DNA of 64,000 nt, taken from the NCBI GenBank assembly GCA_036172245.1, contig JAYWIR010000002.1, positions 558,001 to 622,000 on the forward strand, read 5' to 3'. The position numbers and the translations under genes are program-made. Each line of letters opens with the position of its first letter. Positions within the stretch are counted from its first letter, which is position 1. Under the pieces are notes generated by a model. It did no database searches and was not told the origin of the DNA. It saw only the letters and a program-made list of their open reading frames with translations. Origin of the DNA: Raillietiella orientalis (lineage: Eukaryota). This document shows positions 1 through 64,000 of the stretch, piece after piece.

Positions 1-1346
1 GCACCTGCCACGCAGTCAGGTGTCTTCCGCTAACGATCCTGCAGCGTCATGTGTCCTCGGGAATTCGGAGCGTGATACCATAGCAACGCGGGGAGGAGGC
101 ACTTCGATTCGGTGCCATCTCTCTCTCTCTCCTCCCCTTCTCTCATAGGGACGTCAAATCCTCTGGTAGTCCGAGCCTCTCCCTCCTCCGAAATCGATTA
201 ATCCAAATCGAGGTCTTCCTTCGAGGCAGAAAGAGCGCCTGCTCACGACCACGGACCTCCCTCTTTGAGAGAGGGCGCTTCCTCGCGCGTGTCGAGCGAG
301 CGCGGCGGCGGCAGCGGCGGAAGGGCTTCTCAAGGAAGAACGACGCTCTTCCCGGGATGAATCCCTAGCCGCTGCAGACGCCCTCGCCAGCAGGAGGAAG
401 AAACGGGAGCTTTCGTCTGAGAGGTGTGGGGGGGGGGAGAAAAAGTGCAGAGAGGGGAGGAGGAGGAGGCGCTCTTGTCGATGGCTCATGTCGCAGAGAG
501 AGAGGTCGAGGACCTTAGGCTGCTTCGGAGAAGAAGGGGGACGCTCCCCACCGCTTCCTCTTTCCCTCAACCCCCATTCTCTCGGAGCCTTCCAGACTCA
601 GCATTCCGTTCCTACATTCGGGGTCCCGAAGCGTCGGCCGTGAAGCCTCGGGGAAAGCAGACGGGGATAGGAAAGGGATCGGGCGGGTTGCCTCGAATTC
701 CCAGGGGAATGTCCTCTTTCGATATTTTTCCTCCTCTGCTCCTGCAGTGTTATCCGAAGGCCCCCGCGGGGAGGTCGGGTTTCACCGCAGCTCTCATCAA
801 CCTCGCGCGGAAGATCGGGCCACACCCGAAATAGCTGCACCATAAAATCTCGATCTCCTCTCTGCAGGTATCTCCGCGGGCGCCCACGGAAAGGATCTTC
901 GCACGGGCGGGGCAGCCTCGGAAAGGAGAAGCTGATCGAAGGCTCACGAAACGGGGAAGGAGGAGGAGGAGGAGGTGGGAGGCAACCAAGAAAAATAGAA
1001 GGAAGAAGAAAAAAATAAAGTAAAAAGAAGAGCAAGTTGTTCGCAGAGTGCGGAGGTGATGGTGGTGGATGCGAGCCCGTGCATCGGTCCTCGGAAAGAG
1101 TGCGCACGCGCCTTTAGGAGGAGAGGGGCTTACGAAAGACTCGGAGCCGCCACCAGAGCCTCCTTGCGGCGCCGTCTCCCGCAGTGCTCTCTACACGCGC
1201 GCACGGGAGCGTCCAATGTGTCGCGCAGGATCGCTTTCCTTGCTCCCGGAACTTTCATCTTTTCACTTGCCTCGTTCCCGAAATTCCCTCCCATCTCCTC
1301 CTACCTCCTTGCTCTCTTCTTCCTTTCCATTTGTGGCACCATGATG

Positions 1347-1543
1347 GGGTGCCGAGGAGGAGAGAAACCGGGGCTTTTGAGGACTCGAGCTCGAGTCCTG
1401 AGAAGGGAAACGGGGGAGAATTCAGGTGGACCTTTAGCGGCGGCGGCACAGCACTCACGCCGCGTTCGCCAACCCTTTTACCACTCCCTTCTCACCCTTG
1501 TTTTCTCCCAAGACCCACCCCCGGTTTCCCCGGCCCTAGGAGG
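1347..1543 (+). repeat. Diverged ~195-bp direct repeat, copy A (partner 3229-3422)
   Basis: Colinear anchors shared with copy B: GAAACCG(G/T)GGCTTTT, CGAGTCCTG(A/G)GAAGGGAAACG, GAATTCAGG, GCG(G/A)CGGCGGCA, TCCCAAGACCCACC. Aligned by eye. Confidence 0.85.
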
Positions 1544-3228
1544 CTTTGGAGGTAGCTGAGACTGCGAGGTGGTAATCGGTGTGCAAAGCAAAGCACGCAC
1601 GCCAAAGGTCAAACCCCAAATCTGTCTCTGGAGGAAGGCGCGATTACCAGCCGCTCCCCAGAACCTTCATTTTTCTTAGAGGGGTGTAAGGGGAACGGAG
1701 AAGAGAGAATAAGGATAGTAGGGGGGGGGGGGCAGGAGGGATAGTAGGAGAGTCCCCTGGATTCTCCCGACAGAAAAAAAAACGAGAGAGCAAGGGTCTC
1801 TTTGCCGGGACGCCGCTCGGCTCTCGAGCGTCCACGGAAAGGGCTGAGAACCTCGAGGCGTGAGGACGGAAACCGCTACCTGCCGCCCCCTAGGAGCACG
1901 TGCGTCTTTGAGGTGCTCTCTCAAGAAAAGCCGTTGGGAACGGTGCTCACGCAGGGGCAAGCGGAGGAGGCAGCCCGTTGCTTTTCCCTCGTCGCCGTCA
2001 CCCTCAGGCGTCACTGTTTCTTCTTCCTGCCCGCCCCTCTTCCGGAAGTGCCAGATGCGTGGGATGGTGAGAGGAGGTCTGCTCCCCCCTCAAGCTATTC
2101 GAGTATTCTGTGTTGCCGCAGCAGCCAGTAGCCGTGGACGTCTCCGCTCTTTCGACCTCGGGGACAAGGAGGGCACGCCAGTTCCCGAGGCAGCGCGTTG
2201 CCGCCTCCCGACCCCTTCTTATGCCATTATTTCCTCCCTGCTGCTACCCTCCTCCCTCTTCTCCATCGTTTTCTGAGACCTCGGGCGTCCCACCGCTCGC
2301 CAGTCGGGGGAAGATCGTTCTGGGGAGGAGGAAGCGCGAGCGAGAGAGGCGAGCTTCCCGCTGCGACGGCCCCGGGTTCGTCCCCCTCCGGAGCGAGGGG
2401 CAGTGTGCTCCGTGGGTGCCCTCGAGGGTGTCTTTCAAAGGCCCGACGCATCCCGACCTCACTCCTGTCCAAATAGTCGCATAAACAACGGAGGATAAGA
2501 CAGCGCAGAGGACGCGTCCGGGCGGGATCATTACCGCGCACAGCGTGAGTCGTCCGTCCGCCCCTTCTCTTCGGAGAGCTCCGGTCGCATCCAATTTGCA
2601 TCTCCGGCAAGCATCTTCGGAGAAAAGGGATTCGAGCCGAGCATCTATCTGACTGTGGACGAGATGCTGCTGCCGCCGCCGTTACAGAGACCGCTCTCCC
2701 CCCCTCCGCCTTCCCTTCCGCCTCCTTTGATCGCCACCTCCCCCTCCCGATTTTTGCGAACGCCCCTTCACCGCGATTTTGAAAAAAAGCGTTCTACAGG
2801 AAAGCTCTTCTTCTTTGCTAATGATTCCCTCCTTCCTCCATCCGGTTACTCCCATTTTCAAGGGAGGACTGGGATGCGCTCCAAGGAGGAGGAGAGGAAG
2901 TGGAAAGGCACCATGGTCTCGGGAGGAGAGAGGGGAAGGATGACTTCCGTGGGGGGCGAGATCTACGAATAATTTCTCGCTCCCCTCTGGCGAAATCCTC
3001 ATCCTCTCCTTCTCCTCCATCTCGCAGAGCCAAGCCACATCCGCTTTCGCGGGACTGCGCCCCGCTCTTGCTTGAAGGTCTCCGGGACCCTTTCGATTGG
3101 CGCGCCCTCCGAGCGATGTTTTCAGCTGATGCCACCCCCCTCTGTGCCCCCGGGTGTCGCTCCCGAAGGCGAGCTACAGAGCCCGAGCGACCCGGATGAG
3201 GGCTGCGACTGGAGAAGAAGAGGGAAAA

Positions 3229-3422
3229 GGGTACCAAGGGGAGGGGAAACCGTGGCTTTTCAGTACTCTCGAGAGCGAGTCCTGGGAAGGGAAACGAGGT
3301 CGAATTCAGGCGGGCCGCCAGCGACGGCGGCAGCGCGCGGGCGCCGACCCTTTCACCGCCCCCTTCCTACCCTTCTTTTTTTTTCCCAAGACCCACCTCC
3401 CGCTTCCCCCAGCCCGAGGAGG
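3229..3422 (+). repeat. Diverged ~195-bp direct repeat, copy B (partner 1347-1543)
   Basis: Same ordered anchors as copy A, offset about 1.88 kb. Confidence 0.85.
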
Positions 3423-3937
3423 TGTCGGCAGCGCGCGCCGAGAGAAAACGGCGGGGGAGCGCGCGAGCTTCGCCTTCTCCTCCCTTCCCTCCCCAAGAGA
3501 ATCCTTTCCCTTCATCTCGCGATCGTTCCCGTGGCCGCAACATGCAGAAGAGCGGCGGAAGAAACCCTCGTCCCCTCTTCCTTACCTTGGAATTCTCCCA
3601 GCTGAAGACTGAACCACTCAGCAGCAGCAGCGGTGGCAGCGGCGGAGACCCTTGTGCCGCTGCTGGTGTCTCCTTCGCGAAAAAAAGTGGGGGCGAGGGG
3701 ACCAGGGGAGGGTGGGTGCCACCCTACGTCATCGGAGATGGACGGGACTCTTTGCAGAAGGGGTCCGGGGGTGCTGACGGGGGGAAGGGGTGGCGGCAGC
3801 GGCGGCGGAGGAATCGGTGGGGGAGAGGCAGAAACAAACCGAAAATAAATCAATCAATAAATAAAAAAAAAAACAGGGCTGAGAGTCCCCGGGATTTGGG
3901 TGTCTCGGATCTCACGGCGAAGAGGGTGTCGTGGAGT

Positions 3938-3969
3938 GGAGGAGGAGGAGGAGGAGGAGGAGGAGGAGG
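3938..3969. repeat. (GGA)10 microsatellite
   Basis: Read directly from the sequence. Confidence 0.95.
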
Positions 3970-4159
3970 CGAGCGGGTGGCCCCGGATCACAGGCAGCGG
4001 ACGTCCCTACCTCGGGCGCCCGGCATCGCGAATGAAGAGCTCCGCCGCCCGTTCACTTTTACTGATACACAGACCCAGATACCGACATGGTCCAGAGGTG
4101 GTGGGCTGGCTCGTGCGAGCGTCGCCCGCGGGCCCGATTGTTACACTCCGCTTTTTCCT

Positions 4160-4364
4160 TTCTTCTTCTTCTTCTTCTTCTTCTTCTTCTCCTCCTCCTC
4201 CTCCTCCCCCTCCTCCTCCTCCTCCCCCTTCCCTCCTTCTCCTCTCCTTCTCCTCCCTTTCTCCCCTTCTCTGCGCTCTCCTCGCCTCGTTCCTCGCCGT
4301 CCTCTTCTTCCTCCGCTGCTTGCTGCTGCTGCTGCTGCCGCCGCCGCCGATGCTGCTGCTTCCC

Positions 4365-4398
<34 letters not shown>
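4160..4398. repeat. Compound microsatellite / polypyrimidine tract: (TTC)10, (TCC)n, (TGC)n(CGC)n, (CT)15
   Basis: (TTC)10 at 4160-4189, TCC runs 4190-4225, TGC/CGC runs 4321-4348, (CT)15 at 4369-4398. Confidence 0.95.
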
Positions 4399-4400
<2 letters not shown>

Positions 4401-7400
4401 CTCCCTCGAGCTTCTCTATCTCTCTCCGTAGCGTCCTCCGGCTTTCCTAGTGACGGCGGACGCTGAGGTAGCTGACCAATCGGTGTGGAGAGACTACCGA
4501 GGAAAAGTTGGTTCCCTCCTCTCCCGCAGGGAGCGCGCAGAGCGAACGTCACTTCAAGGTTCCTCCGTAGCTTTTCCCCTCCCCCTTTCTTCCTTTCCTG
4601 CCTCCTCCTTCCCTCCCTTTCCCCTCGTCCCTCCCTCCCTTTCGTCCCTTCCTCCGTGCGCTCCAGGTTGATTTCGTCTCGACAAACAATAAAAAAACCA
4701 AAAAAAGAAAAGAAAAGAAAAAAAAAAAATGAAGCTACGAGCTCTCAGGACAGCGCTCACACTCCGTAGCGACGACGCGTGCGCACTCGAACCATCCTGT
4801 TGCTGCCGCTGAGGCTGTTTCTGCTCCCGTTTGCAGCTTCGAGGAGTGGCGGAGGCACGTAAGCAATCATCCCTGCTCCTTTTGGTCACCATCGTTTCGC
4901 TACGGGAGACATTGCGGGGCGCTCCGTCGACGGCGGCGGCAGCGAGGAGGAGGATCTCTCTCTTCTCCGGGAAGAGCTTCCCCTCCGTTTGCAGCCTCCA
5001 CTCCCCCCTTCCCCTCTCCTGGACTCCTCATCTAGCTCCAAGAGGACCCGAACGAAAGTCGCAAGGGAAGGGGAGGGGGAGGGTGAACTCCGTCGGCGCC
5101 AGCAGGAGCTCTTCCTCTCTTGCAGCCGGAGGGGGACGGCGGAGGACGAAAGCCTCACTCCCGAGGGAGTTCGCGTCCCTCCCGTGCGCTCGCGCGTGTT
5201 CGGAGAGGAGCGTGAACTCCCTCTGCGGGCGGACCTCCCGTTACTCGCACAACGGGCGAGCGTGCGGCGGCAGAGCGGAGCGTTGCTGTCGCTGATGCCC
5301 CTTCCTCTTCAGGTTCCTGCCTCTAGAAGCATTTCCCCTCCCCTCCTTCTCCTCTCTTCTGAAACCGTTCGGCAGAGTGTTCCTCTGGGAAACCTGCCTC
5401 CCTGCTTTCCTCTTTTCCACGTCACTCCTGCCTCGCGTTCTCATGGAACGCGCAGGGGAAGAGAGAGGGTCGGGTCGAGGGACCTGTGGTCGCTCGCTAG
5501 GCAGTGGCACTTCGGTTGCCTCGGGAGATGGCTGGGTCATGGCTAGGACCTGGGGCATCCGTTCAAGCCAAGCATGCCTTTCCCTCTTTTCCTCTTTTCC
5601 CCCGGCCCTTGGCTGCCGCCCCTGCTCTGAACCCTTCTCTGTCGATGCAGACACAGGAGAACCCCCAAGCGGTGCCCCGTTCCAGGAGGAGGAAACATGG
5701 GGAAGGGGAGGGAGAAGGAGGGAGAGAGCCACAGCGCTTCCGATCGGCACCGAGATAGATGCTGAGAGATGCGGCATCGTCCAATCTTCAATGCCACTTC
5801 GCATTTGCAGGAACGGGGACTTTCAAAAGTGAGGGGAAGGAGGAGTGGAGGAAGACTGCACAGCAGGACTCCCCTGTAGTGACCTGACCACCTCCATCCC
5901 TCCCATTCCAGACTGCCCCAGCTCCACCAAATGTCTATCCCAGGAGAATCTTCCAAAAGGGAGGAGAGGAGAGAGGAGCATTTTCTCGCCTCCAGACGTA
6001 CCAGGAGGCCCCTCCGGAAGGGACTTGCAGGAAGGATGAGGTGCGGTCACTCACCTGCAAGCTCGAAGGTGAGTGCGGATGAATCGCGTCGCCCCTCGTC
6101 GTCAGGGAAACGCAGTCCGTTCTCTTGCATGCAAGAGGGGGAGGAGCAGGTCAGGTCCCTCAGGAACATGCCTGAGCGAGCAGTGGGTCAGGGAAGAAGG
6201 AGGGGGAAGGAAGGGAAATGGGCGCCTCCACCACTCCGAGAACACTCTCTGCCTGCCGCCACCACTAGGCGGCACCCGACGGATGGAGGGAGGAAGGGCG
6301 CGGCATGAGACAAGGAACGATTTGGCGGAGGGAACTGGGGCGGCGGGGGAGAGGGGGAAGGGAAATCTCGCGTGGCGTGGCCATCGGCGGGCGGGGACAC
6401 CTCCGCCACGCTTGTGGTCCCTCGCAGGGGGCGGACCCGAACTCGAGGTGGCTTGCGGCAGGCGAACGCCACACCCGGGTGCGCCCAACGACGGAGGGCA
6501 GCACGGTGGCGGCAGCGTCCGCGGACGGAAAGCCCCACGCCCTCCTTCTGGACCGCCCTCATTCCGCCCCTTTTCCAGGAACCCTCCTCTTGCAATCTCC
6601 CTCCCATTCCCTCCCTTCTCGTCCCGGGTTCCTCCTGCACCCGTCCTCCCCCTGAGTCAGGAGCTTCATCCCTCAGGAGCGGGCTCGACCGTGGTAAATC
6701 TCCTGCCGCTCGTTCCGAGGACGACGAGGCGGCGAGTCGGAAACCGTCCCGAGGCCGGAGGGAGCCTCTGCTCATTCCCTCTCCTCCGAGAAGGACCACT
6801 GCCGTGGCCCCTTTTCCCTCTCCCTCTCCTCTCGAAGCTTTCTCACTCCGACTACGGACGAGAAACCAGACAGTCATCCATCACACATCCGCTCAGCTCC
6901 TGGAGGAACGATGACTCCCTGCTTCTCTCTCGTCACCTCCATCTCACTTCGGGAAGCGCACAGAAGAAAGAGAATGGGTCTGTATCATCCAGACTTCCCT
7001 GAGAAGAGCGTTCCTTTGGAACAAACCACTCCCGGAAGGTCCGAGACAGCATTCGGGAGGGTGCCCATTTTAGGAAGAGAAGGATCCCGGGCAAGAGAGG
7101 ATGGGAGCGGTTAAGGTGGACATGGGGGTAGGGGCACGAGTGATAAGCCCGTCCGCTGCCATCCAGTGCTTGGAGTCAAAAAAGAGTAGCTCTCTGGTCT
7201 TTTCTCTCGGCTAGAGTCCCCTTTCTAAAGGCGTTTCCCTGAGAAGGTTCCTCTCTCTTCCCTCCTCCTTCTTCCCCCGCGCCACTGTCCAGACTCCGAT
7301 GAATCAGCCAGTTACGCGCTTGGTCTCTTTGGAGCTGTGGAAGCTCCGAAGATACTGCCAGCCTTCCTCCTCCTTCTCTGCCTGCGGTGTTTCCCCCTTC

Positions 7401-8439
7401 TCCGTGCTCTTCCGGGAGGAGGGGGAGGGGAGAAGAGTCGCCCAGCAGGGCGCACGGGGCAGGAGAGCGGGCGTGTGAGAGTGAGGGAGAGAGAGAGAGA
7501 AGCGCTCGAGGGGGGACTGACTCCCTTCGGACAGGGCTCCCATCCGAGAGCAGGGCGCGGCCGGTAGCGGGCGCTGCTCGTCCCGGATCCGCTTTGATCC
7601 TCATCGCGCGTCGACGTCGCCTCGCCTCTCTCGCGCGATGCCGCGCCGTCCGCCGGGTCGGAAGCCGCGCGCGCCGATAGCATCGGCGGCGGCGGCGGCG
7701 GACTTAAGAGGGCGCCCAAGGAATGTTATCGGGGTGCGCCAGCGGAAGCGGCGGAGGCGGCGCATGTGGGGGAGAGGCGCCGCGTTCTGACGAGCCAGAA
7801 GGCTTCCTCCTCCTCCGCCGCCGCCGCCGCCGTCGACGACGGCCTTCCACTCCTCGTCTCTCTCCGCGCCCCCGTTTGACCCCGCGGAAGGGGAGGAGAG
7901 GGAGGCGGGGATGAGACAGAGCCCTTTTGGTGCTCCGGGGAGAGCACTTTGCGTCAGGAGCTTCCTGTGCCTCGAAGCGGAGGAGCCGCTCTCTTCGAAC
8001 GGAAGAAAGGGAACTTCTCTTCGTCGCCGGGAGGAGAAGGAAAAGAATGGGGACCCGGAGATTCAACAGCCGTCCAAAGTGCTGTGTGGGTGCGTCGTTT
8101 CCCGTTTTTCCTCTTCTTTCCTCTTTCTTCTCTTCCCCCTTGCTCTTCCTCTCCACTCCCCGTTGTGGGATGGTGAAGGAGGAAGTCCCAGCTCTCTCGG
8201 AGGGAGAGCTGGGACACCGTGCCCTTCCACAAGGATGCATGGGGCTCATCTAAGAATTGGGAGAAGAAGGATTGGGAGGATGCGTTAGCGGAATAGGGAG
8301 CGCTGAGGAAGTTAGAGGGTATGGCAGGTGGACAACCTGTCATTTCAAGGAAGCTCGGGAAAAGCTGGGAAGCCGCCGCGGAGCTCCTGGGAGCCCTCCC
8401 GTCAGAAGAATGCCGAAGTTCACGCTCCCGTCCCTCTTT

Positions 8440-8550
8440 TTGAAGAGGTCCTCCGCACCGCCCGCCCTGCAGCGTTATCCTGCTTCCTAGGAACTTGTTC
8501 CACGTGTCAGCAGGTCAGCGATGGTCACAGTTCGGGGCAGCACCCACTTC
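8440..8550 (-). mobile_element. Possible degenerate BEL/Pao LTR-retrotransposon pol fragment (end of RNase H region)
   Basis: Minus-strand translation KWVLPRTVTIADLLTRGTSS*E (ADLLTRG at 8519-8499). About 12 codons later, frameshifted, comes CGG-TGC-GGA-GGA-CCT (RCGGP; the first two codons are each one substitution from TGG). This resembles the BEL/Pao pattern W-x9-ADxxTRG-x11-WWxGP. By-eye motif match with stops. Confidence 0.4.
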
Positions 8551-8760
8551 GCTTCTCCCAGAAGGCGAGGAGCCAGGGTTATCCCACCAGCAGCTCGATG
8601 AGCTGCTCGGTGCAGCCCCGGCCCTGACCCTCCATGTGAGAAACCGGGCTCTCATCTCTAGAAGCAGGATGCCTTTTTGGAGAAGGGAAAAGGCCACTGG
8701 AAGAAGGGGGAGGTGAAGGAAGCCGAATTTCCTGGCATGAACTGGGTGGAAGAGGAAGTC

Positions 8761-9043
8761 TGTTTTCCTCTTCCTCCTCCTGTTACTACATCATCACGGC
8801 CTCCAGCACCAGGACTTCCATCCCTTCTCTCTTCCTTTTCCTCGTTCCTCTTGATTCCTCCTCCTCTTCCTTCATCTCTCCCATTCCTCTCCCTCTTCTT
8901 CCTTGCTTCTCTTTCTTCCTCCTAATCTTTCTTGCTCTTCTTTCTTCCTTTTTCTCCTCCTCCTTCTTGCTTCTCTTGCTTCCTCTCCCTCCTCCTCCTC
9001 CTCCTTCTCTTCCCTTCCTCTTCCTCCCCCTCTTGCTCTTTTT
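8761..9043. repeat. Low-complexity polypyrimidine (TTC/TCC) tract
   Basis: About 280 bp, almost entirely C/T on the plus strand from about 8820 onward. Confidence 0.9.
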
Positions 9044-10096
9044 AAAGCAAAAATTAATGTGCGGCTCATCTGAATTTTCGATCAAAATGCAAATGTAGGT
9101 AGCGCTTTGGAATGTCGCACGGGAACGCTGCTCTTCGTGGCGCACGCTCTGCTCGCTCAGCGCTCTTTCGGACTTCCCCGCGGAAGCGAGCGGGAAGAAA
9201 CGAACATTCTACTCCCTGAGGAACGAGAAGAGAGCGGAAGGAGGGTTTTCTCTTGATCTCTTTTCGACAGCAAACGCGGGAGCTCTGGGACGCCTCCCTC
9301 GTCATCCCGCGCGCGTCCAGCTCTGAGGTCTTTTCCTGGCTGGGAAGTACGCGTGCGCTTCGCAGACAGGAGAGGCGGAAGTGGAACTTTTTCGTGTGTC
9401 CTAGCGGTCTTGATCCAGAAGAGAAACGCTGTTCCGCGGGGTGTAAGATGACGCTCCCGGTTTGATCCCTGAGCTTGCATCCACTTGATCATCAGTCTCA
9501 AGTATCCTTCTTAGCCATCCTTTCTGGAAAATTCCTCTACCCGTTGAGTTCCCTCCATGCTGCCCGCAGTGCGCCGCGGAGTCCTTCCCGCCTGCTGTCT
9601 GGGTGGAACTGGAGGACAGAGCTGCACCGGCTTTCGAGCTCCAGACCTCCCCTTCACCTCTCCCCTCCCCTCCTCGTTTGTTTGTTTTCAGAGTCGAGGC
9701 TGCGTTCCCTCAGGAGGCACCCACGTTCGGAGAGACAGCGTCCGGCGCACCCTTCTGGTAGCGACGCGTTGCCTTCTGCTCCCGAGACAGGAGCTTAGCG
9801 CTGTCGCTCCTGCGCGAGAGTGACACCCTTGTGACACGATACTGATAAAAGCCACCGTTGCTGGTCCATTTCGCCCTTGGGAGCGGGAAGCGCCAACCAG
9901 CCCTTAGGAAGCGGGAAACGGGACGTCCACGCACCGGCCTGTCCGGACGGAGGAGACTGGTAGCCGATCTTCTCATGCGGGCGCTCCATTCGCCAGAGGT
10001 TCTCCGCCACCGGGGCAACGGAGGAGCCCGTCGATAGAGGAGTTTTGCCTCCGGGGACGGCGTGCAGCTGGGAAGGCGCAGGCAGCACCCAGGTCT

Positions 10097-10109
10097 GTTA
10101 GGAAGAAGC
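10097..10109. repeat. 13-bp direct repeat GTTAGGAAGAAGC, left copy (putative target-site duplication)
   Basis: Identical to 10407-10419. Coincides with the point where myosin similarity ends. Confidence 0.9.
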
Positions 10110-10409
10110 CTTGTCAAGCTGCTCTTTGTTTTGCTCGGAATGTCTGCGTTCGTCTTCCAGCTGCAGGAGCAGCTCCTTGATGCGTTTGTCCTGCTTACGG
10201 AAGTTTTTGGAGTGCATCTGTTTCTCTTTGGTCTCTTCTTCCAGCTGCTCCTCCAGCTGGGATATCTTGCTCTCTAGCGCCGCTATCGTATTCTTTGTTT
10301 TCGTACGGAAGCTGTTCTCTAACTCGCTCAGCTTGCTCTTGAGCTCCTTGTTCTGGCGCTCTAAGAGCATCCTCTGGCTCTCCAGCTTCTGAGAAGCTGA
10401 GCGCTCGTT
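10107..10409 (-). pseudogene. zip: Non-muscle myosin II heavy chain (zipper / MYH9-MYH10 family) coiled-coil tail fragment, 101 uninterrupted codons, probably a captured or retro-inserted piece
   Basis: Translation NERSASQKLESQRMLLERQNKELKSKLSELENSFRTKTKNTIAALESKISQLEEQLEEETKEKQMHSKNFRKQDKRIKELLLQLEDERRHSEQNKEQLDKA contains the family hallmarks LERQNKELK, IAALExKIxxLEEQL and EDERRH. It lies within ORF 10098..10466. Flanking residues (EPLLP / SS*) are not myosin-like, there is no GT donor at the 3' end, and I saw no other myosin exons in the window. Confidence 0.9.
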
Positions 10410-10419
10410 AGGAAGAAGC
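10407..10419. repeat. 13-bp direct repeat GTTAGGAAGAAGC, right copy (putative target-site duplication)
   Basis: Identical to 10097-10109, offset 310 bp. Coincides with the start of myosin similarity on the minus strand. Confidence 0.9.
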
Positions 10420-13400
10420 GGTTCCTGCGAAGGCTGGAGTCTGGCAGCTTCCGATCGCAGAGCCACTCACTTCCCGGAACAGGATCCGTTTGCCCCAAGG
10501 CAATCGGAAGACGAGGAAGTGTGTCGCTTTGGAAATGGGAAAAAGGCCCCGGTGGCGAGTTCGGACTAGGAGGCGAACGGCTAGTCGTCACCGATCCGTC
10601 TGCACGGCAGAAAATCCTCCGTGGTCCACTGCGCCGAAGATCCTTCCCACGATTTCCTCCCTCGCACTTTTCCGAGAGCTCCCAAAGATACAGCAAGAAC
10701 CCAGCACGCCGCTCACGCGAGGAAAACCCGCGGTCCCTTTGGCCGGCAAGAAGCGACGATGCCCTTCGAAACCCCAGGTCCTCCTTCGCAGCATTTCCGG
10801 ACAGCGCGCCTTCCGTCCAATCAAAGAGGGAACGAGTTCTCTTTAATGGACCGCGGGCCGAAGTTTCCCCGAAAGATTGCATTATCAGCTTCGCCCTCTG
10901 AGCCCGTTCCGGCGCTGCTGGAGCTGATGGCTTTGGATCAGAACTCACGCAGGTCAAGATTGATCGATTCGTAATGAGATCAAAGTTCTGGGGGTGCCCC
11001 CGTGCGACAGACACATGATGGAAGCGCCTTCGGAAAAGAAGCGGGCGGCAACCGGCTCTCATCGCTTCCACCCTGAGGCAGCTATTTCTATTCGCAAGTA
11101 CCGCGGTCATCCGGACCGCTTTCCGGGAACGCCCGTCCCCTGAGTGCACCGACCATGGAGAGTATGTAGAGAGGTGCCTTGCGACACGGACCGAGGTTTT
11201 TCGAAAAAAAGATCGTGGACCTATTCCTCCTTCTTTCATGATGCGAACGCACACGGTGCATGCATGTGGACTGCAACACTAACCACCAGTGTTGCAAATA
11301 TTTTTTTCTTTCATTTCTTTACATCTTTTGCTTTTCGTCTGTCCTCTGCAGCCGGGTCCGGAAGGAATTTCAACAGAGCAGCGCCCTTTCTTGCAGGAAA
11401 GTTCCGTGCACCTTAAAACGGTATTCCCGGCTTCTGTTATCCTCCCAGGCCTCTCCAGCACTGGCGATAAAATTTTGTGTGTCCTGATCTGGTCCATCGC
11501 ACACGCAAATGTTCTGCGGTTCTCCTCTGCTACATTGTCATCCACAGGCAGAACAGCAGACTATAACAGTATGGACTTTTCTTTCGAATTGTTCTTCGTA
11601 CTTCAGCCTTTGAGCCTCTGCTGGTCTCCTACGACAACCGGACAAAGGGTGGTGACACGCTTCGCTTTGGTTCCGAGCTCTTCAAAGCATCTCTGTGGGT
11701 TTCTCATTGGAATCCGTCAAACGACAGCGCGTGTTTCTGTTGCGTTTCCAGGAAGACGGACCCGCGCTGATGCGACATGGATCTCTTTTCTTCTTTCTTT
11801 CTTCTCTTTGGAGAAGATGAACCACCGACCTTTTTTTTTGTTGTTTGTCGCTACTCCCGATTCTGCGAGCATCTCCTGGTCGGTCAATGCGGACTGCGAT
11901 TCCGCACAGGGATGCCACATTTTTTTTTTTTTTTTTATGTCGTAGCGATGCGGTCGGTTGCCACGGACCGAAGTGCACAAAAGTCAGGAGTGATGCCGGC
12001 CGCCGAATCCATCATGAAATGCCTGGCATCATGCCGAAGGAAAAAAATTGCTCCTGTCGTCTGTCTTCGAAAACCTGCGCTGTGCTCGTGTTCTCAGTGG
12101 CTCTGGGTACCGTGACTGAAACGTACGTTCTCGACCGTTCCGAGGGTGCTGATGGGGTGCGCTTGTCGACACGCCCAGCGAATACACCTTGCACTGAGGA
12201 GCATCTTGCTGTCTCCCATGACCTCTGCTCTGATCTGAAGATCTTCCTTACCTTCCACTATCTGATTTTTTTTCCAGGCAGGTCGTCCTTTTTTTTCCTA
12301 CTTCTGTTTTTTCTTTTGCATGCTTCCAAGCAGCTGGATCACAGCAACTGAAACGGAATGCCATTCGAAGATGAAAAGAAAGCTTTTGTCTTTTAATGGC
12401 TATGCCAGCCCTCTGAACCACCAGAAGGCTGCTCCAATACCAACAGGGGGCGAGAACGGAATCCCGTTTCCATCTCATCAGCGACTTTGCAAATGCAGGC
12501 TGATCAAGAAGTCGGCTCATGACAGCCAGAAAGCATAGAAGGCCAAATAAAAAGAGGGACTGATACAAGATGGTCTAGCTCTTTCCCACTGGAGCAATGG
12601 AAGAAGAGGTGCCTCCATTTCGAGGTAAGCTTGCGACTGCTTGGCTTCTTTGCCACTTCTTCCACCACTGCTGACATCCTCGTTCCAAAACTCTTGACGG
12701 CTCCTCCTTGCTCCAGGCTTCCCTTGTGAGCATCCCGATTGGGAGAGTCCCACAAGAGAGGGTGGTTTTGCTTCCGGGAAGCTTTCCTGTGGAGCTCGTA
12801 AGGAAAAGATCTGACGTTGCTAGAGCGACCTATAAACTTGATCGAATCTCGTTCCGGTGAGTCACTGCATCTCGTAATCAGTCTTTTTTTTTTTTTTTTT
12901 TTACGAGATTTTGTCGGTTTTCACATCTGTGCGCGCTCGCTCGCGCGCGTGTCTCTTCACCTGTCCGAGGTGTCAGTGCAAGAACGCGCCGCGTCTGGAG
13001 GCAGCCAGACGCTGCTGCCTGGCATTCGGCCTGCACGAAACACATCGAAATGGCAGAAATCATAACACTGTTCTCCCGCTGCGGTCGCGGCTCTCTTCCT
13101 TCCTCCGAAATCGTCAACAAGCCACCGGCTGCAGTGCCCTCATCCCGTCGTTGGTAATCAGCCGGTTTCCAAGGGCCTCAGCAGCCAGTGCGCCTCTTTC
13201 CGAGCTGAAAATAATGCGCGTTCATTAATCGTTCCGATTAACTGATGAGCGCACCATTAGTGTTGATCGTTGGCCGTGTCGCCCAAACGAAGAATGGACC
13301 ATCGGATCTCTACGGTATCTCCGCCAGCATTGCCGCCTCTGAGCCATCGCTCTCTTCCGAGAAAATGCCCCTTCAAGGCGCATACGCATTCACGCTCGCG

Positions 13401-16400
13401 CTTCGAGACGGATTCCTGCCTGATTATGGGAGTTTTGCGTAACAGCAGTCCGATGTCATTAGCTGTTGCGACCGCTTGCTTTCACGTTAGCAGAACGCTC
13501 GTCTGGAAGCCTGGTTCCTCCTTAGCGTACCCATGGTTTTTGCAAATGAATGAGGAGTTTCGAAACCAATCTCGGCTGATTTTCTCGTTCGGCAAGTGCT
13601 CGTTTTCCTGAACGACTTTTGAGAATGGCAGCCTCCGAACCTTTGCTCTGCTTCCAGCGAGGGAACCATTCCAAACACTCACCGTCTCCCGTTGGCTTCT
13701 CAGCGCGCAGCTCTTCGCTTCTACGTCCTCTTCTATTTCGCAGAGAGGTTTGGGGATTTTTTTTTCGTGCCGAAGAATCCTGCCCGCCGAGCGGGTTTTT
13801 TCCTGCTCCTCCGTTTTCACATCTTGGACCACACGAACCATTTCCCTGCACTTTTACCTTTCCCTGGAAGATGAACGCGACGTTTCCGTGTCCATCAGCA
13901 TCCCTTTTCCGCGGGATTTCGTCGCAGCGGTTCGCACGATCCTCTACGCGAGCCTCCGCTGCTTGGGAAAAACCGAGATCGAGTTTCGAACATCGGACTG
14001 CACAGCTCTTTTCGCACATCCCATCCCAGTTGCGCTGATCAGTGGTATCTGCAGCAGCACCTCAGCCACACTTGGTAGCGGGCCTGGAAATCAGATGATT
14101 CGGGAGCTGAAACGCGAACCTCACCCCGCTCCCGCGGCCGCGGAACCGTTTTTTAACCGGCGAACCTTAAACAAAACGAAGTGCCATCACCAGATGAGCT
14201 CTAAACTTGGGCTTCAAAGGCCCGATGGGAGGCGGGGGAGGGAAAAAGTAAACAAAGAACCCAACGCACCAAAATTCCGCAAATTATAAAATTACCACCG
14301 CAACCTTCTGCTGCTAATTAGCACTTATTCGTGTCGAAAAGAAGATGCACGCAGATGAGCATGGGAACATCGTGTAACCGCACGTTAATGATTTTGTTTA
14401 CTCTACGGCGCTCCTCATTCCCAACACTTAGAATCTTTCTATACGTGCACTTTTTTTTTTTTTTTTTTGACCACTTGAGCCGCACCTTGTTTCAGCTGAG
14501 CAAGCGCCCCATGAGTGCATAATAAATGATTTAGTCGTAGGTAAATATTTAATTCCAATTTAATATGAGGCATTTAATTCTAATTCCTTCTGAAGTTTTC
14601 CTCTCCCCCTCTACGAAAACCACGAAGCGTTTCTCCTGTCCTTTGTTTCGTTTGATGCTCTTGGAAGACCTTTTCGTAACTGCAGAATGAAAACAACAAC
14701 AGCAGCAAAAGCAACCACCAAAACTCCTAATTGATAAGCATTTGCTGGGAAACTGCATGGCTGCAACCACCGAGATAGCCTGAGTAAGTGTCGTCTCACT
14801 ATCTGTGCTGTTTCTGAGCGCTGGGAGACAGCACTTTCAACCACAGGCTATAAATCTCAAGAGCTCCTGCCTTCTTCCTCCGTGCTGCTTGCCTTATTGG
14901 ATTCATTAACTCATTAGCCAAGCTGGTTTATAGACCGTTTCATCGAAGGACTCTGGAACTTAATGTACCAACCACTGATCTGTGAATCTTCTCTCCCACC
15001 CATCTGACGAAATTGAAATGTCTCTCGCGGACACTTTCGCGTGCACGGTGTTGCTCCCCCCTCAGGAAAGCAAAACAGGACCATTACTTAAGGATACGCT
15101 TCGAGCGTCGCCTTTATTTCTGATATCTGCCCCTTTCATTATTCCGCGTCTGCCCTGCCTGTTTTCAGACGCTTCTCTTGTTTGGCAAGGAGTGCGTGGC
15201 GCGGGCAGCATCCAGTCACAAGACGGTCCTCGGACGGACGATGCATTTCCTGCTTCGCTCACGAAACGGACTCGTGGTGTAGCTACACGGTAAACACGAT
15301 CCGCAAAGGGTTGTTGTTGCATCGCTTTCTCTCCGGGAGTCCCCGCTTCTCGATCAGCGGCTCACGTCTTCCAGAATGGAAGCCGAATTTATAGGAAGTG
15401 GACACCTTCCGGCGTGCTCTCGTTCGGGTGGAAGTGCGAGGCTGCGACTCCACGTCCACGAGAAGCTGATTTAGGCGCGCTGGCGTCCGGCAGGAAGCTT
15501 TCGTCACGGGGCGGGAAAAACAAGAACGTAGGGCATGAGCCTGCCCCGCGTTTTCTTCGCCCGTGAAAATGACCTGGTGGAGGCTGTCGGATCCCGACGG
15601 CGCTGCGCGTGTCAACACAAACGGGAGAAACCGCTTCACGTCTCGGGTATGTGTCCGAACGGCATCCCGAGACAAGAGGAACCCGAAGGTTCGAGAGCAG
15701 CGGGGAGAGAGCAGGGCGACGGAAGGTCTTCCTGGTGAGTCAGTTCCCGTTTCGCTTGTCGCTTCCTTTCAGAAAGGAGCTGCAGGCGATCTCGCCGCCC
15801 GAGACTAACAAGATTTTTTTTCCCCCCCATTTCGTTTCCGCTGCGCTCCCAAGTGGACGTCCACTCGGTTGAACCTGAACGCGGCGACCGCAGAGACGTA
15901 AGGGGCGATCCGGGGAATGCCACGAACGGGGATGCGCCTGCCCTGAGCCACGGAGCACAGGAGAACGGCCTGGAACCACCAAGGGACCTCTTTGTCGTGA
16001 TTCCCGTGCAGGCGTAAGAACTGGCTTGCCAAACAAGACCGAGGTGCGCCTGGAGACTCTGGTGTGCCGCGTGGATTTCCTTTTCTTTCAAAGCCAAGCC
16101 CTTTTATTTTTTGCCCCTAGGAGCCCTGGTGAACTCGAGCGAGCGTGGCACGAGAGCTGCAAGACGAATGCCGAGAAACCGCATCTTTCATTTGGCGCTC
16201 CCGAAGCGACTCAGTTTTCAAAAGCACACACTCCGAGTGTCGATAAATCGTGAACACCCGAATGCAATCCTACCGTCGCTGCAGATCCTGGAAAAGGGAA
16301 AGACGAAACGTTTGATGGATCGGAAATGCTGCAATACTAAGAGAACGTGACGTCGAAATTCCTATCAAGCAAAGGTTGTCACAGGGAAGAAAAGAGCGAA

Positions 16401-17414
16401 TGCCGAACCAAATAAACTGCTTCAGCGAATGAAGAGGAATTTCCAGTGATTCACGCGCGGGCATGAATAACGCTTGATGAATGGAAAGTCATTACTCTCG
16501 ACCGTAGTATCATCAAGCACACATGACTTCGTACCGGCGGCGCTTGGGACATTCACACGTGCACCCGCGGAGAGGCTTCTCGGGATTATCGAACGCGAGC
16601 GCGCGATCGTGGGTGTCCACGGGCGGACCCCCCCGACACCTCGCTTTCGCGCCGCCTGCTCCCGAAGCGAGGCTTCGAGGGACGGGGAAGCTCCGGGCAG
16701 AGTAGGAGGCGCTGAAAGGAGACGTCGGTGGAAAATCCGCTCGCCCGCGGCGCGGTCCCGAAAGCGCTCGCTCGCCCCTTCGGAGGGTGGCCTTTTCGCA
16801 CCTGCAGTCACCGGGGCGACCGTTGCTTCTTCCAGGAACGCGGCATCCTCTGGGGGATCGGAGGGAACGCTTAATTAACGACCGGTCCATTTGCAGCTCT
16901 TTTCCCGTTGCCTCGTCGGAACTTTCCCTTTCCGCGGAATCCCTCCCTGACAGCTGCCGTTCCCATTCGCCGGGCGACGCAGACGCGGGCGAAATTCGGG
17001 GTGCACGGCGTCCATGACGAAATCTGATGCGCAACAATGGGTTTCTAATAGAGCACTTTAAGCTCCGTTCACGAAAGACACCACGCGCGCGAGAGGGGGG
17101 GGAGAAAAGAAGGTCACATGATTTCAGTGGAAGCTGAAGAGTATTCTTGATCTTTCGACTCTAAAAGCCTTGGGCAGTCATCTGTGAACTTCTGCTTATC
17201 GGAAAAGCGCTTGGTACTTTCCGTGGACCGAAAAGACACGTTCATCCGGCAAAAATAAAAACAGCCGTTTTATTTCCAGCAGGGCAGCTTTCCTTGAAAA
17301 CAGAAAATCGAAGCGCGCGCTGCTGCTCTCACTGACGGCGAATGTGACCAACCGACAAAAAAAAAAGTCTCCTCCACAGTAGGAGCTCCTAATGGGAACG
17401 GACAGCGTTGCGCG

Positions 17415-17429
17415 GCGCGCGCGCGCGCG
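17415..17429. repeat. (GC)7G alternating run, potential Z-DNA
   Basis: GCGCGCGCGCGCGCG read directly. A (CG)6 run also occurs at 60957-60968. Confidence 0.85.
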
Positions 17430-18688
17430 AGCAACCTCACCGCCGGACGCGCGAGCGCGCGCGGTCCGCCGCCGCAATCCGTTTCGGTCGACGGTGCGAC
17501 TCGAGGGAACTTCGGCCTAAGGGTGCGAGACCTCCCCCCACCCCTAAATGAAAAAAAGGAGCGGCTCGCTCGCCCCTCTCGCTCCTTGACCCTTCTTCCT
17601 CCGAAGTCCTTCGGGATGGGGTGGGAAGGGGGGAAGGGATGGGAGAAACGGAGAGAAGAACCCGCTGCGCGACCTCATCGACGGAACAGCGGCGGTCGCG
17701 GGAGTGGAGGTGCGCCTTTTGGCCCGAGGTGTCTGCTAGCCGCGCGCGCGCTCGGGCCGACGTTTCCCCTTCCTCCCAGCAGCAGGACCGAAAACCCAAC
17801 AGCAACATGATGCGTTCTCGAAAGCACGGTGGAGGCAAACACGTGTGCTCCCTCGGAAGTGGCACGGAGGAGGCCACGAGGCACTATTCCCACCGTCCCC
17901 CGCTGCCTCCGTCGACCCTTCGACTTCTCGGAGAGAATCAAAGGCGAGCGGCAACAACAGACCCAGAGATGAGGCTGAGGATTACCGTTTTTTTTTTTTT
18001 TGTTTTGTTTTTATTTTTCCCCCTGTTTGTTTCCCTTCCTTCGGCTCACGAAAACTTTCGAGCGGTGGTCTCGCGGCTTCGGCACGAATCTCCGATCAGT
18101 GATTTCTCGATCGCGACGCGGAAATCACGAAGACGCTTTCCTCGGTACTGGTCGGGTTTCCTCCCCGCAGCAGCTGCCGTCTTTCGCAACGCCGGCTGCT
18201 CAGGATTCTCCGGAGAGAGCCGCGGAAGGAACGCTCCGGTCGGGCTGGGACGACTCCCAACCTCTCTTTCTCCTCTCCGTTCCCCAGTGGCGTCGGGAGA
18301 GAGGGGAACCTTTGCTGCCGACGTCGGTTGCGCACAGCCCGAGAGGACGACAGGGCGGCGGAAGCGCGACGTGAGAAATCCCCCCCAGCCCCGGCCTGTG
18401 AGGACACCGAAACGTCCGCGGCGGAAATTAATCTGCAAGGGCAGCGGTTGGTCACCTTCAGGTCGACGGGATGTTCGGAAACCGCGCGGTCTCGCTCGCA
18501 GCGCGTTGATCTTGATGCCGCGATGATGCGCTCTCGACTCTCTTTCAATCGGGACGTTCTCGAGGTGTTTGGAAAAAGGGCAGCAGGATGAGAAAACCAC
18601 TCGTGACCACGTGGATAGGGAGTGTGGAAATCCACTTCGGGTCAGCCGATAGCGTGGTCTCATGCTTTATACATCAAGAGGAAGCAAA

Positions 18689-18864
18689 ATGGAGTCTCCA
18701 CAGCACACCTCCATTACTCTACTGCTGTTTCCACATCCACTCCTGCATAAAATTGTGTTTTGGCGTCTGCACCAACTGGCTTTTTTATTTGTCCAATCAC
18801 ATCAGTCCCTCAGCGTGTCGATGCTGTAAGTGGGAATTCATTTATCTGAGATGCAGACAGGAGC
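18689..18864 (+). repeat. ~176-bp direct duplication, copy 1 (partner 20329-20505)
   Basis: 85-nt core 18713-18797 is identical to 20353-20437. Flanks align with scattered substitutions. Offset 1640 bp. Confidence 0.95.
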
Positions 18865-20328
18865 GCTGAAGAATGAAACCGAATTTTTTTCGCTCGAACG
18901 TCTTGAGTCTTCTTATCCGAGTGTTAGACCTCAAGCTATTCAAAGAATGGCAATGCAGCCGCGCTGCTTTATAAAAAGTGGACTTCTTTCCCCTCCCTCC
19001 CTCTCTCCCGTGGATTGGACTGCTGTACGAGAAATTTCAGAGCCACAAACCAAAGGCATTTCGAAAAAGCTTTCCTAATCTCCAATTTTCGCTTCATAGA
19101 TAGATGCTCCCTGCAACTCCGACGCAGCTATGCTCCTGGCAAGACTGGCTTTAAAAAAAGCAGAGCCCGTATGGAGCACCGCAGCGCAAGACGCCTCGCT
19201 GCAAAAAAAAAAACGAAAAACGCCTTGGAGGCTTCTTCTCCGTCGAAATATATTGAGATGACAGAATTTTCACACCACCGTTTGGGCTTCGCTTGACGAT
19301 GAAGCACGACCCACGGATGCAATCCCCGCTTCTTCCCGAAGCTTCCCGAACTCGTGCCTTCAATGGTTAGCACGCAGATGGAAAACAAGGCTTTTTAAGC
19401 ATTTGTTTTTAGCGGTCGTGGGTTTTCCATCCCCATCTCAATCGCGGAATTTTTGAAAACTTCAGTCATGCTTCAGTGATATTCTGAACTTTGGACCACT
19501 CGTCTTTACTACGCGCCGCAATCATTTTTCAGATGCCATGCGCAGAAGAGTGGCAGAGTCTGAAGTCTTTGGAATCGGAGTTTATCCGCTCATTTGTCTC
19601 TTGTCCGTCAATCTTGTTTATCTTTCACTTGTTAGGTGAGACGGAATTCCCCTTGGCTACCGGCTGGGCTTCAAAAGAAGGATTTGAAAAAGGACGTCGT
19701 GGTCCCATAATTTTCGCCGTTCTGCGGAACTCGAAAGTTTGCGCCGCAGCTCTTCGATTAGTTGGGAAATGTGATCTCAGCCAAGCAGAGACAGAGTTGC
19801 ATCAGAATGAAAGACTTACGTAAGCGCACAAAATGACCAGCAGATCTCATTCGTAGGTGCCTCGTCGGTACAAACACAGACCCCCACGGTTGCACTCCAG
19901 TTTTGCTGACATGCGCCGGATTCCACGAAAACGAAACGTAGCTTTCCAAATCCTGCGGACGGATGTGGGAAACATTTAGTGTCCTTGCAAAATTCGAGAA
20001 GTCATCACACACGAAGATCCAGGGCAACCATGCAAACACGGCAAGAGATATTTCCTGCTTGCAAAAAAACGTCCATGTACCGAACAGCAAATCGATCACA
20101 CTCGAATAAGATTCGTGTTACCGTTTTCACGAAGTCAGTGAAGAAAAAAGCGTTCTTGAATGCCTTTTTCCGCTGAAATTTTTTCTCGTCTCCAGCATCC
20201 AGAAGCGACAGAAGTTCTTGCATCTGAAGGATGTGCTTTGATTCCGATTTAATCGCGTGTCTGCATTGCAAAATCCTAATCGATATATAATCGCGCAGCC
20301 TTTCTGGATAGACAGTAATAGCAGCAAT

Positions 20329-20505
20329 ATGGAGTCTCCACAGCACACTTCTATTACTCTACTGCTGTTTCCACATCCACTCCTGCATAAAATTGTGTTT
20401 TGGCGTCTGCACCAACTGGCTTTTTTATTTGTCCAATTACGCCAGTCCCTCAGCATGTCGATGCTGTAAGTGAAAATTAATGCATCTAAGATGCAGACAG
20501 GGAGC
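20329..20505 (+). repeat. ~176-bp direct duplication, copy 2 (partner 18689-18864)
   Basis: 85-nt identical core with copy 1. Confidence 0.95.
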
Positions 20506-23500
20506 AACACTTTTACTCGCCCGTCGTTAGGAACGGAAAATGCGCTCCTAGTGAATGTGAAAGGATGATAGCAGTCCCTATTCGTTTTGGTCAGCGATCG
20601 CCACGAGGACATCCAACGTGCATGGAATGAGTGCATGCAAAGATATCGTTGCTTCCCCAATTGCAAGCGTTTCCTCCCTTCGAGACGCGTCGTGGACTTT
20701 CGAGCCGTCGATGACGTGTTCCTCTTTCCAGATGATGCTTTCATTGTGACATGGCTTCAGCTGAGCTGAAAACGTCAGGTCCCTGAGACTGACCGACGCA
20801 GCAAAAGTCCATATCAGTTGGGTCACTGTGATCGCACCCCTTGCTGACTACCAGTCATCTTGTTAAGTTTCATTCAGCTTCCCAGCCTATGGTCGAATAA
20901 AAATCCGTTCAGCGATCTTCGCGTCCCCGTTTGAGCCTTCGCTCGCACTAAGACGAATCTCGTCCTCAACCAGCTGCAAAATGATTCCCATCTGGTCATT
21001 TCAGCTTCCTGATTCCCAATGCTAATGATTTTCGTTCAGAGACTACGGCAAAGATATTTGGAATTTATTTCTAGAATGAGCCCTTTGTTTAGACATCGAT
21101 TGATTTGGACCGCGACGACCACTTCTCTGGAACCAAAAAAAAAAAAAAAGCAGCAGACCCCAGTGGGCATCGGTGCAAATGGATCTGTTATTTGAGGCGT
21201 CTGCTCAAGCCACTTGCGTGAAAGCGAAACCTCGGCAGGCGCGGTGGCTGCACCGTTTGAGGCGGATCTTTGCCGATCGAAATCCACTCCGCGGACCATG
21301 GACCATGGTTCCTGAGGGCTGGAATTTTCAGTCAGGAGTTTGCACCCCTTAAATCAAAAACGGTTTGCTCCTGCATCTCTGACCATCCCTCCGTTCTTGC
21401 ACGAAAGGGAAGAGTCTGTATGAATCTTAAGTGGGAGAAGAATTACCGATTTTCTATCCTGATCGACGCAGTGGCCACGACAACCGGATCCCACTGCATT
21501 CCGTCCGAATCCTTTTTCGAACGCTGCTGCTGATTTCAGCAGGAGAATTGGAAGGCCACATCTCCCACGTGGGATTCTTACAAAATCTTCCCTTTCGTGC
21601 AAGAACGGAGGGGTGCCCATGAGGTGCCTACATCATGGATCACAACGGAAAAGTTTCGCTCAATTATTGCTAAGCTGCGTTACACCTGAGAATCTGAATC
21701 TTGATCCTGGGATTTACCTGACCTTGCTCGTCACTTTTCCATCTCTCCGGTGCAGGTGGAAGCAGCCAAAATTAATGATGGATTAATGATCCCTCATAAC
21801 TCCAAGGATGAGCTCGTCCAAAAGAGGTTGTCAGATGAAACGGACTTTACTGATTCTGCTCGCAGACGCATTGCCATCTGATGTTTTAGCTCAGGAGTCC
21901 GCATCAGGGTAGCCTCTTAGCGAAACGCTCCAGACTCCCAGTCTTCTCTTTGGAGATCGTCACTGGGACGACAGTGCGTTCGAAACGTTTCGTCTTGTAG
22001 CACGTGTAGAGGAACTTCTCTAGGGAGAATTCCCAGAGCGAAACCCACCCACACAGGGATAGGACTGGGATTTCTAACGCCAAGATTCCACGAGCCCTTG
22101 CTGCTTCCCCCACGAGCAGGAGAGGACCAGGGACACTGGATCAGAATAGCGGAAGAACCGATCTTCATTAGACTTGCTCCGAAAACAACTGGCTCCTGCA
22201 TCGAATCCTGGGGGGCCGGTGGGGCATTCACGTGTTTCATCCGAGAGCTAAAAACCTGCATGCTGGAAGTTTTTGCTGTACCCCGCTCGTATCGTTCCGA
22301 TGAAGGCATCCTGATGACCGTATGAGCCCTTTTTCCTTCCTGGAACTAGCCATAAGGAGTCCATTCACGTGAACCTGGATCCTTACTGCATTGCCGTGCG
22401 AGGAGAGTTTCCCCCGCAGTCCCCTTCGGGATCCATAGCAAGTCCCGGGTTCACAGTTTCCCTTTCAACTCAGCCTTTCAGCTCAACCTTAGTCCTCGCG
22501 TTTCCACGCACTTTTCAGCGTGGTCTCCCTGCAGAAGGATAGAAGCGTCGATTCGTCTTGGAAGCGCGTTCCTGGGCCTGACAGGAGGAAGAGAGAGAGG
22601 AAAACGTACTGATTCTGGATCTACGGAAAGGGGGATCGGCAATACTTCGGATTCCTACGCCGCGCTTGCTGATCATTGGGAATGAGACCACTTGGCAGAG
22701 TCATCATTGATGTCTGTGGCTGTCTTCGAGGATTCCCATTTTCGAGGTGCAGCTGAGGAAATGGATGAAAGACAGAAACGTGGCAATGAGCGCTCCTGAG
22801 TTTAACGCTTAATCTCAAGGGTTGTTGTCGACTGGAAACTCAAAGTTGAGCGAAAGTGAAGCGTCGATGCATTCTTGGCGGCTGCCTGGACGCACAGACG
22901 AAAACTCCCCGTCTCAGGCCGTCCTAGATCTAAAAGAGAAAGCACATTCCTCGTGGTGAAGATGGAGGAAAGCAAAGAAAGAAAAAGGGAGCACCAGTAA
23001 AAGGGAACGGAAAGAAGCAGTCATCTGCATCAGCCAGGATTTCCTGGAGTGGAACTCGTCCTTCAGGAGAACGACGAAGGAAGAAGTAGTGTCCACCGAG
23101 GGCAATAGCCCTTTGAAGGAAGCTGAGAGCCTCCATATCTCATGGAGTTCACTATGACAGGCACTGGCACTCTCTCTTGATCTCATCTTCTTCACCCTTT
23201 TGGTTCCCACGCCGTCCTGACGGCTTCTCCCTCGAGGGTTTCCGTTCTGACCCACACCGGTAGCGCGCGGCAGTCTGTGAGTGTGCGCGCATCTCCCGCC
23301 TATTCCTCTGAGTCCAATCAAAGGAACGGTGCCTGCATGGGATGAAATAGGGAAAGTGTCCGAGTGGGGCTGGAGATGGAAATTGGAGAGGCTCTCAGTT
23401 CCGCAGGCAGCATCAAGTTGGAACCGAATGCCTCACGTGGCAGCATCCGAGAAGAACAGGATACCGAGTTGCTCATTCACTCTGGCATCTTTCATCATCT

Positions 23501-25594
23501 CTCCAGGACGAAAACTCCTGAAATGAAAACAGTGAGGGCACCGGATGTCTCGACTCAATCGATCGGAAAGAAGAGAAAGGAGCAACAGAAACTGCTTCCA
23601 GACCTCTTCCGATTGTGGGATGCTGAGTGTCCCTGAGATGTTTCTGTGGGATCTTCCGGCACAGTTTTTCGATTTCCGCTCGGGATCCCGACACTAACGC
23701 AACCACGGAGCTATGTGATGTAATGTAACGTGGCCAGAGAAGAGAACGGAATCCCAGCAGAGTTTTCAGGAGGGGACGCGGGAGTTTTGAAGATCCTCTG
23801 AAATTTCAGTACGAGCGCGCAGCTAATGACTGGGCCCATTGGCGCTCACGTTTCGTCTTCAGGTTTCGCGAAGACCAGCCGGGGATCTCCCGGCGAGGGA
23901 CCTTTGCCTGGAAGGGAGCCCGTAGTTCTGGAATTCCAACGGGAACCTCAACACCCTCCGCTTGAGACCGCAAGCGCGACCCGAAGCGCTGCTTTCGTTC
24001 CTTTCAAGTACGTCGAGCGACGCTTTCCTGGAAGCCGTTCTTCCCGGAAGAAAATTCCGTCCCCCCCTCCCTCTCTTTTGAAAACAAGCAGGAAAAAAGC
24101 AGCATCAGATGCCACTTTTTCGCCGCGGTTTTTCGAATAAACAGCAAGCTGGAAAGATTCACTCGCAGATCTACCCCACTTGGAAAATTTCCTCGTCGAC
24201 GCCTACGTGGTTGAGGTTTTCGCGCGTAGCATCAAGCGTTTACGGGTTTGAATCTCCACCCGAGGAAGGATAGACGCCGGGAAATGCTCGCGGCGTCGTG
24301 GGTTTCGAGACCCCTTCCCGGCTGTATGAGGCTGATTGGCCTATTCGAGTGCGGCACTGGCGGAAACAGCCAGAAACCGGAAGCCCCCGTCGATTGGCCG
24401 GGACTGGAAGTCGGCCTTACGGGGTCCATCCAAGAATTAAGGAGCCGTTCCCCTCCGGTTGTGAAATGGAGCCCTCTCTCCCCTCAGGGGAGGATTTGCC
24501 GTCGCGTACCAGGGAGATGGTTGATGCCCCCTCCGGAGTGTGGCTTCTCCAAAGCGTAAAAAGCGCTCGCAGCTCCCTTCAGAGAAATCGGGAAGCGACC
24601 TTCAGGGTTCCACTCCGGAGATGAAATTCCAAGAGAGGGTCCTTCCCGGACGTTCCTCCGGAGAGAGTAAGGAAGAGGTTCCCTTTCAGAGACAACCAGG
24701 GCGAACCTTCGCCCTTCGGAGTTTCCCTCCCAAGCGTGAGAGGAAAGGACATTCCTTCCTCCGGAGCCTTCCTGGATTCATAGGGACCCTCTAGGATAAC
24801 CCCCTATAACTTGAAGAGTTGCGCGCACCTTCGGGTGACGTGGACAGAGTTAAAGAGCTTCGTGAGTCCCCACAGAGAGGCGAACTGTCCTTCAGTACTT
24901 GACCAATCAAAAATAAATCTCCTCTTGTCACTTCCAACGAATGACATCTTTGGTCTTCTAAATGAGAATGATCTTTCCGGATGAGAGTTGTCAAAGCATC
25001 GCCGCTGAAGCTTCCTGTCATTTCCTTGCTCGACTCCAGGGTGATCCGCAGTGGTCTGCCCCATGAGCTGAGAAGCTGAGGAGAGGCATCTTGCCGATGA
25101 GGGTAGATTAAAGAACCTGCCGCGTTGATCCACTGAATTCTGAAAGGTCCTGATGAATTCTTTCGCTGCAGCGTCCTTGGCTTTGTGACCTGAAGGCAAC
25201 CAGTACCCCTAAACTCATTCCCTGAGAGGGGTGCCGGGAGAATCAAAAGCAGCGGGGATTGGCGTCACGTAAATTCTGTGCCCTGTTTGACTTCCCGGAA
25301 GAGTTTTATTACGTCCAGTTCATTAAATGCGCAACCTGCTGACGTAAACGTTCGGTCAGCCTGATCCGGAAGTGCTACGTGGACAAAAATTTGGCTGTTT
25401 GCTCTGGGTGCTGCAGGAGTATCCAGAACGGCCGGAGTAAAATGGAATCCCAGAAAGGATACTTTTCCAAACTCCCATCTTGATGAATCTTATCAATAGA
25501 ACGGATTTACCAAGTAATGCCATGGTCCTTCGTTTCATCGATATGACATCCTTGGTGATCTCGAGGTGCGATTAAAGATTTCGTGGTGTGATCG

Positions 25595-26410
25595 GTGTGG
25601 TTCTTTCGCAAATTCACGTCATGCGTCATGCATATCAGCAGCTTTGAGGTTTTCTTCCCTACCTGGATGCTCAAGCATCCAGGTGGGGGCCTTGAGCATT
25701 CGTGGCTTGCATTTTTTTTTTCTTTCCTGTAGAAAATGGAATAAATGGGCCTACGAACAGATGCGATCTGAGCAGGGGTCAAAGAGCTTTTCTTGCGGAG
25801 ACAAAATTTCATTCAGCTACCAACGTTTTGGCACAGATCTCTTGACATGCAGAGGTTGCGTCCCTTTCAAGCCACGAGTGTTCTCCGCGGCCCTCTGGTC
25901 TCCAGGTTGTTGGTTCCGCAATGCAGCACTTTCCAGAAATTTCTTCTTGAAATGATAAAAGCTCTCACCAAACACGAATTGTCTTTGGTAAGGCATCCGA
26001 GCTGAGCTCCTTTTTCATAACTCCCTCGATCACTCTCACAAACCCAGCTACCACTGGGGTCGCAGACTTTTGCTTCTTGCATGTTGTCCACATCTTATTA
26101 TAGCTTCCTAGATTATACTTCGACTTCATAAAGGAAAAACATCACTTAGTAACCATGAAAGGTTTAAAAAGAAAAAACATTGGATTACTTGAGAAGACAC
26201 TCAAGAAATCATTCAACTATGTCGTTTCAAGAGTTGGAGCACCTACCTCATGACTGTTTTCATTCCCTACATGTGAAAGAAAAAAATGCTGGAACACATA
26301 CAAAGCGGGCCTTCAGTAAAGTTCTTCGTCGTCTTTCTTAAAGCACTTCAGCAGATAATGGGAAGTCGATGCTATATTGATTTCGGATGAAAGAATATGC
26401 ATCTTGAATT
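25595..26410 (+). mobile_element. Possible heavily decayed P-element/THAP9-like transposase C-terminal relic
   Basis: Ordered motifs across frameshifts: FFRKFTS...EVFF...GGGLEH (25595-25700), GPLVSRLLVPQCSTFQKFLL (~25890-25950), LVRHPS* (~25985-26005), FPTCE (~26263), CYID/FRMKEYA (~26370-26402). The order mimics TRKFSQDxLExFF..GGxNxHP / YxAGxVxRKL..CxxC / LxxPS / PxC / YxxxRxxxY. By eye only. Confidence 0.3.
25657..25688. repeat. Short inverted repeat / hairpin
   Basis: ACCTGGATGC-TCAA-GCATCCAGGT (25661-25684), extendable by CCCT/GGGG pairing. Confidence 0.85.
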
Positions 26411-29400
26411 AAAGACGAAACTCATAAAGAGAAAAAATTAGAAAGCGATAGGAAAAGCAGCCGACATCTCAGAAGAGGAGTCACAAGACGGAAGAGCTTT
26501 CGAAGAAGGCATAGAAATTGATGAGTGAGGCAATGGCGATCGGAAAAATTTACCGAGCGAGCGAGTCTTCTTGGATTCTCTTTTCTGCGCCACACGGATC
26601 AAAAATGAGGGAGCACCTACAATCTCCTTCTCATGAAGTCTCCTGGAAGATAGAATTAATTAACCCCTCATCTCCCCCTCCCCTTTCCTCTTTGAGCGCA
26701 TCGGAATTGGATGTCCATAACTTATTTGTCGGCGGATCCCTACATCCGAACCCTTTGAGCTGGCTTTCCTCTTTCCGCAGCTCCCGTTTCGAACTGAGGA
26801 ATAAACAGACGTTAGAGAGAGGACACGGCGATCACTTTATTTTTTCAATTAGGCCATCACTCCCGAGTTCGTGGTTCGGCTTTGCTCCCCTCCGAGTAAG
26901 GGGACCGGCAGGTTACCAGTGCCATTTGCATACTGAAAGGAAGGGTATACATTTACCGTCACCAGGGTCTGCAATGTTGTCGGTGCATTGGGACTCGAGT
27001 TCACTGATCCATTCCTTCTTCTTGCTCCTCTGCATTCCAGTCCCTCGCAAGCACGGCTGCAGCAGATTCTCTCGTTTTCCTTCTTTTCCTTGCCTTGGAA
27101 GTTGTTGTGATGACGCTGTTTCGAAGAAACAGTTCATCGTAACTGACTCGCAATGGGGAATCTTTTGATCAGAGAGAATAGATGTGCTCTTAGCGTTTCC
27201 CATGGAAAACGAGTGGAGTGTTAATCGAGGATCCGTCACCTATGATCCTCGCTAATCTGGCAAGAATCTAAAAACCAGATCCCACTTTCCAAGGAAACTC
27301 CTCGCTCCGCGGAACTAATAGGATTGCAGAGTGCATCCAGTTGCACGGGAACTTTGGGGAATTAAATGATTGGAGAATCTTGAAATTTCCCGATCCATTT
27401 CTCCATGAATTTTGGAGGAATTTCGTTGAGAAACAACAAGCAAAACAAACACGAGCCACGCTCACATCAGCTGGATTCAAAGTTACATATCTTCTCTGAA
27501 GAAGACTGCAAGAAAGCAGTGTGCTGCTTTTCCCCATTCCGTGCTAGTAGGTGCTCCAGTGTTTTCCAGACGGATTTTCTTCTCTGAGAGAGGATAAACA
27601 CCAGTTAATACAAGTCCGTTAGATCTATGGAGAACCCCACACTCCAATGGAAGATAATTTAGAATAATCTGGAAAGTGCTTATTCACTTAACCGATCCCC
27701 AGCGTCTGCAGCAGTCACCACTCGTGGCGGACTACGTACCCTGCTACTCCTCCATTCGGAGTTTGCTTCAGGGTGAATTCTTGAAACATTAGACCTTAAT
27801 GACTTGGAAGGACATCTTAAGAGAAGGAAAAATCGAAACACGTTTATGAGGGGTTGTACTGACTAAAGAAGCTTTCAGGGTGCTTTCTCTTTTCTTCTGC
27901 TTCCATGCTTTCGTTGGTGTGCTAACTACTCCCAGGCTTCAAGAAACCGCGTACTCCCGGGTGCCTTGCTCTTTCGAACGACATCCAATGGTTTCATTTT
28001 TTATTCTTTTTTGTGGACACGGCACTGCACCTACACCATCACTTCTGTAGGTCTTCTTGGCTCGCATAGTAATCTCCAATGACCATTTCTGCTTCTTCAG
28101 TCTTTATCCTCTCTGCTTGTGATTATCTCCAACTTGTTATAAGGGGTTGCTGATCGATAAGAACCGTCGATGTATATTTTAACATCTGTGACCTCAAAGA
28201 GGGCTCTCTCTAATCTTCAAAGCAGATGGTCAGCTGTAAGGAAGGATTGCCATGGCCGCACAATGTTGAAAGCGGTTCCAACTAGAGAGAATGAGTACCA
28301 CGTGAAGGAACACTTTGTGCCTCGTCTCGAAGGATTTTCTTTTTTTGCTGTTGCTGCCTTCAGCATTAGTCGCAACATCCCAATGTGAGACTTCGCATGG
28401 ATACCATCAATAGAATGGAACGAGAGCACATTTTGCTTCAGGGCAACCACTGACTCAAAGGTGATGGAATACATAACAACAACACCAGATTCTTCCTCTG
28501 TTTCCCTCACGCATTGGAAGGCTTCCCCTCTGTGAACTTTCAGGTGAACTTTAGGTGGCAAGCAGCTCCATGGGGTGGGCCATGCATGACGCACGGATTT
28601 TCAAGTTCTCGTGGACCACTTGTTACTTGTCTCAGTTGAGTAGGAGGTCGCGCAAGAAAAGTTCAGCACATGAAACGTGCATGGTAGTGAAACCTCTCCG
28701 GGCAGAAGTCGTCGTCAGTCTGATGGAAGACTCATCCAGAGTGTTCCTACCCTTCTCGGGAAGCAGTCGAGATTGCGAATCTCCCGATACCTGGTTAGCG
28801 CTAGAAAAAAAAAAAAAAAAAATGCTCTTCACCCATGGCTTTTCTTGAGAGTTCTTTGGTCCGAAACATCTTAGGAATGCAGAGAACCGGCGGCAAGAAG
28901 CTTCAAGCTGCTGATGTGCTGCATGGGGGTTTCCTTGTCGGCAGGAATTACATCCATGAACAGAGTGTGCTAGGCGTCGTTTCCCGAACTCCTGACCCCC
29001 CGTTTCTGTCCAGCAGGTGTCCAAGTTCAAAGCTCTCCGTTGCTTCGGTTGGTCGCGATGAAATCTCAAAAGAAAGGTCTGCGGTGCGCTTCCGAGAGCC
29101 GCCGGGCAGTCGCCGAGGGAAGTTCCATGAGTTCAAGCGCGCAAGTCCCGGAGTCGATTAGCGGCTTCCTGCTTGCCTCCTCCCCTCCTTTCTCCCTCTT
29201 CCACCGAATCTCCCAAGGAAACCACTCTCTCAAGGCCGGGAATTCCTCCTCATCCTTCTTCGCTTCCAGGCCGACTGCAGCTTGGCTCTTCAGAAGCATC
29301 CTGGAACCTGGGAAAGTCCCAGTTTGTCACCATCGCTCCGTCGAGAGCGTGACGTCTCGCTTTCAATGCACGGCCGGTGTGGCGCGGCTCCCGACCACGC

Positions 29401-32400
29401 CCATTGGCATAGAATCCTGCAGCCGAAGTCTCCTGCGCACGTGCTAATAACGCGCGCTACTCGGCCCTGCGCTTGAAAAGTACCGGCGCTGCTCTCCGTC
29501 GCCTCTGGCGTTTCAAATATTCAGGAAAATAAAAAAAAAAAGGGCGCTGCTGTGACCATAATTCATCATTTAATCATTTTCTTTTTTCTTCTTCCACCTC
29601 CTCTCCAACCAGAAATTCTTCAGCTAACGATACTTTCATTTCCATCCTTTTCCATTTTTTTTTTCTCCAGCAAAAAAAAAAAAAGAGCTCAAGATCACGA
29701 AACAGATCATTGCAGGTATCTCACGTCTTGCGTGAAGCTACCTCAAGTTCGATCTCGCTTTTCGGAAAAGAATTCCTCTCGCAGCCTTCAAATTCTCCTG
29801 ATCTTTGCGCTCCGAAGAAAGAAACAGCCATCAAGCTGATTCGTTTGGCTTCCTTCGAAGTTTCTCAACTCTTCCGAGCACGATCCAGTTTTTTCCTTCT
29901 TCTTTCCTTTGAGCGTTTCTTTCCCCCCCCCCCCCTCCCCTTTTGTTTCTCCCTAGAGAAATGTCTTCTTTCTGGAGGGTAGTTGCTTTTTTTCTTCTAT
30001 CCACACACACAAGCTCCAGCAGCCAGCCAGAGGGAACCGAGAAGATGCGTTTCGAAGGGGCGCTTCAACATCGCAGTTCGGTCCATTTGATAGTCCTATG
30101 CATGCAGGTGGGGGAGCGACTGCTGGCGGGTCCCCGAAATGACGGCCGCGCGCCCTTTGTGGCAGAGCACTGCCGGCGAGGAGGGAGCAACTGTCAAGCC
30201 CCAGAGAGGAGGACACGGGCAGGCCGTGCGGGTCGTTGCCATGGAACCCACCTGCCCCTGCGGTGCGCCTGCTACGTCCTGCCGCAATTCAGCAGCACGT
30301 GGGTGAGGGGTCCCCACTGTAGAGGCAGTGGACCCACTCCCTGAAGACCCTTCCCGAGGGGGCAAGGGGGCGTCCCTCGTTTCGAGGGAGGCACGGTGTA
30401 CTGTCAAGATTACGGCGTGCTGGCAGCGAAGGGGAAGAGCGGAGGCTTCGACCAGGCAGCCAGGGACTTCCAAGGGCACTTCCAGGGAAGTCGCTCTACC
30501 TCGTTGGGCGCGGCTTCGTTTGGCAGTCGGGGGATGGGCTCGGTAACCTCCCCAGAGAGAAAGTTAATCTAATCCTGGAGGAGAACTCGCCCCTTTCTCC
30601 TCTTCCCACCGACGCAAGAAGGGACGCGTGGCGCCCCGGGGAAGCAGGCGAGCATCGCCTGCGGGATCCACCGAGAGGGTCCTCCCCAGGATGCAAACGG
30701 TGCCGCTGTTCGGGAAGGATTAGGTCTCTCCAGGAGGACCCACGTCCCCGGTGTTTCCCGCTTTCAAGCGTTTTTATGCTGTGGGCGGCGAAATGTCCTC
30801 CATTCGCGTCCTCCAGCAGCGCCACAGTTGGGATGGGAGGGCGAGAGGTCTCTCTCCCTCTCCTTGCCCACGACGCGCGGCAGCAGTAGCAGCAGCAGCC
30901 TGATCCTCTGATTCGCTGCAGATGCCGTTCTTTTTCTTTCGCTCTGGCAGTTTCTCACCGCTCTTCTCGCGGCGCGGCGGTCCATTGAAGAAGCGGAGTG
31001 CCGCCAGCTCTCCTCTGCCTCTGGAAGGACTCGCTCGAGCTCCTCCTCTCTCCTCCCCCTCCTTCTCCACACGCATACCGAGTTCTTGCGCATGCGCGCG
31101 AGCGAGAAAGGGAGGGAGGAAGGGCGGCACTGAAGCCGCCGTGCGAACCGCGGCCACCGCCGCGTACGTCGCGCCCTAATTCGTAGGGCACCTGGCCAAG
31201 CCTCAGGTGCCCGCCCCACCACCTACACCAGTCTCGCAGCTGCCTTGCTGGCTCCACACGCACCTCCAGAAGCGTGTGGGTGCCACTCCGGAGGGTGCTA
31301 CCGCTGCTGCTCCCGCGTGAGGGCGCGTGGCGCTGCTTCCGGCGGAGGTGACAGATGTACACTCCGGAGCTGCCCTTCCCCTTCCCGCGTTGTCACTCGA
31401 GAAGGAAAGGGAGGGGAGAGCGATCCCAGTAGCAAGGAGATCGACCGGGAGGAGGTTGTAACAGAAAGGGCCTCCTGGAACAGTGGCGCTCTTCCTCTCT
31501 GGGAAGCGCCGTCTTAGAGAGGAACCGCCCGAAGGAAATGTTCCCTTCTTGCTCCCTTCTTCCCCTGTCCTTCATCTCCTGTCTGCATCCACGTGCGAGA
31601 GTGCCGTTACGTTCCCCTCCGCCTCCTCACCGCTCCCGATCTCGCTCCCGAAGCCTACGGATGCGATCCAGGGATGCGGAAACACGCCCGGGAAAAGTGC
31701 AGCCCGAAAGAGCGCCTGCGGCTGCTGCCTCTTCGCTCTCCGAGGAGCACCCGGAACGGTAGCGATGGCGTGAGATCGTCTCCCGTTTCTGCCTCCGACG
31801 TCCCTGTCCTGTGCCGGTGGTTTTTCTCAGAAGCCCTATTCCCGCATACCGTTCCACCCACGGACGTGGACGCACGCATCTTCCGAAAAGGAATCTCACG
31901 GGGGTGTTTGCTGCTTCCATCGAGATCCGCTCCGACGGGGGCTTCAGGCGGCTTCAGGCAACATGGCGTCCCCAAACATTCCAGCACGCTTTCTTCCTTT
32001 CGTTCGTCAAGACCTGAGGGAACTGCCTCCCTTTGATGCGGGAATGCGAAAGGCAGGAAGGGTTCTGCTCCGGTGGCTACGTGGAGGCTTTGGACGCTTG
32101 GACGCCGCTCCCCTCCAGGGTCGGTTGCTCCAGGAGACGAGCAGCTGAGCACTCCTTCGTAGCTTCCAGCTTCCATGACCATTACCTTGCTGCTCATCAG
32201 AATGTCCACTTCTGATGAAATTCTCTCTGACATCGAGTTCTCCCCGCAGTGACAGCTTCGCTCGCCACAATCGACCCGCTGCTGGAGTTCGTGGATCCGT
32301 CAGCTGGAACTGAGTTCGGGTAAGCAGGACCCCGACTCCTTGCCCGCTTTGATCTCGTGATAGGTCGAGGTCATCCGTCCCCCTCCCAGAGACCCCCCGG

Positions 32401-35400
32401 ATCATTTCTTTCCCGTTCTTTATACGACGAGCTCCAAGCTCATCCTGAGACGGGACTCCCGGGGGAGCCATCAGCCGCACCAGATGGGTAGATTTTTTTT
32501 TTCCCTCCTCCCGTCGACCCGTCGGCTCGAGGCCAGTCAGCCCGTCGGGTTGCTGCGGACCTCCTCCAGAGGTCTTTCAGGTTTCGTCCTGAACGGCCGT
32601 GTCCCTCCATCTAGATGGACCGAGGTGTACGGTAATTCTTCTGCGTGTCTTCCCATTCCCACAGGGATCATGCAGCAGCAGCCTCGGAGGAGGAGTTGGA
32701 GGCGGTGCTGGCGGTGGTGGCAGAGATCCTGCCGCTGGAGGCAGACTGGGTGCACAGCCACGGAGCATTCGCACCGATCCGAACAGCAGCCGGGCGCGCA
32801 GGCGCGGAACCCCGACTTCGAAAGCCGGCGCGGGCTGGTGCGCCGCCCCTCCTTCCTCGCCAAACGCCCCCACTCGTGATAGGCGGTGCAAAAAGGTGGA
32901 AAGGGAGGTGGGATTGCTCCATCCTTCACCGTCCGCGCCTCAGGGAGGCGCCCGTCCAGCTCTCCTCCTTGCTCCGAGAGACCAACAAACAGCTCCTCCA
33001 CTGACGGTTGCCACGCTGACGCTTGCTTGCAGCCGGAGGGAGGCCAAGCACCGTTTGTTCCTCAGCGCGTCCTCCCCCACCGGCCGAGAGACGGGTCTCG
33101 GGAGAGAGCCATGACAACGAGGCAGACGCTCTGCTTTCTTGATAGGAGGAAGGCGAGCCGTCCACAACGGACGAATCTCCTGCCTAGAACCGGGGCGTTC
33201 CGGAAGGAACCTGAGGAAGATCTCTTGTGTTGCCTTTCCGCGGATTCCAAGGAAACACAGGAAGCGCCGGTTCGCTCGCTACCAAGAAAGGGAATGAGGA
33301 GGAGGGGGGAGGGGGAAAATTTACCTCCCAATTTATCCACTCTTGATGCTTACCCTTTCCGGGCTTCCTCTCGCGCAGCATTCCAGGATACCTTCTGGAA
33401 CGGATGAAGCGTTGTCTTGCAGACTCCTCTCTCCCCCCCTTTCCTCCTTGCTGTCATCGTTCTTCTTTGCCACCCTTCCCCCCCTGCTTTCCCGAAATAA
33501 CCGACCGGCTCTCTTCTGGTCCAGGTGAAGACGTTTCCCTCCCTTTCCTCCTCAATCCACCGGGACGAGATTCTCTTCCTTCTGCGCTCACTCCCCTTCC
33601 TCCTCCTTTCGGTCTCCCGGCCGCTCGGCAAATTACACGCCGAACGACGAGGAAATTCCGAATCCAAGGAAAGCGCACTCGTCTCCATGGCAATTACGGG
33701 CGGCCGGACGTGCGCGAGAATGTGGTCGCGGATCCTCCCAGCGGCCGCTGCGGCTGCCCCTGTGTGCGAAAGATTTATTGGCGAGAGCGTCGTCGTTGCC
33801 AGGAGACGCTCCGGAAGCCTCTCGAGCTTTCGACGCGCTCCTTCTGGACCCAGAAGCAAAGAAGAAGGGGTAGAAAGGGGGAAGAGAATAGGGAACCTAC
33901 GATTTTTCACCTTCTTCCCTTCTACTCCCTCCCCTTTCCCGACGTTCCCTGCGCTCGCTCCCTTTCTCAGCATTTCCCGGTAAACTTCCCTCCTCCCCCT
34001 TCTGGGAGAAGCCAGTCAGGCGCTATTCGGAAAGCCTCTCTCCACCGGCAAGGGGGAGGATCTCCACACTGAAACGCGCGATTGGGTCCAGACCCCAACG
34101 GGGCGAGCAGAGCGTGGGAACGGAAAGGAAGCAGGGAACTGGGTGAGCCCCCAGGATAGCGGATGCGAACCTACGCGGAAGCTGTGGACTCCTGCTGCCG
34201 ATTTGCTTGAGGAAACTCATAGAGGAGGAAAGGAAGGGGGAGTCAGGGAGCGAAAAGGAAAGGAACAGTGACTACCTCCCACTCCCTCTCGGAGCACCCT
34301 TTACTTCCGGTCGCCGAGATCCCACCTGCCGGAGGCAGGAAGGATCCCCCCACTCAGTCCACTCCCTCTCCTCTTTCCATAGATAACCTTTCCCGGAGCA
34401 TCCTTATCTTCTCCTCCCTTCCCCCTCTCCAGGAGTGAAGGACTAGCGCCACTCCCGATCTACAACCTTCCTCCGGGAAGAAGAGTTGGGGAGGAAGTAC
34501 ACCCTCCGCTCACCCTCTCCTCCACGGTTCCTTCAGGAGATCCGGGAATCCCTTCCACGGGATGGGGTCCACGGGAATCGGGGACCACTTCGGCACTCGC
34601 CCCATCACAGTAGTGGATGGGGCGGGAGGAAGCAGGGACGACAGTTCTCGGAGGATTCTTCCCGGAAAGACCTCCGGCCTCTCCGGTAGGAAGCAGTCAA
34701 GAAGAGGTGCGGCCCTACGTAACGAGATAGGAGGAACCGCGCCGTTGTCCAGGGAACGCAGGATCTTTGGCGATGGAGAAGTTTGGGCAAGCGGCGAGGG
34801 CAAGCCACCCGCCCACCCCCTTCTCCGTATAGATCAGGGGTCCATCTTTCGCTAGGAGCCCTCGCGGTCCCAGTCCCATCTCACGAGCCAGACGAGCGTA
34901 TCAGTGCGACCTCACGGAAGGGCAAGTAGGGAGAATTCCTCTACCGCTCCTCACCCCTTTTCCTTCCAGTCCGTTTCCATTCCTCCCATCTCCTCATTTC
35001 TCCCTCCCTTGGAGCGTTGCCACGCCAGGAGAATGGCTCAAGGGAGGGGGAAGGGAGTGGGACGGATGCCCGGGATAGAGCCCGCGAGGGTCGGACAGCG
35101 ACTGCGGGAGTGACGCCCCACCGGGCTTCGCTACTCCTTTTTTTTCCTTCAGTGGGATCAGGAGGAGGAAGAAGGGAAGGAAGAATGGAAGAGAGGAAGG
35201 AAGCGGAGGAGAAGGCGTACGGTCTGTCCCTGCGAATTCTCTCGGGGAGGCGTGCTTGCAGCCGCCTCCCCCTCCCTCCCTCGACAGGTGCGTCTTTCCC
35301 GAGGGCACCGTCTTCCCCCTTCCTCCCTTTTTTTGGCTCCTCGTAGAACGACTGTGGAATCTGCGGCTCCCACGTCCGCGGGGGAGAGAGAGTAGTTCTA

Positions 35401-37210
35401 GGACGTCCCGGGAGGCAAGGTCAGGCACCACCCTAGGCAAGCTCCCGCTCAGGGACGAGACCTTCCGCGCGCTCCCCGCCAGAGGCGTCGCTCACGAATG
35501 GGAAGGTCCTTGCGGTCGAAGACAGGAGGGACAGGGCTCCTCCTTCGACCTGCTTTGACCCCCTTTTGCATCGCTCTCGCTCCCTCGGTAGGTCCAGTCC
35601 CTCCATCCATCCCCACCCCTGGTCTCCCCTTCCTCCCACCTCACCTAAGTAACGTGAGGCTCGACCCGTACCACATGCGCCTGCTCGACGTCTGGGGAGG
35701 AGAACGGAAACAAGTCCCGATTCATTGTCTTCCTCTGCCCCTCCCTCTTCCCTTCTTTCCCTCCTCTTTCCCTTCCAGCCCCTTTTCGACGTCCCTCGGG
35801 AAAACTCTTCCCTTTGAAATTGGTCTCTTCCCCTCCCCCCTCAAATGAGGGACGCTGACATCCGCAGCAGCGGCGAGACTCCTCCGCCTGTCTGCAGGCT
35901 CGCCCATCTCCATGACACAGAACTGGATGCTTCCCCCCAGCATAACGGAACCTCTCTTTCCAGCAGACTCCTCCTCCTCCTTCTAGCTTTCCCGCGTAAG
36001 GTCGTTTCCCTTGTCCTTTGCGACAGCGGCACGTCCCTGTCGTGAGATCTTTCCTAGATAAAAAGGTATGACCTCGGCAGAATTTCTCCGGATGCTAACT
36101 GCAGTGACAAAGAAGGGGGAAGGGAGGAGAGAGGGAGACCTTCCTCCTGGATCAAGAATCCGGAGCGTTCCCGTTACCTTGCGAAGAGTCCTTCAGAAGA
36201 ACTTTCGCATCCAGCGGCGGCGGCTTCCCTCCTTCCCCGGCAATGAGCCGCTCTATTCCCCACTGCCTCCCCGGAACCTCCTCGGGAGAGCGATGCCTCA
36301 ACGTCTCCTTCGCCTCCATCCCCGCGCGTCCGGTCCGGAGAGCGCGCACTTCCCATCAGCTGGGAGTGGCCCCGCGGCCTCCGAAACTACTGCCGAAGCC
36401 CGTTCGCTAGGAAGGAGGTGGCAGCTCGTAAGAACGAGAGAGGCTTCCCTGGGGTAGCAGAGGAGGAATGGATCTCCTTGTGGCTGACTGCCGCCTCTGC
36501 CGTCTCCGAGGCAACAGAAGCCGCGCCAGTAGCCCGAGAGGGGAGGAGGCAGAATGAGAGGGCGACCCTGAGTGCACACGTCTTGCCCCCTTCGCACCGC
36601 CGCTATCGCCTCATCTCACGCGGTCTCTCGAGCCGCGTGTCTCGCTCGCACCCCTTTCCCGGTGACCGCGGGTAGGAGGAGGTGGAGGAAGAAGGAGAGG
36701 CGCGCGTGCGCGCGCGACGGATAAGAAACTCCCGGGCTCTCTGCCGCGCAGAGATCACGACTTCGTGCCGCATTACCTCTCAAAGGATGAGGGACAGCGG
36801 CCGTAATAGATCTCTGCCGTCGTTAGCGGAGCAGCAGATGGTCGTTTCGTGACCGGGTGAAGGCTTCTTCGCACCACCTTATGCCGCTCTGATTGCGGAA
36901 AGCTTCCTCCTTCTAATTGGCCGATGACACCTCGCCAGCCGTTCCACCGCGAGCAGCCTTTGTCCTCGCCATTTTTTAATCAGTGGCTTCTGTGCTGCCT
37001 GAGCTGCGAGGGGGAGGCCAGAGACACTCCTCTCTCTCTCTCTCCTCGCCCCCTTCCTCCTCCTCCTTCCTCTTTCCTCGCTGCTTTTTTTTTTTTTTTC
37101 CTTCTTCCCCCCCTCTTCTCCCTTTCCGTGGTTCCCGTGGCGGACGACAGGAGATCACGACCGACGGCGAGCTAACCCGACCGTATTTCCCAATCGGTGA
37201 TGATGCACGT

Positions 37211-37223
37211 TGACCTCTGACCT
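37211..37223 (-). promoter_or_regulatory. Perfect DR1 nuclear-receptor element (AGGTCA-N-AGGTCA)
   Basis: TGACCT-C-TGACCT on the plus strand, followed by a degenerate third half-site CCGACC. The motif is seen directly; function is unproven. Confidence 0.35.
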
Positions 37224-38038
37224 CCGACCATGAAGCTGAGCTGGAGAGCGTTACTTCGGAGGGAAGCCGAAAAAAAAGAAAGAAAGAAAGAAAGAAAGAA
37301 AAGAAAAAAGAGAAGTTGTTAATTTGCTGCGGACTCGGACGATCTTTTGTTTCTGAGACCAAACGTCTCGGTACAAGGAACTCGACTTCATCCCTTTCCT
37401 CTTTCTTTCTTTTTTTTTTTCTCTTCGCAGAGGATCTCAAGTAGCGTTCGTGATTAGCTGCTCTTCTCCTCTCTCCCTCCCTCCCCCTAGTGTTTTCCTT
37501 TTGAAGCGTCTTCTCAATGCCAGCAAAAAAGGGCACAAGGAATGCCTCTCTTTTGTCTTATCGAAAGGAAAATGAAAACACTCATCCGCACGTGCGCGCA
37601 TACTTGAGCAGCTGAATGCTCCTCTTCCTTCTCCCTTTGCTCGTCCTCATCCTCCCCCTCCTCCTGCCTTCTTCCTTCTTTCTTTCTCCTTCCGCTTTTC
37701 TATCCCTCCGCGCTCCTCACTTCTGTCACTCCCTCCTTTTGCTGGATGCTGACCGACAGAGGAGGCTTAGCGAGAAAAGCGATCGTCGCATACCTGACGC
37801 AGGCGAATGCTGAGTTCGATGCGAAAGGAAGGTGCATCGGCCTAAGTTCCCTGTGGGGTGTGGAGGAGGAAAGGACCCCTTGGTGATGATAGGTAAAGGA
37901 GAAGGGGAAAAGGAGGGAACACCAATCTGCAGAGCTTCATAGACAGTTCCTAGCCTATAGCTAACGCCATCTTCCCATCGCCCATTGATCAGGCGGATTT
38001 GTTCTCCTGGAGCACCCTGTGGATGGGCGACGGTGGTA

Positions 38039-38083
38039 CAAGAAGCTGCCAAGTGGTCGGACTGACCACTTGGCAGCTTCTTG
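38039..38083. repeat. Perfect 20-bp inverted repeat with 5-nt spacer
   Basis: CAAGAAGCTGCCAAGTGGTC-GGACT-GACCACTTGGCAGCTTCTTG. A third partial copy, ACTTGGCAGC, is at 38086-38095. Confidence 0.95.
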
Positions 38084-40337
38084 ATACTTGGCAGCATCTG
38101 GATACTTCCCTATCTTCCTGCGCAGGCGAATAAAGGCGTTTCCTTCGCGGTTGTGTGAGATCTTTCTTGAAGCACCAGAAAAACTTGCTGTCACAGTCCG
38201 GGAAGAAACGCCGAACACGTCATGGAAGCCTTGTCTTCACCTTCCCAGAAGTGCTTCCACTAAGGACCACGCCAGTCCCCGAGGACAGCAACACTGGTCT
38301 CCAGCCACTGAACCTCCAAGATTAATTCCTATGAGAAACAGGCACTTCGTGTATGTGAATCTGGATACGTGACGGCTGCACGCATATGTAATTGTGCATT
38401 ATAAAGATGATGTGCGCAAACAGCACATGTATGCAACATGTGAAGTGTGTGCGCGTGGCACACGTGTTGCTGTTATGTGATGCGCCTTCTCCCAGTTGTC
38501 AAGTCGGCTCAAATCTTGCAATAAAGGGAGATGGAAACTGCGCGCGACATAGCAGTAATGCCTAGTGGGGCTCTTCTCAGGTTCGCAGCGTGCCATCAAC
38601 CCCACTGAAGTTTCGCCCCTGTTTCTCCCGGTCTCACCCCAAAACCCCTCCTCCTCAAAGCAGAGCTTCTGCCTGTTTTCTATAGTCAAAGCAGTAAAGT
38701 TGCTAAATCAATTTGCAAGGGACTGGTCACGTGTCCGCTGCATCGAAGTGGATGGATGGATGCGATGGAGGATTCCATCCGCCGCTTGAGCCTATAAATC
38801 TTCGTCGCCGGCCGCGCTTTCCAACGTCCAGCCTTCTGCCCCTGGATGAACGTTCATCACCTGAAAACGCTTCCCTGCACATGACCATTCAACCGTTCTT
38901 CACCGAAGAGACATGGATATCCACTGCGTTGCGAGGTCTTCGCCGAATCTTTTCGTGGGAATTGCCACCATAATGAGCGGGACTTCAGCGACTGGCACGA
39001 GGTAAGGCTGGTAAGGAAGGATATCCATGAATGCAAAGCGCAACAGATGGACCAAAAGCTTGCGTTTCCTTGATGCGGGCATGCTGTCCACGTGCATACT
39101 CAGAAGGAGGATCATGGAGGCAAATCTCCCCACTGCATGGATGCTTGGTGTGGACTCGAGTCATTTGTCTAAGGGAGCTCGACCGGGGGGCTCAGCAATC
39201 TGGATCGAAGACCTGCTGTATACAAGATACTCCCCAGACTATGGAAGTTCTAGGAACGGAAAAGGAGTCTCTTCGTAGGTGCCGCAGATTCCTTGCTTGC
39301 AGGAGTTGTTGCAGGCGTGGTGCTGGCATCTTCTGATAGAGATTCGCTGCGATCACCTGTTGGCTTCTTTAGCCGCTACGGTTTCCTCGCTGCAGATTAT
39401 TTGCCAACGATCGTCGCCGGGGGATCGTCGCTGGCATTCTGTTGGTGAAAATCCCTCTGCTTTTCAGCTGCTCTGAATTCCGTTGCAACCCACATTCCGG
39501 TAAACGGTCACGGGGAATTTTCGTCACTCCGAGGTTACAGAAGAATGAGACAAACTTTCCACAACAACCAAGAGTCTTTTCTGGCTAATCGTTTCATGAT
39601 GATGCAAATCATTTTGGATTCTTCTGTTTTCGTTTCTCTCTTCCTCCTTTACTTCCTCCTCTCTTCCTCCCTTCCCCTCCCTTCAGTTTCTCTGTCTCTC
39701 TCTTTTTTTTTTGTGATCTGCAAAGTACTGAAGAGTGGTGAAATGAAACGTTCGCCTCCTTAGAAGGGGCTCATAAGGCTTTTTCATAATGTCCACGCCA
39801 TCCGTGGGTGCGTGTCACCCCAGTTTATAGGCGGCAACTCCAGAGGAACCACCTAATGAACCCAGAAAGGAGGAAAAAGTCCATCCTTCTCACACTGGAG
39901 AGGAAACCCTAGAAGGAAGCTCTTATTCTCTTCCTCATTTCTTTGGAGAAAATGCGCAAGGGAACCGCTCCCTGTTCCCTCCCTTAAGAGAACCCCCAAG
40001 GGACGCTTCAAATTTGTCTGAAGGTCGCTTCCGAAGGGAGTAGCGCACTTCTCCGCACTCTGAAGATGCATCAACCAGCACCATGCATGGTACACAGTAG
40101 AGCTCCCTCCCCCACTCTGAGATAGGTGAACGGCTCATTTTCACCATCGAAGGAGAGCTCCGAAGGCAGCCGGCTCTTTGATTCCTAAAGGAATCCCGGA
40201 GCGTCGGCTCCCAATACCGGCCAGTCAAAGGGGGCATCCGGCTACCACCAGTGCCGCACCTGAAGTCTGTAGACCAACCAGCGTCGTCCTGAGAGGGGAA
40301 CACGAAACCCACGATCCATTTCTCGTCGTCGATCCTC

Positions 40338-40409
40338 CACGTAGGGATTCGAACCCGCGACACTTGGCGCCACGTGAGGAGACCGCCATAACCACACGGC
40401 CGCCAACGC
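40338..40409 (-). mobile_element. tRNA-derived sequence (SINE head or tRNA pseudogene)
   Basis: The minus strand carries an A-box/D-arm-like GGCCGTGTGGTTATGGCG (GCCG/TGGC stem) and a perfect B-box GGTTCGAATCCC (plus 40344-40355) at tRNA spacing. The acceptor, anticodon and T stems do not pair properly. Confidence 0.7.
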
Positions 40410-43400
40410 AGGCAAAAACTCCCCGGAAGAAAGCTTGACGAACCATCCACGAGAACGTTCGTTCCAATTGCACGGCGTGGGGGTCGACTCTGCATCATCT
40501 GCTGATGATGGAAATCGGCCCCACTCACTCCCCGACCGTGAGAATGCAACCAGCGGTGCGTCACCCGAATCCGAACGTGAAAGGAAATGCCGGAAACCAA
40601 GAACGCCGAACTTGGGTCAAACGGGCAACAGTCCAGAAGTGGCATCCGCAGCAACGGAGCTCACTGCTTCCGTGAAGCCGCGAGCGACCGGTTTCGGCAT
40701 CCTTGAGAACGAATCTCATCTCCAAGGAGGAATGATGGCAGCCGGAAGATGCTGTCACCTAACGCACAAAGCAAGCCGATCGCCGATACTGCCGAGGTCC
40801 TCGAGGCGCGTAGGACAGCCGGATGGAAGGAGCGCGGAAAGAAGAGGCCAAGGAACCGGAGGGAATTGGAAGCTGACGGTGGACGAGACGTTTCGAGTGA
40901 GACAGGAACGTTCATCCGAAAAACATGGACTGCCACATCCTCCACAACTGATGGATGTCCTTTCTACTCTTGACATGAAGAGGCTGATCTCTTCTCCGAT
41001 AACGTTTTTCATTTTGCAAACTGCACCGCCCCCCCCCCCTTTTTTTCTGGTAAAGCTTCAATGAGAAAGAGTCGTTCCTCAAGGAAGATGCATGCATAAT
41101 AAACAACCGGATGTTTGTTCAGAAGAAAGGAATTCCAAGTTCCAGCAGGCGGCGGAGGGCGAGTGGCAAGTCGCGCTCCAAAAGAATGCCGATTTCAAAA
41201 TCTGGACCTCGGCAACGGTTGATGCTATCTCCGAAAATGCACTTCCTACGGGAGAAAAGCTCGGCAAAAATCACGGAGATAAAAGTCGATTTCCTTAAAC
41301 ACTTCGTCAAGATTTCAGATTCCGCAAACTTCCTCTCGGCTGCATCTTATCTGATTCCCTAATCGTCAAAGAATTTACTGCATCGAGTTCCTTCACAACT
41401 TCATTTCATCCTGCTCTCAGCTAGGGAGGAAGTGATGGTTTGATTAATGCTGTGATTAATGCAAATCCCGATAAGGATTCCGGGTGAAGTATTTTTGGAG
41501 GAGAGGGAGGGAGTTTCAGATGAATTCGGGAATAACGGCGAGACCTGGAGGTGATGCCTTCCGCTCCGGAAAAGCGAATCCGTTCGCTCCCGTTTTCCGA
41601 TCCAGGGGAAGGAGGAAGCGAAAGGAATCCTGTAGGGTCGGCTTCTTGTCCAGGCGCGGATGTCCGCAAAGAATGGTGGTGTCCGTGACGAGGTGCACCC
41701 CGGAAGCAACACACGCAAAAGGAAGGAGGGGAGGCGGACAAAAGGCACCCCTAAGCGTGCGATGGAAAGAAAAAAGAGAGAGAAACAGAGAAAGAAAGGA
41801 AAGAAGGAAGGAAACAGTTCGAAATGGACCACTCTCTGATGCATGAAAAGAAATCGGCATCTCCGAAACAGAAGAGGCGTCGCATCGCCGTGCTGCCGAT
41901 GTGGTTTTCAATTGACCCTGCACCTTGGCTCCGAACGCATGCAAGAGGGATCTGCATCAGCAACAATCATCCGAAGGAGAGGATGAACAGATAAGTTTCG
42001 AAACGACAGATTGGAGGGCGGGAAACACGCCTCCCTCTCGAAATGTTCCCATGCCTCGGTGGATCTCGAGAGAAGACAGACGGATAGGTGGCGCCACGGA
42101 AGAGTGGATGCTGGAACTCCAGCTTGCACCAAAACCAAAGCCTCCTGGAACCCAACCGCAAAAGAGACTGCAAGGGAACCTTTTGGAACGAGATGCTCCC
42201 TCTGGTCTGTTAGGGATGGAAGCAGAGAACTAGGAAAAGTCAAATACCCGGAAGCTTCGGTCTCTTCGGAGGTCATTAGACGGCATGCAGGGTGATGGTA
42301 AACTCGCCCTTTCACCTGGTGCCAATGTTGTGTTGGACAGGTCTTGGAGCTTGGACGCTGCTCGGACGACTCTGGCTTCTTCGAAGGGACGTCATGACTT
42401 GTGCGGATCTCGTAGCGCCTCCTGTTGCGCGGCCTCTCCCGTCGGCTCCACCGTCGCATCTGAAAGAAGTCTCCGCCACACTCTTCCCCTTTTCTTATCC
42501 TCCGCTGCAGAGACTAGACTTCGCCGAGATGTCTGGTCTTGTCCTTCCTCTGGTTTCCGTTTTTCTGTCTCCTGCACTCCTGGATGAGTCCATCCTTCGG
42601 TTTAAGCAAGAGCATGCAAGCCAGCCGGGAGGCGCCCATCCCTGCAGTTAAGGCAACGATAGGGACGCGAGTTCAGGAGGTGGGCGTGACACTTTCGTCA
42701 CATACTTTTCAACAGCGAGGAGGGACGAAGAATCCAGCATGATAGGAAAGGGAAAATTTGAGAAAGCAGGATTCGTTCCCAGCTATGTTGGGAAGGCTGT
42801 ACTTGGAGCTTTCCTGAAGCAAGCAAGCCATCAAGGACACCCTCCTCCCCAACCCCCTTACGATTTTCATCATTGAGTCATCTGGTTGGGGTCTTTTTAT
42901 TCAGCTCGAGGGATGCACAGAAGGAAATGCCGGATGCGTAAGGCGCAAAGAAAATGCCAAAGGCACGAGTGATTTCTCGCTTTTCGAACATCCTTCCAGC
43001 TTCTCCTATAGTCGTTCAGACTGCTCGCACGTGAGACCACTGGCCCATTCAGTGTCTCCAGAAAGACTCTCGGAGATGCTGTATGTTTCTCCTCCCCAAC
43101 TCCTTTTTCAGAGCGTTGACCTCTTTTCTGCGAGGCTTTTAGCTTCCTGGAAATCTTGATCCTGGATGCAAATGGACCACTACGAGAGCACTCTGACGCA
43201 GTTTAAGCGCAGAGACAAGCCCAGACAGTTTTTTTCCATCATTATCCTGGTTCCTTCTGACGCTGCTTCCCTCAGTCGAATGGCCAGGAGACCTCGGTAC
43301 CCAAACTCGCTCTTCGCCTGGAAAGACCAGGTATCAGGTCGAAGTTTGAGTCTGCCCCGAGGATCGACTGGAGCAGAGCCTCTTCGGCGCTCTTCCTTGT

Positions 43401-46326
43401 CCTCGTTCGGTGCTTGTTCACGAACTCATCATGGCGTCTGGAGAACTGCGCCATTGTTGGTCGTACACTGGTCAAGCGCGTGCCGCAGATAATCCTCTCA
43501 GGCTGCACGCTGCCGGCTCCACCCCTCGACGACGTGGTCTGCAGTGGAGTTTTACTTGGTCGACAAGCAAAGCTGGAAAGTGGCTGGAAGTGCAATGCTG
43601 ACCAGCTCTGTACATTACTCCTCCACAGTTGGGACATTTCCCTGCAATGGAAAAGCCATGCTCCGTGCTCTGGGGCATTCACAGATGATCGGCGATTTTT
43701 TTTCGCATGCCTCCATCGGAAGTGAGATCTCCGACGATGATCTTTGGTTCCACATCGCTCCCAAGGTGCTGGAATCTTGTCAGTAGATCGTTCACAAACT
43801 CCTAACACCGTTTCTAAAGAAGTCATGGTCACCGCAGTCGTCATCCATTCTGGCCTGTGGAAAAGAACACCATCCGATACGCGTTCTGACTGTGATGGAA
43901 GTTGGTGCACGCCATCCTCCTTTTTGGACTCATTGCCCGCACGTGAGAGAGACCTCGAGTTCTCTGAGCACCTCATTCTTCCCAGGGACCATTAAGCCGA
44001 TCCTTCACGGAGAAAAGGAAAGACAACTCCCGGCGTCTGGTCTCCTTTCTTTGTCGATCTCTCACGAGGTCATCGCAGAATCCTCGTGGATCAGTTCCAA
44101 TTTGGAGGACTTCTCTCACTCCTTTCTGCATGAAGGCGACATCCTCCTTGTGGAAGGAGTCCGGAGAATTCTGAGAGCCCGCTGCAGCGACAGTGAGGGT
44201 GCGCAGACAGGAGACCTGGAGCGACCCAAGACTGGAGCACCATATTCTGCAGAAGTCACGAGTCGACCTGGGTCACTTCTCTCTGCTTTGGCTTCTGTGG
44301 AGCCTCAGACACTACCAGGTGGTGATCGCTCCCTCCTATGCTTGGAGTCGCTTCCCGAAGCCTTGATACTGCAAGGTGAGTGGCGGGTTGTCGATCCAGG
44401 TGCTGCCCGCTCTTTGGGCGGCCTCCCAGAGGCTTCGCAGGAAGGCGGGCAAAGGGAGGAAAGGCAAAGCGGTCCTCTCCCCTGCCCGGGTTGAACGAGT
44501 CTACAAGAGCACTCGTCGTAGAACCTTTGAGACCTTGGGAGCTTGGAAGCGTCTCGCATGCCAGAGGAACTTGAGATCCTGTGGCACCACGCGGTTCCTT
44601 CCCGATGCGTTCCGCCTCGGGAAGGAGCCGGCGTGTTTCAGGATTCAGTTCTCTGCGCCATCTTTTGCAACCATCTCGAGGGACATCGGTTGTGAAGCAG
44701 GAATCCCTTTCATAGCTGATGAAGGCGAGATTCATGCGCTGCAGCTAAAGAGGATGCATTGTCGATGGCTCTGGTGTGCCTTCTCCCCATGTGATCAGCA
44801 CTGTTCCTTGTGGGCTCTTGAAGTACACGATAAACATATGTGCTGGTACGACTTCAGCGCATGATGAGGATGGATATTTTGCTCTCGTAGCATCTGAGGA
44901 AATAAATGATGGAGTTTCTTCTCTTTTCTGGAAGCTCTTCGAGGAGAGCGAAGCAAAAGGAAGTAGCACACGCACCCGATAAAGCATTCCGGCTGAGAGA
45001 ACCCGTGGATCCACTTCATTTGTTTGTGGCTTCCTTTCCAGGAAGCGAATAGCGTCCAGTTCAAAAGGAAGATTCCGGGGAGACTGCGGTGATCGCAGCA
45101 AAAGAGACAAGGAGGCTCAAGCCACTGATTAAAGATTCAGTCGAACGAAGACGAGACGAAATGATAACATTGGTTCCCCTGCTAGAGAAAGGTCAAATTA
45201 TCCGACTGCACGGAAGGATGAAAGGGTGCTATTAAAGATGAAAATAAGCATGATGGTGCTCTCATCGTTTATCTCTTCTCTCCACCCACACCTCGGACAT
45301 GCATTTCGTATCTCTGCTTACCTCGTGATTTTTGCTTCCTTCGAAGAGATTTACACCTGAAGAGGACGAACACTGAAGAGGATTTGCGACCCTTCCACTC
45401 GTCGAAGCTCGGATCGAGCCACCCTTTAAGTGGACTCGGACTTTTCAGCAGAGAACCTCAGCAGGGCTTCAATCAGAGCACGTCGCAAGACAAGCAAGAA
45501 TGCGCTTGATCTTGAATTGCCTTTTCTTGCTTGTTCTTCCTGACATTTCATCTACTCTCCGAGCAACCAGTTCCAAAAGATGCCCGTTCAAGATAAACCG
45601 AGCGTTCTTGAAAGAAGGTGCAATTCTGGACATCCGAATCTCGATGCGTTTTCTCAACGGAGGTGAGCGGGGATCAGCCGATGCGCGTTCTGCCGAAACC
45701 ACACAGGGAGCCGGCGTGTTTTGCTGAGAAGCTGCGTCCTTCGAATCTTCTCCCCCACCCTTTCTCCCTCTCCAAAGGCAGTCGACTGCAAAATAGGGTG
45801 TTGTAGATTCAGCACGGCTCTTTCCTCGAGGCTTCAGTCGCGAGCGACCTGAGCGGCCAGGTTAACACGCTACCAAAAAGTCTCGGAAAATTCTGACGAT
45901 AGGAACGGAGCAGAGTTCGCAAAGGGCCAGTGTTCGTTGCTCCGATCAAAAAATGAGCAAGGGAACTGGATGCAGGAATGACTCTGGGACCCCCTCTGAA
46001 CTCTCCTTTGTGACCCAAACGAGCAAGGCAGCGACAAGGAAGCAACGTCTTCGCAAACAAAAACTCATCAATCAAAACTACCATGTAGCGAAAAGTATGA
46101 AACAAGAATGTGCATCCATAAGGGCGTTCCCCTATGTGAGGCAGAACGAATTCGCTGTTTGGCTTGTAAATTTTTTTCACGCCAAGGGTTCCCGAGAAAT
46201 GGGAAAGCGAGCAGCAAGAAGCAGAGTTACTATGAAGCAGCAAACGCTGCCAACCAGGATCAACACAGAGACAAGGGAAGAAAGGTCGATTCTTCGCTGA
46301 GAGGAAGCTTCAAGGATGATAATGAA

Positions 46327-46589
46327 GTCATTATTTTCCACTACTACGAATCTTCACCTGGATCTCTGGAGAAGGCAAGGGGAAGGTGATGAAGAGATTG
46401 GCTCTCTGCTTTGACGACGAGGTAGTACCATCGTGGTGTCAAAGCCGTCACACCACATCATCCCTGGGATGGTTAAGATCTGATGCACGACCAGTTCGTA
46501 AGACGGCTGAGGATAGAGCCCATCAAGGAGACGACGGTGCTCTCCTGCTCTCCCAACATACGCCATCCCAGGACCTGCTGGAGGCATAG
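46327..46589 (+). mobile_element. Possible degenerate Ty3/gypsy-like gag (capsid) fragment
   Basis: Across frameshifts: VIIFHYYESSPGSLE / MKRLALCFDDE / DLMHDQFVRRLRIEPIKE / SQDLLEA. This resembles the gag pattern F..R.Q.PGES...LKRLA..C.F...LRDQFVxGL. By eye only. Confidence 0.35.
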
Positions 46590-49337
46590 GTCGGTTTACC
46601 AGCGGAGAGGAAACTTCCATTAGATCACAGCCTCGAGTTGGCAGCAAAATGGAGAGGACAGTCAGGCGGTAAAGACGATGGCAAATGCTCTGCACGCCCC
46701 GGCGCATCACTCGTGAAAACACAAGCATGAAGATCATTTGTGGGAAGGGAGAAGGGAACTAAAGGAGCAACGAGAAGGCTCACTGCTCAGCACCAAGCAC
46801 GGCTTGCTAAAACCGAAAAGGTGGAGGTGAAGCAAGTCAGAGAGAGAGAGCAGCATGAGTGTATCATCATTTTCGAGTTCAGAGATACGAGTGATCGATC
46901 GATTCCTCCCATGAGGAAACAACGGAGCCACGAAGGATTGCTCGCAATGATGGCCACCATGCTGGCTCCAGCGGCTCCATTAGCGCTTTTAGGATGTCGG
47001 AAGAGGGAAGGAAAATCTTTCTTTTTTTTTTTTTTGTCTTGAGTAACCAACGTGAAAAAGGCCCCAGTGCCACCCTGTGTGTGGCATCGAGTTGATGAAC
47101 CTATGAGGAGCGCCTGATGGGTTGGGGAGATGACAAAACCGAAAACCGGAACCCTTCGTACGGTTTGCATCAATCGCATTTACGGTCTCTCCACTTGCGA
47201 AAGTTTCGCAAGTGGAGGTGAGCGCAAACGGCAACTTTCCCTGATCTCCGTTAGAAGACTTCACCAAGTGCGAATGCCTTTCTTTCAGGGTCAAGACTGA
47301 AAAAAGAGCCAACCCCTCGGATTTAGATACAGTGGACAGCGTCCCTGCACGCGATATGCATGTTTGTTTTGCCCCAATCCACGGTAAAGTCCGTAGGAGT
47401 CCTGAACTTTCCTGAAGACTGCCCGCCTGAAGCTGGAACCCGTGGTCCTGGGCGTACCTGATGAAAGGGGAGCTTTGCACATGCTATTGCGAGCTTAGGA
47501 GGGGATGGAAGAGAAAGAGGAAGAAGAGAGAAGTTCAGTGGAAACTGGCAAAATGTCATCGCTAGGCGATCTCTCTTGAGGCGATGGTGACCAGCTGACC
47601 AGCTTCTCCGACAACAGCTTTTCGAAATTTTCCCTAGACGAACCTTCCTACTCCTACCTCTGTACCCCCTTTCGCAATTTGTAATCGTGATCTTCCTGGC
47701 TTTGCACCGCATCGATGGCTCCGTGGTCCCCCTGTCGATGACTGGAAGTGCAAATCGGAAATGTGCGGGTTCCGATTGGAGCGAATGCCTTCCTGCTCCC
47801 TAAAGCTCGAACAGGAATCCTTCCCGAAGAACGCCTTGTGAAGCTGCGGTGATCGGTACGGTGTAGCCTTCCAGGAAGAAGGCATCCACAGAAAGAATCG
47901 GTTTCCGAACGCGAGAGGAACGAGACTCAGCGCTCGAAGTGAGCTGCAAAGTTCTCGAGACTATGGGCCCATAAGGTGACAGCACGAAATTCAATGCATC
48001 CTTCAAAGTAAATGCCGTCGGAAGCAGCATAGCACCTTCGCAGCATACGAACACGGCATGCTTCGAAAAGATTGGATGCCCGCGTTGCTGTATTTCTCAT
48101 TCGACGTGTGCGCTTTTTCTTCACCAAGGGTGTTCGCTGCTGTATCCTGCCTAGGGTCCGCCGTTGCCGTGGTTTCTCCCTTCGCTCACCCGCGCGGCGC
48201 AATTGAACCGCCGAGCAACGGATGCCATGGAGGATTTCCGTTCTCCAGATGCTGCTGTGTCGTCTCCAGCGAACGCAGATTGAATCAGCCTCACGAGGCG
48301 CTGCTAGGCACAGTACACAGATCAAAGAGAGAGAGACCTTTCAGCTGAGGAAGTGGCTTTAACAGACGCAGCGGAAAAGCTCATTCCGCATTAATCTGGA
48401 AGAAGGAAAGAGACGGAAGAAGAAGAAAGAGAAGAGGAAAGAAAAAAAGTGTCACGGAAGCGGGAGGAAAGGATCCGGACAAAGATCTGAACTTCTGAGG
48501 ACGGTGCGATATCACGGTCAACGCCGAATCTTTCAACTTCTTCCGGAGTTGACGAATGCCCGGGCTCGCGTAGACAGCGGCCGCTCTGGATCCGGAAGAT
48601 AGCTCCTCGGGGACCCACCACCAATTTCCAAGTGCCTGTTATCTGGATTTCCGAGAACCAATGATAGGGCGGCGGGAGAAAAGGAGCAGAAAAAAAAAAA
48701 AGAAACGAACCTCTTTGTTGGGGGATTGCAAAACCGCGCCTGCACAGAAAGTCAGCGATGCCATTGTTTCACACGAGGACCCTCCAGGACGCCATCTCCT
48801 TTCTTGGTCTTTCCGGCATCCTCCCTCGCGAGGCGGACCACTTTTTTTTTGTTTGGAAGCTCGTGACGATGGTGAGGGGTCAAAGCCCCAGAACGCGCTT
48901 CCAGAGGAAGCGGCAGATTCCTTCCTTCATCTCGCTGCAGCTGCCCGGGTGAGCGCTGCAAGTCCGTGCGGTCCAGGCGTAACACAGGATGGCGGCGGGC
49001 GACTCCACCAAAGGAGCTTCGGGAGAGGCCGTCCTCTTCTCTCTACCCCAGAGGGATCGGGACAGAGGAGGAGAAGACGTCTGTCTGCCTTCCCAGGTCC
49101 ATCCAAAGTTCCCGTCTCCCAGATCAAACCTCCAGGAGGTATCCTCCTGGAGACCAAAGAGAAGCTCAGTGCCGCATCAATCGACTTCGCTGATTGGCAG
49201 CTGTCGGCGTGAGGAATCGAGCGCCAAAGGCAGCCGCAAGACCACCTTGAGGAAAGGCGCGCAGGAAAGGCGAAGTGACATTGGCAGAAGCTTCGCAGCT
49301 AAGCGAGACCCGGCCACTCCCACACAGTCTGGTGTTC

Positions 49338-49412
49338 GTGTGTGACGTGCTGATGGCTATCCTTTAGGCATGGAAGTCGTGCCTAAAGGATAGCCATCAG
49401 CACGTTACACAC
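49338..49412 (+). repeat. 33-bp-stem inverted repeat (long hairpin)
   Basis: Arms 49338-49370 and 49380-49412. The 26-bp core ACGTGCTGATGGCTATCCTTTAGGCA / TGCCTAAAGGATAGCCATCAGCACGT is perfect. The single arm mismatch is G:T. Confidence 0.95.
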
Positions 49413-52400
49413 CCACAACCATCGAAGCGGCGACCTCAGGGAAACTACTGCTGCGAGAGCACGCAGCATCAGTTTCGTCGCTTCTTAACAGCAAATTCGC
49501 TCTTCTCTCCCCACTTTTTTTTCTTCTGTTTTTCTGAGGACGGTTGGTCTGTTTCCTCGACCGCCAGAGGTACCACAGTCCCTCAGGTCGTCGGGTAACA
49601 CGTTGTCTGAGCAGATGACGACTAGATCCTCCCTATTCGGAGAACGACGAAAAGTGGGTGCCTTATGCGGGCTCTCGTTGAGACAGGTCGCATCCGATTC
49701 AGGATATCGCTTTTTGTACAGGATTCCTGTTTTCTCATTGCTGGTATCTGCTGATGCTCTTCCTCAGGAGACCTTCCGCAATGGCAGCAGCAAGTAAGCA
49801 CCGAAAGCAGCAACTTTGCTTGCTGTGACAGCAGTAAAACAGCGCAGCAGCTGTGGCAGTCGTACCAACAGCAGGCAATAGGGCTAATCGCACTAGCTAC
49901 GACAATCGTCTGGATGTTTGAGGCGGGACTTCCAACAATCAGTGCCATCGTTCCCATGGCCTCTGTTAGAAGCAAGAGGAGGACCAGGAGCAAAGCTAGT
50001 AGGCAGGTGCAACCAGAACTCCCTCCCGATGCTTGCTCCCACTCTTTCCGTCCCCCCTCTCTCTTTTATTTTAGGTGATCCCTTCCTTCTTTCCTGAGCA
50101 CGAGTCTCGGGAAGAGAAGGACGGAAAACTGCCTCGAGGGATGTGTGGGCTACGAGGCCAGGAGGCAGGCTCTGGAGAAGCGCCGACACCTGGGGCTGAA
50201 TGGGCCGTAGCAAAGTGTCCTGCCCTCGGTCGACCTTCCAGCTCCCACGCTTCTCAGTCGGGAGTACACCGGGTTAATCTGAAGAAACCGTCTCACTAGG
50301 GGTCGGAGCTCACGACTGGAGCTACCATCACCCGTTCCCCTCTTGCTGGATTTTCAGTGCGCGCGTCAGACCACGGAAGAGGTGGACAAGAGTCTTGTCG
50401 GAAAGTGTTCGGCCTGGAGGAAGCCAGCGAAAACTCGCCGTTCCTCTGCGAGGACGGAGAAAGGGAAGGGATTCATCTCCGTCAAGGGCCTGCTGCCGCC
50501 CGGTCTCAGGAGGGGGCTGCCGGTGGGGGATGATACGGGAGAGAAGACACCATCCGCATCTTGCCCTCCCTTCCCCTCTTTCCGTCTTCGCCCGTCTGGC
50601 GGGAGCGCGCGCGGACGTTCGAGCGGATTACGCGCGCCCGAGTGGATCGACACGTTAAAAGCCCGCTAATCAGATCGCGTTTCACGCGCAGGTGACTCGG
50701 GCGGCGCGAGGGCGGGAGAGGAAAAGGGAGGGCAGGGGAGGAAGGCAAGGAGATTGCGCAAGGGAACGTTTCCGTTACCAGGCGACGGGAATCGCAGCGG
50801 ACCCGCGGAAGAACGCGCGAGCGTGAAGCTCGCGGACGCCGATTGCGACACGCCCCCGTTGCGACACACCAGCTGGCGCTCGTCGCCCGGACGCTCCCGA
50901 CAGGGACGTTCCGCGATCCATCCAGGAGAGCTCTGCCTCCCCGGAGGAGGAGCATCACCCACAGCGCTCGCGATGGTCCGCTCCAGACGATGCCTCACCT
51001 TCTCGGGAGCTCCCAGGCGATCAGCTTCTTCCCGTCCCCGGGAAAAAACCTGCTTTTCTTTTACATTTACTTCCCTCCCCCTCCCAGCCACTTCCGCTCT
51101 CCCTGGGCTCACGGGGTGTGCTGTGGTCTTTACGTAAAGGGACATCGCTCCAGACTACATCTCGATGTCATGGGATCCTGGAGAGCCAGGAGGCAGTGGA
51201 AGGAAGAGGAGAAAGTCTTCCCACCCTCTCCCACCAGCAAACAGCCTTCAGGAGGGAAGGAAAGGAAGAGCTCTGGAAGGGCATGAGGAGGACTTCTCCT
51301 CTGCCCTCTGCACGCAGGAGAGTTCTCCCCTTGGACCACTGCTGGGCGAGCGCTGCTGACCCAAGAAGACGCAGCCACTTGGACCCTGCCCGAGTACTAC
51401 GAGGGGCGAAGAGCGCAGAGGAGTCCCTTTCACAGAGGTATGGGACGGAGTGCAGTGGGAGGAATAGGGGACAGACGCTCTTTTTCTGCACCCTCGTGCT
51501 CCCCTCTAGGGAACCGGGCTGAGAGGGCGAAGGCGAAGCGCCCTCAGAGCGTCCTTCCCGTCGGCGGTCAAGGCCTAGAGAGACGGGTTCGGCGGGACCT
51601 TCCTGCTGGTCTGCAGCGCTGGGAAGGTCGGCCCCGAGGGCACCTTCCGGATCAATGCCGACAGCGCCTACTACCGATGGTCCGGACAGCAGCACATTGA
51701 CCGCGTGGGCGCTATGCGCACGCACCACACGCGAGCCGCCTAGGTCTTCCGCGCCTGCTCGGACACCTTTCTGGCGGTCGCCAGCGACTCCATGCTGTAC
51801 TGCCTCGACGGAAGAACCGGGGACTTCCGGGAGCAACCATGATTGCTCACCAGAGCCGCCAGCGACTAGAAACACTTCGTGCCGGGGACGGGTCACCGCG
51901 TGGGTCACTTCATGGTGGTGGCCAATGAGTAGGAAAAGTAAGGGAAGAAGGGACAAAGAGGGATGCTGTTCTTCCCAGCAAATGGGGACGGCGGCGGGGA
52001 CAAGTGCCCTCCCCCACCGAGAAGTCGTGGGATACGCTAAGGGGAGGGATCGAGACTCACGAGGAACGAAGGTCTCCTCCTCCAACGGGAGATCTCAGAG
52101 GAGAGACCTGGACAGGATCGAAAACGGCGCTATCTGGCAGGCGGGAAAACGGGAGTGACTGCCAATAGGGAGGAGGGTGAAGGGAACAGAAAGCAGGCAT
52201 GCAGGAATCGCCGCTCTTCCCACCCCCATTGACTTTCCCGGAAGGAAAAGGTTAACGTAGGGAAAAGAGCCAGAGAACTCTCTGGTCCTCAAGGGGAAGT
52301 CGGATGGCTTCCTCATCTGCTCCCCTCCCTCTCCGTTGGCCGGTTCAGCCGCTTAACCCTGTTCACCCATTAGCACTTGCCAGCCGTCTGTCGTTTACGT

Positions 52401-55400
52401 GAACACAAAAGTGCCCGGAGAGCCGGATGAGTCAGAGATTGAGAGAGGATCATCCATCAACTCCCGTTCCCCCTACGGGAAGAGACGGAGCCCGTAGGAG
52501 GAACGGGCGCTGCCAACTCAAGGGGCGCGCGCCGCCACATTCCTTTCAGGGGGTAGTGTCCCTCCACCTGAGACCCGGTACCCTCCCTCTCCCTCCTCCC
52601 CTTTCCGCTTCCCCCTCTTGCGTCTGATGGCGGGCTCCTCCTCTTTCGGTGCATCTTCGAAGTCACCGTCATCGCCGTCTCTGGCCAACGTTGATAGCGG
52701 CGGCGGCGGTGAGGCTTTCTCCATCCCCTGGGGTCTTGCTTCTCCTCCTCCCCTTCCATGGTCCCCAACCCTCCGAAGTCACCGCGTCCGGGATCAAGAG
52801 AGAAAGGGAAGGTGGTGGCGACGGCAACTGTGTCCAGATCTCCCAGCCGCGGGCGAAGTTTGGCGCGGAGAGGCAAAGGGGCACCCGCCTCGATCTCGAG
52901 GAAGGGATGGCGGGTTCCACGCAAAGAGGATCGCAGACAGCGGTCCTCGCTGCGGCGAAGGCAAACCTCTCCGCCAATTCATCTCCCCGGCAACAAGCTC
53001 GCGGGCTGCTTGACCGATCAAGGGGATAACCGGGAACGGCGCCCCACCGCCGCCACCGGAAAGCCGCGGCGCGGACGAGGGGAGCGCTCCGCGGCGATTT
53101 CCACGCCTCCCTAGCGGAGACATCAGGAAGGAGCAGGAATCGGCCTCCTCCTCCTCTTCTGCTACTGCTGCTGCTTCTTGTCCGCATGAGCGGGCATCGC
53201 CTCAGATAAAGATCACCCGGGCGATGCGAGCAGCTTAGCAACCTTTGAGGCGAAGCATTTGGAGCGGGAAGAGAGGAGGGGAGGGGGGGGGGGAAGGGAA
53301 CGGTGGAAACCGCAGGGGCGCTCGGGAGAGTCCGGAATGCTTTTATCCTCGTGCGCTTCCTCTTTTGGAGGGATGTCGGCGGTGGGAGAGTGGGAGAGAA
53401 GAAGAGCGACACTCTCGCACCCCCAGGTCATCCGGCCTCGGGGAGAAAAGCTCACCTCGGGAGGAGAAACGCTGGGGAGGGAGCGTGGAGGGGCTCCCTT
53501 TGTATACCGGAGGAGGGAATTCTTCGAGGCTTCCCTTTGAGTTTCGGGATGAAGAGGAAGAGGAAGAGGGAACTGATGGTTCTTGGCGGTGAAAGGGCCG
53601 AGGCTTTCTCCGTCCCCCGGGAACGCAAGCACGTGCTACACCCCCTCCTCCCCAGGGAGAAAAGCAGGCGGAAAGAAGGGAGAGGAGGGGAGGATGAGGG
53701 GTGCCGTCCGAGGATGCGCCCAGGTCCGGCATCAGAGGACGAAGAAGCGGGAAGAAGCGACAGCATTCCGGAAACTACGACGTGGAGGGAGGCCTTGCGT
53801 GCAAGGGGGGGGGAGAGAACAGGAAAGAAGAGAGTGGGCACCCGCGTCGCGAGAAACCGTTCGGACCTCCCGCGCTTGGCCGGGGAGAAAAGGGTTCCCT
53901 CGCGTCCCCGAGGAACGAAGGGACGGGGATTTGCCGCCTCCACGCCCGCGCTCGGGCGCGTTCCGTCGTCGAGCCCGAGAACTTCACCCTCAGTTTCCCC
54001 CTTCCCCTTCGGGGATCACGACACCTCGTCACCGTGTTGCGAAACTCCGTGACCTCTCTCGACCTTTGGCGGAGCCAAACCGGCAAGGAGGAGACTGCTA
54101 GAGGACCGCCGTCGCGCGTGAGCCCACAGCCCCCGTTTCCGATGGCGCCTCTTCCCTCTGAGGAAGGACACAAGCACATACCATGCGGTGAGGGGAGGAA
54201 AAGGAGGAGGAGGGGGGGAAGCCTCCAGCGGGGGATCGCTGGGGAAGATCCCACGGATTCCCTCAGTGGCTCGCGCCCCGCCTCCTTACTAGAGAGCAGC
54301 CGAAACGTACCATGGTGCGGGAGCGCTCCGCCGGGAAGGTTCCCGGAAACTCCGCTCACCTGGACTTCCCCCCTCAGGACGTTTCAGCACTTCCCGACCG
54401 AGCAGGGGTGAGGCTCCGAGGAAGACAGCGTTTCCTCGCTCCCTCAGGACCAGGCAGCGCCACCCAAGCCCTGCGGTCGGCGAGTCGCAAGGGGCGACTG
54501 GGGGTGGGGGAGGCGGCTGAGCTCGAAGACATTCCCCGTCCGAATCCTCCTCGGACCCGTCGCTTTCCTTTCGTCCATCGGCTCTCTCCAGTGGAATGCA
54601 AGCGCCCGGCCGCTTCCCTCTCACCTGCCCTCCATGTCTGTCCGTCCTTCTCCCCCCGTCCACTCCAGGAGGGAAACGCCCATCTTGTTCCACCTGTCCC
54701 ATCCCCCCGGCCTTCGACGGCGGGCGGCACACGCCTCGCGCCTGCCCGCGCGTCCTTCGCCGCCCGCCCTCCCCCCCGCCGCCTGCAGGGGGGTGGGGGT
54801 TGCGCGGGGCACACACACGCACCGGACGTGCGTGCGCGCACCCTCGCACGTTTCGTCCCTGCCGCCGCATCCGCGCACGCGGGGATACGCGCGGCTCCCG
54901 CCAGTCCGTCTGCCTGCCCGCGCGTCTCCGCGTCCGGTTCCATTCCACGGGAGGATCGCGAGTGCGCATGCGCGCCGAGCCTACGTACGCTTCGTTCATG
55001 CGGTGCGACGAAAGACCTTTTCCTTTTTTTTCTCTCTCTCTCTTTTTTTTTATCATTCTTATTCTAGAACGCCCCTGTGTGTCCAACACTTCCAAAAAAA
55101 GAAAACACACACACATAAAAAAAAAAACCCACAGATATGCAAGAAGAAATGGATTATGGAAATTCCGCTTCTACTGAAAAGGCTTTCGCTTTCTTTCTCT
55201 TCATCCAGAATGCATCGGAGCGCTCAACGGCTGATGAAACCGACTCAATTGCTCACGGAACCGAATGATTTATCTCTGTATCAAGTTGTTTAAAGAGAAA
55301 GGATCCTGTAATCTTGAAGCACTCCTATGAAAATTTCTACGGTCATCAAAGGAAGTCTGCTGCGTTTCGAATGGCTTTTCGCGGTTTCAAATAACCCGCG

Positions 55401-57825
55401 AAGAAGGTCAGTGAAATATGCGAAGGTACCCCCAAAACGAAAACGCAACGTGGCAGAGGGGGAAAGGCGCGCGTGGCAACCGCGGGCATAGAGCTGGGGG
55501 AACGGAGAGAGGGTGAAGAGGCGTTCCCTGCAAGAGGCAAGACCACTGGCTACCTACCTCCCCCCGCGTTCCCGTCCTCCATCCTGGCAACGGCGGCTTC
55601 TTTCCTCCCTCCATGCCGCCTCGTTCTTCTTCCCTCCTCGGGATGGAGGCGAAGAGGACAGGCAGTAGCATCGAGCCCGGGAGGAAGGCGACGGCGGAGG
55701 CGACGCGTGGTTCTTCCGCTGGGGCGAGAAAGAGCGGGGAGCAAGAAAAGGCAAGAAACCAGAGGAGGAGGGGAGGGACTGACGAAGCAGGGTTTGGGGG
55801 GTAGGGGGGACACTCATCTCAGAGACCGTCCTCAGCCAGAAAAGAACGCGACGCCGCGCGACGGTGCGCATCGGCCACAACGGGAGCGCAGCGTTCTCCC
55901 CGTGGCTTGCTGTGCGTTTTGCCGGCATCACGCCCGAGGGTCTTCGCCTGCGACGTCCGCGGCTGGTGAGTGGGTGGCAAGGAGGGAGGACGGTCGCGCG
56001 AACGGCAAAGGAACGCTTCCGGAAGGAACGGACGTCCAAGGCGACTGTCGTTAACAAACCGTTAGAAACCCTTCGCCAACTCGTTTCCTATTCTCTGGAA
56101 CCGGAAGTCCTCTCTGCTCTCTCAGCCCTCCCCGAAAACAGCTCTGACCTTGGGGAAAAATGTGAGACTTGTGCTGCTCTGCAGCCTCTTCGTCTGATCC
56201 ACTTTCCCATCGCGCTGCCTGTGTGTTCCTCTCCTCCCCCCCCCCCCCTTCTCCTCTTCCTCCTCTTTTTTTTTTTTTTCTTGCCGCTGTCATGCTGCAC
56301 ATCTGCGAATCGCGCAGCAAACAGGCGTGACGAATTGGCGCAAAGTGCGAGGCGGAAATGCCGGACGACGGGACGAGAGAAGCGTGGATGCTGGCCCGTT
56401 AGCAGGATTTACAAGCATCGCGCGGGAAGAGCGAAGCTTTCCCGCGCGAAGAGGCATCGTGCGAAGTTTTCCCGTTCGATGAGGGCAGGGCGCTCCCGTT
56501 GGTGATCGCATGGAGCCGAACTGGGTCTTCCCCCCACGAGGAATGCAGGCAGGGGGTCCGCCGAGGAAGGAAGGGGTGAGCTCCGTTCCTTCCGCGCCCG
56601 CGACGGCTTCGCGGTGCTCGGAAGGAAGGGGAAGAGCGGGGGGTGTAGCTCCTTGGAAGCGAGAGCAATGTGCTTCGCCTCCAAAGAGTCGCTGGTCTTC
56701 TGTCCCGTCCCTGGAGGCGGGAGGAAAGCACGCCGAATAGCCACGGGTAACATTCGCGTGGTTGGGGTGCTGCGAGGTGGGTGGCTTTCCCTCTGTGGTC
56801 CCGCAAAAACCGCCGCCCACGCTGCCGTCCGCAGGAACCACCGCTGACCGCGAGCCAGACACGCCTCAGAGGCGGAGGCCCAACTGCAATCGGAACCAGG
56901 CCTTGCTCCGGTCGGCACCGGGCTGACTCGGTCCCAAAGGTCACCGTCGCGAAACCCTGCGTTCAGTCCTCGGCCTGCGGCGACAGTCCCTTCGCTGCCG
57001 TCCTTGCGCCCATCCTTGCAGCCTTGTGAAACGGCTCATCCACTCTCCGCACCCGGCTGCACCTCTACCCGCAGCCTCGCGAAAGGAGCGGCCCCGCCAG
57101 CAGGGTACGGAGGCGCGACTTCCCGAAGGAGAGCAAAGGAAACCTCACGTAACGGTTGGAAATGGAAGCTGGAGACGGCAGCGTGATTCGCATCGGGAGA
57201 GATTGATTCTAGGAGGAGGGTGGTCGCTGACAACCTGTTGAAAGCGAACGGCAAGAACTCGCTTTTGATTCCGCGGGCGTCATGCGCCCGCGCTTTCCGA
57301 ACGACTTTTCTTCCCCCCATTGTTGGCGGGACGAAGAAAGAGAAAACCAAGGGATCCTGCGGACGCGCCTCCTCCTTTCCGTGATCCATCAATTATGCTG
57401 ATCCATCTGCGCATTGTCGCTTCTGCTCCCTGCGCCAGAGGGTCTCTCCGTTTGCTCCCGAGAGCCGGCCCCTCTCCGCAGCAGCGGGACGTCACTGACA
57501 AGAGGGTTCCGGATCGCTTCTTCCGGAATGGGGGGACGGAGGGGAACGGCCTGTGTCGCTGGAGAGAGGAGAACAGTTTCCTCTCTTTTCGGAGACCTAG
57601 GTCGAAGACGGACCCCGGCGCGGGGAACCAAGGGAAAGGAGATTTCGATCATAAGGAAAGGAAGAAGGCGGAAAGTGGGAAAGTGGGAATGCGGGGACTC
57701 TGGACCACCGTGCGGGTCGATTTCGCCTCAGAGGGGACTGAAAGGGAAGGAAGGATATGGAAGCGCGCCCTCTCGTCAGGGGAAAGATCATGGAAATTGG
57801 CCAGTTTCCATGATCGCGATCCAGT

Positions 57826-57998
57826 CTCTCCTCCTCCTCTTCATCCCCATCCTTGTTCTCATCCTTATTCTCATCCTCATCGATTTCCACCTCCTCCTCA
57901 TAATTATCATCCTCGTCGTCGCCGTCACCACCTTCCTCATTCCCATCTTCCTCATCCTCATTCACTTCCTCTTTTCCGTCCCTTTTTCTTCATCATCG
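57826..57998. repeat. Degenerate (TCC/TCA) trinucleotide low-complexity tract
   Basis: CCT/CAT/CTT triplet periodicity; accounts for the acidic, His/Pro and Ile/Leu ORFs called here. Confidence 0.85.
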
Positions 57999-59598
57999 TC
58001 AGTTTCGGAGTGAAGGTATGGGCTGGGGAAGGATGACTGCGAAGATTGCACGCACGCGGAGCGCCTCTCCCTGTCCCTCAGGGGCTCTCAAGCACCTTTT
58101 CGGGAGTGGGGAAGAGAATTGGGCTGCGAGGGGCTGTCGGGCACTCAGCGGGGGTGAGGGGCAGCCGCTCGAAGGGACATGTCCAGAGTTCCGCTGCTGC
58201 CGGCCATTCCAGCACTGCCCCACCCTCTCTACAATCCGGAAGAAGGAAGAGGGGGGGCTGGCGGTGGGAGTCGACTGCTCTCCTTCCACCGCGAGACTCA
58301 GAGGTTGCTCGCGCACGCGTGCGAGGGTCCTCGAAGACAGGCACCTCCCGACCCGGACGGCGCCCCTGATCCAAATTAAAAGTGGCGACTTTCCTCCGGC
58401 GAAGTGCGACCTCCTTCCCATTTTCGTGGTTGCCTCCACCCCCTCAAAGGGCCCCAGGAAGCTCGTAAACCGCGGGCGACTCTCGGGTGAATCGAGGCCG
58501 CGAGGAGCGGGGGCGGCAGCAGGCGGACAAGAGACCCCTCTCGATCCCCCGTCTCATCCCACTCCGCCAACGGGACCATCTTTTCTCGGGAAAGGGCGGC
58601 ACCCGGATTTTCCTCTTCCCTCTTTTTCCTCCTCCTCCGCGCTCCTGGACTTCGCAGCCCCGACGTCTAGTCCCGAGGCGGCGGAGAGGACGCAGATCGC
58701 AGCGCCATGGGCGGGGGACGAAGCGGACGAGAGAAGGAAGGGGCTTTCGCGAAAACCCGCCTCTGCGTGTTCCCTCCCGTCCTTGGCCTCCAGGAAGGAG
58801 AGAAGGGGAGCAGAAAGAGGCAAGGAGGCGGGATAACCTGGCAGCGGCTCTCTGAGATCACGCGCTCGCCTTTTCCTTTCCCCTCCCCCTTTGCATACCC
58901 GCTGATGCGCTGACTAATCCGTCCCGAGATTTATGGGGCAGGGACCACGGCTCTGCTCGGACATTCTTGAAGCCGATTGCAATTTGCATCCGCTTCGGGA
59001 AGGTGGAAGGAGGGGGCAGGAGACCCTCGAAAGGAACCGCGCAGCTCGCTTCGGGAAAAGCTCTCCCGAGCCGTGCCGACGGAGGGTCCGCGGGAAATAC
59101 TTCCGCGCAGTCAGCAGGAGAACCTCAGACAGCGCTGTGGAGAGGGAGCAGGGGAGGGGCGGGGGAGGAAGGGTCACCCCTCGCGGTTTGGACTTGGTCC
59201 TCACCAGTCTCTTCATGCTCCGGGACGAGCGGGCGCCGACCCCAGAGGGCAGGCGCCGGTGGTCGATCCCTGGCGCCTTTAACGTGAGGGCCGAAGCCGG
59301 ATCCGCACCCCCACCCCTCATGAGACAGCGGCAGCCTCACACTCACCCGAGGAAACCGTTCGTCACTCATCCATCTCGACCTGGATGGCCGAGAGCCTCC
59401 GGACTGCGGCGAGTGCCCGGAATAGAGGTGGGGGGAAGCCAGTAAGGAACACAGGCTGAAGGCGAGGTCCCACGCAGATGCGATGGGAAGTGGGGAGACG
59501 GCGCTCGCTTCTGAGCTTCCCGCGGAGAGGCTAAGAGGAGAGGCGAGAACAAGGCACGCCCTCGTGTCTTGGCCTTTGGAAAAGCCTCGAGGGAGGAA

Positions 59599-59690
59599 GT
59601 GACCAAGGAAACTGAAACAGCGGAAGGCCAGCTGCCTAAGAAGCGTGGTTGCTGCTGCTGGAGTCCGGAAGGACGGAAAGGCCTCCGGCG
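59599..59690 (+). repeat. Short diverged direct repeat, copy A (partner 60548-60611)
   Basis: Shares GTGACCAAG, a (TGC)n run, an exact 17-mer GCTGGAGTCCGGAAGGA (59657-59673) and GGAAAGGCCT. Confidence 0.8.
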
Positions 59691-60547
59691 AAGGATGTCT
59701 TGAGCACGGGCAGTATCTTAGCCGAGGAAGGCGACTGAGGCGCGATTACTGCTAGTTGAAAACTTTACGCTCCCATGGCAGGCGCGCCGAAGATTCCCTC
59801 CCTTTGCCAGTTCCGTCCCGATCCCATGAAGAAACCCCGACCATCCTTCGGGAGCAGTCTTCACCCTTTCAGAGAGGAGGAAGAACGAGGAGCAGGTGGG
59901 CACTGGCGGTGACCAGGTCATTCCTTCGACCCGGTCACGAGAAGGCAAGTGATGAGCGGACGCCTCCTTCTGGACACGCTCTCCGGTAAAGCAAGCGCTC
60001 GAGGAACCCTTCCCTAGGCGCCCTTGCTCCCCATGAATGCAGAAAGGCAGCATCCCAATTGGTCATCCGCGGTCTTCTGTGAGGGGTCGCCTCCCTGTCT
60101 AACCCATCTGCCCCCCATCTGGCGTCCGGACCCTAGGCACTCTGGGATAAAATGACCCGGTCCAGAGAGTGGGAGGGGCCTTTGGCCCGCAAGCACTGCC
60201 TTCTGGTCTCATTTGGAGCTGCACGAACGCAGATCCACTCTTTCAGCTTCCTCCATCCGCCGAGCCACTCCTGCTGCTGGCCCGTTGTGAGCATCCCGCT
60301 CGCGCCTTTGGAGGAAATCGGGCCCGCTAGTGGTGGGCAACCCTCAAGCCGGAAGGGAGGACAGCAGAGACCAACCAATTACCCCCTTTCCCCCTCTCTT
60401 GAGCAGAAGCCGGGTGCGTTCCGGGAATTTCGGTGTGACTCGGAGGGGGGAGGGGGGGAACGATGCTCAGGGAAGCGCCGTCACTCCTTCACTGGCCTTC
60501 GTTCTCAGAGGAGCGGAGCTCCATCGGGGCAACCCTGCGCCACCGAG

Positions 60548-60611
60548 GTGACCAAGAAACCTGGCTGCTGCTGCTGCTGCGGCTGGAGTCCGGAAGGAAA
60601 GGCCTTTGGCG
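60548..60611 (+). repeat. Short diverged direct repeat, copy B (partner 59599-59690)
   Basis: Exact 17-mer at 60582-60598, offset 925 bp. Confidence 0.8.
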
Positions 60612-60989
60612 GTGCTTCTGAAGGAGCGGAAAAGGATCCGGGGAACAGCAAGCTTTCGATTCTGTGCCGGTCGCTCAGCGTCCGCACTGTCTGCGGTTCG
60701 GCGGCGGCAGCCTCGGGAGACCGCGGGCCCATTCTGTGTGCTTCCATTTCGAGGTGATTTTGCAACGAGGGCTGCTGATGTGAAAGGATGGGAGGAGGAG
60801 GAGAAGGGGAGGACAGGGCGGCGGCGGCGATCGGACGGATCAAAAAAAAAAAAAAAAGGAAAAGAGAAAAAGAAAAGGAAAAGGCGAGACACGAGCTCAA
60901 AAATTCCGGATTTTTGTCTTCGTGCACTTGGACCATATTCGGTGACCTTAGTCATACGCGCGCGCGCGTTACATTTCAGCAGGCACGTC

Positions 60990-61003
60990 GTTACCATGGC
61001 AAA
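60990..61003. promoter_or_regulatory. RFX X-box-like palindrome GTTACCATGGCAAA
   Basis: One mismatch from GTTNCCATGGNAAC, next to a (CG)6 run. Motif match only. Confidence 0.25.
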
Positions 61004-64000
61004 TTACAAGGAGCCACAGCTCGACGGTCCTCGAATCCGGAACAGGCGTTTTCGAAATTTCCGTCACCTTGAAATTCGGAGTTCTTCAGGAAATTTGGAG
61101 ATTGCGGTCGGCTTTCGAGAGAGGGGACGAGGGGAAAAGGGGAGGAGAGGAGGAGGGGGGACTAGAAAAACACACAAAAAAAAGCAGAAACACATGGAGG
61201 TCACCACGTGGAAACCTCGTCTTCCACCTTCTTGGAGTCTGAGCCGGCTCTCTCCTGGCGACTCTGAGAAGAAGCGATTACCCCCTCTGTGTTCGCGCGC
61301 CGATGAAGGAGTGAGGGGGGATGGGCACGGAAAACCGAGACCCCTCGAGCAGACCGCGAGGTGTCGGCGAGATCCCTCCCTGAAACCTAACTGCCGCTTC
61401 TCGACGGACCTCCAGGCCCACCCTTCAGCCCAGCTGACAATCGAGCGCTGCCGGCGGGGTCACTGGGCGCGCGACCCACGCGGGTGCAAGGAAGGAAGAA
61501 GAAGCCGGAAGTACCTTCCTTCTGCCCCGCCTACCCCTTAGGCTGCACGCCGGTTCTTCTCTTAGGTGCCAGCCCGAGCCCCATCCCGACTGCCGTCTCG
61601 AACCGAGGAGGAAGTCCTAGGGCATGCTCAGCAGCAGGAAGGATGCGCGGGGCGTCACGCGGCGACCTAACCGAAGAGAGAGATTCTCAGGAGCACTCAC
61701 GGGAACCTGGTTGCCGGAAGGCAAGGAGGTTGCTGCCGACCCTCACTCGACAGGGAGACCCCGGTGCGCCAACCTTCCGAAAAGTGGAAACAGTACCAAA
61801 AAAAAAAAAGGCTCGCTAAAATGGTAAGAGGTCATCCCGCTGCTCAGATGGACCCTTCCGGCTTTGGGCAGTCGAAAGGCTCCGTCGAACCCTCTGCTCC
61901 TGGAACGAAACCGATCCTGTTTCGACGTCTTCAAACACCAACCTTTCTCCCTTTGCGGGAGATCCACTCCTGCGCTATCTGTGAAAACGCCCCATTCCCT
62001 TCCTCGACCTTTTCCACTACCGAACTTCCAGCGCCGATCGTGATTTGATTCGCGCTCGGGGAAAGGCTGGAAGCGAGATGGCGGCGGGACGCGGAGCGGA
62101 AGACGGCCAGGAGAGAGGTCCACTGGTCCGGGAAGTGGGAACAGACGCCACGAGGCGACAGCATTAGCAGCAGTAACAGTGCGGGCACCCCTACCCAGTC
62201 CAGTTCTGACCCCCTCTTCCGGTCAAGAAGCCGTTCCGAACGACGGACGCTTGAGTTCAGGCTAGGCAGTGTGGTCCACTCCGCAGACCACGCGCTCGTT
62301 TGCCACGGTTACCAGCGGTCTCGGTTCCTTCTCCTTCGCACCTCATGCCTGATATCGGAGTCAGAAAAACAAAACCTTTGTGAACAGCGGCATCTCGTCG
62401 CCGCTGCCCAGCCTCACAAGATGATCCTCGTCCTTTCGCCCGTGGCCTTCCGAAAAAAACAATCCTTTAAAGACAGCGCCGGGGAACACAATACACAAGC
62501 AGGTGCAGGAAACGGGAGTCCTTCCCGCACTTTCTTGTCGACTGTGTTGCTCTCCAGCCCCTATGGGAACGTTTCGGAACGACCTTCCGGATCCAGGGAC
62601 GTCTTACGGCTCCTCTTTGAGCGGGATGCCCTGCATCCATCCGCAGCCCCAGCAGTGCTTTGTTGCAACCGCAGGATTGCGGCGGAGCGAAATCAACGGA
62701 GGAAGAAGAAACGAGAGGGACTCCGTCCAGTTCGCAGTTCACTTTCAGCGGTCCCACCTAGGACCTATTCGGACGGACCTAGCTATTATCCTGGAAAGGG
62801 CACAGACTCCCTCCAGTGGACTGTGATCCCTTCCCGACTCTCCATAGTATTTCTATTTATTCTTATTTATTCTTTCTTTTTTGTTTTTCTCTTTGCTTTC
62901 TTCCCTTCCCCACCGTTGTCGAGGGGAGCCCCGCCGGACTGTGAACCGGCGACCCAGAAGGTTCGTGGACAAATGAGGTGTAGTGGAATCACGTGTCCTA
63001 CCGCAATCTGTGAATTTCCTTTTCAATTTTAACGCTCCGGTATGTCCAGGTGCGAATACAACGCCGAAGAAAACTACTTTCCCGACAAACAGTTGATTCC
63101 CTTCGAGGAACACCCTTCGCCGCCTCGCTAGCGGGCAGCTCTTCAAGAGAGCAAGTGACCCGAGAACTAAGAGACGGAGTTCCGGAAGTGGTGCATCTGA
63201 CCACCGTGGGATGGAGAGAGACGAGTCTCAGAAGGTCGTTCCCGACGAGGTCGCGCGCGGGAGAGAGAGCAACCCCGAGTCTCTTTTTGCTTGTCTCGTT
63301 CGGTCGGGAGGAGGGAGGAATCTGGAAGCTGACCTTTGAGCAACTGGCGATCCCCAGCGTCGTAGGAACCCTGCCACCACAAGGTGGCAAATCCCTGAGG
63401 ACCATTCAAAGCCCTCGCTTCCGTCCAAGAATCTTCCCTCCCTCTACCCAAGCACGCACTCTTCAAAGCTCGAGGTGCCGCCATGGACCCAGCCGCTCGT
63501 TACCACCAGACAATAATCACCCGGTCTCAGCCGCCCTTGATTCTTTTACGATCCAAATGCCATTTGCCGTCGTCTCTAGGAAACCGCAGAAGTTCCCCCC
63601 CCCCCCTTCGTTCTCCCTTTCCTTGAACCTGCTCGCCTGCTCGCCTTCGCCAACCGGCGGGAAAGACGCACGCCTCTTCGCGAAGCAGGATCCGCAACAG
63701 CTTCTCCTTTTTCCTCCTCCTTCCTCTCTCGCCGACAGCGATAGGTCCTTTGGTTCTCGCGCCTCCTCTTCCCTTGAATCGGCTCTTCTCGGTCCACTGC
63801 CACCTCCGAATAAGAGGCACCACTCATGGTCACACGGTAGCTACAGACGGATGCTGGCTTCACTGTTCAGCAACCACCGCCCCGGGGGTATGAAGAGTGC
63901 TCAGAACGTCCGCTACAGTGGGGAAGCCAAACCTCCTCTGCGAGGATTCATCAGCATCGAAGACACTTCCTCCCTGGACTATGGTCGAATCCTCCGCGCG

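Follow-up and report, generated by a model that had tools for sequence, protein, structure and literature searches.

The window analysed here, by which we mean the whole stretch of 64,000 nucleotides, carries a short and sharply bounded piece of animal-type coding sequence. It comes from within the coding sequence of a non-muscle-type myosin II heavy chain and comprises 99 codons on the minus strand (10110–10406), corresponding to approximately residues 1775–1873 of solved human myosin-10. These 297 bp are enclosed by two exact copies of the 13-mer GTTAGGAAGAAGC, the left one at 10097–10109 and the right one at 10407–10419 (plus-strand coordinates), which we read as a target-site duplication (TSD). 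In the sense of the myosin, the left copy lies 3′ of the insert and supplies a TAA stop at 10098–10100, up to which the myosin frame is open. The parent message also contains the first three bases of the right copy (10407–10409; on the minus strand AAC, an Asn codon). Together these elements form an open frame of 122 codons (10098–10466, minus strand), composed of 16 flank codons, the upstream repeat copy, the 99 myosin codons, Ala-Ser-Ser, and the TAA from the downstream repeat copy. The original prediction of an exact 13-bp duplication around 297 bp of myosin II tail coding sequence, with a frame that is still open and is not followed by a splice donor, was thus borne out.

The minus-strand ORF matches the Pfam family Myosin_tail_1 over its residues 18–121 with an E-value of 2e-34 (119 bits, for a cutoff of 38), and only positions 926–1029 of the 1081 in the profile are covered. 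Of the solved structures, the tails of myosin-10, myosin-11, and myosin-9 (human-type, at about 1773–1876) come closest, with E-values of 2e-25 to 2e-23. Striated-muscle myosins score far lower (1e-6 and worse), and the fragment is therefore of the non-muscle/smooth-muscle type. Among all ORFs of at least 70 aa in the window, the myosin frame has the highest contrast between GC3 and GC2; its codons are GC3-rich (74%) and, by eye, CpG-rich, and the GC content of the insert is 51% vs. 57% for its flanks. This codon composition fits the composition of the window, which is not proof of a common genome. No functional myosin II gene accompanies the fragment, as the tail is represented by this part alone and neither a Myosin_head nor any other domain was found in the ORFs scanned (239 of the 262 long ones and 149 short ones). 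The insert is almost certainly a non-functional pseudogene fragment. Its 122-codon frame is probably incidental, and expression is unsupported by RNA: the comparison comprised a single metatranscriptome run (X1, share 0.05), which gave no contig over the flanks and is in that respect uninformative on expression or habitat.

How much weight can the repeat itself bear? Across the 64 kb, GTTAGGAAGAAGC is matched only twice, even with one mismatch allowed, compared with a mean of 0.12 in shuffled sequences. Direct-repeat pairs of at least 13 bp within 6 kb occur 1–7 times in each of 20 shuffles, so a 13-bp repeat alone is not rare here, and the other 12–17-bp pairs of the window are about as numerous as in the shuffles, except for one linked to a U4-like segment (described below). 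What is not due to chance is that both copies adjoin the ends of the foreign homology to the base.

That homology is delimited by a metatranscriptome contig of 356 nt from run X1, which aligns without gaps to 10110–10409 with 8 differences over 300 positions (292/300, 97.3%) and is unlike the window beyond both ends of this interval. Since the contig continues as other sequence on both sides, a parent message exists of which the window has only an internal piece. By hand translation (minus strand), its loose 30 letters upstream give ten residues fitting those that relatives carry before “NERS...” (compare P0175 and P0180), while in the 11 loose letters downstream the myosin frame goes on after “...LDK.” Past the 3′ end of the insert, the contig is still coding. 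This transcript provides both the separate parent that had been foreseen and the predicted arrest of similarity at the two repeats. It also defines the junctions. The contig differs directly before 10110, so the myosin sequence includes no base of the left repeat copy (10097–10109): in the sense of the myosin, the duplication begins GCTTCT after ...GGAACC, and the contig letters past this point share none of it. On the other side, the Asn codon at 10407–10409 is common to the right repeat copy and the parent message. Microhomology thus amounts to 3 nt at the 10407 junction (the mRNA-5′ side) and 0 nt at the other, and no bases were added. About 3 nt had been expected at both junctions; the parent message matches the duplicated bases for the Asn codon AAC, but the Ala codon GCT of the other repeat copy is not in the contig and is target sequence, not myosin.

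No inverted repeat was found at the ends of the insert, and there is no A8 or T8 run between 4729 and 11831, hence no poly(A) at the insert. The fragment is cut short on both sides: the message's 5′ end is missing, and so is its polyadenylated 3′ end. Nor was any reverse transcriptase, endonuclease, or other transposon domain found in the scanned ORFs, namely 239 of the 262 stop-to-stop ORFs of at least 110 aa and 149 of the 605 ORFs of 50–109 aa. The short ORFs chosen were those poorest in Arg, Pro, Ser, Gly, Ala, Cys, and Trp, with one antisense frame inside the insert dropped; domain pieces in the other 23 long and 456 short ORFs, or of less than 50 codons, could be missed. Within this scope, the absence of poly(A), terminal inverted repeats, and transposon sequence agrees with what had been read from the letters at the outset. 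The sole other Pfam signal in the window, a match to 7tm_7 (20.4 bits, for a cutoff of 26.6), is sub-threshold, lies in a leucine-rich junk frame, and was rejected.

The surroundings are otherwise bare, the insert being the only coding-like piece in 64 kb. Its flanks are single-copy within the window, and the flank ORF at 10364–11278 has no relatives among 5.8 billion protein clusters. GC content averages about 56% (44–68% depending on the stretch), and the observed/expected ratio of CpG is 0.90; this lack of CpG depletion argues against a vertebrate, and the window is not mammalian. The window contains no tRNA, no Rfam family at gathering score, and no telomere repeats of the arthropod type or the plant/apicomplexan type. 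A8/T8 positions number 167 vs. 4.9 expected, with 19 runs of 11–19 nt, and polypurine/polypyrimidine tracts are also strongly enriched in this otherwise GC-rich sequence. The A/T runs were considered as retroposon tails and rejected: a TSD-like match is found at only 2 of the 19 runs of at least 11 nt, vs. 2.75% of control positions, which gives no indication of poly(A) retroposons in the vicinity.

In the protein collection, no close relative of the fragment was found, the best database protein being 71% identical over 100 residues. Identities are 66–71% to arthropod non-muscle myosins and about 60–64% to mollusc and fish proteins; overall, arthropod, mollusc, and vertebrate non-muscle myosins are 62–71% identical to it. 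The best match in the scan of metagenome contigs reaches 70%. A 32-mer from the insert is absent from the genome contigs and viral contigs searched, and the 64-kb window has no second copy of the myosin segment. In a maximum-likelihood tree of 38 rows, the fragment has a long branch (0.69) and joins none of the insect, mollusc, spider, and vertebrate groups, a placement without resolution whose bootstrap is not settled. These comparisons suggest that the parent is a bilaterian-type gene from a lineage poorly covered in databases.

Was the template RNA or DNA? In four of seven related metagenome loci (L003–L006), the match breaks off after fragment residue 61 and resumes 100–500 bp further on at residue 62, and in L007 it seems to end near residues 61/62. 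The segment is uninterrupted in L001 and L002, which may be transcripts. Among 13 related database proteins, six run from “...LEEQLE” into non-myosin letters and four end at residue 61, as gene calls on intron-cut exons would. The window fragment is continuous across both places. Because the relatives have an intron at 61|62 and the fragment has none, a spliced message is the likelier template. The derivation from spliced mRNA put forward in the original prediction, which had pointed to an intron of vertebrate MYH9 near “ETK|,” the same place as 61|62, is accordingly retained as likely; it draws on the introns of relatives 58–70% identical to the fragment, not on the parent's own gene.

The insertion is recent, as had been proposed: the repeats are identical at 13/13 positions, the frame is intact, and five of the seven differences listed between the fragment and the X1 contig are synonymous. 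Under equal probabilities for all changes, the latter has P = 0.004; counting transitions alone raises this to 0.058. With this share of synonymous changes, most of the 2.7% divergence looks like that between two working genes, the true parent and the gene of the X1 organism, and not like decay of the insert.

Our preferred reading, to which we give a probability of roughly 0.55, is that the insert is a target-primed or break-captured reverse transcript of a myosin II mRNA, cut short at both ends, with a LINE-like enzyme acting in trans. At a staggered break in non-coding DNA, a cDNA copy of some 297–300 nt of spliced mRNA for an animal non-muscle-type myosin II would have been inserted. A 13-bp duplication implies that the two strands were broken 13 nt apart and that neither single-stranded end was lost; filling in two such 13-nt ends would yield the exact repeat. 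The geometry would fit target-primed reverse transcription (TPRT) by the endonuclease and reverse transcriptase of a non-LTR (LINE-like) element working in trans. The plus strand would be nicked after ...GAAGAAGC and before the GGTTCC of the empty site, and its 3′ end, unpaired with the message (0 nt shared), would serve as primer for the cDNA, the plus strand of the insert, with its start at 10110. Synthesis would halt after about 300 nt, at 10406–10409. The end of the cDNA would then anneal through 3 nt (GTT/AAC) to the opposite 3′ overhang, produced by a second nick 13 bp away, and both gaps would be filled. What we infer, as opposed to observe, is that RNA was the intermediate, that a LINE-like enzyme acted, and in which order and on which strands the nicks were made.

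In the non-LTR model as outlined in PMC2666801, the first nick primes reverse transcription and a downstream cut in the second strand gives the duplication; in zebrafish, by the same account, roughly half of the genomic ZfL2-2 LINE copies have 5′ microhomology. In our insert, the sole microhomology (3 nt) falls at the junction expected for attachment of the cDNA end (mRNA-5′ side), not at the priming junction. The capture can therefore not be called “microhomology-primed,” as it first was. Several observations speak against TPRT: the nick site is not A/T-rich, target and message show no complementarity at the priming end, the scanned ORFs yielded no transposon protein domain, and the A/T runs of the window do not look like retroposon tails.

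This kind of event is already known in mammals. What had been suggested to be a distinct route of gene-fragment capture has published counterparts in tailless retropseudogenes and templated sequence insertions, as presented in PMC5322556 and PMC5110952, and the core idea of a reverse-transcribed internal fragment was largely right. The tailless retropseudogenes of therian mammals, in the description of Noll et al. (2015; PMC5322556), are TSD-flanked, 3′-truncated copies of cellular RNAs that lack oligo(A); they are explained by TPRT started inside the RNA, and their sources are mRNAs and small RNAs. The insert has in common with them the absence of oligo(A), the 3′ truncation, and a discernible duplication. 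It differs in its target: theirs, as given there, are A-rich TT/WAAAAWW sites that can pair with the RNA where the copy has its 3′ end, whereas here the site is ...GAAGC/GGTTCC, with 0 nt of complementarity at that end, in a genome that is not mammalian (CpG 0.90).

Templated sequence insertions, or TSIPs (Onozawa and Aplan, 2016; PMC5110952), are likewise short pieces from distant transcripts inserted at seemingly random sites. As defined in that work, class 1 has a duplication of at least 5 bp, while class 2 has no poly(A) and shows microhomology. The insert has a duplication like class 1, but like class 2 it lacks poly(A), a polyadenylation signal, and a TTTT/A site. It does not sit within class 2 either, whose members are without TSD and carry microhomology, microdeletion, or added bases, since the 13-bp duplication is present and microhomology is limited to 3 + 0 nt. 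The short pseudogenes collected with TSDscan (Terai et al., 2010; PMC2831318) resemble it as mRNA-derived retrocopies of at most 300 bp with TSDs, but as reported they are defined by a poly-A tract, and hence by the 3′ end of the message, whereas our insert is internal. The 5′-truncated LINE insertions with microhomology (Zingler et al., 2005, as cited in PMC2666801) have a few bases common to the cDNA end and the target at the 5′ junction, and a TSD that varies up to about 20 bp; in contrast, the insert contains no LINE sequence, its template was a cellular message, and its 3′ end is also missing. Of the features of a classic LINE processed pseudogene, it shows the TSD (exact, 13 bp on both sides) and has no 3′ poly(A) beside the downstream copy. 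Terminal inverted repeats and a family-typical TSD, the features of a cut-and-paste transposon, are absent as well, and the whole insert is myosin coding. We know of no DNA transposon superfamily that a 13-bp TSD would fit.

Other routes to the same arrangement have to be weighed. A chance staggered break, with nicks 13 bp apart, may have been patched by end joining with a cDNA or an RNA-templated fragment and its overhangs filled, independently of any LINE, in a manner comparable to class 2 templated sequence insertions. Such repair would sit well with the absence of poly(A) and of an A-rich target, with the 3-nt microhomology at one junction and the blunt join at the other, and with the lack of LINE domains among the scanned ORFs of the window; capture of reverse-transcribed spliced mRNA at breaks is, moreover, on record (PMC4516963; PMC5110952). 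However, the class 2 insertions described in PMC5110952 are without target-site duplication, ordinary end joining usually trims overhangs, and a clean 13-nt stagger at both ends is what an element endonuclease produces, following the model in PMC2666801. We consider this explanation rather unlikely. A copying event at the DNA level is more doubtful still: a replication or repair polymerase would have jumped to DNA carrying the myosin segment, whether foreign, from an older retrocopy, or from a parent gene without introns, and after some 300 nt would have resumed on its first template 13 bp behind its exit point. An insert with a short flanking duplication and 3 nt of microhomology at the return junction is the footprint that we would expect of a double template switch, and uninterrupted versions of the segment do exist (L001 and L002, although these are perhaps transcripts). 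Yet the genomic copies of relatives are interrupted within the segment, the first switch would have had 0 nt of microhomology, and the window holds no second copy of the segment, which together make this origin improbable.

The remaining explanations concern whether the insert is real and whether it works. A chimeric molecule or a misassembly could have placed animal cDNA or DNA in the contig of another organism; the junctions are those of the assembly sequence, and the insert stands out as the one coding-like piece of the 64 kb and by the step in GC from 51% to 57%. A ligation or assembly chimera would not, however, rejoin the locus it had left at a point 13 bp further upstream and so duplicate those bases exactly, and an overlap of 13 nt is presumably too short to mislead the usual assemblers, so that we hold an artefact to be very improbable. 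It is hardly credible that the 122-codon frame is a working exon of a gene that recruited a coiled-coil segment, even though the frame is open, the minus strand carries a CAG 8 nt upstream of the repeat, and the zebrafish TRIM-like protein P0018, with its myosin-tail segment, shows that such recruitment can occur. A stop comes three codons past the myosin part, inside the repeat, and no donor site follows; the flanks have no RNA contig in the one run X1, the ORF that extends into the flank is without relatives, and no other domain was detected in the scanned ORFs of the window.

Compared with these alternatives, the reverse transcript of a myosin II mRNA with both ends missing remains our preferred reading, and it leads to the matter of the recipient. 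As it stands, the locus is one neutral insertion of a known general kind: a clean and young RNA-copied gene fragment with neither end of the message, its TSD intact and its junctions defined to the base. Inserts like this would show a reverse transcriptase and a staggered break working without poly(A) or primer pairing, outside the mammals in which the class was defined, and would provide raw material for the exon shuffling of coiled-coil segments. The more interesting question is whether the recipient genome is that of the animal itself or of another organism. The parent is clearly animal-type, and its transcript comes from a metatranscriptome alone; no feature of the window links it to an animal, and with its GC of about 56% and CpG ratio of 0.90 it has no recognizable gene or transposon protein besides the myosin piece. 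The window could conceivably come from a non-animal eukaryote (a GC-rich parasite, symbiont, or predator) in which a host or prey myosin mRNA was reverse transcribed and fixed, a scenario we think doubtful. If it were true, the insert would be direct evidence of RNA-mediated transfer from an animal to a microbe or protist, caught fresh.

A few further observations deserve mention. Two isoforms of an uncharacterized Danio rerio protein (P0018 and P0023) combine RING/B-box (TRIM-type) domains with a myosin-tail segment covering 98% of the query at 54% identity, as if another gene had recruited a piece of myosin II tail. Within the window, the 5′ part of a U4 snRNA-like sequence lies at 59696–59776 on the plus strand (45.8 bits, for a gathering score of 46; E 4e-7 for the window). 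Its 3′ half, where the Sm site of U4 is located, is missing. Some 880 bp in this region (59650–60613) are flanked by an imperfect direct repeat of about 42 nt, whose core is the exact 17-mer GCTGGAGTCCGGAAGGA at 59657 and 60582; the U4-like part opens about 5 nt beyond the left repeat copy. A clean duplication was looked for in segment 59650–60613 and none was demonstrable; the segment may be a second and older RNA-derived insert, chimeric or tailless. The only sizeable dispersed repeat of the window is a direct repeat of 179 nt, 93% identical, at 18683–18861 and 20323–20501, 1640 bp apart. Two stretches of some 200 nt (1347–1543 and 3229–3422), 1.9 kb from each other in the GC-rich left end of the window, share 75% identity. 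Finally, there are inverted repeats at 21384–21615 and 49333–49417: one is MITE-like, with 55-nt arms (87% complementary) around 122 nt, and in the other, arms of 38 nt and a loop of 9 nt form a near-perfect hairpin.
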